Shown here: positions 1-38,014 of the stretch, piece by piece
Layout of the letters: each line of letters begins with the position of its first letter
Numbering within the stretch: position 1 is the stretch's first letter
Source: a virus
UHGV virus genome: UHGV-0042156
Strand: one strand, 5' to 3'
Length of the DNA stretch: 38,014 nucleotides
The notes under the pieces: generated by a model
What the model saw: only the letters and a program-made list of their open reading frames with translations
Databases searched by the model: none
What the model was told of the DNA's origin: nothing
Translations under genes and position numbers: made by a program

Positions 1-22
1 TTATCAATTTGTTGCAACGAAC

Positions 23-52
23 AGGTCACTATCAGTCAAAATAAAATCATTA
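23..52. promoter_or_regulatory. attP P-prime arm, three tandem Int arm-type sites (aggtcactat / cagtcaaaat / aaaatcatta)
   Basis: Direct repeats of the lambda arm-type consensus C/AAGTCACTAT immediately 3' of int stop; matches lambda attP P-prime arm as recalled. Core would lie left of the window. Confidence 0.5.
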
Positions 53-1120
53 TTTGATTTCAATTTTGTCCCACTCCCTGCCTCTGTCATCACGATACTG
101 TGATGCCATGGTGTCCGACTTATGCCCGAGAAGATGTTGAGCAAACTTATCGCTTATCTGCTTCTCATAGAGTCTTGCAGACAAACTGCGCAACTCGTGA
201 AAGGTAGGCGGATCCCCTTCGAAGGAAAGACCTGATGCTTTTCGTGCGCGCATAAAATACCTTGATACTGTGCCGGATGAAAGCGGTTCACGACGAGTAG
301 ATGCAATTATGGTTTCTCCGCCAAGAATCTCTTTGCATTTATCAAGTGTTTCCTTCATTGATATCCCGAGAGCATCAACATGCAATGTTGTAGGGATGGC
401 AATTTTTACGCCTGTTTTGCTTTGCTCGACATAAAGATATCCATCTACGATATCAGACCATTTCATTTCGCATAAATCCCCAACTCGCTGCCCGGTAACA
501 ACAGCCAGTTCCATTGCAAGTCTGAGCCAACATGGTGATGATTCTGCTGCTTGATAAATTTTCAGGTATTCGTCAGCCGTAAGTCTTGATCTCCTTACCT
601 CTGATTTTGCTGCGCGAGTGGCAGCGACCGGGTTTGTTGTTATATGGCCTTCAGCTATTGCCTCTCGGAATGCATCGCTCAGTGTTGATCTGATTAACTT
701 GGCTGACGCCGCTTTGCCCTCGTCTATGTATCCATTGAGCATTGCCGCAATTTCTTTTGTGGTGATGTTTTCAAGTGGAGCATCAGGCAGACCCCTCCTT
801 ATTGCTTTAATTTTGCTCATGTAATTTATGAGTGTCTTCTGCTTGATTCCTCTGCTGGCGAGGATTTTTTCGTAGCGATCAAGCCATGAATGTAACGTAA
901 CAGAATTATCACTGTTGATTCTTGCTGTCAGAGGCTTGTGTTTGTGTCCTGAAAATAACTCAATGTTTGCCTGTATTGCTTCAGTAATTGCTATCCTCCT
1001 GTCTCTGCCTAATCCGAACTCTTTACCCGTCCTTGGGTCCCTGTAGCAGTAATATCCATTGTTTCTTATATAAAGGTTAGGGGGTAAATCCCGGCGCTCA
1101 TGACTTCGCCTTCTTCCCAT
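50..1120 (-). CDS. int: Tyrosine integrase, lambda Int type
   Basis: 356-aa ORF; N-terminal arm-binding domain (MGRRRSHERRDLPPNLYIRNNGYY), C-terminal catalytic motifs (HELRSLSARLY, HLLGHKSDTMASQY); colinear with lambda Int. Confidence 0.97.
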   Translation of the reverse strand: MGRRRSHERRDLPPNLYIRNNGYYCYRDPRTGKEFGLGRDRRIAITEAIQANIELFSGHKHKPLTARINSDNSVTLHSWLDRYEKILASRGIKQKTLINYMSKIKAIRRGLPDAPLENITTKEIAAMLNGYIDEGKAASAKLIRSTLSDAFREAIAEGHITTNPVAATRAAKSEVRRSRLTADEYLKIYQAAESSPCWLRLAMELAVVTGQRVGDLCEMKWSDIVDGYLYVEQSKTGVKIAIPTTLHVDALGISMKETLDKCKEILGGETIIASTRREPLSSGTVSRYFMRARKASGLSFEGDPPTFHELRSLSARLYEKQISDKFAQHLLGHKSDTMASQYRDDRGREWDKIEIK

Positions 1121-1316
1121 TTCTGATCCTCTTCAAAAGGCTACCTGTTATTGGTCGATTTAAGTCAACCTTTACCGCTGATTCGTGGAACAGATACTCT
1201 CTTCCATCTTTAACCGGAGGAGGGAATATCCTGCACTCGCGTACCCATCGACGAACTGTTTCAAGGCTTCTTGGGCGCCGCTGGCGTGCGTTCCACTCCT
1301 GAAGTGTTAAGTACAT
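1098..1316 (-). CDS. xis: Excisionase
   Basis: 72-aa ORF MYLTLQEWNARQRRPRSLETVRRWVRE..., overlaps int start by 23 nt as in lambda. Confidence 0.9.
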   Translation of the reverse strand: MYLTLQEWNARQRRPRSLETVRRWVRECRIFPPPVKDGREYLFHESAVKVDLNRPITGSLLKRIRNGKKAKS

Positions 1317-1340
1317 CGCAAAGTCTCCGCAATTACACGC

Positions 1341-1366
1341 AATAAAAAACCGCCATCAGGCGGCTT
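1341..1366 (-). terminator. Rho-independent terminator between small ORF and xis
   Basis: Minus-strand hairpin GCCGCCTGATGGCGG followed by TTTTTTATT. Confidence 0.55.
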
Positions 1367-1523
1367 GGTGTTCTTTCAGTTCTTCAATTCGAATATTGGT
1401 TCCGTCTGCATGTGCTATCTGCGCCCATATCATCCAGTGGTCATAGCAGTCGTTGATGTTCTCTGCTTCGATAACTCTGTTGAATGGTTCTCCATTCCAT
1501 TCACCTGTGACTCGGAAGTGCAT
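1359..1523 (-). CDS. Small hypothetical protein (54 aa) adjacent to xis
   Basis: Manual translation MHFRVTGEWNGEPFNRVIEAENINDCYDHWMIWAQIAHADGTNIRIEELKEHQAA; not in ORF track (below 60 aa); bracketed by two terminators. Confidence 0.5.
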
Positions 1524-1533
1524 TTATCATCTC

Positions 1534-1561
1534 CATAAAACAAAACTCGCCGTAGCGAGTT
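1534..1561 (-). terminator. Rho-independent terminator
   Basis: Minus-strand hairpin AACTCGCTACGGCGAGTT followed by TTGTTTTAT. Confidence 0.45.
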
Positions 1562-1710
1562 CAGATAAAAGAAATCCCCGCGAGTGCGAGGATTGTTAGT
1601 TGCGCTCTGCTGCTGCCTTAGCCATTACCATATCCACCCAATTTCACCAGACATGATTCTCGCAATCACTATCATCACCAAAGTGATAATCACAACTTTA
1701 ACTGGCGGCA

Positions 1711-2535
1711 TCATTCACCATCCTGCTCCGGCGGTTCTGGCAGCGGCATCCAGTGGGGTACTTTCGATGCCGGCTCTTCCCCATCGTCAGTAACTGCCCA
1801 CCATTTGTTTCTCGACCAATCGTAATACCCTTCGAAGGTATCGCACTCAGTCCAGCCGTAAGACTTACCCCAACACCAAACATACTGTTTATCGTTCGGC
1901 ATTCGCTCACTACAGCTTATCCAACCATCCGGAGTTACCGGATAGTTGCCACCCTGAACAGTAGGCATATCCGGACCTTTGCGAATCGCCCTGGCAAGAT
2001 CGATTGGGTCGTCGTACAACCAGTCACCTGTTTGCGGATTATTTGCTTCTGCCAATTGTGCAGCCCACTCCAGGCCGTCTTTGTGTCCTTGCAGATAGTC
2101 CAGCGGTAACTCATCACTATTACTTACAGGTTCGGCCTGAAGCATGGCGGCGCGATAGGCGTTCCAGCCGACAGCTTTTCCGTGTTCAAACGCGCTGTCA
2201 AAGTCATCATCAATTTCCATCGCAGCGGGCACAGATACCGGCGCTGGCGGGGCGGTGTAGAGCGGCATTACCTCAATATTGAAGATATCCCCCTCGCTTG
2301 GACACGCCTCTGCGCTACCGTAAACCCAAGGGTGAACGACTCCGTTACGCTTGTTGATTAATCTGTGCGCCCACGCCACAGGCTCCGCTTCGAGCGATGC
2401 CAGCGCGATACGCGCATTATTAATCAGGAGGCTATCAGCAGGAGATAAAACAACATGAGCGTTACCCTCCGCATCAATTTCAGAATTCGTAATTTTTCTG
2501 AACAGCTTTGCCAGTTCTCTGGTAATAGTGCTCAT
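1711..2535 (-). CDS. Phage protein with Trp-rich C-terminal domain (DUF551-like)
   Basis: 274-aa ORF; C-terminal W/C-rich segment (WISCSERMPNDKQYVWCW...HWMPLPEPP); start overlaps upstream stop (ATGA). Confidence 0.8.
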   Translation of the reverse strand: MSTITRELAKLFRKITNSEIDAEGNAHVVLSPADSLLINNARIALASLEAEPVAWAHRLINKRNGVVHPWVYGSAEACPSEGDIFNIEVMPLYTAPPAPVSVPAAMEIDDDFDSAFEHGKAVGWNAYRAAMLQAEPVSNSDELPLDYLQGHKDGLEWAAQLAEANNPQTGDWLYDDPIDLARAIRKGPDMPTVQGGNYPVTPDGWISCSERMPNDKQYVWCWGKSYGWTECDTFEGYYDWSRNKWWAVTDDGEEPASKVPHWMPLPEPPEQDGE

Positions 2536-2810
2536 GGGCGAATCTCCGTCCTGCCACCAAGTAAGCGGATTGCCACTCGTTCCCGGAAGGTAAGCGGTCG
2601 ATGGTGTCCGCGGGCATTAACAATTTCAGGCTTTCCATTAGGCGGATAATTGACCCTGACCGATTGACCATCTAGCGCGTGAGAAGCCTCGAGTAGTGCT
2701 GACTTTAAGTGCGCAGGGCACTCTTTCTGCACCCGCTCGCCGTCTGAAATGACACCTGCAATCCCCTGAAGCATGCTGGCTAAATTGCTGAGATAATTTT
2801 TCACATTCAC
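2532..2810 (-). CDS. Hypothetical early protein
   Basis: 92-aa ORF translationally coupled to neighbours in leftward operon. Confidence 0.6.
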   Translation of the reverse strand: MNVKNYLSNLASMLQGIAGVISDGERVQKECPAHLKSALLEASHALDGQSVRVNYPPNGKPEIVNARGHHRPLTFRERVAIRLLGGRTEIRP

Positions 2811-3151
2811 TCTCCTTTACCGGTGCCATAGGCAGATAAGCACTCTTCAAATCCAGCCTGATTATCCGTTTGACCTAAACTGAAGCCATGCTGAAGACCA
2901 TGACGAAATGCGCTATCTTGCAATTTATCTGCGCTATCGAGCTTCGCTTCCAGTTCAGCGATTCGCTTCTCTGCGGTTTCCAACTCATCCAGCAGCGCCA
3001 CTGAGCGCAGAGCCAATTTCGCAAGCATGTTTGTATCCTTCAAGCTCATCAGCCAATGCCCAGGATTGCTTTTGCAATACTCCATATCAGCTAATTTATT
3101 GAGCCATTCAATTTTTTCTTGATTTAACGCCTGTTTATCGATGTTGCTCAT
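2807..3151 (-). CDS. Hypothetical early protein (coiled-coil)
   Basis: 114-aa ORF, 4-nt overlaps with both neighbours. Confidence 0.65.
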   Translation of the reverse strand: MSNIDKQALNQEKIEWLNKLADMEYCKSNPGHWLMSLKDTNMLAKLALRSVALLDELETAEKRIAELEAKLDSADKLQDSAFRHGLQHGFSLGQTDNQAGFEECLSAYGTGKGE

Positions 3152-3420
3152 TGGGCGGTTCCTTCGTAACCGATGGCTTCTGCAATTTCAGCAAGTGTCT
3201 CTGCACTTTCACCCACTGGCTCATTCATCCAGTCGAAGGAAACAAGCTTACCGCCTTCGATAACGCCGATGTTGAAATCATCACTACCTTGTGTTTTCAG
3301 ACCATGCTTGATTGCCTTATCGCGCTTATCGAAGTCAACGCCGTCTGTCGTGTATTCAACTCCATGGCCTTTCTCGTTGCACCACCAGTACTGCTGAATA
3401 ACGATGTATGATTTTCTCAT
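3148..3420 (-). CDS. Hypothetical early protein
   Basis: 90-aa ORF in operon context. Confidence 0.65.
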   Translation of the reverse strand: MRKSYIVIQQYWWCNEKGHGVEYTTDGVDFDKRDKAIKHGLKTQGSDDFNIGVIEGGKLVSFDWMNEPVGESAETLAEIAEAIGYEGTAQ

Positions 3421-4082
3421 AGCGCGGATCCTTTGCGAATTTGCTCCCTGAACAAGCGGGCTGAGACGATGATGTCTCTGATGCGTACTGATTTTTCGTC
3501 GAACTGCTCACCACCGTTTTTAATATGCGCATCCAGTTCTGCACTGTGATGCTGGATGAAAGCGTTGAGGCACTGCGCCCGCACTTCAGCCATGAAAGCG
3601 TCGGTGGCTGGGGTTTTGTTATCTGACTCCAGCCACTGGTTGTAGTAATAATCGAACATGCCAGTAGGATAACCACATCCGCTGTGCACGTGGTCTTTCA
3701 TAGCAGAACCACACATACAGTAGTCATTGTCAGTATTACTAATGATGTCGATAAGTTGCTGTGTCCGTTGCTTCAACATCGCATTCTCCGCCGCCAGCGC
3801 CGAAAACTTCTCGTGTGCCAACTTAACAGCTGCATCAGCCTGCTTAATTGACTCAGTCGCTTTCTGGTGGTCTTCGGCCAGCCCTGCTAAATCAGCCTCC
3901 AGTTCGGCTAGGCGTTCATTTAATGCATCTCGTTCATCCAGTAGAGCCAGCACAACCTGAGGTGTTACTTTCATACGAAATGCCAGCAATTTTTGAGGCG
4001 TTGCTACTGTTTCAATTGCTACTGCTGCCTCACGCAGTACCTGATAGTCAATCTTGCTCACTGGTTGCCTCCTTTGCGCCAC
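3417..4082 (-). CDS. Ead/Ea22-like coiled-coil protein
   Basis: 221-aa ORF with long coiled-coil ([20 protein letters not shown]...) and Cys/His cluster; typical of the lambdoid early-left region. Confidence 0.65.
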
Positions 4083-4225
4083 ATCGCATTCAGATATTTG
4101 TTGTCATTAACAGAACCGAAACTCTTTCTCTTAAGTAATTCCTCTCTCGATGGCATTGGCTTTACGCGTTGGCGAATAATCATTTCTGCCGGAAGAATGC
4201 CGGGATTGTATGCAAGTCCTCTCAT
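4058..4225 (-). CDS. Small hypothetical protein (start uncertain; alternatives 4243, 4258)
   Basis: In-frame ATGs; chosen start has GAGGA 9 nt upstream. Confidence 0.4.
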
Positions 4226-4235
4226 GGTAAATTCC

Positions 4236-4532
4236 TCAGTCATTACTGATAGCGCCATAGCGTGAGCGGTAATTACGCAGGCGCGGGTCGATATATTCAG
4301 GGAAGTGGGTATATGTGGCTTTGCGGAATGGTCGGATTGATGTCTGGTAAATTCGCTCGCGTTCTTCTTTCTCTGCAAGCCATATACAGTGGCGAAATTC
4401 CTTTTCCTCTTTCGTTTCCTGCGGTAGAGACATTATTCGATCGTAGTTTTTCCTGAATTTATCCAGCACCTCCGATACGGAATTGCCGGAACAGCGGCGC
4501 GCGTCATCCGCACCATACAGAGGCACTGGCAT
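4236..4532 (-). CDS. Hypothetical early protein
   Basis: 98-aa ORF. Confidence 0.6.
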
Positions 4533-4555
4533 AATTAAATCCTTATTTTTCTAAA

Positions 4556-4939
4556 TCAGAATGGGATGGAATCGTCGTATACAGGAGTGTTCTGCTGGTT
4601 ACTACTTTGCTGCTGCTGGCTGTTTCCTGAAGTTGCAAATCCAATCTTTGCATTCAGTAATTCAAGAGTGATTGATTGACCATTTTGCCCCTGATAAACA
4701 TCAACCCTGATGTTTTCTCCGGTAATTTCCACAATTCCACCTTCAACAAGAACACTACGGTAGTAATCCGCTTGCGCTCCCGGCTTGGCAAATACAACGG
4801 CGCTGTAGTTTGTCCATTCTTTCTTTTTTGTCTGGCGATCGTAATACTGAACGCCAGCACGGATGTTGAATCCGATATTTTCCCCGGCCTGAAACTCTCT
4901 TGCGGGCTTGTTTAGTCTTACAGTAATCGAATGTGCCAT
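4556..4939 (-). CDS. Single-stranded DNA-binding-like protein
   Basis: 127-aa ORF; Q/S-rich linker (SGNSQQQQSSNQQ) and C-terminal acidic tail ...YDDSIPF resembling the SSB DDDIPF tip; immediately downstream of erf. Confidence 0.7.
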   Translation of the reverse strand: MAHSITVRLNKPAREFQAGENIGFNIRAGVQYYDRQTKKKEWTNYSAVVFAKPGAQADYYRSVLVEGGIVEITGENIRVDVYQGQNGQSITLELLNAKIGFATSGNSQQQQSSNQQNTPVYDDSIPF

Positions 4940-5544
4940 TAAGCAGCCGCTCCTTCTAATTCGTCTCGTCTGATGTTGTAAACGTCCTGCGCTTTGTGCT
5001 GCTCAGGTGTGCCTTCGAGCATCTTCCACGCTTTGGCGAACGCCTGTTTAAGCTCTTCCACGGTGTTTTTCTGCATTGCTGCGTCAGTGAATGCTTTTAG
5101 AACCTGTTCAGGTGTAGGTGATGGTTTTGATTGCTTTGCTGCTGCGTTCTGCTGATGTTTATGCTCGTCTGTATCTGCATCTTTCGCATCATCAATGCCG
5201 AACAAACCATTGAGGCAATACTTGCGCGCATAAGAACTTGTAGCTCCAGTAACTTGTGCAGAATCCATTCCTTTCTTGCTTTCTTCCTCTCGTGCAAGAG
5301 CGGTTGCCGTATGACTGTTTTCGCCATCGGTAATAGTTGCCGTGGCTTTCACGTAATACCGATCACCAATCAACACAACTTCATCGCTGATTGATAAAAA
5401 CAGGCCATTCAGTAACGGCTTAACGCCTTCAAGAATGTCTTCGCAGCTTCTGTATTTATATTTGCCGAATGAGTTGTACTGATTCTTTGGCGCGTTCAGA
5501 TTCTCCTGAATAGCTGCCAGTCTTGCGTAAAATTCTTTGCTCAT
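4939..5544 (-). CDS. erf: Erf single-strand annealing recombinase (P22 Erf-like)
   Basis: Starts MSKEFYARLAAIQENLNAPKNQYNSFGKYKYRSCEDILEGVKPLL, colinear with P22 Erf as recalled; ORF-track start 5574 is an N-terminal extension. Confidence 0.85.
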   Translation of the reverse strand: MSKEFYARLAAIQENLNAPKNQYNSFGKYKYRSCEDILEGVKPLLNGLFLSISDEVVLIGDRYYVKATATITDGENSHTATALAREEESKKGMDSAQVTGATSSYARKYCLNGLFGIDDAKDADTDEHKHQQNAAAKQSKPSPTPEQVLKAFTDAAMQKNTVEELKQAFAKAWKMLEGTPEQHKAQDVYNIRRDELEGAAA

Positions 5545-5633
5545 ATGATTGTTCTCAGAATGGACATGGCCCAAGGAAATAACGCTGATTTAATACTTCA
5601 GTCTTTGCCGCATTCAAAAATACGCGAACACCT

Positions 5634-5804
5634 TCACGATCTCCCTTCTGGCGATACATTAACGCCTGCTGCGTGTACATGCGTCTCTGTAACTTGCTCT
5701 CCTTCACTGTGGTTGCAAGTGACATGAATATCTCCTTCGTTACCGATTAATTCTTTCATCTGACGAATGAATTCTTCGTCTGACCAGTTATCTGTAAAAC
5801 TCAT
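5634..5804 (-). CDS. Small hypothetical protein downstream of kil
   Basis: Start ATG overlaps kil stop (ATGA coupling). Confidence 0.4.
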   Translation of the reverse strand: MSFTDNWSDEEFIRQMKELIGNEGDIHVTCNHSEGEQVTETHVHAAGVNVSPEGRS

Positions 5805-5953
5805 TTCCTGCGATACCACGGAAGGTTGATAGCTGATTTCATCGCTTTATTTGCTTCAAGCCACATTTTGGAATCACCAATAAATCTGGCTATTACTGCT
5901 TTGTTCTGTGCAGCACGAAGCATCTGGTGATTGATGGCTATTTCATTGCGCAT
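5801..5953 (-). CDS. kil: Kil-like host cell-division inhibitor
   Basis: Manual translation MRNEIAINHQMLRAAQNKAVIARFIGDSKMWLEANKAMKSAINLPWYRRK; the IARFIGDSKMW segment resembles lambda Kil (IATFIGDEKMF) as recalled; not in ORF track. Confidence 0.55.
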   Translation of the reverse strand: MRNEIAINHQMLRAAQNKAVIARFIGDSKMWLEANKAMKSAINLPWYRRK

Positions 5954-6072
5954 AACGCCTCCAGTTGTTTCTTTGCTGCTCTGATTAATTGTTTAACTCG
6001 GCGTGATAATTCAGATTCGTGCGGGTAGAAAGCGGACATGACGCCGCTACCCGCGAGCTGAAAGTGCATCAT
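5938..6072 (-). CDS. cIII: cIII-like FtsH inhibitor
   Basis: Manual translation MMHFQLAGSGVMSAFYPHESELSRRVKQLIRAAKKQLEALCAMK; pattern matches lambda CIII (MQYAIAGWPVAGCPSESLLERITRKLR) as recalled; AAGGA 8 nt upstream; overlaps kil start. Confidence 0.5.
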   Translation of the reverse strand: MMHFQLAGSGVMSAFYPHESELSRRVKQLIRAAKKQLEALCAMK

Positions 6073-6145
6073 GGGGAAGTTCCTTAAGTTGAATGTTGTT
6101 GTCATAGCGAAAGAGACTCGAATGAATCTCTGTTGATATGCTGGT

Positions 6146-6170
6146 ATGAAAAAGCCGCACTCAGGCGGCT
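6146..6170 (-). terminator. Rho-independent terminator after orphan gene
   Basis: Minus-strand hairpin AGCCGCCTGAGTGCGGCT followed by TTTTTC; overlaps the stop codon. Confidence 0.6.
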
Positions 6171-7143
6171 ATTTGATGTCTTGCGTGTAGCCTGTACCGC
6201 CACAGCATGAGCATTGCTCTATTGGCGCGTGAATGGTATCCATAAGCGTCGTAAGGAAGTTATCAATCATTTCCTTTAGCTCCCATTCGTTATTGGCTTT
6301 GAACCCTTTAATCGCCGTATAACCTTTGTAATTTTCTTGGTCATGTGTCATTTGGAAAATTTCAATTTCCTTCACCGTGTCAGTCTTAAAGTGCAACTTT
6401 GCTCTTTGCTTCTTGGTTCTGGCAAAAATATCCTGATATGAATATGTGTGAGGCTTAAGGAGCGGTATTATTTTTTTAACGGTAAAGCAAAATGCGTAAT
6501 CACTTGTTATTCTAGCCAGTTTGTTGTCGATGTTATCTTTTACGTGCTGGCGTACAATGTCATACATTTCTTTTGATGAAATTTCACAAGGGCTGTTAGC
6601 CCGCAAAGGCTCAGGAATTATGATGCAGTCAACAAGAGAGTGTTTTACGTTTATGTTTTTTACAACGTACCTCTCCTCCCGGAACTCAACCTGCCTAATT
6701 GCAGAGTAATTAAATTCTGGTGCGTCACGAAAATTTTCAACCTCACATACTAATGTGAATTCAACGTCAACTGGAGAGGTGTAATCAGGTGCAGTATCGT
6801 ATTTGTATTCATAAAGAGAGCCTCTGATATCCTCGTCCACTGCGTCACGCTCATTGTAACTAAGTGTCAAAGGGTATTTTTTACTCTCAAGTTCAGCATC
6901 TTTAAGCTCGTAGCGAACATTAATTCTTTCACCAGAGATAATTCTCTCAACCTTTTCAGGGTAATGTTCAATTTCAAACCAGTTTTTGTGAAAGCTGGCT
7001 TTGGGTTTAACTCCGTCAAATAGGAGATCAGCAATTTTAGATTGATGGTACTGGTAGTGATAACCGTCCTTTGCTGTGCAATCAGTGATAAAACATTTAC
7101 CAGCGTCGGTTTTAATAATGCTTATTTGCAATGCGTTACTCAT
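6169..7143 (-). CDS. AT-rich orphan protein of unknown function (324 aa), candidate accessory/defence gene
   Basis: Long ORF; preferred start MSNALQ at 7143 with GGAGGAG SD (ORF-track start 7239 lacks a usable SD); visibly lower GC than flanks; C-terminal CSCCGGTGY; no motif I recognise. Confidence 0.75.
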   Translation of the reverse strand: MSNALQISIIKTDAGKCFITDCTAKDGYHYQYHQSKIADLLFDGVKPKASFHKNWFEIEHYPEKVERIISGERINVRYELKDAELESKKYPLTLSYNERDAVDEDIRGSLYEYKYDTAPDYTSPVDVEFTLVCEVENFRDAPEFNYSAIRQVEFREERYVVKNINVKHSLVDCIIIPEPLRANSPCEISSKEMYDIVRQHVKDNIDNKLARITSDYAFCFTVKKIIPLLKPHTYSYQDIFARTKKQRAKLHFKTDTVKEIEIFQMTHDQENYKGYTAIKGFKANNEWELKEMIDNFLTTLMDTIHAPIEQCSCCGGTGYTQDIK

Positions 7144-7154
7144 ATCTCCTCCAG

Positions 7155-7182
7155 GCAAAAAGAATGCCCTCACATCGGAGGG
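7155..7182 (-). terminator. Terminator-like hairpin upstream of orphan gene
   Basis: Minus-strand hairpin CCCTCCGATGTGAGGG followed by CATTCTTTTTGCC. Confidence 0.5.
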
Positions 7183-7278
7183 CAAAGAAGATTTCCAATA
7201 ATCAGAACAAGTCGGCTCCTGTTTAGTTACGAGCGACATTGCTCCGTGTATTCACTCGTTGGAATGAATACACAGTGC

Positions 7279-7491
7279 TTATTCGCGAGCTTTGAGCATG
7301 GCATCAGCAATAAAGTAGGCATCATCTGCTAATTCTTTGTATTGTGGTGAATTCTGTCCACCGCCAAAGGAATGTCCGTCCCATCTGCGCACTATTGCTG
7401 CCATAGCCTTAGCAGCGAAGTAATCACGTAATGTCGCATCACTTGCCATTTCTGGGCGTTTGATATCTGCTTCATAAAACTCGCACATCAT
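7279..7491 (-). CDS. Hypothetical early protein
   Basis: 70-aa ORF, coupled (ATGA) to upstream gene. Confidence 0.6.
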   Translation of the reverse strand: MMCEFYEADIKRPEMASDATLRDYFAAKAMAAIVRRWDGHSFGGGQNSPQYKELADDAYFIADAMLKARE

Positions 7492-7781
7492 TCACCTCCC
7501 AGAGCCTTGCTGATTGCTGCAAGACCTTTATTAACAGCTCCATACCATTCTGGATATGTTGTCGTTGTTCTATTTTTGGATTGCTTAAGTAATAACTGAA
7601 GTGCTTCGAGAAGGTCAGGAGCTGCTGCTATCAGTAGCGCATCCTCCCTTTCATTTCTTGTTGCTGCTTCAATGTATGTGTCACCAATCGTCACACCATG
7701 GAACGTAGTCATCATCTCGTTGACGTTTCTAACCGTGTACTTCCATTTACCAGGCGTACCCTTAAACTCTTTCATATCCAC
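7488..7781 (-). CDS. Hypothetical early protein
   Basis: 97-aa ORF. Confidence 0.6.
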   Translation of the reverse strand: MDMKEFKGTPGKWKYTVRNVNEMMTTFHGVTIGDTYIEAATRNEREDALLIAAAPDLLEALQLLLKQSKNRTTTTYPEWYGAVNKGLAAISKALGGE

Positions 7782-7806
7782 CTCTGTTGTTTATGCCAAA
7801 GCAAAT

Positions 7807-8049
7807 TTAACCATCAACAAACTCTTCTGGTAATTTATCAACCAGTTGATGACTTATTATCAGCCATTTGCCATCCTTCGTTTCGTATGCATATTTCTGG
7901 TCTTTTATCATCATGTGTTCAGCTACTGCCTTAACTGCCTGTTCGGTTACATCTTCTTTCTTTCCCACCCACATTCCTTTTTCAGTGTTTAATGTTCCTT
8001 GAAAAATACGACCGCTTAATGGGCTTGCGCCCATAGTTTTTACTCTCAT
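7807..8049 (-). CDS. Hypothetical early protein
   Basis: 80-aa ORF. Confidence 0.6.
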   Translation of the reverse strand: MRVKTMGASPLSGRIFQGTLNTEKGMWVGKKEDVTEQAVKAVAEHMMIKDQKYAYETKDGKWLIISHQLVDKLPEEFVDG

Positions 8050-8113
8050 GTATCAGCTCTCAAATAATTGGTTTGCTGCCAAAACAATGAACCATCCGGA
8101 AATTCCAGATAGT

Positions 8114-8341
8114 TCATAATTCACTCTTCAATACTTCCAACTTACTAATCGCCGATAGATATCCGCGCTGATAGGGCATCATCATTCCTTCGAGCTTGCC
8201 ACTTCTTAACTCCTCCCTGAGCAATTGTATTGCTTGATCAATAACCTCTGCCTTAGCGTCCTTTATGGCTTGCTTGCGGGGCTTTGCTTTCTGCTTTGGC
8301 AGATTTCTCAAGCATGATGGAATGTATGTCTGATTCATCAC
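8114..8341 (-). CDS. Hypothetical early protein
   Basis: 75-aa ORF immediately downstream of N. Confidence 0.55.
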   Translation of the reverse strand: MMNQTYIPSCLRNLPKQKAKPRKQAIKDAKAEVIDQAIQLLREELRSGKLEGMMMPYQRGYLSAISKLEVLKSEL

Positions 8342-8352
8342 TTACCTCGCTG

Positions 8353-8613
8353 TCAGTTGTTTTGATTTCCGGAGCCTGCCGCGTAAATGGCTACGTTTGG
8401 CAGGCAAATACTTCCACTGCATTCTTCTTCCTTCTTGCAGCGAAGGCTTCCGAGTGATGCTGCTTTGTCTGCTCTGACGCAACCAGAGAGCTTTAGCGCA
8501 ATTTTTCGCGCCAGTCGCTGTTCTTGCATTGCCTGCTCACGTTGAGCCTGTCTGCGTGCTCTGCGGCGATTTCTGGCGTTATCGTCAGCCAGATATGTAA
8601 TGACTACTGTCAT
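8353..8613 (-). CDS. N: N-type transcription antiterminator (P22 gp24-like)
   Basis: 86-aa ORF with N-terminal arginine-rich motif (NARNRRRARRQAQRE); MTVVITY start and LPNVAIYAAG resemble P22 gp24; first gene downstream of nutL. Confidence 0.7.
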   Translation of the reverse strand: MTVVITYLADDNARNRRRARRQAQREQAMQEQRLARKIALKLSGCVRADKAASLGSLRCKKEEECSGSICLPNVAIYAAGSGNQNN

Positions 8614-8720
8614 GTTGACCTCCGATGATTGACTTTGGCGGTGACGCGCCGGGTGCTTATCTTCCGGTTGCCGTCGTGCAGCTGCACTTCACGTCACCCC
8701 AAAGCCAACTACTCTTTGGT

Positions 8721-8762
8721 TCCCGCATTTCGGCGGGACAATCCCATCAATGTTAAAGAGCC
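8721..8762 (-). promoter_or_regulatory. nutL (boxA GGCTCTTTAACA, boxB hairpin TCCCGC-CGAAAT-GCGGGA)
   Basis: On the minus-strand transcript, boxA-like element then a 6-bp-stem hairpin identical to the nutR boxB at 10554..10571. Confidence 0.55.
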
Positions 8763-8810
8763 TGCCAATCTGTTCCGTTTGGCTACCAGCTTCCTGCTGA
8801 TGGCTTAAAG

Positions 8811-8893
8811 ATAACTTAGGTTATAGGTGTGGTCAATAACCTAATTTATATTTTGTGGTAAATAAGTTATAAGTGATGGATAACAAAGGTATT
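8811..8893. promoter_or_regulatory. OL operator cluster / pL region
   Basis: Three 14-bp sites ATAAC-N4-GTTAT: ATAACTTAGGTTAT (8811), ATAACCTAATTTAT (8836), ATAACAAAGGTATT (8880); same consensus as OR. Confidence 0.5.
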
Positions 8894-9027
8894 TTATTTT
8901 TGTAAATGTTGCTGATTGATTGGTGTTTGAGGGCTTGCGTGCGGGGTGAAGGTGTTACCTTTGGCTTGATGCTTGTCTATGATGAGGATGGTTGATTGGG
9001 TGGTGAACGGCAGGGAAAGAAAAACCC

Positions 9028-9117
9028 NNNNNNNNNNNNNNNNNNNNNNNNNNNNNNNNNNNNNNNNNNNNNNNNNNNNNNNNNNNNNNNNNNNNNNNNN
9101 NNNNNNNNNNNNNNNNN
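9028..9117. other. Run of 90 N (assembly gap or masked sequence)
   Basis: Literal n characters; flanked on both sides by ccc. Confidence 1.
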
Positions 9118-9142
9118 CCCGGCGCTGAGGCCGGGTGTTTTT
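9118..9142. terminator. Terminator hairpin (lambda tImm-like) abutting the N-run
   Basis: CCCGGC-GCTGAG-GCCGGG then TGTTTTT on plus strand; on minus strand the same hairpin follows the stop of the 9141..9437 gene, with its T-tract (aaagaaaaa at 9017..9025) on the other side of the gap. Confidence 0.5.
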
Positions 9143-9437
9143 AGTCCTTTCTATTGCTTAGCATTTCGTCGATTTCTAAGTCAATACGATATTGATCTAT
9201 TGCTTTTCTCTCGTTTGGGGTTGGTATTTTATACTGTTCAATTAGATCTGTTGTGTATTTTATTTCATCTAATGTGATTTTTATATCAGAGAGAATCTCT
9301 TTTATATCAATTAGATGCTCTTCTTCTTTTGCGCGATTAGAGCTATGTTCAATCATTTGAGATAGCTTTTTGCTAATGCTTAGCAAAACAAAAAGAATGA
9401 TGACCAAAACAACAACAAAAACTATCAGAAATTCCAT
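9141..9437 (-). CDS. Small single-pass membrane protein co-transcribed with cI (candidate exclusion/abortive-infection protein)
   Basis: 98-aa ORF, N-terminal hydrophobic helix (EFLIVFVVVLVIILFVLLSI) then charged coiled-coil; GGAGGG SD 3 nt before ATG; very AT-rich; occupies the rexAB slot. Confidence 0.7.
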   Translation of the reverse strand: MEFLIVFVVVLVIILFVLLSISKKLSQMIEHSSNRAKEEEHLIDIKEILSDIKITLDEIKYTTDLIEQYKIPTPNERKAIDQYRIDLEIDEMLSNRKD

Positions 9438-9477
9438 TATCCCTCCGCACTTCCGTAAGTCTTCTTCTGATTATCGG

Positions 9478-10185
9478 TTACCAACTATGAGACGACCAGA
9501 ATACTCTGCCAATAATCCTTACGGTTTCATGAAATTCATCTCTATCCATTACTTCATCCGGGTACTCTTCGCGATTTATTGATCTGATTATCACCGATGT
9601 AGGGGTGGCGATTAATGTTTTTACTCGTAACAAATCAGACTGGCAAATAGCGTAGGTTTTACCATCTCTGATTGTGGTATCTTGCGTGTTAACACCAACA
9701 ACATCGCCATCGTGAAGCGTTGGTTCCATGCTTTGCCCTACAACCCTAACTAGCTTGGCTGATCTTTCAGATACTCCCATCTTTTTCAGATAGTGCTTTC
9801 TGAAAACCAAAGAGAACTCCGATGATTCCTCTAGCTCGCAGCTACCGCTTCCAGCTGAAAGCGAAACGTTAAGAAGAGGCAACGCAACAAACTCGTCATC
9901 GTTTCTTTTAATGTCTTCCCATACCACAGCTTTTAAAGATGACTCACGGACATTGGATGGTTCTTCATGTGCACCATCCCTCATTTCACCAATACCAGAA
10001 CTAAGCCATTCAGGGCGCACTTTTAAAGCATTGGCTAATTCAACCATCTTGCGAGATCCGTTTGTTTTACCGGACGACATCTTCTGTATGGCTGGCTGAG
10101 ATATTCCAACCATGTCAGCAAGCTGTGATTGTGATACCCCAGCTGAGCTCATGGCTGCATTTAGTCTTTCTGCGAATGTTTTCAT
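9478..10185 (-). CDS. cI: CI-type repressor (HTH plus S24 LexA-like autopeptidase domain)
   Basis: 235-aa ORF; N-terminal HTH (SQSQLADMVGISQPAIQKM); C-terminal Ser/Lys dyad context (VGQSMEPTL ... RVK); divergent from cro across an operator region. Confidence 0.9.
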   Translation of the reverse strand: MKTFAERLNAAMSSAGVSQSQLADMVGISQPAIQKMSSGKTNGSRKMVELANALKVRPEWLSSGIGEMRDGAHEEPSNVRESSLKAVVWEDIKRNDDEFVALPLLNVSLSAGSGSCELEESSEFSLVFRKHYLKKMGVSERSAKLVRVVGQSMEPTLHDGDVVGVNTQDTTIRDGKTYAICQSDLLRVKTLIATPTSVIIRSINREEYPDEVMDRDEFHETVRIIGRVFWSSHSW

Positions 10186-10196
10186 ACCACAAATCT

Positions 10197-10272
10197 ATAA
10201 CTACGGTTATCCAAAGTAAAATAACAAAGGTTATTGCTATTTTTTATAACTTGAGTTATCTTTGGTTATAAT
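10197..10272. promoter_or_regulatory. OR operator cluster with pR -10
   Basis: Three ATAAC-N4-GTTAT sites at 10197, 10221, 10246 (24-25 bp spacing); TATAAT at 10267..10272 upstream of cro. Confidence 0.55.
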
Positions 10273-10295
10273 TAATGACCACAAGAGGTATGCTC

Positions 10296-10520
10296 ATGAA
10301 TTTAGTAATTCAACGAGCCTTGAAAATTGTCGGTAGCCAAAAGCGCCTTGCCGACAAGTGTGGTGTAACGCAGCCAGCAGTACACAAATGGCTGAAAGGC
10401 GGATTGGTCTCTCCAGAGAAAGTTACCGCCATCGTTAACGCCACTGGAGGGCAGATCAAGGCTTACGAAATTCGCCCCGATTTGCCACACCTGTTTCCAA
10501 AACCGAATCAGGCAGCATAA
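10296..10520 (+). CDS. cro: Cro-like HTH regulator
   Basis: 74-aa ORF from MNLVIQRALKIVGSQKRLADKCGVTQPAVHKW; AGAGG 7 nt upstream; ORF-track start 10275 would lie upstream of the predicted transcript start. Confidence 0.75.
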   Translation: MNLVIQRALKIVGSQKRLADKCGVTQPAVHKWLKGGLVSPEKVTAIVNATGGQIKAYEIRPDLPHLFPKPNQAA

Positions 10521-10527
10521 GTAACAC

Positions 10528-10571
10528 CGCTCTTTAACAGTCATGGTCATCATTCCCGCCGAAATGCGGGA
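10528..10571 (+). promoter_or_regulatory. nutR (boxA CGCTCTTTAACA, boxB TCCCGC-CGAAAT-GCGGGA)
   Basis: boxA consensus then hairpin identical to nutL boxB; between cro and cII. Confidence 0.55.
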
Positions 10572-10629
10572 ATACAACGCGCATAATTTGATGCGCATAA
10601 CTTCTTATTTGTTAAGGAAATACTTACAT

Positions 10630-10908
10630 ATGCAACTTACAAGTACTCGCAAGAAAGCGAATGCAATTACAAGCAACATCCTGAATAGAATTGCTGTACG
10701 TGGTCAGCGAAAGGTTGCCGACGCGTTAGGGATTAATGAATCGCAAATTTCGCGATGGAAAGACAGCTTCATCCCCAAAATGGGAATGCTTCTGGCTGTT
10801 CTTGAATGGGGTGTTGTTGATGATGAGATGGCGAGACTTGCTCAGCAGGTGGCATCGATTCTCACAAAAGAAAAACGCCCAGCTGTTGGTAGCAGTCTGG
10901 ACGCTTAA
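10630..10908 (+). CDS. cII: CII transcriptional activator
   Basis: 92 aa; ...DALGINESQISRWKDSFIPKMGMLLAVLEWGVVDDEMARLAQQVASILT is colinear with lambda CII; ORF-track start 10543 spans nutR and is rejected. Confidence 0.85.
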   Translation: MQLTSTRKKANAITSNILNRIAVRGQRKVADALGINESQISRWKDSFIPKMGMLLAVLEWGVVDDEMARLAQQVASILTKEKRPAVGSSLDA

Positions 10909-10942
10909 GCACACTGTGTTACGCCAAGTAACAGGAGTAATT

Positions 10943-11347
10943 ATGCCAGGACAAACCAAGCAAGTAAACACCGGCATAAAGGCCGGTGACAAGTTCGAAA
11001 CCGTATATCCATTTATCTTCGTATGCACAGATTATCAGTCTTATGACGGCAACGTGCATACCGATGAGCGCTGGATTGGCGGTTGTCACAAAAATTATGA
11101 GCCAGCCGATTGTGGTTATGGTGATCAGTGTTTTTACACCGCTGATGCTGAAGGAAAGAGAATTCTTGAGGTTCTGGCAGTGGTGGAAATGCCAGGCAAC
11201 TGGCAGCGCAGAATCATTTATTCGTGCCACCTCATAGAGCCTGAAGGCAAGGAGAGGAAAGGAAGGAAGGCTTACACAGTCACCGAATCAAGGTTTTTAA
11301 AAATGTCTACTGGTTACTTCGCTGATTACGAAGTAGAGGAGGCTTAA
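10943..11347 (+). CDS. Hypothetical Cys-rich protein between cII and O (134 aa)
   Basis: AGGAG SD 5 nt before ATG at 10943; ORF-track start 10736 overlaps cII out of frame and is rejected. Confidence 0.7.
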
Positions 11348-11489
11348 TGACAAAACCACTCAGTCCTTACCAGGACAAAATTCACAAACACATACTACGT
11401 GATCGCTTCCTGTCCAGCTTCAAGCAGCCTGGTCGATTCCGGGCTGAGTTGGAAAAAGTGAAGCTGATGCAGAAGGAGAAAGGTCATGA
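11347..11489 (+). CDS. Small hypothetical protein (47 aa), coupled between upstream gene and O
   Basis: Start overlaps upstream stop (TAATG), stop overlaps O start (ATGA); manual translation [48 protein letters not shown]. Confidence 0.5.
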
Positions 11490-12346
11490 GTAATCTTGCA
11501 ACCGTAACACATTTAAGGCCTTCACAACGGCCTGTGGAGCGTCGTGTGGCAGAAGTTGAAGATGGTTATACCCGTCTTGCAAATGCCCTGTATGAAGAGC
11601 TTATCGGCGCAGATTTAACGAAAAATCAGAGCAAGGTTGCCCACGCCATATGCCGTAAAACATACGGCTACGGTAAAAAGATGGATCGCATCTCTGATAG
11701 TCAGTTAGCTCAAATTACCAGGCTGCCAAGACAGAAGGTAAACAAGGCCAAGAATGAGCTTATCGCGATGAAGGTTATCCTTCGCGAAGGCCAGCAAATC
11801 GGGCCTAACAAGAACATCGAGGAATGGCAAATAGAAGGGTGTCACTACTCTGGTGATAATGTCACTGCATTGGTGACAAAAAGTGTCACCAAAACGGTGA
11901 CAGCGCTGTCACCAAAACAGGGACACACAAAAGAAACTATTACAAAAGAAAAAAGAAATAATAAAAACACTATGTCCGAAAGTGTTCGGACGGAGTGTGA
12001 AAAATCACATGACCGTCACGAAGAAACCGACAAGGCATTCGAGGAAATATTCTGGTGTGCAGGCATGCGGAAAGCCGGGAAGAAAAACGCAGCTTCGGCA
12101 TTCAGAACACAGTTCAGGGAATGGCGTAAAACTACCAGGGGTACGGCAAGCGAGTTTGCCACGATGCTGGCAGAAGACATCGCATGCAGGAATGGTAAGC
12201 AGTTCGGATTCGACAGGTTGTTACCATCGAGCTACCTGAACGGTCAGCGCTGGAACGACGAAAAGCCAGAAACCATTCAACCACAATCCAAACCATCATC
12301 CGCAATCACCGTATCGAAAACTGGCTACGTGTTTTTCGACAGGTGA
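11486..12346 (+). CDS. O: Replication initiator O (lambda O-like N-terminal domain)
   Basis: N-terminus [61 protein letters not shown] colinear with lambda O; iterons lie inside the gene. Confidence 0.85.
11841..11970. repeat. Replication origin: GTCAC/GGTGACA iteron array plus AT-rich tract
   Basis: Repeats GTCAC(11841), GGTGA(11852), GTCAC(11861), GGTGACA(11872), GTGTCACC(11883), GGTGACA(11896), TGTCACC(11907); then aaagaaactattacaaaagaaaaaagaaataataaaaac. Confidence 0.6.
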
Positions 12347-12453
12347 ACCATGAAATCAAAAATCAAATCGCTACTGGTCGCTGGTTATAACCACGGCTGG
12401 TTAAGTATTTCGTTTGTCGATTTCTGGTTTAAAAATCTCAATCTGAGGGAATC

Positions 12454-14334
12454 ATGAGGCCAAGTGAACTCAGCGACCTGCTTTGGGCGCAGGTTGACAG
12501 GGTGGCTCCGCACCTGTTGCCAAACGGCAAGAAAGATGGGCATGAGTGGGTTGCCGGTAACGTCAACGGTGACAAGGGAAACAGCCTTAAGGTCAATCTT
12601 AGCGGCAAGAAAAAATGGGCTGATTTCGCTGAGGGGGACGGCGGTGACATGCTTGATTTGTGGATGGCATGTCGTGGAATTAACCTGCATCAGGCTATGC
12701 AGGAAGCGAAAGCATTTCTCGGTATCAAGGATGACGATCACCATTTCGATGCCAAACGTGAGAAGAAATTCTCCAGACCTGATCGCAAGAAAATCGCCCG
12801 CTACGTTACCAGAACAGAATCCCATCTTGAGTACCTGCAATCGCGTGGCATATCGCCAGAAGTCGTAAAGCGCTACGAGGTTGTCAGCGGCAAGGTGTGG
12901 AATGGAGAGCGGGAACTGGATGCTCTGGTGATTCCGTACAAACGCGATGGTGAGTTGTTGCAGGTAAAGCGAATCAGCACTGAGCGCCCGGACGGGAAGA
13001 AAGTTATTATGGCAGAAGGTGATTGCGAACCTTGTCTGTTCGGATGGCAGGCTCTGGACGCTGGCGTGAGGGCGGTTGTGCTTTGCGAAGGCGAAATTGA
13101 TTGTATGAGCTATGCGCAATACGGCATCTCGGCGTTATCCGTGCCGTTTGGTGGCGGGAAAGGCGCTAAGCAACAGTGGATTGAGTTTGAGTATCACAAC
13201 CTCGACAGGTTTGAGGAAATATTCATCTCGATGGACGTTGATGATGTTGGTCGTGAAGCCGCAAGGGAAATTGCAAGCCGACTTGGTGAACATCGTTGCC
13301 GTCTTGTTACTCTGCCGTACAAAGACATCAACGAATGCCTGATGAACGGTGTTACCGAGGATGAAATCTGGCAGTACATCGGCACGGCATCCTACTTCGA
13401 TCCTGAAGAACTCTACAGCGCGCGAGAGTTTTACCAGGACACTATCAACGCTTTCTACGGCAAGCAGCAGTATCTGTTTAATCCACCGTGGGAATCTCTG
13501 GCAGATAAATTCCAGTTCCGTGAGGCAGAGTTGACGCTGGTCAATGGTGTGAACGGTCACGGAAAAACGGAGGTTGTCGGGCATATGGCACTTGAGGCAA
13601 TGCGTCATGGTGTGAAGACGTGCATCGCGTCACTTGAGCTGAAGCCTGGTATTCTCCTTAAGCGCCTTACCCGTCAGGCGACGTGCTGCAAGATGCCGCC
13701 AGTGCTGGAAATTGACTCTGCATTTAAATTTTATGACGAAAGACTTTGGGTGTTTGGTCTGACCGGAACGGCGAAAGCCGACAGGCTGATCGAAATATTC
13801 GACTACGCTCGCCGCCGATACGGGATCCAGTTATTCATCATCGACAGCCTGATGAAATGTGGCATAGGCGACGATGACTATAACGGGCAGAAGGCGTTTG
13901 TTGACTCGATTTGCGACTTCAAAAACAAAACAAACTCCCACGTCATTCTCGTTACTCACTCGCGAAAAGGAGACAGCGAAGAAAAACCAACCGGGAAAAT
14001 GGACGTAAAAGGCTCTGGAGCGATAACAGACCTGACAGACAACCTTTTCATCATCTGGCGTAACAAGGCTCGCGAGAGAGCGTTACAGAGAGTTCAGAGT
14101 GGTGAAAAGATGTCAGAGAAGGACGAACAGCTACTGGCATCTCCGGCATCTGTTTTGATGCTTGAAAAACAACGTAACGGCGAAGGTTGGGAAGGTGGCG
14201 TCCCTTTGTTCCTTGACGAGCAATCGCACCAGTTCCTGCAACTTGAATCAGGATCGCCTTATAGCTACATCGCCAATATGCCGAAATCGGAATATGACGA
14301 GGCGTGGCGACAGGAAAACGTGACGGAGTATTAA
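12454..14334 (+). CDS. Bifunctional primase-helicase (Toprim primase plus DnaB/RecA-like ATPase)
   Basis: 626-aa ORF; Toprim-like acidic cluster (VVLCEGEIDCMS, DVDDVGRE); Walker A GVNGHGKT and Walker B-like LFIIDSL; GAGGGA SD; occupies the lambda P slot. Confidence 0.8.
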   Translation: MRPSELSDLLWAQVDRVAPHLLPNGKKDGHEWVAGNVNGDKGNSLKVNLSGKKKWADFAEGDGGDMLDLWMACRGINLHQAMQEAKAFLGIKDDDHHFDAKREKKFSRPDRKKIARYVTRTESHLEYLQSRGISPEVVKRYEVVSGKVWNGERELDALVIPYKRDGELLQVKRISTERPDGKKVIMAEGDCEPCLFGWQALDAGVRAVVLCEGEIDCMSYAQYGISALSVPFGGGKGAKQQWIEFEYHNLDRFEEIFISMDVDDVGREAAREIASRLGEHRCRLVTLPYKDINECLMNGVTEDEIWQYIGTASYFDPEELYSAREFYQDTINAFYGKQQYLFNPPWESLADKFQFREAELTLVNGVNGHGKTEVVGHMALEAMRHGVKTCIASLELKPGILLKRLTRQATCCKMPPVLEIDSAFKFYDERLWVFGLTGTAKADRLIEIFDYARRRYGIQLFIIDSLMKCGIGDDDYNGQKAFVDSICDFKNKTNSHVILVTHSRKGDSEEKPTGKMDVKGSGAITDLTDNLFIIWRNKARERALQRVQSGEKMSEKDEQLLASPASVLMLEKQRNGEGWEGGVPLFLDEQSHQFLQLESGSPYSYIANMPKSEYDEAWRQENVTEY

Positions 14335-14363
14335 ATGACCATCTACATCACTGAGCTAATAAC

Positions 14364-14395
14364 AGGCCTGCTGGTAATCGCAGGCCTTTTTATTT
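14364..14395 (+). terminator. Rho-independent terminator (tR2-like) before nin region
   Basis: AGGCCTGC-TGGTAATC-GCAGGCCT followed by TTTTTATTT. Confidence 0.65.
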
Positions 14396-14411
14396 GGGGG
14401 AGAGGGAAGTC

Positions 14412-14828
14412 ATGAAAAAGCTAACCTTTGAAATTCGATCTCCAGCACATCAGCAAAACGCTATTCACGCAGTACAGCAAATCCTTCCAGACCCAACCAA
14501 GCCAATCGTAGTAACCATTCAGGAGCGCAACCGCAGCATTCGGCAAAATGCACGCCTTCACGCGATGCTATCTGAAATAAGTAAGAAGGCTACATATCAT
14601 GGAAAAGTAAGAAATATTGAGTTTTGGAAGGGGTTATTCGTTTCTGGTTGGCAGATTGCAACCAACCAGCACCCTGAGATTATATCAGGGTTAGAAGGTG
14701 AGCTAATAAACATCAGAGAGAGTACGGCGACTCTATCTGTAAAAAAAATATCCGAAATAATGGACTACATAGAAGCATATTGTGCCATGAACTCAATTCA
14801 TCTTAGCGAATGGAGGAATTATGATTGA
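14412..14828 (+). CDS. ninB: NinB recombination protein (3' part divergent)
   Basis: MKKLTFEIRSPAHQQNAIHAVQQILPDPTKPIVVTIQERNRS matches lambda NinB as recalled, then continues in AT-rich divergent sequence to a new C-terminus. Confidence 0.85.
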   Translation: MKKLTFEIRSPAHQQNAIHAVQQILPDPTKPIVVTIQERNRSIRQNARLHAMLSEISKKATYHGKVRNIEFWKGLFVSGWQIATNQHPEIISGLEGELINIRESTATLSVKKISEIMDYIEAYCAMNSIHLSEWRNYD

Positions 14829-15394
14829 GGTTTGGGTAGATATCGAAGGGATTCCATTTTATCAGGTTAGCAATAAAGGAAATTTCAGGTCTATTACGAG
14901 GGAAGTTACAGTAACATCAACCAGACAGAGGCCATATAAGAAAATAATTAATGGCACTAGCGTAAAACCATTCAAGTGCAAGTCGACAGGATATCTTCAA
15001 ATAAAGGTATACGGTAAGAAATACAGCGCCCACAGGATAGTTGCGAAAGCATTCTGTACAGGGTTCTGTGATGGCTTGGTAGTTAATCACAAAAATGGGC
15101 AAAGAGATGACAATAGGGCTGAAAACCTTGAATGGGTATCACATTCTGAAAACTCAAAGCACGGATATAAACAAAATGGAAGAATACCTATATCGCTAGG
15201 TAAATTTAGTGGTGATCATCCTGCCAGTAAAGCTGTTATTTCTACTGACATGAAAACTGGTGAGGAGGTTTATTATGAAGCAGCTATGGATGCTGTCAGA
15301 GAAGGATTTGATAGTTCGTCAATTAGTCGTTGCTGTAATGGCGAAAGCTCATATCACAAAGGAAGATTCTGGCGATTTGCAAATGAAACAATGA
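14530..15394 (+). mobile_element. Putative HNH cassette: divergent ninB 3' segment plus HNH gene
   Basis: AT-rich block beginning where ninB diverges from lambda and ending where lambda-like ninB tail codons (KARWGDRAA) resume, now fused to the HNH ORF. Confidence 0.4.
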
Positions 15395-15423
15395 AAGCGA
15401 GATGGGGAGATCGGGCTGCATGA
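14821..15423 (+). CDS. HNH endonuclease (NUMOD4 plus HNH), C-terminally fused to ninB tail codons
   Basis: GIPFYQVSNKGNFRS (NUMOD4-like), VNHKNGQRDDNRAENLEWVSHSEN (HNH); ends ...[10 protein letters not shown]. Confidence 0.8.
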   Translation: MIEVWVDIEGIPFYQVSNKGNFRSITREVTVTSTRQRPYKKIINGTSVKPFKCKSTGYLQIKVYGKKYSAHRIVAKAFCTGFCDGLVVNHKNGQRDDNRAENLEWVSHSENSKHGYKQNGRIPISLGKFSGDHPASKAVISTDMKTGEEVYYEAAMDAVREGFDSSSISRCCNGESSYHKGRFWRFANETMKARWGDRAA

Positions 15424-15947
15424 CTATCAAATCAAATACACCAGCACACGACAAGGACTGCTGGAGAACGCCGCTTTGGCTTTTTGATGCACTGGATATT
15501 GAGTTTGGATTCTGGCTGGATTCGGCAGCGAGCGACAAAAATGCTCTGTGCGCTCACTGGCTAACTGAGGCCGACGACGCACTCAATTCTGAGTGGATAA
15601 GCCGCGGTGCAATCTGGAATAACCCACCGTACAGCAATATCAGGCCGTGGGTGGAAAAAGCCGCTGAGCAGTGCATACAACAGCGCCAGACGGTAGTGAT
15701 GCTTGTGCCAGAGGATATGTCTGTCGGATGGTTCAGCAAGGCTCTGGAGAGTGTTGACGAAGTTCGCATCATCACTGATGGACGGATTAATTTTATCGAA
15801 CCATCGACAGGGCTGGAGAAGAAGGGAAACAGCAAAGGTTCCATGCTGCTGATTTGGCGACCGTTCATCAGTCCTCGACGGATGTTTACTACCGTATCCA
15901 AAGCGGCATTGATGGCGATCGGGCAGGGCGTCAGGAGGGCTGCATGA
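15420..15947 (+). CDS. Phage DNA N6-adenine methyltransferase
   Basis: NPPY motif (WNNPPYSN); 175 aa; start overlaps HNH stop (ATGA), the junction used by ninC in lambda. Confidence 0.8.
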
Positions 15948-16120
15948 GACGACAGCGACGAAGTATCACCGACATAATCTGCGAAAACTGCAAATACCTT
16001 CCAACTAAACGCTCCAGAAATAAACGCAAGCCAATCCCAAAAGAATCTGACGTAAAAACCTTCAATTACACGGCTCATCTGTGGGATATCCGGTGGCTAA
16101 GACATCGTGCGAGGAAATGA
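15944..16120 (+). CDS. ninE: NinE
   Basis: [58 protein letters not shown], colinear with lambda NinE. Confidence 0.75.
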
Positions 16121-16533
16121 CAATGGATTATTCACAGTTAAGTGATTTTGAAATTAACAGACGAGTATGTGAGGCTTTAGATATGGAGGAGCATTTCTTC
16201 ATACCTGATGACGAAGCAGACTTCGATTCTGAGATCCCCACTGACGAAAGAGGTCCTATTTGGCAGACGCAAAAAAGGGATATTAATGGCTTCCGTTCTT
16301 CAAACGGAAATTGCTTCAATCCTTGCAATAATCCTGAATATGCGTGGCCAATTATCACTGAAAACAAAATCAGCATAATGTTTGATAGTACCGATACGAG
16401 ATATGAAGGCGAATATCACGAGTGGTGTGATGCGATTTCATCTTGTCAAAAGTTCGGAATTCAGTATCAGTCTAATCCACTCCGCGCCGCCATGATTGTC
16501 TTTCTCATGATGCAGGACGCCAATAATGCTTAG
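16117..16533 (+). CDS. Nin-region hypothetical protein (NinX-like position)
   Basis: 138-aa ORF, start overlaps ninE stop; acidic N-terminal half. Confidence 0.6.
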
Positions 16534-16702
16534 CCCATCCCAATCCCTTCAATACCAGAAAGAAAGCGTCGAGCGGGCTTTAACGTGCGCTAACTGCGGT
16601 CAGAAGCTGCATGTGCTGGAAGTTCACGTGTGCTCAGATTGCTGCGCAGAACTGATGAGCGATCCGAATAGCTCAATGTACGAGGAAGAAGACGATGAAT
16701 GA
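16526..16702 (+). CDS. ninF: NinF
   Basis: Manual translation [58 protein letters not shown], near-identical to lambda NinF as recalled; below ORF-track size cutoff. Confidence 0.7.
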   Translation: MLSPSQSLQYQKESVERALTCANCGQKLHVLEVHVCSDCCAELMSDPNSSMYEEEDDE

Positions 16703-17204
16703 TGTTAAAGAAAAAGATATCCCCGGCTTTGAGGGTATATATAAAGTAAATGAAAATGGAGACATCATTTCATGCCGTAAATCAAAAAAATTATCTCATG
16801 GCATTAAACCAGGAGGATATGCATTTGTCGGTCTGTATCCAGGTGGCGGGAAAAGACCATCATATAAAATGGTTCACAGAATTGTTGCAGAAGTATTTAT
16901 TGATAACCCAGATGGCAAACCGGAAGTTAATCACAAGGATGGAAATAAACTTAATAATAAAGTTGAAAATCTTGAGTGGGTAACGCGAACAGAAAATGCG
17001 AAACATGGATTTGATTCCGGATTGCTTGTTCATGGGTTTAATCATCACTTCTGCAAACTAACGCCAGAACAAGTGAAATCAATATATAAATCAAAAGGCA
17101 AATACAGAGATATAGCCAAAGAATTTGGTGTTTGTGCGCAGACAGTGTGCAACATAAAAAACAAATCAGCGTACCGACGTTTTTTGGAGGGGATTGATGT
17201 TTAG
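16695..17204 (+). CDS. HNH endonuclease (NUMOD4 plus HNH plus C-terminal HTH)
   Basis: IPGFEGIYKVNENGDIIS, VNHKDGNKLNNKVENLEWVTRTEN, DIAKEFGVCAQTVCNIKN; overlaps ninF stop and next gene start; AT-rich. Confidence 0.8.
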   Translation: MNDVKEKDIPGFEGIYKVNENGDIISCRKSKKLSHGIKPGGYAFVGLYPGGGKRPSYKMVHRIVAEVFIDNPDGKPEVNHKDGNKLNNKVENLEWVTRTENAKHGFDSGLLVHGFNHHFCKLTPEQVKSIYKSKGKYRDIAKEFGVCAQTVCNIKNKSAYRRFLEGIDV

Positions 17205-17472
17205 AAGCAAAAAATGGCTTCAGGCAGTCAGGGATATTGAATTTTGCGTTCTTTGCGGAAGATACGGAGTTCAGGCCGCTCACAGAAATGAAGGGAAGGG
17301 GGTTGGGATTAAAGTAGATGATTGCCTTACTGCTGCGCTATGTGTTGATTGTCATTCAAGAATTGATAATGGGAGAGATATGAGCAGGGAAGAGCGAAGG
17401 GCTGAAATGGATCGGGCCATTGTGCTTACCCTTAAAAAATTGGTTAACAATGGGAGGGTGTTTGTCCAATGA
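17197..17472 (+). CDS. Cys-rich nin-region protein (DUF1364-like)
   Basis: CVLCGRYG...CVDCHSRID Cys4 pattern; precedes rusA. Confidence 0.6.
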   Translation: MFRSKKWLQAVRDIEFCVLCGRYGVQAAHRNEGKGVGIKVDDCLTAALCVDCHSRIDNGRDMSREERRAEMDRAIVLTLKKLVNNGRVFVQ

Positions 17473-17831
17473 ACGAATATCAGTTTGTGCTTCCATACCC
17501 GCCGTCGCTGAATACCTACTGGCGAAGACGGGGGAGTCAATACTACATCAGCGATAAAGGCCAGAAATACCGAAAAGACGTTCAGCAAATCATCCGCCAA
17601 CTTAAGTTAGACATTTTCACCAAATCACGACTCCGCATCAAAGTCATCGCAGACGTTCCAGACTCCCGCCGCCGCGACCTCGACAACATCCTGAAAGGTT
17701 TACTCGACTCCCTTATCCACGCCGGATTTGCGGAAGACGACGAGCAATTCGATGACATTCGCGTAATTCGTGGCGTGAAAGTACCAGGCGGAAGGCTTGG
17801 AATAAAAATCACCGAACTGGAGAGCGTATGA
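17469..17831 (+). CDS. rusA: RusA Holliday-junction resolvase
   Basis: 120-aa ORF MNEYQFVLPYPPSLNTYWRRRG...DLDNILKGLLDSL. Confidence 0.85.
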   Translation: MNEYQFVLPYPPSLNTYWRRRGSQYYISDKGQKYRKDVQQIIRQLKLDIFTKSRLRIKVIADVPDSRRRDLDNILKGLLDSLIHAGFAEDDEQFDDIRVIRGVKVPGGRLGIKITELESV

Positions 17832-18016
17832 ACGCCACAATTCAAACGATACCAGAGCTTCTTATCCAGACACGAGGCAATCAGACCGAAGTGGCAAGGA
17901 TGCTTTCCTGCGCAAGAGGAACAGTGCTCAAGTACAACCGAGACAGCAAAGGCGAGCGTCACGTAATAGTTAACGGCGTCCTGATGGTCAAACAGGGCAA
18001 GAGGGGAAGACGATGA
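17828..18016 (+). CDS. ninH: NinH
   Basis: TIPELLIQTRGNQTEVARMLSCARGTVLKYNRDSKGERHVIVNGVLMV colinear with lambda NinH. Confidence 0.7.
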   Translation: MNATIQTIPELLIQTRGNQTEVARMLSCARGTVLKYNRDSKGERHVIVNGVLMVKQGKRGRR

Positions 18017-18531
18017 GCATAAGAGAACTAAACCTCACCAAAGAACAGCACGATTGGCTGAATGGCTGGCTTGAACTGTGGGGCGCATGGGTTTATTCAG
18101 GCCGCCTGGAAAAGCGCATGAGCAGCGTAATAGCGAAGTTCATGGAGAGCGTAGAGCCGGGAAGAGTTATGACAAGGCCAATGTGTAATGATGATGATGG
18201 AATGTTGATTTCTCAGGTCGTCGATTCCGTCATGTACATTGACAAGAAAGCCTTTAGCATCCTCCTCAGCTACTACGCTCATGGTTCATCTAAGCGAGCA
18301 ATTGCATCCTACTATCACGCGACTGCAAAGCCACGCAAGATGTGTGGACGTGGTGGCGAGGGATGGAGAAAACCTTCACTGGCAACCTGTAGAAACGAAA
18401 TTGACGACATCCTGAAAGCGTCATTATTTGTTTTATACCAGCCGATGCAAAATGCTTTCAAAATGCGTAAACGTGTTGAGAAAGTTAAGCATGTTGCTGT
18501 TAAAAGCCTTGACATGCAATTAGCCATTTAG
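18013..18531 (+). CDS. Q: Late-gene antiterminator Q (non-lambda type)
   Basis: 172-aa ORF immediately upstream of late promoter/terminator and lysis genes; not colinear with lambda Q. Confidence 0.8.
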   Translation: MSIRELNLTKEQHDWLNGWLELWGAWVYSGRLEKRMSSVIAKFMESVEPGRVMTRPMCNDDDGMLISQVVDSVMYIDKKAFSILLSYYAHGSSKRAIASYYHATAKPRKMCGRGGEGWRKPSLATCRNEIDDILKASLFVLYQPMQNAFKMRKRVEKVKHVAVKSLDMQLAI

Positions 18532-18538
18532 CCATAAT
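18509..18538 (+). promoter_or_regulatory. Candidate late promoter pR-prime (TTGACA-N18-CATAAT) overlapping Q 3' end
   Basis: TTGACA at 18509..18514, CATAAT at 18533..18538, just upstream of the terminator. Confidence 0.4.
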
Positions 18539-18547
18539 TAGAAGGTA

Positions 18548-18594
18548 AGCTGCCGTTAGTGACTCTTAAGTTGCAACGGTGGCTTTTTTATTTG
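18548..18594 (+). terminator. tR-prime-like terminator
   Basis: 10-bp stem AGCTGCCGTT/AACGGTGGCT (two G-U pairs), 17-nt loop, then TTTTTTATTTG; downstream leader resumes lambda-like sequence. Confidence 0.5.
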
Positions 18595-19029
18595 CACAAC
18601 AGGTAAGAGCATTGAACCCGCAGACCTCGCGGAATTGGTGAAAGGTGCCGCGCAGTGCTCTTATCGTTGTGGTGAATGCACAGGCTGATGTGTAAGGGCA
18701 AGAATCTTTCGCTGGATTCGGTGTGGCCACGTAGCCCGCTGTAGGCAGTTGCAGCAAACCGGAGATCAGCACCGGTCGCCACAATCCAAACTGAGCCGTA
18801 GCCACTGGCTATCATGAATTCATCGGTGATAGTTACGCTGCGGACTTCTACACATGACCTTCGTGAAAGCGGGTAGCAAGAGGTTGCGCTAACAACCTCC
18901 TGCCGTTTTGCCCGTGCATATCGGTCACGAACAAATCTGATTACTAAACACAGTAGCCTGGATTTGTTCTATCAGTAATCGACCTTATTCCTAATTAAAT
19001 AGAGCAAATCCCCTTATTGGGGGTAAGAC
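18595..19029 (+). other. Untranslated late-operon leader (lambda-like)
   Basis: No credible coding frame; lambda-like sequence up to S start as recalled. Confidence 0.5.
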
Positions 19030-19353
19030 ATGAAGATGCCAGAAAAACATGACCTGTTAGCCGCCATTCTCGCGGCAAAGGAACAAGGCATCGGGGCAAT
19101 CCTTGCGTTTGCAATGGCGTACCTTCGCGGCAGATATAATGGCGGTGCGTTTACAAAAACAGTAATCGACGCAACGATGTGCGCCATTATCGCCTGGTTC
19201 ATTCGTGACCTTCTCGACTTCGCCGGACTAAGTAGCAATCTCGCTTATATAACGAGCGTGTTCATCGGCTACATCGGTACTGACTCGATTGGTTCGCTTA
19301 TCAAACGCTTCGCTGCTAAAAAAGCCGGAGTAGAAGATGGTGGAAATCAATAA
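19030..19353 (+). CDS. S: Holin S (lambda S, dual-start MKM)
   Basis: [34 protein letters not shown]... matches lambda S. Confidence 0.95.
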
Positions 19354-19813
19354 TCAACGTAAGGCGTTCCTCGATATGCTGGCGTGGTCAGAGGGAACTG
19401 ATAACGGACGTCAGAAAACCAGAAATCATGGTTATGACGTCATTGTTGGCGGAGAGCTATTCACTGATTACTCCGATCACCCTCGCAAACTTGTCACGCT
19501 AAACCCCAAACTCAAATCAACAGCCGCCGGGCGCTACCAGCTTCTTTCCCGTTGGTGGGATTCCTATCGTAAGCAGCTTGGCCTGAAAGACTTCTCCCCC
19601 AAAAGCCAGGACGCAGTGGCATTGCAGCAGATTAAAGAACGTGGCGCTTTACCGATGATTGATCGGGGTGATATTCGTCAGGCTATTGATCGTTGCAGCA
19701 ATATTTGGGCTTCATTGCCCGGTGCTGGCTACGGTCAGTATGAACACAAGATCGATAGTCTGATTGCCAAATTCAAAGAAGCTGGCGGGGTGGTTAATGA
19801 AACTTCGCTATAA
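19337..19813 (+). CDS. R: Endolysin R (lytic transglycosylase)
   Basis: [45 protein letters not shown]... matches lambda R. Confidence 0.95.
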
Positions 19814-20258
19814 GCTGGTTATTTCTGCTTTCCTCCTGACTTTATTCGGTTCTCTCGTCTGGTCAGCTAATCATTACCACAATAAAGCCATTGAATACAA
19901 AAAACAGCGCGACGAAAACGCTATGGCATTAGATTCGGCTATGGCGACGATCTCTGATATGCAGAAGCGTCAACGTGACGTAGCAGAACTCGATGCCAGA
20001 TATACAAAGGAGCTTGCTGATGCTAACGCGACTATCGAAAGTCTCCGTGCTGATGTTTCTGCTGGTCGTAAGCGCCTGCAAGTCGCCGCCACCTGTGCAA
20101 AGTCAACGACCGGAGCCAGCAGCATGGGCGATGGAGAAAGCCCAAGACTTACAGCAGATGCTGAACTCAATTATTACCGTCTCCGAAGTGGAATCGACAA
20201 GATAACCGCGCAGGTTAACTACTTGCAGGAATATATCAACACGCAGTGCCTGAAATGA
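19797..20258 (+). CDS. Rz: Spanin inner-membrane subunit Rz
   Basis: Start [22 protein letters not shown] (TM) then coiled-coil; ORF-track start 19764 is an extension. Confidence 0.85.
   Translation: MKLRYKLVISAFLLTLFGSLVWSANHYHNKAIEYKKQRDENAMALDSAMATISDMQKRQRDVAELDARYTKELADANATIESLRADVSAGRKRLQVAATCAKSTTGASSMGDGESPRLTADAELNYYRLRSGIDKITAQVNYLQEYINTQCLK
20020..20205 (+). CDS. Rz1: Spanin outer-membrane lipoprotein Rz1 (embedded in Rz, +1 frame)
   Basis: MLTRLSKVSVLMFLLVVSAC lipobox, Pro-rich mature part; AGGAG 7 nt upstream. Confidence 0.7.
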   Translation: MLTRLSKVSVLMFLLVVSACKSPPPVQSQRPEPAAWAMEKAQDLQQMLNSIITVSEVESTR

Positions 20259-20265
20259 ACAATCA

Positions 20266-20292
20266 TAGCCTCGTAATAGCGAGGCTTTTTAC
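20266..20292 (+). terminator. Rho-independent terminator after Rz
   Basis: GCCTCG-TAATA-GCGAGGC then TTTTT. Confidence 0.65.
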
Positions 20293-20308
20293 TAACCGAG
20301 GGTAAATA

Positions 20309-20497
20309 ATGTCATCTCCAATCATGAAGTATTTCGCTTATCAACACCTCCCCGCGCATCTGCAGGAAGTAAGTAAGCCAATCGGTGACCTTGCGACACT
20401 GATGGATGAATCACTGCCTGACAGTGCTGAAAAGTCAGCAGGTCTCCGCAAGCTGCTCGAAGCTAAAGATGCACTGATGCGAGCAAAGCTGGGGTAA
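20309..20497 (+). CDS. Hypothetical small protein (62 aa)
   Basis: GAGGG SD; sits between two terminators. Confidence 0.6.
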   Translation: MSSPIMKYFAYQHLPAHLQEVSKPIGDLATLMDESLPDSAEKSAGLRKLLEAKDALMRAKLG

Positions 20498-20550
20498 GTC
20501 ATTACAAAGCCTATCTACGGGTGGGCTTGATAATGGCTTATACCCTACAC

Positions 20551-20577
20551 GGGATAACTTAACTGATATCCCTTTTA
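20551..20577 (+). terminator. Terminator-like hairpin
   Basis: GGGATA-acttaactga-TATCCC then TTTT. Confidence 0.45.
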
Positions 20578-20597
20578 ACGGATAAACGGAGCCAACA

Positions 20598-20840
20598 ATG
20601 GCAGAGATTATTCCCATGACTGAAGAACAGAAATTCCAGTTAGAGATTTACAAGCTGGTCATGAACCAGAACGCAGCCGCAGAAGAAGCATTTCAATTCA
20701 TTGGCACTGACGAACTGAAGCTTGAGCTATTTAAAATTCACTTCCAGTCAGGTGGCGCTAATTCAGATATCACGACCCGAACTATCGAAGCGGTGCGTAA
20801 ATCGAGGGAAGCGTTAGACCTGTTCACCACCGGAGCATGA
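20598..20840 (+). CDS. Hypothetical small protein (80 aa)
   Basis: ACGGAG SD; stop 1 nt before next start. Confidence 0.6.
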   Translation: MAEIIPMTEEQKFQLEIYKLVMNQNAAAEEAFQFIGTDELKLELFKIHFQSGGANSDITTRTIEAVRKSREALDLFTTGA

Positions 20841-20841
20841 T

Positions 20842-21330
20842 ATGACCACTATTGCATGGGATGGAAAGACCCTGGCATCTGACACCCAGGCATCATCTGG
20901 TGATGTTGTGTGTTCGTATACAGAACAAAAGATTTACACACCGCCAGAATCTGGGTGGGAGGTTTGCGGCAGTAAAGTGGTTGCATTAGGTTGTTCTGGT
21001 GATTGCGGCGCGGAGATGGAATTGCAGGAACTGCTTAAGAACAACCTGACGTATGCATCAGAATTTCTCCCGACATTCTCTTTCACCGCGCTTGCTATCA
21101 TCGGTGCTGGTCGTGCTTACATCATCTCAAAAGAGAAAGGCGAAACGCGGGCGAGTATTTCGCGACAGGTTGAACCGTATGCCATTGGTAGTGGTTGGCT
21201 GATTGCTCGCACAGCCATGCACTGCGGCAAAAATGCGAGAGAAGCGGTACAAGTCGCAATTGATATTGACTGCTATTCCGGCGGCAGCGTTGATTCGTTC
21301 CCCGCTGGGAAGCAAACAGAAGGGAAATAA
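20842..21330 (+). CDS. HslV/proteasome-beta-like Ntn-hydrolase (stand-alone)
   Basis: 162 aa; N-terminal MTTIAWDG (Thr nucleophile position as in HslV MTTIVSV); AIGSG motif; overall colinear with E. coli HslV. Confidence 0.7.
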
Positions 21331-21335
21331 TCAAT

Positions 21336-21824
21336 ATGGCAGCACCAAAGGGCAACCGATTTTGGGAGGCCCGCAGTAGTCATGGGCGAAATCCTAAATT
21401 CGAATCGCCTGAGGCGCTGTGGGCTGCTTGTTGTGAATACTTCGAGTGGGCTGATGATAACCCACTATGGGAGGGTAAGGTATTTTCATATCAGGGAGAA
21501 ATAATTAAGGCTAATGTCCCTAAGATGCGAGCCATGACTATTTCAGGATTGTGTACCTTCCTTGATATCACCAGGCAAACGTGGGGAACCTTCCGGTCAA
21601 TGGAAGGTTTTTCTGACGTCACATCACGAGCGGAAGACATCATCTACGACCAGAAATTCTCTGGCGCAGCCGCTGACCTTCTCAACGCTAACATCATCGC
21701 CCGTGATTTGGGCCTCAAAGAGCAGTCGCAAGTTGAAGACGTGACACCTGATAAGGGAGATCGCGATAAGCGGCGCTCTCGTATCAAGGAGCTATTCAAC
21801 CGTGGAACTGGACGCGATTCTTGA
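21336..21824 (+). CDS. terS: Terminase small subunit (P22 gp3-like)
   Basis: 162-aa ORF immediately upstream of and overlapping terL. Confidence 0.85.
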
Positions 21825-23298
21825 TAACCTGAGCGACGAAGAGCAAATCGAGTTGCTCGAGCTACTCGAAGAAGAAGAGAACTACCGGAACACACACCTG
21901 CTATATGAATTTACGCCATACAGCAAACAGCGTGAGTTCATCGACGCCGGACATGACTATCCAGAGCGCTGTTTTATGGCTGGTAACCAGCTTGGTAAGT
22001 CATTTACTGGTGCTGCTGAAGTCGCGTTTCACCTTACCGGGCGTTATCCGGGCACAAAAGGCTATCCTGCTGATGGTAAATATGGCGGTGAGTGGGAAGG
22101 TAAGCGTTTCTATGAGCCTGTTGTCTTCTGGATTGGCGGCGAGACAAACGAGACGGTAACCAAAACGACTCAACGCATCCTGTGCGGTCGTATTGAAGAG
22201 AATGATGAGCCGGGCTACGGTTCAATACCGAAAGAGGACATCATTAGCTGGAAGAAGTCTCCTTTCTTTCCGAACCTTGTTGATCATCTTCTGGTTAAGC
22301 ATCACACGACTGATGGCGTTGAAGATGGCATTTCAATCTGCTACTTCAAACCATACTCGCAAGGCCGCGCTCGCTGGCAGGGTGACACAATCCACGGCGT
22401 GTGGTTTGACGAAGAGCCACCATACAGCATTTATGGCGAAGGTCTTACCCGTACCAACAAATACGGGCAATTCTCAATTCTGACGTTTACCCCGCTGATG
22501 GGGATGTCTGACGTTGTTACCAAGTTCCTGAAGAATCCCAGCAAGTCGCAGAAAGTGGTCAACATGACCATCTATGACGCTGAGCACTATACCGACGAGC
22601 AGAAAGAGCAAATCATCGCATCCTATCCTGAGCATGAGAGAGAGGCGCGTGCTCGCGGTATTCCTACGATGGGTAGTGGTCGAATCTTCCAGATACCGGA
22701 AGAGACTATTAAGTGTCAGCCGTTCGAGTGTCCTGATCACTTCTACGTCATCAATGCAATGGACTTCGGATGGGATCACCCACAGGCACACATCCAGCTT
22801 TGGTGGGATAAAGACGAGGACGTGATTTATCTTTCTCGCGTCTGGAAGGCCAAACAGAAGAAGGCGACAGAGGCATGGAGTGCTGTTAAAGCATGGAGCA
22901 AAAACACCCCTACGGCTTGGCCTCATGACGGGCATCAGCACGAAAAGGGAGGCGGCGCTCAGCTCAAGGAACAATACGCCGACGCTGGGTTCGATATGTT
23001 GCCAGATCATGCAACATGGCCTGATGGAGGTAATGCGGTCGAACCCGGGATAGCAGAGATACGCGACATGATGCTCGACGGTCGTTTCAAGGTATTTAAC
23101 ACCTGCGAGCCATTCTTTGAAGAGTTTCGCCTGTATCACCGCGATGAGAACGGGAAGATCGTCAAGCTAAATGACGACATCCTTTCTGCTGTTCGCTATG
23201 GCTACATGATGAGGCGTTTTGCAATACAGATGCGAGACATCAAAGATCCTAAAGAGATTGATTACTCAAGCTACAACATACCTTGCGGAGTTGGATGA
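21802..23298 (+). CDS. terL: Terminase large subunit (P22 gp2-like)
   Basis: 498 aa; N-terminus [37 protein letters not shown] and full-length colinearity with P22 gp2 as recalled. Confidence 0.95.
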
Positions 23299-25499
23299 TG
23301 GCTGATGATAGAAAGATGACTGACTGGCATCGCAAGGTGCTGTGCAACTTTGATAATGCCTGGTCAGCAACGCAGGATATGCGTGAGCAGATTATTGAGG
23401 CTCAACGTTTCGTCCGGGTGTCCGGCGCACAGTGGGAAGGCAGCACAAACGCTGGTTACTCATTTGATGAAGGCAGGTTCGAGCATTATCCGCGTTTTGA
23501 ATTGAATAAGATTGCCCGTGAATGTGATCGCATCATTGGCGAGTATCGACAGAATCGCATCAGCGTTAAATTCAGGCCGAAGGACGATAAGGCATCGGAA
23601 GCGTTAGCCGAAAAGATGAACGGCAAATTCCGCGCTGACTATCAGGAAACATCCGGTGGCGAAGCGTGTGATAACGCATTTGATGATGCTGTAACGGGCG
23701 GATTCGGTTGTTTCCGCATGTGTGCCGATTACGAAGATGAAATGGACCCAAGTAACGAGCAGCGACGCATCAGCCTTCTTCCTGTTTACGACCCAGCGAC
23801 ATGCGTCTTCTTCGATCAGGACAGCAAGCAATATGACCGCTCTGATGCTATGTGGGCTATGGAAATGTTCTCCATGACGCCTAAAGCGTTCGAAGCTGAA
23901 TACCCTGATTCCATCGCTGCAAGTCTTTCTCGTGATGACACTGGCACTCAATATGACTGGTCAACTCCTGATGCTATCTATGTTGGTCGCTACTATGAAG
24001 TCCGCATAGAGAAGGTGAAGCTCACGGCGTGGCGCAACCCTGTTAGCGGAGAAACGGCAATCTATGATGAAGAGCAAATCAAAGATATTGTCGACGAGCT
24101 AACCGATGGCGCATTCGAACTGATTGGTGAGCGAACTGTGAAGAAACGCCGCGTTTATTGCGGCCTTCTGTCTGGCGCTGAATGGCTGGAAGAACCGAAG
24201 CGTATTCCGGGCGAACATATTCCACTCATCCCGGTATATGGGCGTCGCTCATTTGTTGATAATCAGGAGCGAATCGAAGGCCACGCAGCAAAAGCGATGG
24301 ATGCACAGCGTCTTGAGAACCTGATGGTTTCCATGATTGCAGATAACGCTACTCAGGCTGGCGGTGATGGCATTCCTGTAGTTGATGTTGACATGATTCC
24401 TGGTCCTCTCGCCAATCATTGGGCGGAGCGCAACAAAAAGCGCCCGGCGTTCCTGCCGATGGTCAGTCTGAAAAACAAAAACGGAGATATTACTGCGCAG
24501 GCTCAGGTCAGCAGTTATACGCCTCCGACACAAATGCCGCCAGCTCTTGCCGGGCTATTGCAGTACACCGGAACGGCTATTCAGCAAATTACAGGTGCGT
24601 CGCAGCTTGAGAACATGCCGAGCAACGTCGCCACCGATACCGTTGATAGCATCTTTAACCGGATGGACACGCAGTCCTATATCTACATGGACAACATGGC
24701 TAAATCCATGCGCCGCGCTGGCGTTGTGTGGCTTTCTATGGCGCGTGAGGTCTATGGCAGCGATACGCCAATGCGCATCGTTAATGAGGACGGCAGCGAT
24801 GACGTGGCGCTGATGACTGGTGAAGTGATTGACCGTCAGACAGGGCAGGTTATCGCGCTTAACGACCTTTCGCAGGGTAACTATGAAGTGACTGTCGATG
24901 TTGGTCAGTCGTTCGCTACTCGCCGTGATGCAACGGTTAAGTCGTTACTTTCCATGCTGGCACTTATCCCACCAGGAACGCCGAAGCACGACCTTGTATC
25001 GTCGATGATTCTCGACAATATGGACGGCGAAGGGATGGACGACCTGAAAGAATACAACCGCAATCAGTTGCTTCTGTCTGGCGTTATCAAGCCGAGAACG
25101 CCAGAAGAACAGCAAATGGTTGAGCAGGCGAAACAACAACAGGCCAGTCAGCCAGATCCGGCTATGGTTGCAGCGCAAGGTCAGCTTCTTGCTGGTCAGG
25201 CTGAATTGCAGAAAGCGCAGAACGAACAGGCAGCCATTCAGGTTAAAGCATTCCAGGCACAGACTGATGCTCAGGTTGCAGCGGCAAATGTTGTGAAAAT
25301 CCTCGCATCTGCCGATAGCCAGCAGAAATCTGATATCCGCGAGGCTCTGAAACTGCTCGGACAGTTCCAGCAACAGCAAGGAGACAATGCCCGTGCTGAT
25401 GCAGAGCTTGTCCTGAAAAGTCAGGCACAGGGCCATGCGCAGCGCATGGACATCAGCAGCATCCTGCAAAAATCAACTCAGCAACAACCACAGCAGTAA
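23295..25499 (+). CDS. Portal protein (P22 gp1-like)
   Basis: About 735 aa; C-terminal PEEQQMVEQAKQQQASQPDPAMVAAQGQLLAGQAELQKAQ region resembles P22 portal barrel; start overlaps terL stop. Confidence 0.9.
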   Translation: MMADDRKMTDWHRKVLCNFDNAWSATQDMREQIIEAQRFVRVSGAQWEGSTNAGYSFDEGRFEHYPRFELNKIARECDRIIGEYRQNRISVKFRPKDDKASEALAEKMNGKFRADYQETSGGEACDNAFDDAVTGGFGCFRMCADYEDEMDPSNEQRRISLLPVYDPATCVFFDQDSKQYDRSDAMWAMEMFSMTPKAFEAEYPDSIAASLSRDDTGTQYDWSTPDAIYVGRYYEVRIEKVKLTAWRNPVSGETAIYDEEQIKDIVDELTDGAFELIGERTVKKRRVYCGLLSGAEWLEEPKRIPGEHIPLIPVYGRRSFVDNQERIEGHAAKAMDAQRLENLMVSMIADNATQAGGDGIPVVDVDMIPGPLANHWAERNKKRPAFLPMVSLKNKNGDITAQAQVSSYTPPTQMPPALAGLLQYTGTAIQQITGASQLENMPSNVATDTVDSIFNRMDTQSYIYMDNMAKSMRRAGVVWLSMAREVYGSDTPMRIVNEDGSDDVALMTGEVIDRQTGQVIALNDLSQGNYEVTVDVGQSFATRRDATVKSLLSMLALIPPGTPKHDLVSSMILDNMDGEGMDDLKEYNRNQLLLSGVIKPRTPEEQQMVEQAKQQQASQPDPAMVAAQGQLLAGQAELQKAQNEQAAIQVKAFQAQTDAQVAAANVVKILASADSQQKSDIREALKLLGQFQQQQGDNARADAELVLKSQAQGHAQRMDISSILQKSTQQQPQQ

Positions 25500-25589
25500 T
25501 TAACCCATAACGTGCAATGGCTGTCTTTATGAGGCCTGGCACCCTATTGCCTTCCGATGGGCTGAACATCGAGTAAACAGGGGTAACAA

Positions 25590-26483
25590 ATGGACCAGAT
25601 GGCAGAAAACACACCAGAAGTTGAAATCGAACCCGACGCGTCAGAGCAGATTCCTGATGATGTCGAACTGGCTGAAGAAGTCGAAAAAGCAGATGGCAGT
25701 GAGTCCTCAGGAAATGATGCAGAGGAAGCTACTGACACTGATGACGACGAATCAGAACAGGAATTCTACTTTGGTGACGAAAAGCTGGATTCGCCAACCA
25801 GCGAAGATGGCGCAGAGCATGGACTGGTAAAACACCTGCGCAAGACGATTAAAGAGAAAGACCGCGAGCTGAAAGAGCTGATGCGTCAGTCTCAGAAACC
25901 CGTCGAGCAGCAGCCGGTAATCACTCAACCACCGCGAATGCCAAAACTGGATGATGAGGACATCGGTTTCGATGAAGAAATCTACCAGCAACGCATGGCT
26001 AAGTGGGCAGAGGATAACGGCAAGTACCAGCAACAGGAGATGGCTCGCAAGCAGAAGGAGCAGGAGCTTCAGGCTGCCTATCAAGAGCGATTATCCAAAT
26101 ATCAGCAACGTGTTAAGGCTCTCAAAGTTCCTGGCTATCAGGAAGCTGAGCAGGCCGTACTCGAGGAAATCCCCATCGAGACACAAAACGCGATCCTGTT
26201 TGAGTCAGAGAAGCCGGAAATCGTTGTTCTGGCACTCGGTCGCAACGCTGAACTGCGCAAGCAACTGGCAGAAGCTACCAACCCCGTAGCAATTGGTCGT
26301 CTGCTGGAACGTATCGAATCGAAGGCCAGAATCATGCCAAAAGCAAAAACCACGGCAGCCACAACCCCGACAGTTAAGGGGAGCAACGGCGCAGTAATCA
26401 ACAACCTCGACAAATTGAAAGCCAAGGCGCTGGAAACTGGTGACTGGACGCCGTATTTCGCCGCTAAAAAGGCAAAAAAATAA
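25590..26483 (+). CDS. Scaffolding protein (gp8-like)
   Basis: 297 aa, acidic N-terminus, coiled-coil, basic C-terminus; between portal and coat. Confidence 0.7.
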   Translation: MDQMAENTPEVEIEPDASEQIPDDVELAEEVEKADGSESSGNDAEEATDTDDDESEQEFYFGDEKLDSPTSEDGAEHGLVKHLRKTIKEKDRELKELMRQSQKPVEQQPVITQPPRMPKLDDEDIGFDEEIYQQRMAKWAEDNGKYQQQEMARKQKEQELQAAYQERLSKYQQRVKALKVPGYQEAEQAVLEEIPIETQNAILFESEKPEIVVLALGRNAELRKQLAEATNPVAIGRLLERIESKARIMPKAKTTAATTPTVKGSNGAVINNLDKLKAKALETGDWTPYFAAKKAKK

Positions 26484-26501
26484 CCTATCGGAGCATTAAG
26501 C

Positions 26502-27755
26502 ATGCCTAACCAATTAGCAAAAGACCTTGAAATCATGTTCGAAAACTACGTTGAAGGCTTTGAGGCCGCCTGCGTAGTTTCCCGTAACGCTAAAAAATTC
26601 CGTCCCGGTGATACAGCAATGCAGCGAGCAGGTGATGTTCTGTATCGTCCGCAGCATTACCACATGAACATTGAGGAAGGCCTCGACCTCAGCAGCAAAA
26701 CGCCAACAGCACTGGTTCAGCGCCTTGTTCCTTCTGTGTTCAAGGAGCCGAAAAACATTCTGTACACTCTGGATGCGCGTGAAATGCGTGACCCGGAACA
26801 TAAAACTGAAGCTGGTCGCGCCGCAGGTATGCGCCTTGCTGCACAGATTGACTCTGACCTGATTTCCATGGTCACGCAGCGTGCTACTAACGTGATCACA
26901 ATGGCTGACTCAACCACTGGTTCACAGGGCCGTGATTTGTGGAACTGTGCGGCAGGTATTGATGCCACCATGACGGCGATTGGTGTACCACAGGGTATCA
27001 ACCGCCGCTCTTTCTGGAACCCCTTCAACTACAAAGACCTTGCTGGCGAGCTTGGTCACCGTGCCTATGCTCAGGGCGCAACCCTGACAGCATACGAAAA
27101 AGCGCAGATCCCTCCGGTTGCGTCCTTCGATAGCTACAAGACCGATATTTCTGGTCGTGTTCCGAAGGGTACAGCAACTTCCCTGACGCTGGCGGCTAAA
27201 CCTGCGCACAAGGTTGAAGCGAAAGATGCCAACGATATGCCAGTGGATAACCGACAGGGGACCATTACGGTATCTGCATCTGGTTTGCAGGTTGGCGATG
27301 CGTTCACCATTGCTGGCGTGAATTCCGTACACCAGATCACCAAAGATACCACCGGGCAGCCGCAGGTATTCCGCGTTCTGGCAGTAAGCGGAACGATAGT
27401 AACTATCTCCCCGAAAATTCTGCCGCCTGACAACGCAGATGTCGCCAGCCGTCCATATGCAAACGTTGATGCTAACGCGGCAAATGGTGCAGCAATTACC
27501 ATTCTCAACAAGAATGCCGCACCGGCTAACCTGTTCTGGGCTGATGGTTCTGTTGAACTGATGTACGGCAAACTGGCGTTCCCGACTGGTCAGGGTCCAC
27601 AGGTAATGACAGCAACCACCGAGCAGGGCGCTACGCTGATCATGTCTTATGCCTTCGACCACATCAAAGGCGTAACCACTGCTCGTTTCACCACTCTGTA
27701 CGGTTGCTCTGTACTTGTTCCTGAATATACGGGCATCGTTATTGCCGGGCAGTAA
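26502..27755 (+). CDS. Major coat protein (P22 gp5-like)
   Basis: 417 aa; position and size as P22 coat; NLFWADGS motif similar to P22 NVFWADDA. Confidence 0.85.
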   Translation: MPNQLAKDLEIMFENYVEGFEAACVVSRNAKKFRPGDTAMQRAGDVLYRPQHYHMNIEEGLDLSSKTPTALVQRLVPSVFKEPKNILYTLDAREMRDPEHKTEAGRAAGMRLAAQIDSDLISMVTQRATNVITMADSTTGSQGRDLWNCAAGIDATMTAIGVPQGINRRSFWNPFNYKDLAGELGHRAYAQGATLTAYEKAQIPPVASFDSYKTDISGRVPKGTATSLTLAAKPAHKVEAKDANDMPVDNRQGTITVSASGLQVGDAFTIAGVNSVHQITKDTTGQPQVFRVLAVSGTIVTISPKILPPDNADVASRPYANVDANAANGAAITILNKNAAPANLFWADGSVELMYGKLAFPTGQGPQVMTATTEQGATLIMSYAFDHIKGVTTARFTTLYGCSVLVPEYTGIVIAGQ

Positions 27756-27761
27756 TTTTGG

Positions 27762-27786
27762 TGGGGCTTCGGCCCCATTTTTATTG
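27762..27786 (+). terminator. Rho-independent terminator after coat gene
   Basis: GGGGC-TTCG-GCCCC then ATTTTTATT. Confidence 0.7.
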
Positions 27787-27796
27787 GGAGAAGACA

Positions 27797-27985
27797 ATGG
27801 CACGAACAATGCTCTATAAGCCGGGCAACATGATCACCTGTGGTCAGTTTGCTGTCGATTACATCATTGTTGATGACGAAGAAGTTAAATCTCACCTGAA
27901 AAAAGGCTGGGTAAAAACTCCTGAAGAAACCGCAACGAAGCATAAAGTGGCTAAGGCGGAAGAAGATGGCGAAAACGAAGGGTGA
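27797..27985 (+). CDS. Small hypothetical protein between coat and gp4 (62 aa)
   Basis: GGGAGAAG SD; ORF-track start 27758 lies in the terminator and is rejected. Confidence 0.5.
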   Translation: MARTMLYKPGNMITCGQFAVDYIIVDDEEVKSHLKKGWVKTPEETATKHKVAKAEEDGENEG

Positions 27986-28427
27986 TCTCGTTCTAAAGGC
28001 TTTACGAAAAGCCGGGCTGTATTCCAATGCCACGTTGACAGATGCTGACCCTCAGGCAATTGAAGATGCCATTAATGACCTCGAAGACATGATGGCAGCA
28101 TGGCAGGCTAAAGGTATCGAGCTTGGGTATCAGTTTGCTGATACAGAAAACGGCATCATGCCGTTACCGGACGATGATTCAGGTATCCCTGCATGGGCAA
28201 ATGATGGCGTCGCTTTGAAACTCGCTGTGCAAGTGTGCATGGATAACGTCATTCAGCCGTCAGACGCTCTCCTTACCGCTGCTGACAGTGCATATCAGAC
28301 AATCTGCATCGCTTTAACCAAAATACCACCACTTGAGCGGCGAAATGACATGCCTCGCGGTAGTGGTAACAAAAGCGCGTTTACGTGGAATCGGTTTTAC
28401 ATCGAGAAAGATGATCCGAGTACGTGA
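27966..28427 (+). CDS. Head completion protein (P22 gp4-like)
   Basis: 153 aa; KTKGDLV...ATLTD...DLE.MMA resemble P22 gp4. Confidence 0.8.
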   Translation: MAKTKGDLVLKALRKAGLYSNATLTDADPQAIEDAINDLEDMMAAWQAKGIELGYQFADTENGIMPLPDDDSGIPAWANDGVALKLAVQVCMDNVIQPSDALLTAADSAYQTICIALTKIPPLERRNDMPRGSGNKSAFTWNRFYIEKDDPST

Positions 28428-28436
28428 GGTGAATAA

Positions 28437-28541
28437 ATGCCGATTCAGCAACTTCCGCTTATGAAAGGTGTCGGCAAAGACTTTCGAAACGCCGACTATA
28501 TCGACTATCTGCCAGTGAATATGTTGGCAATTTTGATATAA
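28437..28541 (+). pseudogene. Truncated original 5' end of gene 10 (31 native codons, then stop)
   Basis: [31 protein letters not shown] matches P22 gp10 N-terminus, then runs into ILI-stop at the insertion point. Confidence 0.65.
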
Positions 28542-29202
28542 TAAGTACATGAAAAATCGAAACTTTAAGGAGTAGATATGCTTTCTGAGAATGCTAAAGA
28601 TATACCTGGATTTGAAGGTGTTTATGCCGTAACAGAAGATGGCAGGGTGCATTCTCACTCACGTGTTGTTAAGGCTGCGCATGGCAGCACGCAACTCAGA
28701 AAGGGGCGCTGGTTAAAGCCTAAAATAAATCAGGGAAGGGTGCTTTATAATATCGGAGCAAAATGGACTTTTGCCCATCGAATCGTTGCAATGACATTCC
28801 TGCCAAATCCTGAAAACAAGCCTCAGGTAAATCATATTGATGGCAATCCACTCAATAATAACGTCAATAATCTTGAGTGGTGCACTCAAAGCGAAAACAT
28901 CAAACATGCATACGCCACAGGATTAAAGAAACCAATCAAGTTTTTCGGAACCAAGCACCCAAAACACAAGTTGAGTGATGACGATGTTCTTGCAATCAAG
29001 TCATCAAAAGAAAGCTTGTCAGTAATTGCGGCTAAGTACGGGATATCTAAGACCTGGGCAAGTAGGCTAAAGCGTGATGCTAACTGGGTTCATATAAAGG
29101 TTGATTCCAATGGCAATACAACAACTACCACTAATGAAGGGATTAGGGAAAAGTGCGGTTAATGCTGATTATATAGACCAACTTCCAGTCAATCTTTTAG
29201 CT
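28530..29202 (+). mobile_element. HNH endonuclease cassette inserted in gene 10, carrying a divergent copy of gene-10 codons 1-31
   Basis: 93-bp segment 29110..29202 encodes the same 31 residues as 28437..28529 with different, AT-rich codons; HNH gene lies between the two copies. Confidence 0.55.
28578..29162 (+). CDS. HNH endonuclease (NUMOD4 plus HNH plus C-terminal HTH)
   Basis: IPGFEGVYAVTEDGRVHS, VNHIDGNPLNNNVNNLEWCTQSEN, VIAAKYGISKTWASRLKR; 3' end overlaps restored gene-10 start. Confidence 0.8.
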   Translation: MLSENAKDIPGFEGVYAVTEDGRVHSHSRVVKAAHGSTQLRKGRWLKPKINQGRVLYNIGAKWTFAHRIVAMTFLPNPENKPQVNHIDGNPLNNNVNNLEWCTQSENIKHAYATGLKKPIKFFGTKHPKHKLSDDDVLAIKSSKESLSVIAAKYGISKTWASRLKRDANWVHIKVDSNGNTTTTTNEGIREKCG

Positions 29203-30528
29203 ACGCCCAAGGAGGTGTTGAATTCATCGGGATATCTTCGCTCATTTCCGGGCATTGCCAAACGCTCTGATGTGAACGGCGTATCTCGCGGAGTCGAGTA
29301 CAACATGGCGCAGAATGCTGTTTATCGCGTGTGTGGTGGCAAACTGTACAAAGGAGAAAGTGAAGTCGGTGACGTCGCCGGAAGTGGTCGCGTATCAATG
29401 GCGCATGGTCGGACATCTCAGGCTGTAGGCGTTAATGGTCAACTGGTCGAGTATCGCTATGATGGCACGGTTAAAACCGTCTCAAACTGGCCTACAGACA
29501 GCGGATTCACGCAGTATGAGTTAGGTTCGGTTCGTGACATTACTCGCTTACGTGGGCGTTATGCGTGGTCAAAAGACGGTACTGATTCATGGTTCATCAC
29601 TGACCCTGAAGACGAATCGCATCCTGACCGCTACAGTGCACAATATCGTGCAGAATCGCAGCCGGACGGCATCATCGGCATCGGAACATGGCGAGACTTC
29701 ATCGTCTGCTTTGGTTCATCGACGATTGAATATTTCTCCCTGACTGGTGCAACCACCGTTGGTGCTGCTTTGTATGTCGCACAGCCATCGTTGATGGTGC
29801 AGAAAGGCATTGCAGGAACCTACTGCAAAACGCAGTTTTCTGATTCGTATGCGTTCATCAGCAATCCGGCAACAGGTGCGCCGTCTGTTTACATCATCGG
29901 ATCCGGTCAGGTGTCACCAATCGCCAGCGCGAGCATTGAGAAAATCCTCCGCTCCTACACCGCGGATGAACTGGCTGATGGCGTGATGGAGTCTCTGCGA
30001 TTTGATGCGCATGAACTGCTGATTATCCATCTTCCGCGCCATGTCCTCGTGTACGACGCATCTTCAAGCGCCAATGGTCCGCAATGGTGCGTACTGAAAA
30101 CAGGACTGTATGACGATGTGTACCGCGCTATCGACTTCATTTACGAAGGCAATCAGATAACGTGCGGCGATAAGCTGGAATCCGTGACCGGGAAATTGCA
30201 GTTCGATATCAGCAGCCAGTACGACAAGCAGCAGGAACACCTGCTGTTTACTCCGTTGTTCAAAGCGGATAACGCCAGAGTGTTCGACCTTGAGGTTGAG
30301 TCGTCAACTGGCGTTGCGCAGTATGCTGACCGCCTGTTCCTCTCTGCAACCACTGACGGCATCAATTACGGACGTGAGCAGATGATTGAGCAGAATGAAC
30401 CGTTCGTTTACGACAAACGCGTTTTGTGGAAGCGAGTCGGGCGCATCAGGAAAAATGTCGGCTTCAAATTGCGCGTTATCACGAAGTCACCTGTCACTCT
30501 TTCTGGCTGCCAGATAAGGATTGAGTAA
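29110..30528 (+). CDS. Tail hub protein (P22 gp10-like), restored full-length copy
   Basis: [49 protein letters not shown]... colinear with P22 gp10 (ORF-track start 29101). Confidence 0.85.
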
Positions 30529-31229
30529 TGGCGGATTCATCACTGAATAATCCTGTCGCGGTTCAGGCTACGCGCCTTGATGCTTCAATTTTGCCACGCA
30601 ATATCTTCTCGCAGTCGTATCTGCTGTACGTTCTCGCGCAAGGTACTGATGTTGGTAACGTGGCGAACAAGGCCAATGAAGCAGGGCAGGGCGCTTATGA
30701 TGCACAGGTCAGGAACGATGAGCAGGATGTGATTCTGGTCGATCACGAAGAAAGAATTCGTCAGCTCCGCATTGAAGTAGATGACCATGAAATCCGTATT
30801 GCTGCGAATACTGCGGCAATTGCAGCGCTGGATGTCAGACTAACCACGGCTGAAGGAGAAATAGTCACTTTACAGGCTGACGTCAGCGCTCTTGATGGCC
30901 GGGTTACGACTGCTGAGAGCAACATTTCTGCATTACAGGACGACTATGTATCGAAAACAGCCACTGCAACACAATCGCTGGCATCTCCCCTCAATGTAAC
31001 AACATCCTATTCGGTCGGCGGCACCAAGGTTATTGGTGCTCGTCAGACAGGGTGGACAGCGGCTACAGGTACGGCTCTTCGCGGCTCATTCAACGCTAAC
31101 CAGACATACACGGTAAGTGCCACATACACACGGTCTGAGGTGTCGGCTATGGCTACAGGATTGCAGCAGGCGCGGCAGCGTATCAAAGCTCTGGAAGATG
31201 CATTACGGACTCATGGGTTGATTGACTGA
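30528..31229 (+). CDS. Tail needle (P22 gp26-like)
   Basis: 233 aa; [25 protein letters not shown]... colinear with P22 gp26. Confidence 0.85.
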
Positions 31230-31684
31230 TGATTACATTCAAACCAACGCGAAACATCGACCTGATAGAAGCAGTAGGAAATCACCCTGACATTATCGCC
31301 GGGAGCAACAACGGTGATGGATACGACTACAAACCTGATTGCCGTTACTTTGAGGTGAACGTGCACGGGCAGTTCGGCGGCATTGTTTACTATCAGGAGA
31401 TTCAGCCGCTGACATTCGATTGCCACGCCATGTACCTGCCAGAGGTTCGTGGCTTCAGCAAGGAAATCGGGCTGGCGTTCTGGCGATACATTCTGACTAA
31501 CACCACCGTTCAGTGCGTCACATCGTTCGCCGCACGCAAATTCCGCCACGGGCAGATTTACTGCGCAATGATTGGCCTTAAGCGTGTCGGAACCATCAAG
31601 AAATACTTTAAAGGCGTGGATGACGTGACTTTTTACAGCGCCACACGCGAAGAACTAATCGACTTCCTGAATCACGGGAGATAG
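31229..31684 (+). CDS. Tail accessory protein (P22 gp14-like)
   Basis: 151 aa [25 protein letters not shown]...; order as in P22. Confidence 0.8.
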   Translation: MITFKPTRNIDLIEAVGNHPDIIAGSNNGDGYDYKPDCRYFEVNVHGQFGGIVYYQEIQPLTFDCHAMYLPEVRGFSKEIGLAFWRYILTNTTVQCVTSFAARKFRHGQIYCAMIGLKRVGTIKKYFKGVDDVTFYSATREELIDFLNHGR

Positions 31685-31686
31685 CC

Positions 31687-32379
31687 ATGTTATATGCATT
31701 TAAGCTGGGCAGAAAACTGCGCGGCGAGGAACCTTATTGCCCTGAAAAAGGCGGGAAAGGTGGCAGTTCTGATAAAAGCGCAAAGTATGCAGCAGAAGCC
31801 CAGAAGTATGCCGCAGACCTGCAAAATCAGCAGTGGCAGACGATCATGAAAAACCTTGCTCCGTTCACGCCGCTTGCGGAGCAGTATGTTAACCAGCTTC
31901 AGAATCTTTCCAGTTTAGAAGGTCAGGGGCAGGCACTTAATCAGTATTACAATTCTCAGCAGTATAAAGACCTTGCAGGTCAGGCTCGTTACCAGAGTCT
32001 TGCTGCTGCGGAGGCGACTGGCGGACTTGGTTCGACAGCTACAAGCAATCAACTGGCTACGATCGCGCCGACTCTCGGTCAGTCGTGGTTATCAAACCAG
32101 ATGAGCAATTACAACAATCTGGCAAACGTTGGGCTTGGTGCGCTGCAAGGTCAGGCAAACGCTGGGCAGACATACGCCAACAACATGAGCAGCATTGCAC
32201 AGCAAAGTGCAGCACTTGCCGCTGCTAATGCCAATAAACCATCAAGTCTTCAGACTGCAATTAGCGGTGGCACGTCTGGTGCGATTGCCGGTGCAGGTCT
32301 TGCCAGTCTTTTGGGAACATCAACGCCTTGGGGCGCTGGCATTGGTGCTGGTATCGGATTGCTTGGCTCGTTGTTTTAA
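31687..32379 (+). CDS. Ejection protein (P22 gp7-like)
   Basis: 230 aa, Q/A/G-rich low-complexity, C-terminal glycine-zipper membrane segment. Confidence 0.8.
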   Translation: MLYAFKLGRKLRGEEPYCPEKGGKGGSSDKSAKYAAEAQKYAADLQNQQWQTIMKNLAPFTPLAEQYVNQLQNLSSLEGQGQALNQYYNSQQYKDLAGQARYQSLAAAEATGGLGSTATSNQLATIAPTLGQSWLSNQMSNYNNLANVGLGALQGQANAGQTYANNMSSIAQQSAALAAANANKPSSLQTAISGGTSGAIAGAGLASLLGTSTPWGAGIGAGIGLLGSLF

Positions 32380-32388
32380 GGGGTAATC

Positions 32389-33777
32389 ATGGCTACTTGG
32401 CAAGGAACAAACGGCGGATTGTTGGCTGGTATCGGCGGCGTCAACTCAAACGCTCCGAGCGTAAATGACATCGGCAATACGCTTCAGCTTATCAGGCAGA
32501 ACAATGATATTGAGCGTTCAGGCGCTAACAATGTTGGGCTGACTGCTTTGCAAGGCCTTTCAGGTATTGCAGGGGTGTTTCAGCAGGAAAAGCAGGCTCA
32601 GCGGCAGAAAGAATTTCAGCAGGCGTACGCTAATGCTTATGCGTCTGGTGATCGCGGCGCTTTGCGTCAGTTGGCTACTCAATATCCAGACCAGATTGAA
32701 TCCGTTCGTAAAGGCATGGGATTCATTGATGAAGACCAGCGTAATTCTATCGGCACCTTAGCGGCTGGCGCACGCCTTGCGTCATCGTCTCCAGAAGCAA
32801 TGCAATCATGGCTGCAAAACAACACCAAGGAACTGACTCGCGTCGGTGTTGACCCTAACAGCGTTGCTCAGATGTATCAGCAGAACCCTTCAGGATTTGG
32901 TGAGTTTGTTGATCACCTTGGAATGGCTGCTCTTGGTCCGATTGATTACTTCAATGTTCAGGACAAGATGGCTGGTCGTGAAATTGACCGAGGCAGGCTG
33001 GCAGAGACAATCCGCAGCAATCAGGCTGGCGAGGCGCTAACAGCACGAGGTCAGAACATCACGATGCGCGGTCAGGATTTATCTGCTTCTACTGCGCGAC
33101 GCGGGCAGGATTTGGCAATGCAGCGAGCGTCAACAAGAGGAACCGCTGGGAATGATGAGCGTACAGTTCAGTTATCAGATGGCAGAACTGTAACGGTAGG
33201 CGGGAAACTTCACGGCGCTGGGGCTAATGCGTTCTACGAAGGTATCGACAACGAGGGGAATATGGTTCGCGTCCCTGCTGGCTCTATTGCCGCTCCGGCT
33301 ACATCGGCAGCAAGCGCGCAGAATTACGCAATGAAGAAAGATCTTGATGCAATTTCTGGTGCATCAATTGACGATCTTGGCTTCATGACTGGCATTACAG
33401 GCTCTTCAGGTTCTCCTGCTCTTGGTGCAGATATTCGTAGCCGTGCATCTGGTGGTGATCAGAGGAAACTATACAACGCTGCACAGCGAATCCAAGGAAA
33501 GATGCAGAATCAGGGCATTGCAGCAGCCAGAGACATGGGGGCATCCGGTATCAACACCGTTGCAGAAGCAAAGCTGTATTTTCAAGGTATGCCACAGGTT
33601 GATTTCTCAAGCCCTGAAGCACTGCAACAATCAATGCGCGACATTCAGCAATATACCGACAATTACAACCAGCAATATAACGTTAATGTTGGTAAATCTC
33701 AGCGGCAGCAATCTCAACCTACACAGGTATCACAGCCAGCAGCCAGCAGTAATTTTTCTTCACTATGGGGTGATTAA
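32389..33777 (+). CDS. Ejection protein (P22 gp20-like)
   Basis: 462 aa; position and composition. Confidence 0.8.
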
Positions 33778-35774
33778 TGGCTAAAGCATGGAAAGATGTT
33801 ATCGCCTCTCCACAGTATCAGGCGTTAGCACCAGAACAAAAAGCGCAGGCTCAGGAGCAATACTTCAATGAAGTCGTGGCCCCGCAAGCCGGAGAAAATG
33901 CAGAGCAGGCTAAGCAAGCTTTCTATGCTGCCTATCCATTGCCATCTGCGCAGCCAGTTGATACACAGCAACCAGTAGCACAGCAACAACCACAGCAAAG
34001 TGGATTTATGTCTGATCTTGGCGAAGCAGTAAAAGAGACTGGTCGCGGACTGGTACAGGCTGGCGTGAACGTGGCAAACATACCTGCATCAGTTGCCGAT
34101 GCTGTAACAAGCGCGGCGGCATGGGCTGGCGGTAAACTCGGTATTGGTGATGGTACATATCAACCAGCGCCACGAGTAACAACGCAGGGATTAGAGCAGG
34201 ACTTTGGCCTTCAGCAAGGCGCGCTGACTCCACAAACTACAGAGGGAAGGGTATTTGCTGAGGCATTGCCTTACCTCACTCCTGCTGGCATTGAGAGAGC
34301 GGCAACACAGGCACCAACACTCGCTGGTAGAATTGCTCAGGGTGCAACTCGCCTTCTCGCTGAAAACGCAGTCGGGTCACTTGCTGCAAATAGTGCGAAA
34401 GATGATGCGGAAGCCCTCGCCACCGATTTAGGCGTTGGTGTGCTGGCTGGCGGTGCTATTAACGCTGCCGGACGTGGATTAGGTGCTGCTTATCGTGGCG
34501 TTCGTGGTGCTATTGCGCCAGAAGCGCAGCAGGCTATCAGATTTGCAGAGCGTGAAGGAGTTCCTCTGCACACCACAGACCTGTTACAGCCTACTTCCCG
34601 CGTCGGAAAAATGGCGCAGACGACAGCGGAAAATATCCCCCTGGCTGGCACAAGCGGAATGAGAGCAACGCAACAGGAAGCGAGAAGCCAGTTGGTGCAG
34701 AGATTTGCTGATAAATTCGGTGAGTATGATCCAGCAGTTGTTATTGACAGCCTTAAAGCGAAAACATCAGGAATTCGTCGTGCCGCCGGGAACCGTCTTG
34801 AGCAGGTTCAGAATGCAATGGCGGGAGTCAATATCCAGCCTGCGCGAGCAATTCAGCAGATTGATACAGAAATATCTAACCTGCAGAAGCTTGGTAAGGT
34901 CGCCGATAACGAGACTATTTCAAAACTTCAGTCCTATCGTGATGAGCTTGTTCGCAATGCTGGCCCTGATGGTCCGGTAAATCTGGACTTGAAGCAATTA
35001 AGCGATCTGCGCAGCCAGTTCAGAATGGACGTGAAGGGTGAGCGACCAGTGTTACCAAACCGTTCCGATGCCGCCATTCAGCGCGTTTACAAGGCGATGA
35101 CCGACGATATCAATGGTGCCATTGGTCAGAATCTTGGCAACGATACTCTCCGTAAATATCAGCAGGCCAATGCCGTCTACGCTGACGAAGCGGCGAAACT
35201 CAAGAATACCAGGCTGAAGAATGTTCTCATGAAAGGCGATCTGACGCCGGAAGTTGTCAATAACATGCTATTCAGCAAGAACAAATCTGAAATTAAGACA
35301 CTGTATAACTCAGTTGGTCGTGTTGGCAGGGCGCAAATGCGCAATGGCATCATTGGAAAGGCGATGGAGAAATCAGGTGGATCCCCTGACCAGTTTCTGA
35401 GGCAGGTTAATTTGATGTCTAACCAGACGGGAATTGCGTTCAAAGGGCGTGATGCTGCGTATCTGAAAGGGATGAAGAACTACCTAGAGTCGACCAAGAG
35501 AGCAGGGCAGGCCAGAGTCACAACGCCAACTGGTCAGCAGGCTATACCGTTCATTATGGGTATAGGCTCTGTAGTAAATCCTAAAGTAGCTGCAATTGGT
35601 GGTGGCTACGGACTTCTTGCAAGAATGTATGAAAGCGAACCTGCACGCAATGCAATGCTTCGCCTGGCTAATACACCGAGAGGCTCAACCGCATTTGAGA
35701 AAGCGTTATCTGATGTCGAACGTGTTGTTAACTCATTCGCTCAGGGTGCTAAATCAGAAGCTTTAAGCGAATAA
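33777..35774 (+). CDS. Ejection protein (P22 gp16-like)
   Basis: 665 aa; position and composition. Confidence 0.8.
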   Translation: MAKAWKDVIASPQYQALAPEQKAQAQEQYFNEVVAPQAGENAEQAKQAFYAAYPLPSAQPVDTQQPVAQQQPQQSGFMSDLGEAVKETGRGLVQAGVNVANIPASVADAVTSAAAWAGGKLGIGDGTYQPAPRVTTQGLEQDFGLQQGALTPQTTEGRVFAEALPYLTPAGIERAATQAPTLAGRIAQGATRLLAENAVGSLAANSAKDDAEALATDLGVGVLAGGAINAAGRGLGAAYRGVRGAIAPEAQQAIRFAEREGVPLHTTDLLQPTSRVGKMAQTTAENIPLAGTSGMRATQQEARSQLVQRFADKFGEYDPAVVIDSLKAKTSGIRRAAGNRLEQVQNAMAGVNIQPARAIQQIDTEISNLQKLGKVADNETISKLQSYRDELVRNAGPDGPVNLDLKQLSDLRSQFRMDVKGERPVLPNRSDAAIQRVYKAMTDDINGAIGQNLGNDTLRKYQQANAVYADEAAKLKNTRLKNVLMKGDLTPEVVNNMLFSKNKSEIKTLYNSVGRVGRAQMRNGIIGKAMEKSGGSPDQFLRQVNLMSNQTGIAFKGRDAAYLKGMKNYLESTKRAGQARVTTPTGQQAIPFIMGIGSVVNPKVAAIGGGYGLLARMYESEPARNAMLRLANTPRGSTAFEKALSDVERVVNSFAQGAKSEALSE

Positions 35775-36059
35775 AAGCTTTCCTACAACAAGTCCGAACA
35801 TTAAGAACGCAAAGTTCAATAAATCTCTGTCCATAAATCCTCCTGTTTACCAAAACTATATCAAACTTTAACGCAATGCTGCGCAACTTAAGTGACTTTC
35901 AGGTTGATAACAGACACTCTTTTTTGCATGATTCCTTTAGACCATCACAATTGATGAAGAATCATGAAAAGAAGAACTCTTCTAAAGTCTTTGCTCGGCC
36001 TGACGTCACTCTTACCAGTTAAGTTTGCAGCATCTCAAAACCTGCAAGGTAAAAGTATA

Positions 36060-37964
36060 ATGTCAGACATTACACCCAATGTTGTAGTGAGTATGCCTTC
36101 GCAACTCTTCACTATGGCTCGTTCTTTTAAAGCCGTAGCTAATGGTAAAATTTATATCGGTAAAATTGACACTGACCCGGTAAATCCTGAAAACCAGATT
36201 CAGGTTTATGTGGAAAATGAAGACGGTTCTCACGTTCCTGTTTCGCAACCAATCATCATTAACGCTGCTGGATATCCGGTATATAACGGACAGATTGCCA
36301 AGTTCGTTACTGTGCAAGGCCATTCCATGGCTGTTTATGATGCGTATGGGGCGCAACAATTCTATTTTCCAAACGTATTGAAGTATGATCCAGATCAATT
36401 AGAAAGCAGGTTGTCGGAAACTAATAGTACAGTAATGATATCTGGAGTAACCGCATCAAAAATAGCAAGTAATGTTATTGCAACAGAATATCTTGAGTCG
36501 CCAAATGTATATGATGTGTTTGTTACGTATGGGCAGTCAAATAGCGCAGGTGAGGCTATTTTATCTGGCGATACGTCAGGCTTTCCTGCCGCTCTGCCGA
36601 AATCACTAATGTATGATTTTAGTGATGGAGCAATAAAGCCAATTATACAGAATGTGGTTAGTTCTTCTGGCGTTGCATCATCTGGACATGCATGGGGGGA
36701 ATTCGAGAATGAATGGTATCGCCTTAGCGGGCGCGGTTCAGTGGAGGTACACTGCGGCCGTGGCGCAACTACCATTGCACAGCTATCAAAAGGGACCACA
36801 TACTACACGCTGTTGGTAAATGCCGTGGCGTCAGCTAAACAGGCAATGATTGCCGCTGGTTTGCCTGTCGGTAAAACGTACGTGATGTACCACCAGGGTG
36901 AGTCGGATATGACGGCAGGGACAACATACAATGCTTATAGAGACAGCTTTATAGCCTTGATAGATGATCTGAAAACCGATATTAATTTTGATTTATTTTG
37001 TAATTTTACCGTTGGTTGCCCGGGGAACCGAACGGAAGAATCATGGGCTGCTATTCAAAATGCGCAAAGGTGGGTTTGTAATAGCAAGACTAACGCTGTG
37101 ACAGTATTTGACGGTTGCCCTTCATTTTTAAAAGGCGATGGCAATATTGGCACTACTGATGGAGGCGTTCACTATACGCAACGCGGTTACAATACAATGG
37201 GGCGAGAAGGTGCCAGAGGATTATGGTCATTAGTTAAAGGTGGGGCAAGCAATAAAACCTCAACCGATTTAGCACAATATTCAAATTTTGCCCCACCGTG
37301 GACAAGGGCGAAATTAGTCGCCGGTACTATTAAATACAGCAATGATAACGCTAAATGGGTTCTTTTATCTAAAGAAGTAAACAGTGAATGGAAAGTTTCC
37401 AATGCCCATAAATTAGTTGTTTCTGCTGATGGGGAATATTTTTCTGTAGAAATTGCAGACAATGCCGAAAACTGGTTTTATGCCGCCGCGGGCGTCGACC
37501 GCGCTACAGCTATAACAGGTGTCAGGTCCTACGCAGAACCTCTTCGTGTGGGAAATGCATTCACATTAAAAATTACTATGTATGCCGACGTTTCTTTCCT
37601 TGTTAATACAAAAACAGGAGTCATTCGTTATGGAAGACCGCCTTCAGGCTCTGGTGTCCCAGAGTGGATTAGAAATAATATCTCTGTTTCTGTGGTGAGT
37701 GCTGGCATCGTGGAAATAACGCATGGCCGCACTGCAACAATGCCATCAGCAACATATTACGCCACTAGTGACGGAACATTATCTGCGGCAAATGTATCTG
37801 TATATGCCGGGTCAACCACAACGACAAGAGTTTATTGTGATAAAGCAAACACTGATAATCCATGGGTGGTTGTTACACTTAGAGATTTACTAATTACTCC
37901 TGCCAACATGCAACATTACGATATTTCAATTAACTTTAACGGAATTTATGCGCCATCCGCATGA
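36060..37964 (+). CDS. Tailspike: P22-type head-binding domain fused to SASA/SGNH-like carbohydrate esterase domain
   Basis: [46 protein letters not shown] matches P22 gp9 head-binding domain; central [14 protein letters not shown] and DGGVHYT motifs resemble sialate-O-acetylesterase-type esterases; ORF-track start 35964 rejected. Confidence 0.85.
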
Positions 37965-38014
37965 TATTTCGATGGTTATGTAATTAATATATTCTGTAGA
38001 ATAACCCCACATTA

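Follow-up and report, generated by a model that had tools for sequence, protein, structure and literature searches.

Between the DUF2560 gene and the small terminase gene of a P22-like Escherichia coli prophage lies an accessory gene whose product, judged feature by feature against the published description, is a member of the PPH family of proteasome homologs. The family, the fold and the catalytic competence of this protein can be assigned with high confidence. We consider it probable, with clearly less assurance, that the protein is a late-expressed peptidase with an N-terminal Thr1 nucleophile, carried as accessory cargo, which would work without canonical docking to HslU; its late timing and its independence from HslU stand at about even chances. 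The gene is not a discovery: the novelty implied in the preliminary description of this DNA does not hold, since the family is already in PHROG 1040, is labeled in GenBank, and was defined bioinformatically in 2021 as PPH (PMC8665760).

Gene Layout and Prophage Context

The gene and its immediate surroundings are laid out as follows, with coordinates given for the window, that is, the whole 38,014-nt stretch of DNA that was analyzed.

20842..21330 (+), gene for the PPH-family, proteasome/HslV-like Ntn-hydrolase; ATG start, 162 aa plus stop
20832..20835 (+), Shine-Dalgarno-like GGAG, read from the sequence; the ATG lies 6 nt downstream
20598..20840 (+), DUF2560 gene, the upstream neighbor (Pfam PF10834, E 1.1e-43); context, with no demonstrated partner
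21336..21824 (+), small terminase gene of the P22 gp3 type, the downstream neighbor (Pfam GP3_package, E 8.3e-31; PHROG 606)

The DUF2560 stop codon (20838-20840) abuts the PPH start codon, which suggests that PPH translation would be coupled to that of the upstream gene, and only 5 nt separate the PPH stop from the small terminase start. The protein begins with MTTI, the same first residues as E. coli HslV, and contains PYAIGSGW. The colinearity of MTTI and AIGSG with HslV that had been pointed out earlier is real, as the PDB chains of E. coli HslV start with TTIVSV and contain AIGSGG. PADLOC defense-system models matched neither the PPH protein nor its two upstream neighbors. Sharing the accessory slot with the PPH gene is a 62-aa ORF (20309-20497, +) between Rz and DUF2560, which belongs to PHROG 1761, of unknown function (E 7.5e-33); its faint match to the Pfam Acb2/Tad1 hairpin domain stays below threshold (E 0.2; 12.3 bits, where 27 would be needed) and is probably noise.

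A stretch of the E. coli MS 115-1 chromosome matches the window at 100% identity, and the window represents a complete P22-like prophage. Its early and regulatory genes encode an integrase, a CI-type repressor, an O-type replication protein, a primase-helicase, a Dam methylase, and the Q antiterminator; the late genes comprise holin, lysozyme, Rz, the 62-aa ORF, DUF2560, PPH, and the gp3/gp2-type terminase; and the structural genes comprise those for the P22 portal, scaffold, coat, gp4, gp10, gp7, gp20, and tailspike. No gene for an AAA+ unfoldase is encoded in the 38,014 nt, in agreement with the earlier remark that the enzyme has no partner ATPase nearby. Genes are tightly packed from the lysis genes to the terminase genes, and two features upstream of them bear on their transcription.

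18013-18531, Q antiterminator gene
18509..18538 (+), sigma-70 promoter-like site at the end of Q; 11/12 consensus, the sole strong upstream match on this strand

From its sequence, the latter site is presumed to be the late promoter for the lysis genes, PPH, and the structural genes. A simple promoter scan of the + strand found no promoter-like site between 18538 and 21330; because PPH thus has no promoter of its own, it would be made only late, from the Q-antiterminated transcript.

Several other genes of the prophage were noted along the way. A 356-aa protein encoded at 6169-7239 (-) matches Pfam Gad1 (Gabija anti-defence 1) over the whole domain (E 9.1e-68), so the early region of the prophage holds at least one recognized counter-defense gene. 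Two of the three genes at 14821-15423, 16695-17204, and 15402-15947 (+) encode NUMOD4/HNH_3 homing-type endonucleases, and these flank the gene for the Dam-family N6-adenine methyltransferase in the nin-like region. In the tailspike (35964-37964, +), a head-binding domain of the P22 kind is joined to a carbohydrate esterase domain, SASA, of the sialate O-acetylesterase type, which suggests a deacetylating, receptor-destroying activity in place of the P22 endorhamnosidase.

Family Assignment

The homology of the protein was seen only with PHROGs and with a family profile and not in single-sequence searches. A single-sequence search of Pfam returned no family at E ≤ 1 (PF00227 included), and one of the PDB returned no match. 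None of the HslV models of NCBIfam recognizes the protein, the sole match in that collection being a sub-threshold one to archaeal proteasome beta (E 0.018; 14.7 bits, where 224 would be needed). PHROGs places it in phrog_1040, "peptidase HslV family" (E 3.7e-37), and relatives in GenBank phage records already carry the label "peptidase HslV family" or "nucleophile aminohydrolase." The preliminary description had proposed fold prediction and comparison with HslV, and HslV is indeed the closest solved fold; its picture of a stand-alone Ntn-hydrolase of the proteasome-beta/HslV kind is upheld, in that fold and PHROG/profile homology agree.

Among the 22 new proteasome homologs that Fuchs, Alva and Lupas presented (Bioinformatics 2021; PMC8665760) is PPH, a group of proteins of ~140 residues from Caudovirales and prophage regions that are without helix H2 and the C-terminal S12/H5 and that are grouped with HslV and BPH. 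The window protein has the Thr1/Asp17/Lys33 core and the oxyanion glycine, is compact and without H2 or a propeptide, and is phage-borne. The family is far larger than the 324 sequences counted in 2021 (PMC8665760): our family profile retrieved 12,946 clusters (50% identity) at E ≤ 1e-3 and 9,531 at E ≤ 1e-10. Relatives are carried by 107 phage records and 139 IMG/VR stretches, and most PPH phages have Proteobacteria as hosts. The median length in the family is 151 aa (5th to 95th percentile, 141-194); the window protein is longer, at 162 aa, because of four short insertions of the enterobacterial sub-clade (residues ~35-41, 69-71, 79-82, and 99-103) and a junction-derived tail.

Some members are longer still. 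Four relatives of 194-250 aa (P0107, P0170, P0193, and P0228) were noted, some of them with Cys-rich C-terminal tails; that of P0107 contains CxxCxGxG-type repeats resembling the DnaJ zinc-finger motif, and no Pfam domain was detected in the C-terminal extensions of the longer members. Two IMG/VR contigs, one of 227 kb and the other of 22 kb, carry tandem PPH paralogs (L037 ~6001-7200, 180 + 216 aa; L038 ~3200-4500, 244 + 178 aa). By analogy with alpha/beta proteasomes, these hint that some phages may build PPH hetero-oligomers.

In the literature, we found no functional study of any PPH, only mentions in genome announcements and the 2021 classification paper. One jumbo-phage paper limits itself to noting an HslV that has no accompanying HslU (PMC7823757). 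A paper on a Dnd anti-restriction protein was considered as a functional lead and rejected, as it concerns transcription of the host hslV only.

Catalytic Residues and Selection

Conservation was scored in an alignment of 241 family members, 141 of which are representatives of clusters at 50% identity. The codons for the residues discussed are:

20845..20847 (+), Thr2; T in 229/241 and S in 11/241; would be the Thr1 nucleophile once Met is gone
20881..20883 (+), Asp14; D in 239/241; aligned with HslV D17 (proteasome Asp17)
20929..20931 (+), Lys30; K in 240/241; aligned with HslV K33 (Lys33)
20989..21000 (+), G50-C-S-G53; position 50 is G in 181/241 and A in 53/241, and G53 is conserved in 239/241
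21187..21195 (+), G116-S117-G118; G in 241, S in 216 (plus T in 15), and G in 240 of 241
21268..21282 (+), D143-C-Y-S146-G147; D in 218, S/T/C in 240, and G in 235 of 241

The HMM alignment to E. coli HslV starts at residue 14 and pairs G50 with HslV G45, G53 with G48, and G116-S117-G118 with G123-S124-G125 of the AIGSGG motif, so that S117 falls on Ser124. We take G50 to be the oxyanion-hole Gly47 of the proteasome and G53 to be its Gly50, by our own count along the T. acidophilum beta sequence, and G116-S117-G118 corresponds to the proteasome Ser129 motif. By motif spacing, D143, S146, and G147 presumably stand for proteasome Asp166, Ser169, and Gly170; the D-x-x-S-G-G spacing is the proteasome-beta pattern. 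Thr2, which precedes the aligned region, is equated with HslV Thr1 because both mature chains would start with TTI.

Nearly all members start with M-T/S and have no propeptide. The proposal of an N-terminal Thr nucleophile, also made in the preliminary description, is supported by the occurrence of Thr or Ser at position 2 in 240 of the 241 relatives. Methionine aminopeptidase removes Met when Thr follows, and by analogy with E. coli HslV, whose PDB chains start at Thr, the host enzyme would be expected to process Met1 here. Selection on the gene was gauged by comparison with other copies: dN/dS was 0.085 against the copy in phage Dewey, which is 90% identical, and 0.14-0.21 against more distant ones. 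The value of 0.085 indicates strong purifying selection, with the catalytic apparatus preserved. The hairpin beside the active site is much more conserved than the remainder of the protein. Taken together, the conserved residues predict peptidase activity.

Insertion and Rarity

Phage E212 has flanks that are 97% identical to those in the window and is without PPH; in its genome, DUF2560 is followed by a 79-nt spacer (L088 2715-2793) and then by gp3. The PPH gene replaces most of a spacer of this type. The left junction is the DUF2560 stop codon, and the right junction falls in conserved sequence ahead of gp3, so that it lies within the end of the PPH gene itself.

21305..21330 (+), 3' insertion junction, from the alignment with E212; KQTEGK plus the stop codon is resident spacer/ribosome-binding region

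The tail that PPH acquired at this junction amounts to 6-7 residues. The E212 spacer contains a 23-codon mini-ORF, MATQGFDNPSKFRDEWDKQAEGK, which has the same KQ-EGK-stop end and overlaps the ribosome-binding region of gp3.

The insertion is rare. Of 5,426 complete E. coli genomes, 10 contain PPH, six of the ten being from one strain series, although the 1.2-kb flank with DUF2560 has matches in 2,586 E. coli genomes, all but those 10 without PPH. The 5 kb around the gene matched 287 phage records, of which phage Dewey alone has PPH. The gene is found with small terminases of either the P22-gp3 type or the Sf6 type. This occurrence with either terminase type, together with the rarity, argues that PPH is mobile accessory cargo and not part of the head module. 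In one locus with PPH (E. coli Res13-Lact-PEB17-18, L085 3995-4420), the gene 3' of it is annotated as a "ubiquitin carboxyl-hydrolase" (WP_194153723.1). This candidate was rejected: at 99% identity to a protein with a match to Pfam Sf6_terminase (E 1.8e-44), it is a small terminase subunit that was probably misnamed in RefSeq.

The same placement of the gene bears on the idea that PPH serves in morphogenesis, as a protease for one of the virion proteins of this phage. The gene sits in the late operon, adjoins packaging and head genes, and does so in many lineages. On the other side, the full set of standard P22 portal, scaffold, and coat proteins is present here, nearly all relatives that have this set do without PPH (it is absent from 286 of the 287 related phage records), and proteolysis is not a step in the maturation of P22-type heads. 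The earlier judgment that the protein is not plausibly a head maturation protease therefore stands, and we regard such a role as the least probable of those considered.

Genomic Neighborhoods of PPH Relatives

For the comparison of neighbors, 80 IMG/VR loci, four annotated phage loci, and the window were sorted into 39 PPH groups with less than 70% identity between them; 38 additional bacterial loci were compared, with ORFs called by a GC3-based caller. No conserved partner gene emerged, in that no neighbor cluster was common to more than 7 of the 39 groups. No AAA+ ATPase was found among the annotated recurrent neighbor clusters of the 39 groups, annotation having been largely confined to recurrent clusters. 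DUF2560 lies immediately 5' of PPH in 16 fetched loci, and the cluster to which it belongs has 18 members distributed over 4 of the 39 groups. In at least 18 of the 39 groups, a terminase subunit is encoded within three genes of PPH; these terminases represent five Pfam families (GP3_package, Sf6_terminase, Terminase_2, Terminase_6N/6C, and Terminase_3). Such repeated placement at the border of the packaging genes is consistent with late expression and with a recombination hot spot.

A different setting was found in Acetobacteraceae. In five loci from Roseomonas and Falsiroseomonas (L096, L097, L106, L108, and L110), PPH (~6001-6411) occupies a conserved chromosomal and apparently non-phage context, with neighbors that, on visual inspection of the sequences, look like pyrB, gatA/gatB, plsY, and dprA. 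From this conserved setting it follows that a phage-independent role must exist there. Non-phage contexts had previously been described in Pseudoalteromonas and Mesorhizobium (PMC8665760), to which the Acetobacteraceae are added here.

Fold and the Missing Helix H2

The predicted model shows the Ntn alpha-beta-beta-alpha fold with a single helix (57-66) between strands 48-53 and 81-88, where HslV has two. In the HMM alignment, the helix H2 segment of HslV (~residues 66-92) has no counterpart in PPH. Beyond strand 150-154, the model ends in a short tail of low pLDDT (blocks 77 and 44), which is absent from most relatives; there is no S12/H5 and no extra domain.

In HslV, the pocket between subunits that receives the C-terminal tail of HslU involves Phe54 and Phe57 of H1, Ala79 and Lys80 of H2, and Gln114 (PMC6429459). 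Pocket positions 79 and 80 are deleted in PPH along with H2, and the residues aligned with Phe54 and Phe57 are Met59 and Gln62 in the window protein and are variable across the family (M/L/E and Q/L/V, respectively). Because the apical helix H2, a part of the HslU-tail pocket, is absent, PPH would not dock to HslU in the canonical manner. The suggestion that the phage protein uses host HslU, or acts as a decoy for it, is weakened by these same features.

Possible Partnership with an Unfoldase

These observations bear most directly on the possibility that PPH rings dock onto host HslU or a ClpX-like AAA+ unfoldase and so give the phage an ATP-dependent protease under its own control. HslV is the closest solved fold, and the MTTI N terminus is that of E. 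coli HslV. The hosts of PPH phages are mostly proteobacterial, and Proteobacteria generally have HslUV. Furthermore, four jumbo phages with PPH (MET_P1_082_240, ChrisDB, pEa_SNUABM_4, and pSal-SNUABM-04) also encode an HslU-like AAA+ ATPase. The jumbo phages with both genes (Seoulvirus, Machinavirus, and relatives) are related to each other. The phage ATPases for which positions were recorded, that of phage RAY included, are:

L127 1353-3062, RAY gp116, HslU-like ATPase
L129 2501-4243, ChrisDB gp132, HslU-like ATPase
L130 2501-4261, MET_P1_082_240 hslU, HslU-like ATPase

The last of these matches E. coli HslU with an E value of 2e-48 and has an enlarged inserted domain of ~300 residues. RAY gp116, the homolog of these ATPases, localizes to the phage nucleus (bioRxiv 10.1101/2023.02.24.529968).

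Set against such a partnership are the loss of H2 with pocket residues 79/80 and the lack of conservation at the pocket positions of H1. The C-terminal tail of HslU is hydrophobic, and the phage ATPases end in WTENA, RRISD, or LVNN, none of which is; their genes lie ~100 kb from that for PPH. Next to the ATPase gene, on its 3' side, the Seoulvirus and Machinavirus examples have small genes of phrog_7478 ("head maturation protease"), which are unlike PPH. These small ORFs were examined as PPH-like candidates and rejected, as they gave hhalign probabilities of at most 0.2% and belong to other PHROGs (phrog_7478). RAY has the ATPase, yet its gp1, at the Machinavirus PPH position, is not annotated as PPH, a statement that concerns that position only. 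PPH is also listed for Actinobacteria, for which HslV is not (Table 1, PMC8665760); this argument is weak because the text of the same paper calls PPH proteobacterial. The jumbo-phage ATPases may keep a PPH-unfoldase partnership alive, but on balance we consider capture of a host unfoldase by the window protein unlikely.

Proposed Role and Remaining Alternatives

In the reading that we favor, a late-expressed threonine peptidase carried as accessory cargo, host methionine aminopeptidase would strip Met1 and so bare the Thr1 nucleophile, which would be supported by Asp14, Lys30, the G50/G53 loop, G116-S117-G118, and D143-x-x-S146-G147. The gene would act as a moron-like accessory element between DUF2560 and the small terminase, made late in lytic growth, and its product would cleave a host or phage substrate.

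A serious rival is that PPH resembles connectase in its action: a monomer or small oligomer would cut or ligate one sequence in one target, with no degradation chamber. The loss of one apical helix, and the much stronger conservation of the active-site hairpin than of the rest of the protein, favor such specific processing or ligation, to which we nevertheless assign a rather low probability. Just as improbable in our estimate is that PPH is a self-sufficient viral mini-proteasome, deployed late to destroy a specific host protein, for instance an immune sensor of terminase, portal, or capsid, and acting either with no ATPase at all or through a host unfoldase to which it would bind in a novel way. 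If true, this would account for the frequent siting of PPH beside the packaging genes of unrelated phages and would give the proteasome family its first functional member from a virus.

Much less probable is that PPH is a decoy or poison that shuts down host HslUV without catalysis, either by titrating HslU away or by entering mixed assemblies with HslV. Homology to HslV and the presence of a single small gene without a partner speak for it, but a decoy would not need the catalytic set that is nearly invariant in the 241 relatives, the surface for HslU docking is precisely the part that is deleted, and a decoy makes little sense in the conserved non-phage chromosomal contexts of Acetobacteraceae.

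The question of what PPH does is not a small one, with 9,531 clusters, essentially invariant catalytic residues, and a distribution over jumbo phages, small temperate phages, and chromosomal loci. The copy in the window is a convenient entry point: its P22-like prophage is inducible, the E. coli strain that carries it is well studied, near-isogenic relatives without PPH are available, and hslU and hslV can be deleted in the host. Should PPH prove to be a protease that acts against a host factor, either independently of an ATPase or by hijacking an unfoldase, it would represent a new class of tool for phage takeover or counter-defense, and it would also clarify the minimal size of a protease with the proteasome fold.

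Comparison with Known Systems

The window protein is like the published PPH proteins in its Met-Thr start, the absence of a propeptide, the retention of Thr, Asp, and Lys, the absence of H2 and S12/H5, and its origin in a proteobacterial tailed phage or prophage. It differs from them in its length of 162 aa (against ~140 aa), its short insertions, and the 6-7 residue tail from the junction. Compared with HslV (ClpQ; MEROPS T1), PPH has ~21% identity and is without H2 and part of the HslU pocket. HslV is a dodecamer of two hexameric rings that is activated by HslU and is encoded together with hslU, whereas the window PPH is not in an hslU operon. The beta subunits of the 20S proteasome have ~200 aa or more and mostly carry propeptides, neither of which is true of PPH; they also need alpha rings, which PPH would not.

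BPH and Anbu are cellular proteins of ~185-230 aa that retain both H1 and H2, in contrast to the phage-borne PPH without H2. BPH is reported to form heptameric double rings (PMC5777263). BPH and Anbu, which have the same catalytic residues, are still called hypothetical proteases, and BPH has no known partner. Connectase, an archaeal protein ligase, resembles PPH in combining the proteasome fold with loss of apical helices; there the fold serves sequence-specific, non-degradative ligation. By its predicted Ntn fold and N-terminal Thr, which presumes removal of Met, the window protein belongs with all of these in the MEROPS T1/Ntn proteasome superfamily.

Follow-up and report, generated by a model that had tools for sequence, protein, structure and literature searches.

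Homing endonuclease genes usually spare their host by occupying an intergenic site, by residing in a self-splicing intron or intein or, rarely, by dividing a gene into pieces that reassemble. The I-HmuI group of enzymes nicks one strand beside the insertion site. Its members I-HmuI, I-HmuII, I-BasI and I-TwoI, from group I introns of Bacillus and Staphylococcus phages, share a plan of NUMOD4 domain, HNH motif with His/Asn/Asn and C-terminal helix-turn-helix, and the self-splicing introns that contain them restore the host gene at the RNA level. Phage enzymes of this class make extended multi-domain contacts with targets of up to 30 bp, I-HmuI being an example (PMC3943268). In the 'intronless homing' of the T4-like Seg and Mob enzymes, the endonuclease genes are free-standing and sporadic, target a conserved neighbouring gene, and are copied by repair together with protective flanking polymorphisms (PMC2988022). 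Elements of the T4 type are intergenic or split a gene into two reassembling polypeptides, as in Aeh1 nrdA/mobE and T4 gene 39/60/mobA. In fungal mitochondria, a mobile ORF (mORF; Allomyces macrogynus atp6; Glomus atp6, atp9, cox2 and nad3) unites an endonuclease ORF with a foreign version of the terminus of its target gene, such that the hybrid gene is expressed and the native terminus is retained adjacent to it; the inserted and native copies share 64-81% DNA identity and encode similar protein (PMC3630166). Within the literature that we found, these fungal elements are the only ones with the replacement-end design, and they use it for 3' ends (PMC3630166).

Here, we describe a locus with the corresponding arrangement at a 5' end. 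The window, i.e. the whole analysed stretch of 38,014 nt (UHGV-0042156), is a P22-like prophage of E. coli MS 115-1. Taken together, the results make it probable that a free-standing (intron-less and intein-less) homing cassette of the I-HmuI type has entered the essential gene 10 and carries a replacement for its 5' end. All features lie on the plus strand. The upstream neighbour is a gene 4 homologue (27966..28427; head-tail adaptor, P22_Tail-4, Pfam PF11650, E 7e-41), followed by a native gene-10 stump of 34 codons (28437..28541) that comprises codons 1-31 (28437-28529) and an ILI-stop read from cassette sequence. The stump has retained the native ribosome-binding site and ATG, equals the gene-10 5' end of the HNH-less phages Sf101 and CUS-3 except for the junction base (nt 93), matches PHROG 578 (head closure, E 1.4e-8) and is labelled in RefSeq (PGAP) as a pseudogene, 'incomplete, missing C-terminus'. 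It is followed by the HNH endonuclease gene (28578..29162, 194 aa), within the 3' end of which lies the ATG of a second gene 10 at position 29110; the two reading frames overlap by 53 nt, and a Shine-Dalgarno-like AAAGG is located ahead of the new start (29096-29100). This second copy is a hybrid gene (29110..30528) that we call functional. It encodes a head closure / packaged-DNA stabilisation protein of 472 aa that aligns with PF11134 at full length (positions 1-469 of 469, E 3.9e-297), and residues 1-472 are all covered by matches to PDB 7sg7 and 8tvr. In all cassette carriers, gp10 was intact.

A first-pass annotation had claimed that an HNH cassette splits gene 10, that the native 5' end remains as a stump ending in ILI-stop, and that the 3' end of the HNH gene overlaps a second gene-10 start. 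These claims were confirmed by the coordinates given above, and HNH-less gene 10 was indeed found in relatives. Comparison with the empty-site alleles of Sf101, CUS-3 and P22 revealed a clean insertion of 673 nt (28530-29202) after nt 92/93 of gene 10, accompanied by a recoded patch in which native codons 32-40 are replaced by 29203-29229. The naive junction TTGGC/TACACC thereby corresponds to TTGGC/AATTTTG...TTAGC/TACGCC in the window. In P22, gene 4 overlaps the start of gene 10 by 41 nt, and therefore there is no intergenic room for an insert.

Next, the two 5' ends were compared with each other, as a 93-bp diverged direct repeat had been proposed to flank the HNH gene. The stump and the new copy align ungapped and in frame, and share 60 of 93 nt and 24 of 31 amino acids; uninterrupted identity never exceeds 5 nt. 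For comparison, the other 93-mers on both strands of the window had on average 23.3 identities (sd 4.4) and a maximum of 44, and a tblastn comparison with the stump as query and the second copy as subject yielded E = 8e-14; the proposed repeat is thus homologous. The presence of a diverged copy that is joined in frame was also upheld. Its extent had to be corrected, as the recoding does not end at codon 31, but reaches codon 40 (window position 29229), which defines a cassette-borne replacement of codons 1-40 at 29110..29229. In addition to the 33 differences within the first 93 nt, 9 nt differ within nt 94-120, and in codons 32-40 seven of the eight codons that allow synonymous changes are altered relative to HNH-less Sf101, versus about 20% elsewhere in the gene. 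The GC3 of the new 5' copy (0.35) is close to that of the HNH gene (0.39) and differs from the 0.56 of the remainder of gene 10.

These values bear on an in-situ origin of the repeat, in which the 5' end of gene 10 was duplicated in tandem, the HNH gene landed between the copies later, and the downstream copy diverged in place. The end product would be the same, i.e. a direct repeat flanking an insert. However, the stump equals naive alleles and it is the downstream copy that deviates; the recoding of codons 32-40 concerns a stretch that was never duplicated; the GC3 of the new copy fits the HNH gene and not gene 10; the new copy is near-invariant among carriers with variable flanks; and the 5' ends of five cassette lineages diverge alongside their HNH genes (see below). 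Tandem duplication in situ is therefore very improbable and can be regarded as effectively refuted.

A donor of the recoded 5' end was sought by distant blastn of the cassette against phages, by tblastn with the new N-terminus, and by scans of genome contigs and metagenomes, none of which retrieved a gene 10 that lacks the HNH insert and yet begins with a cassette-type 5' end. The genome-contig scan yielded nothing but distant HNH genes from unrelated bacteria, and the metagenome scan only identical cassettes and an HNH family located between gene 10 and gene 26. The best natural N-terminus was that of Salmonella phage NM-3, which is 85% identical at the amino acid level and was rejected as the donor.

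The HNH protein was assigned by its domains, catalytic residues and predicted fold, according to which it is I-HmuI-like. Pfam identified HNH_3 (E 8.7e-11, 41.7 bits, cut-off 24.8) and NUMOD4 (E 3.3e-8, 34.1 bits, cut-off 23.4). The protein is organised into an N-terminal beta domain (NUMOD4, residues 1-65), an HNH beta-beta-alpha region (66-114), a three-helix helix-turn-helix (134-165) and a disordered tail (about 175-194), the coding sequence of which overlaps the new gp10 start. H86, N98 and N107, i.e. the catalytic His and the metal-binding Asn residues of the beta-beta-alpha-Me motif, are invariant in an alignment of 44 sequences and align with the HNH region of I-HmuI. PDB 1u3e was the only significant PDB match by sequence (E 4.6e-8). 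An AlphaFold model (pLDDT 87.6) had the expected elongated three-part fold, and Foldseek likewise returned 1u3e as the sole significant match (E 4.4e-6, 178 columns). We assume that the enzyme of the window is currently active because its ORF and motifs are intact, while some carriers have inactivated HNH genes. In contrast to the I-HmuI group, with which it shares about 25% sequence identity, the cassette has no intron, and repair of the gene takes place in the DNA, through the 5' end that is carried along.

Several signals surround the HNH gene. An inverted repeat, TGCCAGTG-AATA-TGTTGGCA, is present in the native target sequence and is followed by ATTTT of the cassette (28510..28534); it is terminator-like, weak, and its RNA fold was not significant. 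The left end of the cassette contains TGaTATAAT (28534..28542), an extended -10-like element that is conserved as TGnTATAAT in five of five aligned cassette lineages, is missing from the related HNH family of the gene 10/26 site, and is a putative promoter. A scan of 28300-29400 with the -35/-10 consensus called no promoter. The conserved leader (AATCGAAAC..GGAGTAGAT) includes AAGGAG (28567..28572), the Shine-Dalgarno sequence of the HNH gene. This gene also has a separate ATG and is read in a different frame from gp10, which in turn starts with its own ATG. Neither the leader nor the region of the new gp10 start folded more stably as RNA than shuffled sequences. A search of Rfam revealed no relevant family and no intron match at E <= 1. 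A group I intron or an intein was rejected on the grounds that Rfam gave no intron, the stump is closed by stop codons, and the HNH gene and gp10 differ in frame and have separate ATGs. A gene in pieces of the Aeh1 nrdA/mobE type was also rejected, as the downstream ORF alone encodes the full gp10 and the stump is redundant. Neither of the other two HNH genes of the window is flanked by a duplicated gene end.

The cassette is sporadic in E. coli. It was present in 18 of the 910 complete genomes that matched the gene 4/gene 10 region (about 2%), namely the finished MS 115-1 chromosome (100% identity) and 17 others. Beyond these genomes, 28 IMG/VR contigs and 8 metagenome contigs have the same arrangement, as does the isolated Salmonella phage UPF_BP1, which carries stump, HNH gene and gp10. 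Stump, HNH gene and full gp10 occurred at identical spacing in 27 of 27 dissected IMG/VR loci and in 8 of 8 metagenome loci; the 28th IMG/VR contig is colinear with the window. A false duplication produced by assembly or sequencing, for which nothing but the general possibility can be put forward, can be regarded as refuted, given that independent projects (18 finished E. coli genomes, one phage genome and 36 viral or metagenomic contigs) contain the upstream fragment and that the loci display natural polymorphism.

The carriers differ strongly in their backgrounds, with amino acid identities of 40-100% for gp4, 26-100% for gp5 and 53-100% for gp26. Against this diversity, a unit of 700 bp (28530..29229), comprising the leader, the HNH gene and the recoded gene-10 codons 1-40, is near-invariant and has sharp edges. 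Its pi was about 0.005 (0.0053 over 580 nt; 0.003-0.010 in nt 1-120 of the new gp10), compared to 0.04-0.07 in the flanks (0.041 in the stump and about 0.06 in downstream gene 10). The dxy to HNH-less alleles was 0.36-0.39 within the 700 bp and equalled pi outside, where differentiation was absent. The element thus behaves like a homing gene in that it is sporadic among intact empty sites and occupies the same site in unrelated backgrounds with a diversity far below that of its flanks. The low diversity of the cassette could result from recent selection or hitch-hiking together with ordinary phage recombination. To the right of the cassette, no co-conversion gradient was detected beyond nt 120 at the population level, and the sharp edges fit very short tracts or later recombination rather than a classic decaying tract.

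The stumps and one isolated phage preserve traces of individual transfers. The 27 loci contained 18 distinct stump sequences, and of the 26 stump variants 20 were shared with functional HNH-less alleles and 21 were synonymous, and therefore they were inherited from working genes and do not represent decay. Purifying selection on the stump as the cause of this pattern was ruled out for the same reason. UPF_BP1 is 100.0% identical to P22 over 896 nt, and the identity stops exactly at nt 93 of the stump; beyond this point, the phage contains the cassette and then donor-type sequence up to about nt 267 of gene 10. Together, the near-clonal cassette in many backgrounds, the breakpoint of UPF_BP1 and the older lineages described below strongly support the earlier proposal that the repeat is a footprint of endonuclease-mediated insertion.

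Four further lineages with more distant HNH genes were identified, with identities to the protein of the window of 83% (L173), 81% (L167), 71% (L168) and 68% (L169-172). The first-pass annotation had treated as a single event what is a family of elements. All four have the same layout, with a stump that ends in ...LPVNML(A) and is locally typed (presumably so in L169-172), a conserved TGnTATAAT and leader, and each with its own diverged gp10 5' end. Their stumps and new copies share 53-65% of nucleotides, with identical runs of at most 8 nt. Among the five lineages, divergence of the HNH genes is accompanied by divergence of the 5' ends that the cassettes carry: the closest pair, the window and L167, is 82% identical over 120 nt (HNH 81% at the amino acid level), and pairs with L169, the HNH protein of which is 68% identical to that of the window, share 62-71% over 120 nt. 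For the L169 lineage, a search of the phage collection for relatives without the HNH gene, with which the local type of its stump could be compared, gave nothing above 70%. An ancestral form with the HNH gene between gene 4 and gene 10 and without a stump was absent from the five lineages and more than 50 loci.

It was considered whether the cassette might be a passive passenger that entered by one illegitimate recombination and was then distributed by ordinary homologous shuffling, perhaps under selection on the gp10 N-terminus or for another role of the HNH protein, without gene 10 being targeted. In favour of a passenger, P22-like phages are well known for their mosaic genomes, recombination in the flanks is so free that dxy matches pi as far as the edges of the cassette, some copies have an inactivated HNH gene, and we infer cleavage of gene 10 by the enzyme from sequence. 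However, a near-identical block of 700 bp in many unrelated backgrounds at a frequency of 2%, and the exact left breakpoint between UPF_BP1 and P22, would not be expected from a passenger. The architecture has persisted across HNH identities of 68-83%, and even in these old lineages the stumps still look like intact local genes, which argues against passive inheritance, under which the pseudogene stump should decay. Furthermore, ATG(Met29)-YTG is kept in every native allele and in every stump that reaches this position, whereas Met29 and the Leu30 codon are altered in five of five cassette-borne copies. Finally, the characterised members of the enzyme family are homing enzymes. Passive inheritance thus appears unlikely.

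Degeneration and loss, which are later stages in the life cycle of a homing gene, were also observed. The HNH gene is split in strain ES5 and broken by an IS21-family element in L212, and gp10 is intact in both. In E. coli AVS0578, gene 10 lacks the HNH gene and is a chimera, with native sequence up to nt 58 and cassette-type sequence from about nt 59 to 120, as expected of the deletion product of a recombination between the two repeats.

These findings are also relevant to the idea that the HNH gene is a weapon in competition or defence, i.e. that it is kept for the benefit of the prophage or its host, is expressed from its own promoter and cuts gene 10 of co-infecting or superinfecting HNH-less relatives, with homing as a by-product. 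The conservation of TGnTATAAT at the left end of the cassette in five lineages and the residence of the element in prophages are in line with this idea, and an HNH homing endonuclease that is reported to serve in phage-phage competition offers a precedent (PMC11620839). On the other hand, the putative promoter was not called by the scan, and the frequency of about 2% together with decayed copies is as expected of a selfish element rather than of a selected weapon. We consider this explanation quite unlikely. A weapon function would be compatible with a homing cassette, and the two are not exclusive.

For the preferred explanation, a homing cassette of the I-HmuI type, the following course of events is envisaged. 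The HNH enzyme would nick or cut naive gene 10 near the insertion point, at roughly nt 70-120. Repair from an HNH+ genome would use the 93-bp stump as the left arm and gene 10 from about codon 41 as the right arm, and transfer would thus be independent of the highly mosaic gene 4. Insertion after nt 92/93 strands the first 31 codons of the recipient as a dead stump of 34 codons, and the cassette 5' end is fused in frame to recipient codons 41-472, so that gp10 is still made. In an HNH+ genome, neither copy of the gene-10 5' end would be a target, because the native sequence of the stump breaks off at nt 93, before the right half of the site, and recoding extends over the entire new copy. The recoded target segment would thereby confer immunity to cleavage, as is suggested at the sequence level by the changes of Met29 and the Leu30 codon in all five cassette-borne copies, and the cassette would presumably owe its spread to its own enzyme. 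As the recoding leaves no identical run longer than 5 nt, deletion of the cassette between the repeats would be suppressed.

Compared to the described systems, the cassette resembles the T4 Seg and Mob elements in being a free-standing endonuclease gene that is sporadic among relatives, but none of the T4-type elements has been described with a replacement gene end plus a native stump. It has the design of the fungal mORF, namely an endonuclease together with a foreign, diverged terminus (65% of nucleotides and 77% of amino acids) and a displaced native end; the likeness is one of design and not of homology. The mORF replaces a 3' end and leaves the remnant downstream, whereas the cassette replaces a 5' end, for which it brings a start codon and a ribosome-binding site, and leaves the remnant upstream. 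The mORF enzymes are of the LAGLIDADG or GIY-YIG type and reside in an organelle genome, often fused in frame, in contrast to an HNH enzyme in a temperate phage with separate, overlapping ORFs. The HNH genes between gene 10 and gene 26 of P22-like phages (HZ41, L034-L045, L054-L058) belong to the same protein family (54% and 42% identity). Their leader and first 48 codons are 86% DNA-identical to those of the HNH gene of the window, and they likewise overlap the start of the downstream gene. Unlike the cassette, they occupy a true intergenic site, lack a duplicated gene end, and are linked to a divergent 3' end of gene 10. Our literature searches retrieved no description of this cassette or of a phage endonuclease with a replacement gene end; the papers on UPF_BP1 only cite the phage.

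We tentatively propose, as one possibility among others, that the duplication is an adaptation of the element and not a scar, and that it is a general third route, alongside introns or inteins and split genes, by which homing endonucleases of phages enter the interior of an essential gene. The element might thereby gain in four respects: gp10 is kept functional, both copies are uncuttable, deletion-prone homology is removed, and the 5' end of the recipient becomes a fresh left arm at each homing event, which would allow crossing between phages with unrelated gene 4. The conserved TGnTATAAT may, in this proposal, drive expression in the prophage against superinfecting relatives.

Counted among the ways in which homing genes spare their host, the cassette would be a fourth solution, found in a phage, in that it brings a replacement gene end. 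In terms of annotation, the start of gp10 in the UPF_BP1 records is placed 108 nt downstream of the true one, and short 'pseudogene' stumps beside HNH genes may flag similar elements elsewhere. The system is tractable, as P22 is a classic genetic model and, on its left side, UPF_BP1 amounts to P22 with the cassette added. It would lend itself to studies of intronless homing into an essential structural gene, of the encoding of target immunity, and of the way in which endonucleases give rise to the sharp mosaic boundaries of lambdoid and P22-like phages.

The gene 10 region of the window is not organized as in P22. Downstream of gene 4 (head-tail adaptor, 27966-28427, + strand), a 34-codon ORF (28437-28541, +) contains the first 31 codons of the normal gene 10 and then ends with ILI-stop, exactly as the first-pass annotation had described for the split native gene. 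This stump is followed by an HNH ORF of 194 aa (28578-29162, +; Pfam HNH_3, E 8.7e-11, and NUMOD4, E 3.3e-8) and by a complete gp10 of 472 aa on the same strand, which starts with the ATG at 29110 and matches positions 1-469 of 469 of PF11134 (E 3.9e-297). The second gene 10 start thus overlaps the final 53 nt of the HNH ORF and is in frame with the remaining gene, in agreement with the earlier claim. The two 93-nt copies of codons 1-31 could be aligned in frame without gaps, and 60/93 nt and 24/31 aa were identical. No other 93-mer of the window exceeded 44 identities (mean 23.3, sd 4.4), and a tblastn comparison of the two gene 10 starts yielded E = 8e-14. Therefore, the proposed 93-bp diverged direct repeat flanking the HNH gene is real. 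Translation of gp10 must start at ATG 29110, with AAAGG 9 nt upstream. Because gp10 is needed for completion of the P22 virion, and because the Salmonella phage UPF_BP1, an isolated phage, has the same arrangement, the hybrid gene 10 should be functional.

A single uninterrupted gene 10 was found in HNH-less relatives, i.e. in Sf101, CUS-3, P22, and many others. Alignment with these empty sites revealed a clean junction: the naive genes read ...AATATGTTGGC directly followed by TACACCCAAAGAA, while in the window ...AATATGTTGGC is followed by AATTTTGATATAA, the HNH gene, and then CTTTTAGC joined to TACGCCCAAGGAG. The insertion has a length of 673 nt, and divergence from the naive genes extends 27 nt further. 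Hence, a divergent copy of the first 31 codons is indeed present, but its extent had been underestimated, since recoding runs on through codons 32-40. Here, Val replaces Ile36 and changes affect 7 of the 8 synonymous-capable codons, compared to about 20% differing codons in the remaining gene 10. The P22 genes 4 and 10 share 41 nt at the gene 10 start, so that an intergenic site for a harmless endonuclease gene does not exist. The naive target also contains an inverted repeat (TGCCA...TGGCA, window 28510-28534) exactly at the insertion point, which forms a weak terminator-like hairpin together with the ATTTT of the cassette.

An assembly artefact was excluded by the presence of the cassette in 18 of 910 complete E. 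coli genomes matching the region, in 28 IMG/VR contigs, and in 8 contigs of a metagenome collection; these sets partly overlap, e.g. UPF_BP1 is also contained in IMG/VR. A prophage in the finished E. coli MS 115-1 chromosome matches the gene 10 region at 100% identity; its NCBI PGAP annotation already has the stump as a pseudogene (incomplete 'packaged DNA stabilization protein'), with an HNH endonuclease and gp10 next in order. Duplication in situ with subsequent divergence was excluded as well, because the stump equals naive genes and recoding reaches the never-duplicated codons 32-40; the GC3 values of 0.35 for the new copy, 0.39 for the HNH gene, and 0.56 for gene 10 also argue against it. 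An intron, an intein, and genes-in-pieces could likewise be excluded for the cassette.

The same architecture of stump, HNH gene, and full gp10, with identical spacing, was present in all dissected loci (27 IMG/VR and 8 metagenome contigs), and the one remaining IMG/VR contig (the 28th) shows colinearity with the window over the entire region. The neighboring genes vary strongly among the carriers, with identities of 40-100% for gp4, 26-100% for gp5, and 53-100% for gp26, and the cassette has thus been mobile relative to its backgrounds. Nucleotide diversity was calculated for 27 carriers and compared with HNH-less alleles. For the leader and HNH gene (580 nt), which are absent from HNH-less genomes, pi was 0.0053, and for nt 1-120 of the new gp10 it was 0.003-0.010, with a dxy to HNH-less alleles of 0.36-0.39. 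For gene 10 from nt 121 onward, pi was about 0.06 and dxy was about equal to pi. For the stump, pi was 0.041, compared to 0.055 for HNH-less 5' ends, and dxy was 0.056. This profile delimits a near-invariant unit of 700 bp with sharp edges (window 28530-29229). There are 18 distinct stump sequences, and of their 26 variants 20 are common to functional HNH-less alleles and 21 are synonymous. Therefore, the stumps recently belonged to working genes of different phages, and, judged by these variants, they are not diverging as pseudogenes.

UPF_BP1 contains a cassette with 98.8% identity to that of the window. To the left of it, UPF_BP1 and P22 are 100.0% identical over 896 nt, and this identity stops exactly at stump nt 93 (93/93). 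To the right, the informative sites of UPF_BP1 gene 10 are window-type between nt 1 and about nt 267, P22-type at 18 consecutive positions in nt 294-583, and non-P22 again from nt 609 onward. The P22-type patch could be a patchy conversion tract or the result of a second exchange. Breakage of a P22 genome near gene 10 nt 93, followed by repair from a cassette-bearing phage, would be expected to give this pattern; conversion would then have been absent on the left side, and its tract on the right would be long and perhaps patchy. In both database records of UPF_BP1 (NC_047875 and KX776161), gp10 is annotated from an internal Met (locus position 2283), 108 nt past the real start at 2175, which overlaps the HNH gene (real gp10, 2175-3593), and the stump (1502-1606) is not annotated.

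A protein search yielded HNH relatives with 83, 81, 71, and 68% identity, all on contigs with P22-like late regions and all located between gene 4 and gene 10. Together with the window they represent five cassette lineages of conserved design. Each relative has an upstream stump of the local gene 10 type, e.g. MPKIQVPISRGLSKDFRTADYVDSLPVNML followed by a stop, or MPTTQLPLSKGLGKDYRNADYVDLLPVNMLA followed by L and a stop. The stump reaches the same last codon position across the lineages except for L168, which has an earlier stop and a visibly decayed stump. The stump is followed by a conserved TGnTATAAT, a leader (AATCGAAAC..GGAGTAGAT), the HNH gene, and the cassette-borne gp10 start, which in the other lineages also differs from the stump type and overlaps the HNH 3' end. 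Stumps and new copies have 53-65% identity, and their longest identical runs measure 5 nt in the window and no more than 8 nt in any lineage. Across the five lineages, the cassette-borne 5' ends, all terminated by TPKEVLN(A/S), diverge in parallel with the HNH genes that accompany them: the two most similar ends have 82% identity over 120 nt (HNH, 81% aa), while pairs with lineage L169 have 62-71% over 120 nt. In 5/5 cassette copies, Met29 is altered (L, L, C, L, L) and codon 30, for Leu, has become TTA, whereas ATG-YTG is kept in every native allele and in every stump that reaches this position. Because the non-synonymous change recurs in cassette copies only, it points to gene 10 nt 85-90 as part of a putative recognition or cleavage site. 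Passive spread of the cassette by ordinary recombination is a possible alternative, but three of these observations fit it poorly: a clonal cassette occurs in very different backgrounds, the breakpoint with P22 is exact, and stumps of fresh appearance have persisted in old lineages.

The only solved relative of the HNH protein is I-HmuI (1u3e), with a sequence match over residues 7-116 (E 4.6e-8) and a Foldseek match over 178 columns (E 4.4e-6; no further match below 0.1). In the AlphaFold model (pLDDT 87.6), residues 1-65 form an N-domain rich in beta structure, residues 66-114 the HNH beta-beta-alpha motif, and residues 134-165, after a linker, an HTH of three helices; from about residue 175 onward the chain is a disordered tail. 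It is exactly this tail that is encoded by the bases shared with the new gp10 start, so that sharing them has no cost for the enzyme. H86, N98, and N107 are invariant among 44 homologues. I-HmuI-type enzymes bind long asymmetric sites that span their own insertion point, and nick one strand nearby. For such phage enzymes, with I-HmuI as an example, extended multi-domain contacts and targets of up to 30 bp have been described (PMC3943268). The prophage contains three free-standing HNH genes in total; the two further I-HmuI-like ORFs are located in the nin/early-right region (14821-15423, +, 200 aa; 16695-17204, +, 169 aa), are about 39-40% identical to the gene 10 HNH, and adjoin NinB-like and DNA-methylase-like ORFs. 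Duplicated neighboring gene ends were not found beside these two genes.

At the gene 10/26 junction of other P22-like phages, HNH genes of two related families (54% and 42% aa identity) extend into the start of gene 26 (phage HZ41, L006 2524-3069; L034-L045, L054-L058, L213-L217; also L027, L029, L030, and L210), and some phages contain both this HNH gene and the gene 10 cassette. In carriers of the former, the 3' end of gene 10 is distinct (nt 1081-1419, dxy 0.24-0.41) and may be a linked target or immunity region of that enzyme. The HZ41 gene (L006 2501-2663) and the window (28554-28717) have 86% DNA identity in the leader and first 48 codons (the NUMOD4 part) only; beyond codon 48 they are far more diverged, with 54% aa identity overall. 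This comparison suggests that endonuclease genes with different targets have exchanged modules by recombination.

We propose that the HNH enzyme would nick or cut the naive gene 10 around nt 70-120 and that the cassette would be copied by repair from the HNH+ genome. Nt 1-93 of the recipient would pair with the donor stump as the left arm, and gene 10 from about nt 121 would serve as the right arm, which would make transfer independent of the non-homologous gene 4 alleles. The donor would be immune to its own enzyme, since the right half-site is missing from the stump and the new copy consists of recoded sequence; recoding would also abolish homology for deletion of the cassette through repeat recombination. 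TGaTATAAT (28534-28542) might be the cassette's own promoter. TGnTATAAT is kept in the five lineages and missing from the related HNH genes at the gene 10/26 site; a simple promoter scan did not call it, and no significant RNA structure was found for the leader or the new gp10 start. Possibly, the HNH enzyme is a prophage weapon against related phages, which would be compatible with a homing cassette.

Decay and deletion products were also observed. In E. coli ES5 (L005 1652-2235) the HNH gene is broken into two ORFs, and in a metagenome contig (L212, 344-2884) it is interrupted by a 1.9-kb IS21-family element (IstA/IstB); gp10 is intact in both cases. E. coli AVS0578 (L174, NZ_CP124374, 1450-1570) has an HNH-less chimeric gene 10, whose first 58 nt are of the native type; a shared GA/TATAT patch contains the switch, and about nt 59-120 are of the cassette type. 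Such a chimera would be the expected product of rare recombination between the diverged repeats, in which the HNH gene was lost and the recoded target kept, and it may be a cleavage-resistant allele. Homing endonuclease genes undergo a cycle of invasion, decay, and loss, and the decayed and HNH-less copies as well as the frequency of 2% fit this cycle.

Phage endonuclease genes inside coding genes have been described as intron- or intein-borne, or as splitting the gene into pieces (PMC2988022), and in a search of the phage literature no report of an endonuclease gene with its own replacement for a gene end was found. The most similar known design is that of mobile ORFs in fungal mitochondria, in which a LAGLIDADG or GIY-YIG ORF moves together with a foreign C-terminal segment of atp6, atp9, cox2, or nad3, the native C-terminus remains downstream, and the identity between inserted and native copies is 64-81% (PMC3630166, where the Allomyces atp6 case is cited as well). 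Because this design is already known, the gene 10 cassette is of interest and open to experimental test, but does not amount to a new principle. It is the mirror image of the fungal mobile ORFs, with an HNH enzyme, a temperate phage as host, and replacement of the 5' end, so that the cassette has to supply the start signals too.

Follow-up and report, generated by a model that had tools for sequence, protein, structure and literature searches.

The tailspikes gp9 of P22, gp14 of Sf6, and gp9 of HK620 have beta-helix endoglycosidase receptor-binding domains, and these proteins, together with the tailspike of CUS-3 (whose gene is annotated as an endosialidase tailspike), cut polysaccharide. To our knowledge, every P22-like tailspike characterised so far cuts the polysaccharide that serves as its receptor, and in the infection models for P22, Sf6, and HK620, receptor cleavage is the step that brings the tail needle to the membrane.

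Other phages carry tailspikes that act as esterases. Protein gp63.1 of Escherichia coli phage G7C (PDB 4QNL) deacetylates the O-antigen and does not cut it; deacetylation is essential for infection, the host O-acetyltransferase wclK is needed, and wclK mutants are resistant (Prokhorov et al. 2017). The esterase tailspikes of Shigella phages Moo19 (gp82) and B2 (gp48/49) depend on oacD. In Klebsiella and Acinetobacter prophages, receptor-binding proteins resembling SGNH or SIAE esterases have been proposed to be acetyl esterases (two have been shown to be) and are tied to capsule type, and some of them are described as resembling the structure 7KMM and SIAE (PMC13123978, PMC12115436). Our literature searches returned no P22-like (Lederbergvirus) tailspike whose receptor-binding domain is described as an esterase. 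We report a candidate for such a protein from an E. coli prophage. Esterase tailspikes as such are already known from G7C gp63.1, Moo19/B2, and Klebsiella prophages; what is new here is the P22 chassis and the link to a specific host acetyltransferase.

Domain architecture of the MS 115-1 tailspike

The window, by which we mean the whole 38,014-nt stretch analysed (UHGV-0042156), corresponds to an entire P22-like prophage from E. coli MS 115-1, an isolate from the human colon. The prophage is located between ybhC and ybhB, an interval that we take to be the lambda attachment (att) region, with the integrase at one end and the tailspike as the last gene at the other. Its morphogenesis genes are P22/Sf6-like and encode terminase, portal, scaffold, P22-type capsid, gp4, gp10, needle, and three ejection proteins. 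RefSeq annotates the identical prophage with DNA-transfer and ejection proteins after the needle and with the tailspike gene closing the late operon, 3' of the three ejection-protein genes, as is typical of P22-like (Lederbergvirus-type) tailspikes. The annotation of the MS 115-1 prophage contains no O-antigen-modifying genes of the gtr or oac type after the tailspike, and a scan for promoters and terminators around the tailspike gene scored no better than shuffled sequence.

The tailspike gene occupies positions 36060..37964 on the forward strand (ATG at 36060, stop ending at 37964; 634 aa plus stop codon), and its 634-aa product is 100% identical to RefSeq CDS WP_024198346.1, annotated as "phage tailspike protein" in E. 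coli MS 115-1. A longer in-frame ORF opens at 35964 with a signal-peptide-like N-terminus; we rejected it as the start because the Pfam profile, Sf6 gp14, and the RefSeq CDS all begin at 36060. Residues 1 to 113 (36060..36398, forward strand) form a P22/Sf6-type head-binding (virion adaptor) domain that ends at a YDPDQ junction. The Pfam Head_binding profile (PF09008) matches at E=3.7e-67 and is covered from position 1 to 113 of its 113, and residues 1 to 119 of Sf6 gp14 (7SG7, the N-terminal part solved in complex with gp8) align to the N-terminus almost without mismatch (E=1.8e-64). P22 gp9 is a strong match as well, and structures have been solved for both P22 gp9 and Sf6 gp14; by tblastn, identity over aa 1 to 113/120 is 88% to Sf6 and 93% to HK620. 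A preliminary description of this DNA, made from the letters and their translations, had given exactly this start and stop for the ORF and had proposed a P22-type head-binding domain, and the RefSeq CDS, the Pfam match, and the gp14 alignment agree with it on both points.

The head-binding domain, the gene position, and the YDPDQ junction are thus shared with the tailspikes P22 gp9, Sf6 gp14, HK620 gp9, and that of CUS-3. Similarity to the listed P22-like phage tailspikes stops at about aa 113 to 147, at or shortly past YDPDQ, and a "boundary sequence" is annotated at the same place in CUS-3. By homology to the solved complexes, the head-binding domain would attach the tailspike, presumably a trimer, to the tail hub.

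Past a short neck, residues 151 to 395 (36510..37244, forward strand) constitute a predicted SASA/SGNH carbohydrate O-acetylesterase domain. The Pfam SASA profile (PF03629) matches aa 151 to 385 at E=5.8e-14, with 52.7 bits against a gathering cutoff of 24.8 and profile positions 2 to 221 of 226 covered. In an AF2 model built with 50 homologs, the domain has pLDDT values mostly above 90 and adopts the three-layer alpha/beta/alpha SGNH fold. Foldseek matched this part of the model to At4g34215 (2APJ, TM 0.72 to 0.74), 1ZMB, XAC1771, SIAE, gp48 of Shigella phage B2, and generic GDSL esterases. The MS 115-1 tailspike resembles 7KMM and SIAE, as some of the Klebsiella and Acinetobacter prophage proteins do. 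SASA esterases of known structure (PF03629, formerly DUF303) include 2APJ, 1ZMB from C. acetobutylicum, E. coli NanS (3PT5), XAC1771 (7KMM), and mammalian SIAE (8F9Q/8F9R); they share only 14 to 20% sequence identity with the tailspike, and whereas they are standalone proteins by their PDB descriptions, here the domain is embedded in a tailspike between an adaptor plus neck and a 239-aa beta-rich domain. Comparison with gp63.1 detected no homology between the esterase domain of that protein and the one described here.

The remaining 239 residues (aa 396 to 634; 37245..37961, forward strand) are modelled confidently (pLDDT 87) as a nearly all-beta domain with no known enzymatic fold. No Pfam family was found for this segment and its fold matches are weak only; at the distal end of the protein, it probably serves in trimerisation and/or glycan binding. 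It could instead hide a depolymerase site for which the esterase merely prepares the substrate, a notion for which a domain with neither Pfam family nor assigned function leaves room, and a recent preprint describes a protruding esterase domain on the tailspike of Salmonella phage epsilon15. Fold and domain searches detected no beta-helix, glycosidase, lyase, or other depolymerase fold in any part of the tailspike, and we consider such a cryptic site very improbable. The MS 115-1 protein, with neither a beta-helix endoglycosidase receptor-binding domain nor any other depolymerase fold, thereby differs from the tailspikes of P22, Sf6, HK620, and CUS-3. Like the proteins of G7C, Moo19, and B2, it is predicted, from sequence and model, to be a virion-attached receptor-binding protein with an SGNH-fold esterase domain and no depolymerase.

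Among family collections, NCBIfam has no family for the protein, and PHROGs v4 has none covering the part downstream of the adaptor, although it has a partial "tail fiber" match (phrog_4201, aa 222 to 387) and tailspike families for the N-terminus.

Conservation of the predicted catalytic residues

Four short blocks carry the residues expected of an SGNH-type active site, all on the forward strand. Block I, GQSNSAGE (aa 158 to 165; 36531..36554), contains the predicted nucleophile Ser160 (nt 36537 to 36539) and Asn161, and block II, SSGHAW (36678..36695), contains an invariant glycine, Gly209, as the predicted oxyanion hole. In block III, HQGESD (aa 278 to 283; 36891..36908), Q279, G280, and E281 are invariant and D283 is conserved in at least 90% of sequences. 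Block V, DGGVHYT (aa 367 to 373; 37158..37178), contains the predicted general base His371 (nt 37170 to 37172) along with a clade-specific Asp367. GQSNSAGE, HQGESD, and DGGVHYT each occur once in the tailspike; block I aligns to GQSN of 2APJ and 1ZMB, and block III aligns to the W(Y/H)QGESD of 2APJ and 1ZMB. These conservation figures come from an alignment of 50 homologs with identity down to 23%, across which G158, Q159, S160, N161, S207, G209, W212, Q279, G280, E281, H371, Y372, and Q374 are invariant and H210 and A211 nearly so.

The preliminary description had likened motifs in this region to the catalytic blocks of SASA/SGNH O-acetylesterases, had proposed domain searches and structure prediction as checks, and had named assignment of a beta-helix glycosidase fold with no esterase triad as one outcome that would speak against it. 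Pfam assigned SASA and no search assigned a beta-helix; AF2 and Foldseek indicated a SASA-type SGNH alpha/beta domain; and Ser160, Gly209, the QGE triplet, and His371 are invariant; each of these computational checks speaks in its favour. Its choice of DGGVH as a catalytic block holds for the histidine and fails for the aspartate, which is not conserved. Asp367 sits at His-4, within an insertion of 2 to 3 residues seen only in the close (>75%-identical) subgroup and in P0027. The His-3 position is occupied by Glu or Asp in most other homologs, other enterobacterial homologs read GTE-GVH, and the conserved form of the block is G-V-H-Y-T-Q. Because the classical Asp at His-3 is missing, the third member of the triad would be non-canonical in this tailspike, and the enzyme would act through a non-canonical triad or a dyad.

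These departures invite the reading that the SASA domain, catalytically dead or at best very slow, is a lectin-like module that only recognises an acetylated glycan: the MS 115-1 tailspike clade lacks the canonical Asp at His-3, and block III varies in some homologs, with D283 replaced by Asn in 23GD11002 and KP8 and Q279 replaced by His in ECONIH6. We think this very unlikely, given that none of the 50 sequences departs from Ser160, Asn161, Gly209, Gly280, Glu281, or His371, the pattern expected from selection for catalysis, and that the SGNH-fold tail proteins assayed to date, those of G7C, Moo19/B2, and two Klebsiella prophages, were active esterases. NanS, a related SASA enzyme, is reported to use a Ser-His dyad, which likewise counts against a dead module. 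From this conservation we infer that the MS 115-1 tailspike is probably an active esterase.

Modular exchange of the receptor-binding part

The receptor-binding part is an exchangeable cassette composed of the neck, the SASA-type SGNH esterase, and the beta-rich distal domain. The neck spans 37 residues (aa 114 to 150; 36399..36509, forward strand), with a short helix at aa 132 to 143 that AF2 predicts at low confidence, and follows the motif LRxxLAxxNSxVxIAGVxAS...YLExPDVYD. This motif is kept behind P22 head-binding, Tail_spike_N, and Pfam-unmatched adaptors, and its conservation behind different N-terminal adaptors makes the neck part of the cassette. In a collection of 5.8 billion proteins, the cassette occurs behind at least three adaptor arrangements (PF09008, PF18668 [Tail_spike_N], and N-termini unmatched in Pfam), and some homologs additionally have PF03906 (Phage_T7_tail). 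Several adaptors precede the cassette even where it is 86 to 93% identical, which points to horizontal exchange in recent time.

The full-length combination of head-binding domain and esterase was absent from the sequenced phages of the phage collection that we searched, and the PF09008 and PF03629 domain pair is already precomputed in public protein collections. The esterase and C-terminal part is 51 to 54% identical to proteins of Klebsiella phages (over aa 107/150 to 632) and 27% identical to those of Vibrio phages. The Klebsiella phage matches include KP8, VLCpiA3a/b, phi1_146018, and K48PH164C1. In the N4-like phage KP8, the homolog is annotated as "SGNH-hydrolase family" and sits before a second tail spike gene, which we take to be the position that gp63.1 has in G7C. 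K48PH164C1 is a Przondovirus (T7-like) in which the homolog is the second receptor-binding protein, and the genomes of VLCpiA3a/b and phi1_146018 are about 40 kb long. The Klebsiella and Acinetobacter prophage proteins described previously likewise have tail-fibre or second-receptor-binding-protein architectures, in contrast to the P22 head-binding fusion found here in E. coli.

An exhaustive HMMER search of 1.84 billion representatives yielded about 60 clusters (50% identity) at E<=1e-30, and by this measure the cassette family is a modest-sized group of phage receptor-binding proteins. Within the cassette, conservation is higher in the esterase core than in the distal domain: identity is 67 to 70% versus 38 to 42% against a sister clade and the Klebsiella phages, and 92% versus 82% against E. 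coli EC6622.

Host polysaccharide loci and the proposed mechanism

Because the host of a prophage was once infected by that phage, we compared the polysaccharide loci of genomes carrying the cassette. We searched 5,426 complete E. coli genomes and defined clade A as esterase modules with at least 89% nucleotide identity and at least 80% coverage. Clade A was found in two of these genomes, MS 115-1 and EC6622, in prophages at different attachment sites (lambda att in MS 115-1, argW in EC6622). A third strain, IH5, has an 89%-identical fragment of the esterase module and no detected homolog of the acetyltransferase described below; the match, next to "fliF", had the look of a chromosomal esterase, but it lies in a scrambled stretch of concatenated gene fragments, apparently an assembly artefact, and we set it aside.

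The O-antigen locus of MS 115-1 has O155-family wzy and wzx genes and encodes, between wzx and ugd, a hexapeptide-repeat acetyltransferase of 155 aa (V9Z46_RS08830); gla comes next. The hosts considered here carry a dedicated O-acetyltransferase, like the hosts of G7C, Moo19, and B2. Other genomes with the O155 wzy are EC20-4B-2, 2017-02-1CC, C10, and VCSW7. The O-antigen locus of EC6622 has rfbBDAC plus its own glycosyltransferases and polymerase, for which no homology to the glycosyltransferases and wzy of MS 115-1 was detected (BLASTP, E<=1e-3). The two strains do share a post-gnd module in which wzx is 90% and the acetyltransferase 87% identical at the amino acid level and ugd and gla are near-identical. 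STEC309 and NWU_1/3/4 are further strains of the EC6622 type. The acetyltransferase gene of this module was detectable in 11 of the 5,426 genomes, both clade A hosts among them; the nominal chance that two independent lysogens both fall in this set is about 4e-6, for a comparison set up once the data had been seen. For the O155 O-antigen, the literature searched mentions only beta-GalA and beta-GalNAc and gives no confirmation of O-acetylation.

A comparable association appears in clade B, a sister clade with 54% amino acid identity that is present in exactly three genomes (ECONIH6, 98195, and 23GD11002). In ECONIH6 it is located on a P22-like prophage at argW, the tailspike gene of 98195 is 100% identical to that of ECONIH6, and in 23GD11002 it is a 729-aa protein of a different phage type, encoded between terL and a holin gene. 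All three genomes are among 28 that share a Klebsiella-like group-1 capsule locus. Next to its flippase gene, this locus encodes a hexapeptide acetyltransferase with 49% identity to that of MS 115-1, and ugd and gla are again present. Across both clades, the esterase cassette is associated with an acetyltransferase of the host O-antigen or capsule locus, which lends circumstantial support to an O-acetyl target; the association amounts to some four independent events, with the "cognate" locus chosen after the data were seen. The MS 115-1 tailspike goes with an O-antigen locus, whereas the previously described Klebsiella and Acinetobacter proteins go with the K locus.

The esterase might also act on another acetylated surface glycan, such as capsule, colanic acid, enterobacterial common antigen, or O-acetylated sialic acid. 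Homologs annotated as "sialate O-acetylesterase" imply a sialate substrate, but the part of the MS 115-1 O-antigen region that we examined contains no sialic-acid genes, and clade A is confined to genomes with the rare O-antigen acetyltransferase (two of two, within 11 of 5,426), which the ubiquitous colanic acid and enterobacterial common antigen would not predict. We therefore regard this alternative as unlikely.

The interpretation that we favour, and consider probable, is that the tailspike of this P22-like (Sf6/HK620-type) temperate podophage deacetylates an O155-type O-antigen by means of Ser160 and His371 and leaves the backbone intact. The esterase and distal domains would bind the O-acetylated, O155-type O-antigen of the host, a polysaccharide presumably acetylated by the flippase-adjacent hexapeptide acetyltransferase. 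In hydrolysis of the acetyl ester, Ser160 would act as the nucleophile and His371 as the base, Gly209 and block III would supply the oxyanion hole, and the sugar backbone would stay uncut. Repeated cycles of binding, deacetylation, and release would act as a ratchet by which the virion descends through the O-antigen to the outer membrane, in the manner suggested for G7C gp63.1. The preliminary description had likewise read the protein as a non-depolymerising tailspike directed at O-acetyl groups, a reading that is supported in silico by the present analysis. The functionally closest proteins would then be the deacetylating tailspikes of G7C, Moo19/B2, Pectobacterium phages, and the Klebsiella and Acinetobacter prophages.

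More tentatively, and as a possibility that we would not yet call probable, the cassette may recognise specifically the acetyl group that a single family of hexapeptide acetyltransferases, encoded next to the flippase, places on the glycan. This epitope would then determine host range across otherwise unrelated O-antigen and capsule backbones, and the P22-type tail would get through the O-antigen layer and eject its DNA without any cutting of the receptor. If true, this would put the "deacetylation-driven motor" model directly to the test in the podophage system that is understood best.

Since the principle of a deacetylating tailspike is already established, the gain from this example is incremental. 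A P22-like virion with a pure esterase tailspike would nonetheless be a natural variant for testing whether cleavage is needed in podophage entry, in a system that offers excellent structural and genetic tools. Prediction of host range and serotype for such prophages would hinge on the O-acetyl modification gene and not on the O-serogroup backbone, and the other 10 acetyltransferase-positive genomes are candidate hosts.

Polysaccharide loci of the hosts of the esterase cassette

We compared the O-antigen loci of E. coli MS 115-1 and EC6622, the two hosts of the esterase cassette (neck, SASA/SGNH esterase, and distal domain) found in this tailspike. Both loci carry a post-gnd module of wzx, a hexapeptide acetyltransferase, ugd, and gla (MS 115-1, extracted locus L007, 17023-21121; EC6622, L008, 27114-31211), in which wzx shares 90% and the acetyltransferase 87% amino acid identity between the strains. 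Despite this common module, their glycosyltransferases and polymerases are unrelated. The module's acetyltransferase is rare, occurring in only 11 of the 5,426 complete E. coli genomes searched. GenBank attaches O155 to EC6622-type strains, although in annotations from the NCBI pipeline it is the MS 115-1 type whose wzy bears the O155-family name.

ECONIH6, a host of the sister clade of the cassette (extracted loci L012, 7867-33299, and L011, 6222-15128), has a capsule locus of a Klebsiella-like group-1 type (order, wzi-wza-wzb-wzc ... flippase-acetyltransferase-gnd-rfbBADC-ugd-gla). The adjoining O-antigen cluster is of the O8 ABC-transporter type, with wzt broken by IS1. Across the 5,426 genomes, 28 have this capsule acetyltransferase.

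Other features of the prophage sequence

The early region of the prophage contains 90 consecutive Ns (window 9028-9117). In the complete genome NZ_CP146665.1 the flanks of this run abut directly, with a 3-nt overlap, and the run is therefore a scaffold or masking artifact; the window sequence derives from a different copy of this strain's genome, either a draft or a masked one.

Immediately upstream of the tailspike ATG, the reading frame extends in-frame for 32 codons (window 35964-36059) that resemble a signal peptide. Pfam profile, Sf6 gp14, and RefSeq agree on a start at 36060, so this extension is probably untranslated intergenic sequence.

Between the head-completion genes gp4 and gp10 lies an HNH endonuclease gene (window 28578-29162), and just before it is a small piece of sequence (28437-28529) that carries the annotation "packaged DNA stabilization protein", partial; the arrangement (28437-29162) looks like a homing-endonuclease insertion. 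Two further endonuclease genes, both NUMOD4/HNH, are located in the nin region (14821-15423 and 16695-17204).

Cassette sequences in other chromosomes

A stretch of the "complete" E. coli IH5 chromosome (L003; NZ_CP168949.1, 5075941-5088521) is made up of incomplete genes of unrelated origin strung end to end (pilV, wcaK, intS, fliC, an esterase fragment, fliF, RHS, and vasK) and is apparently an assembly artifact. In E. coli 23GD11002, a 729-aa protein with the sister-clade cassette is encoded between terL and a holin-lysozyme cassette (L010, 4275-6464). Its esterase cassette shares 94% nucleotide identity with that of ECONIH6, and the surrounding prophage is of a different type. Evidently the cassette has passed from one phage chassis to another among hosts that share a capsule type.
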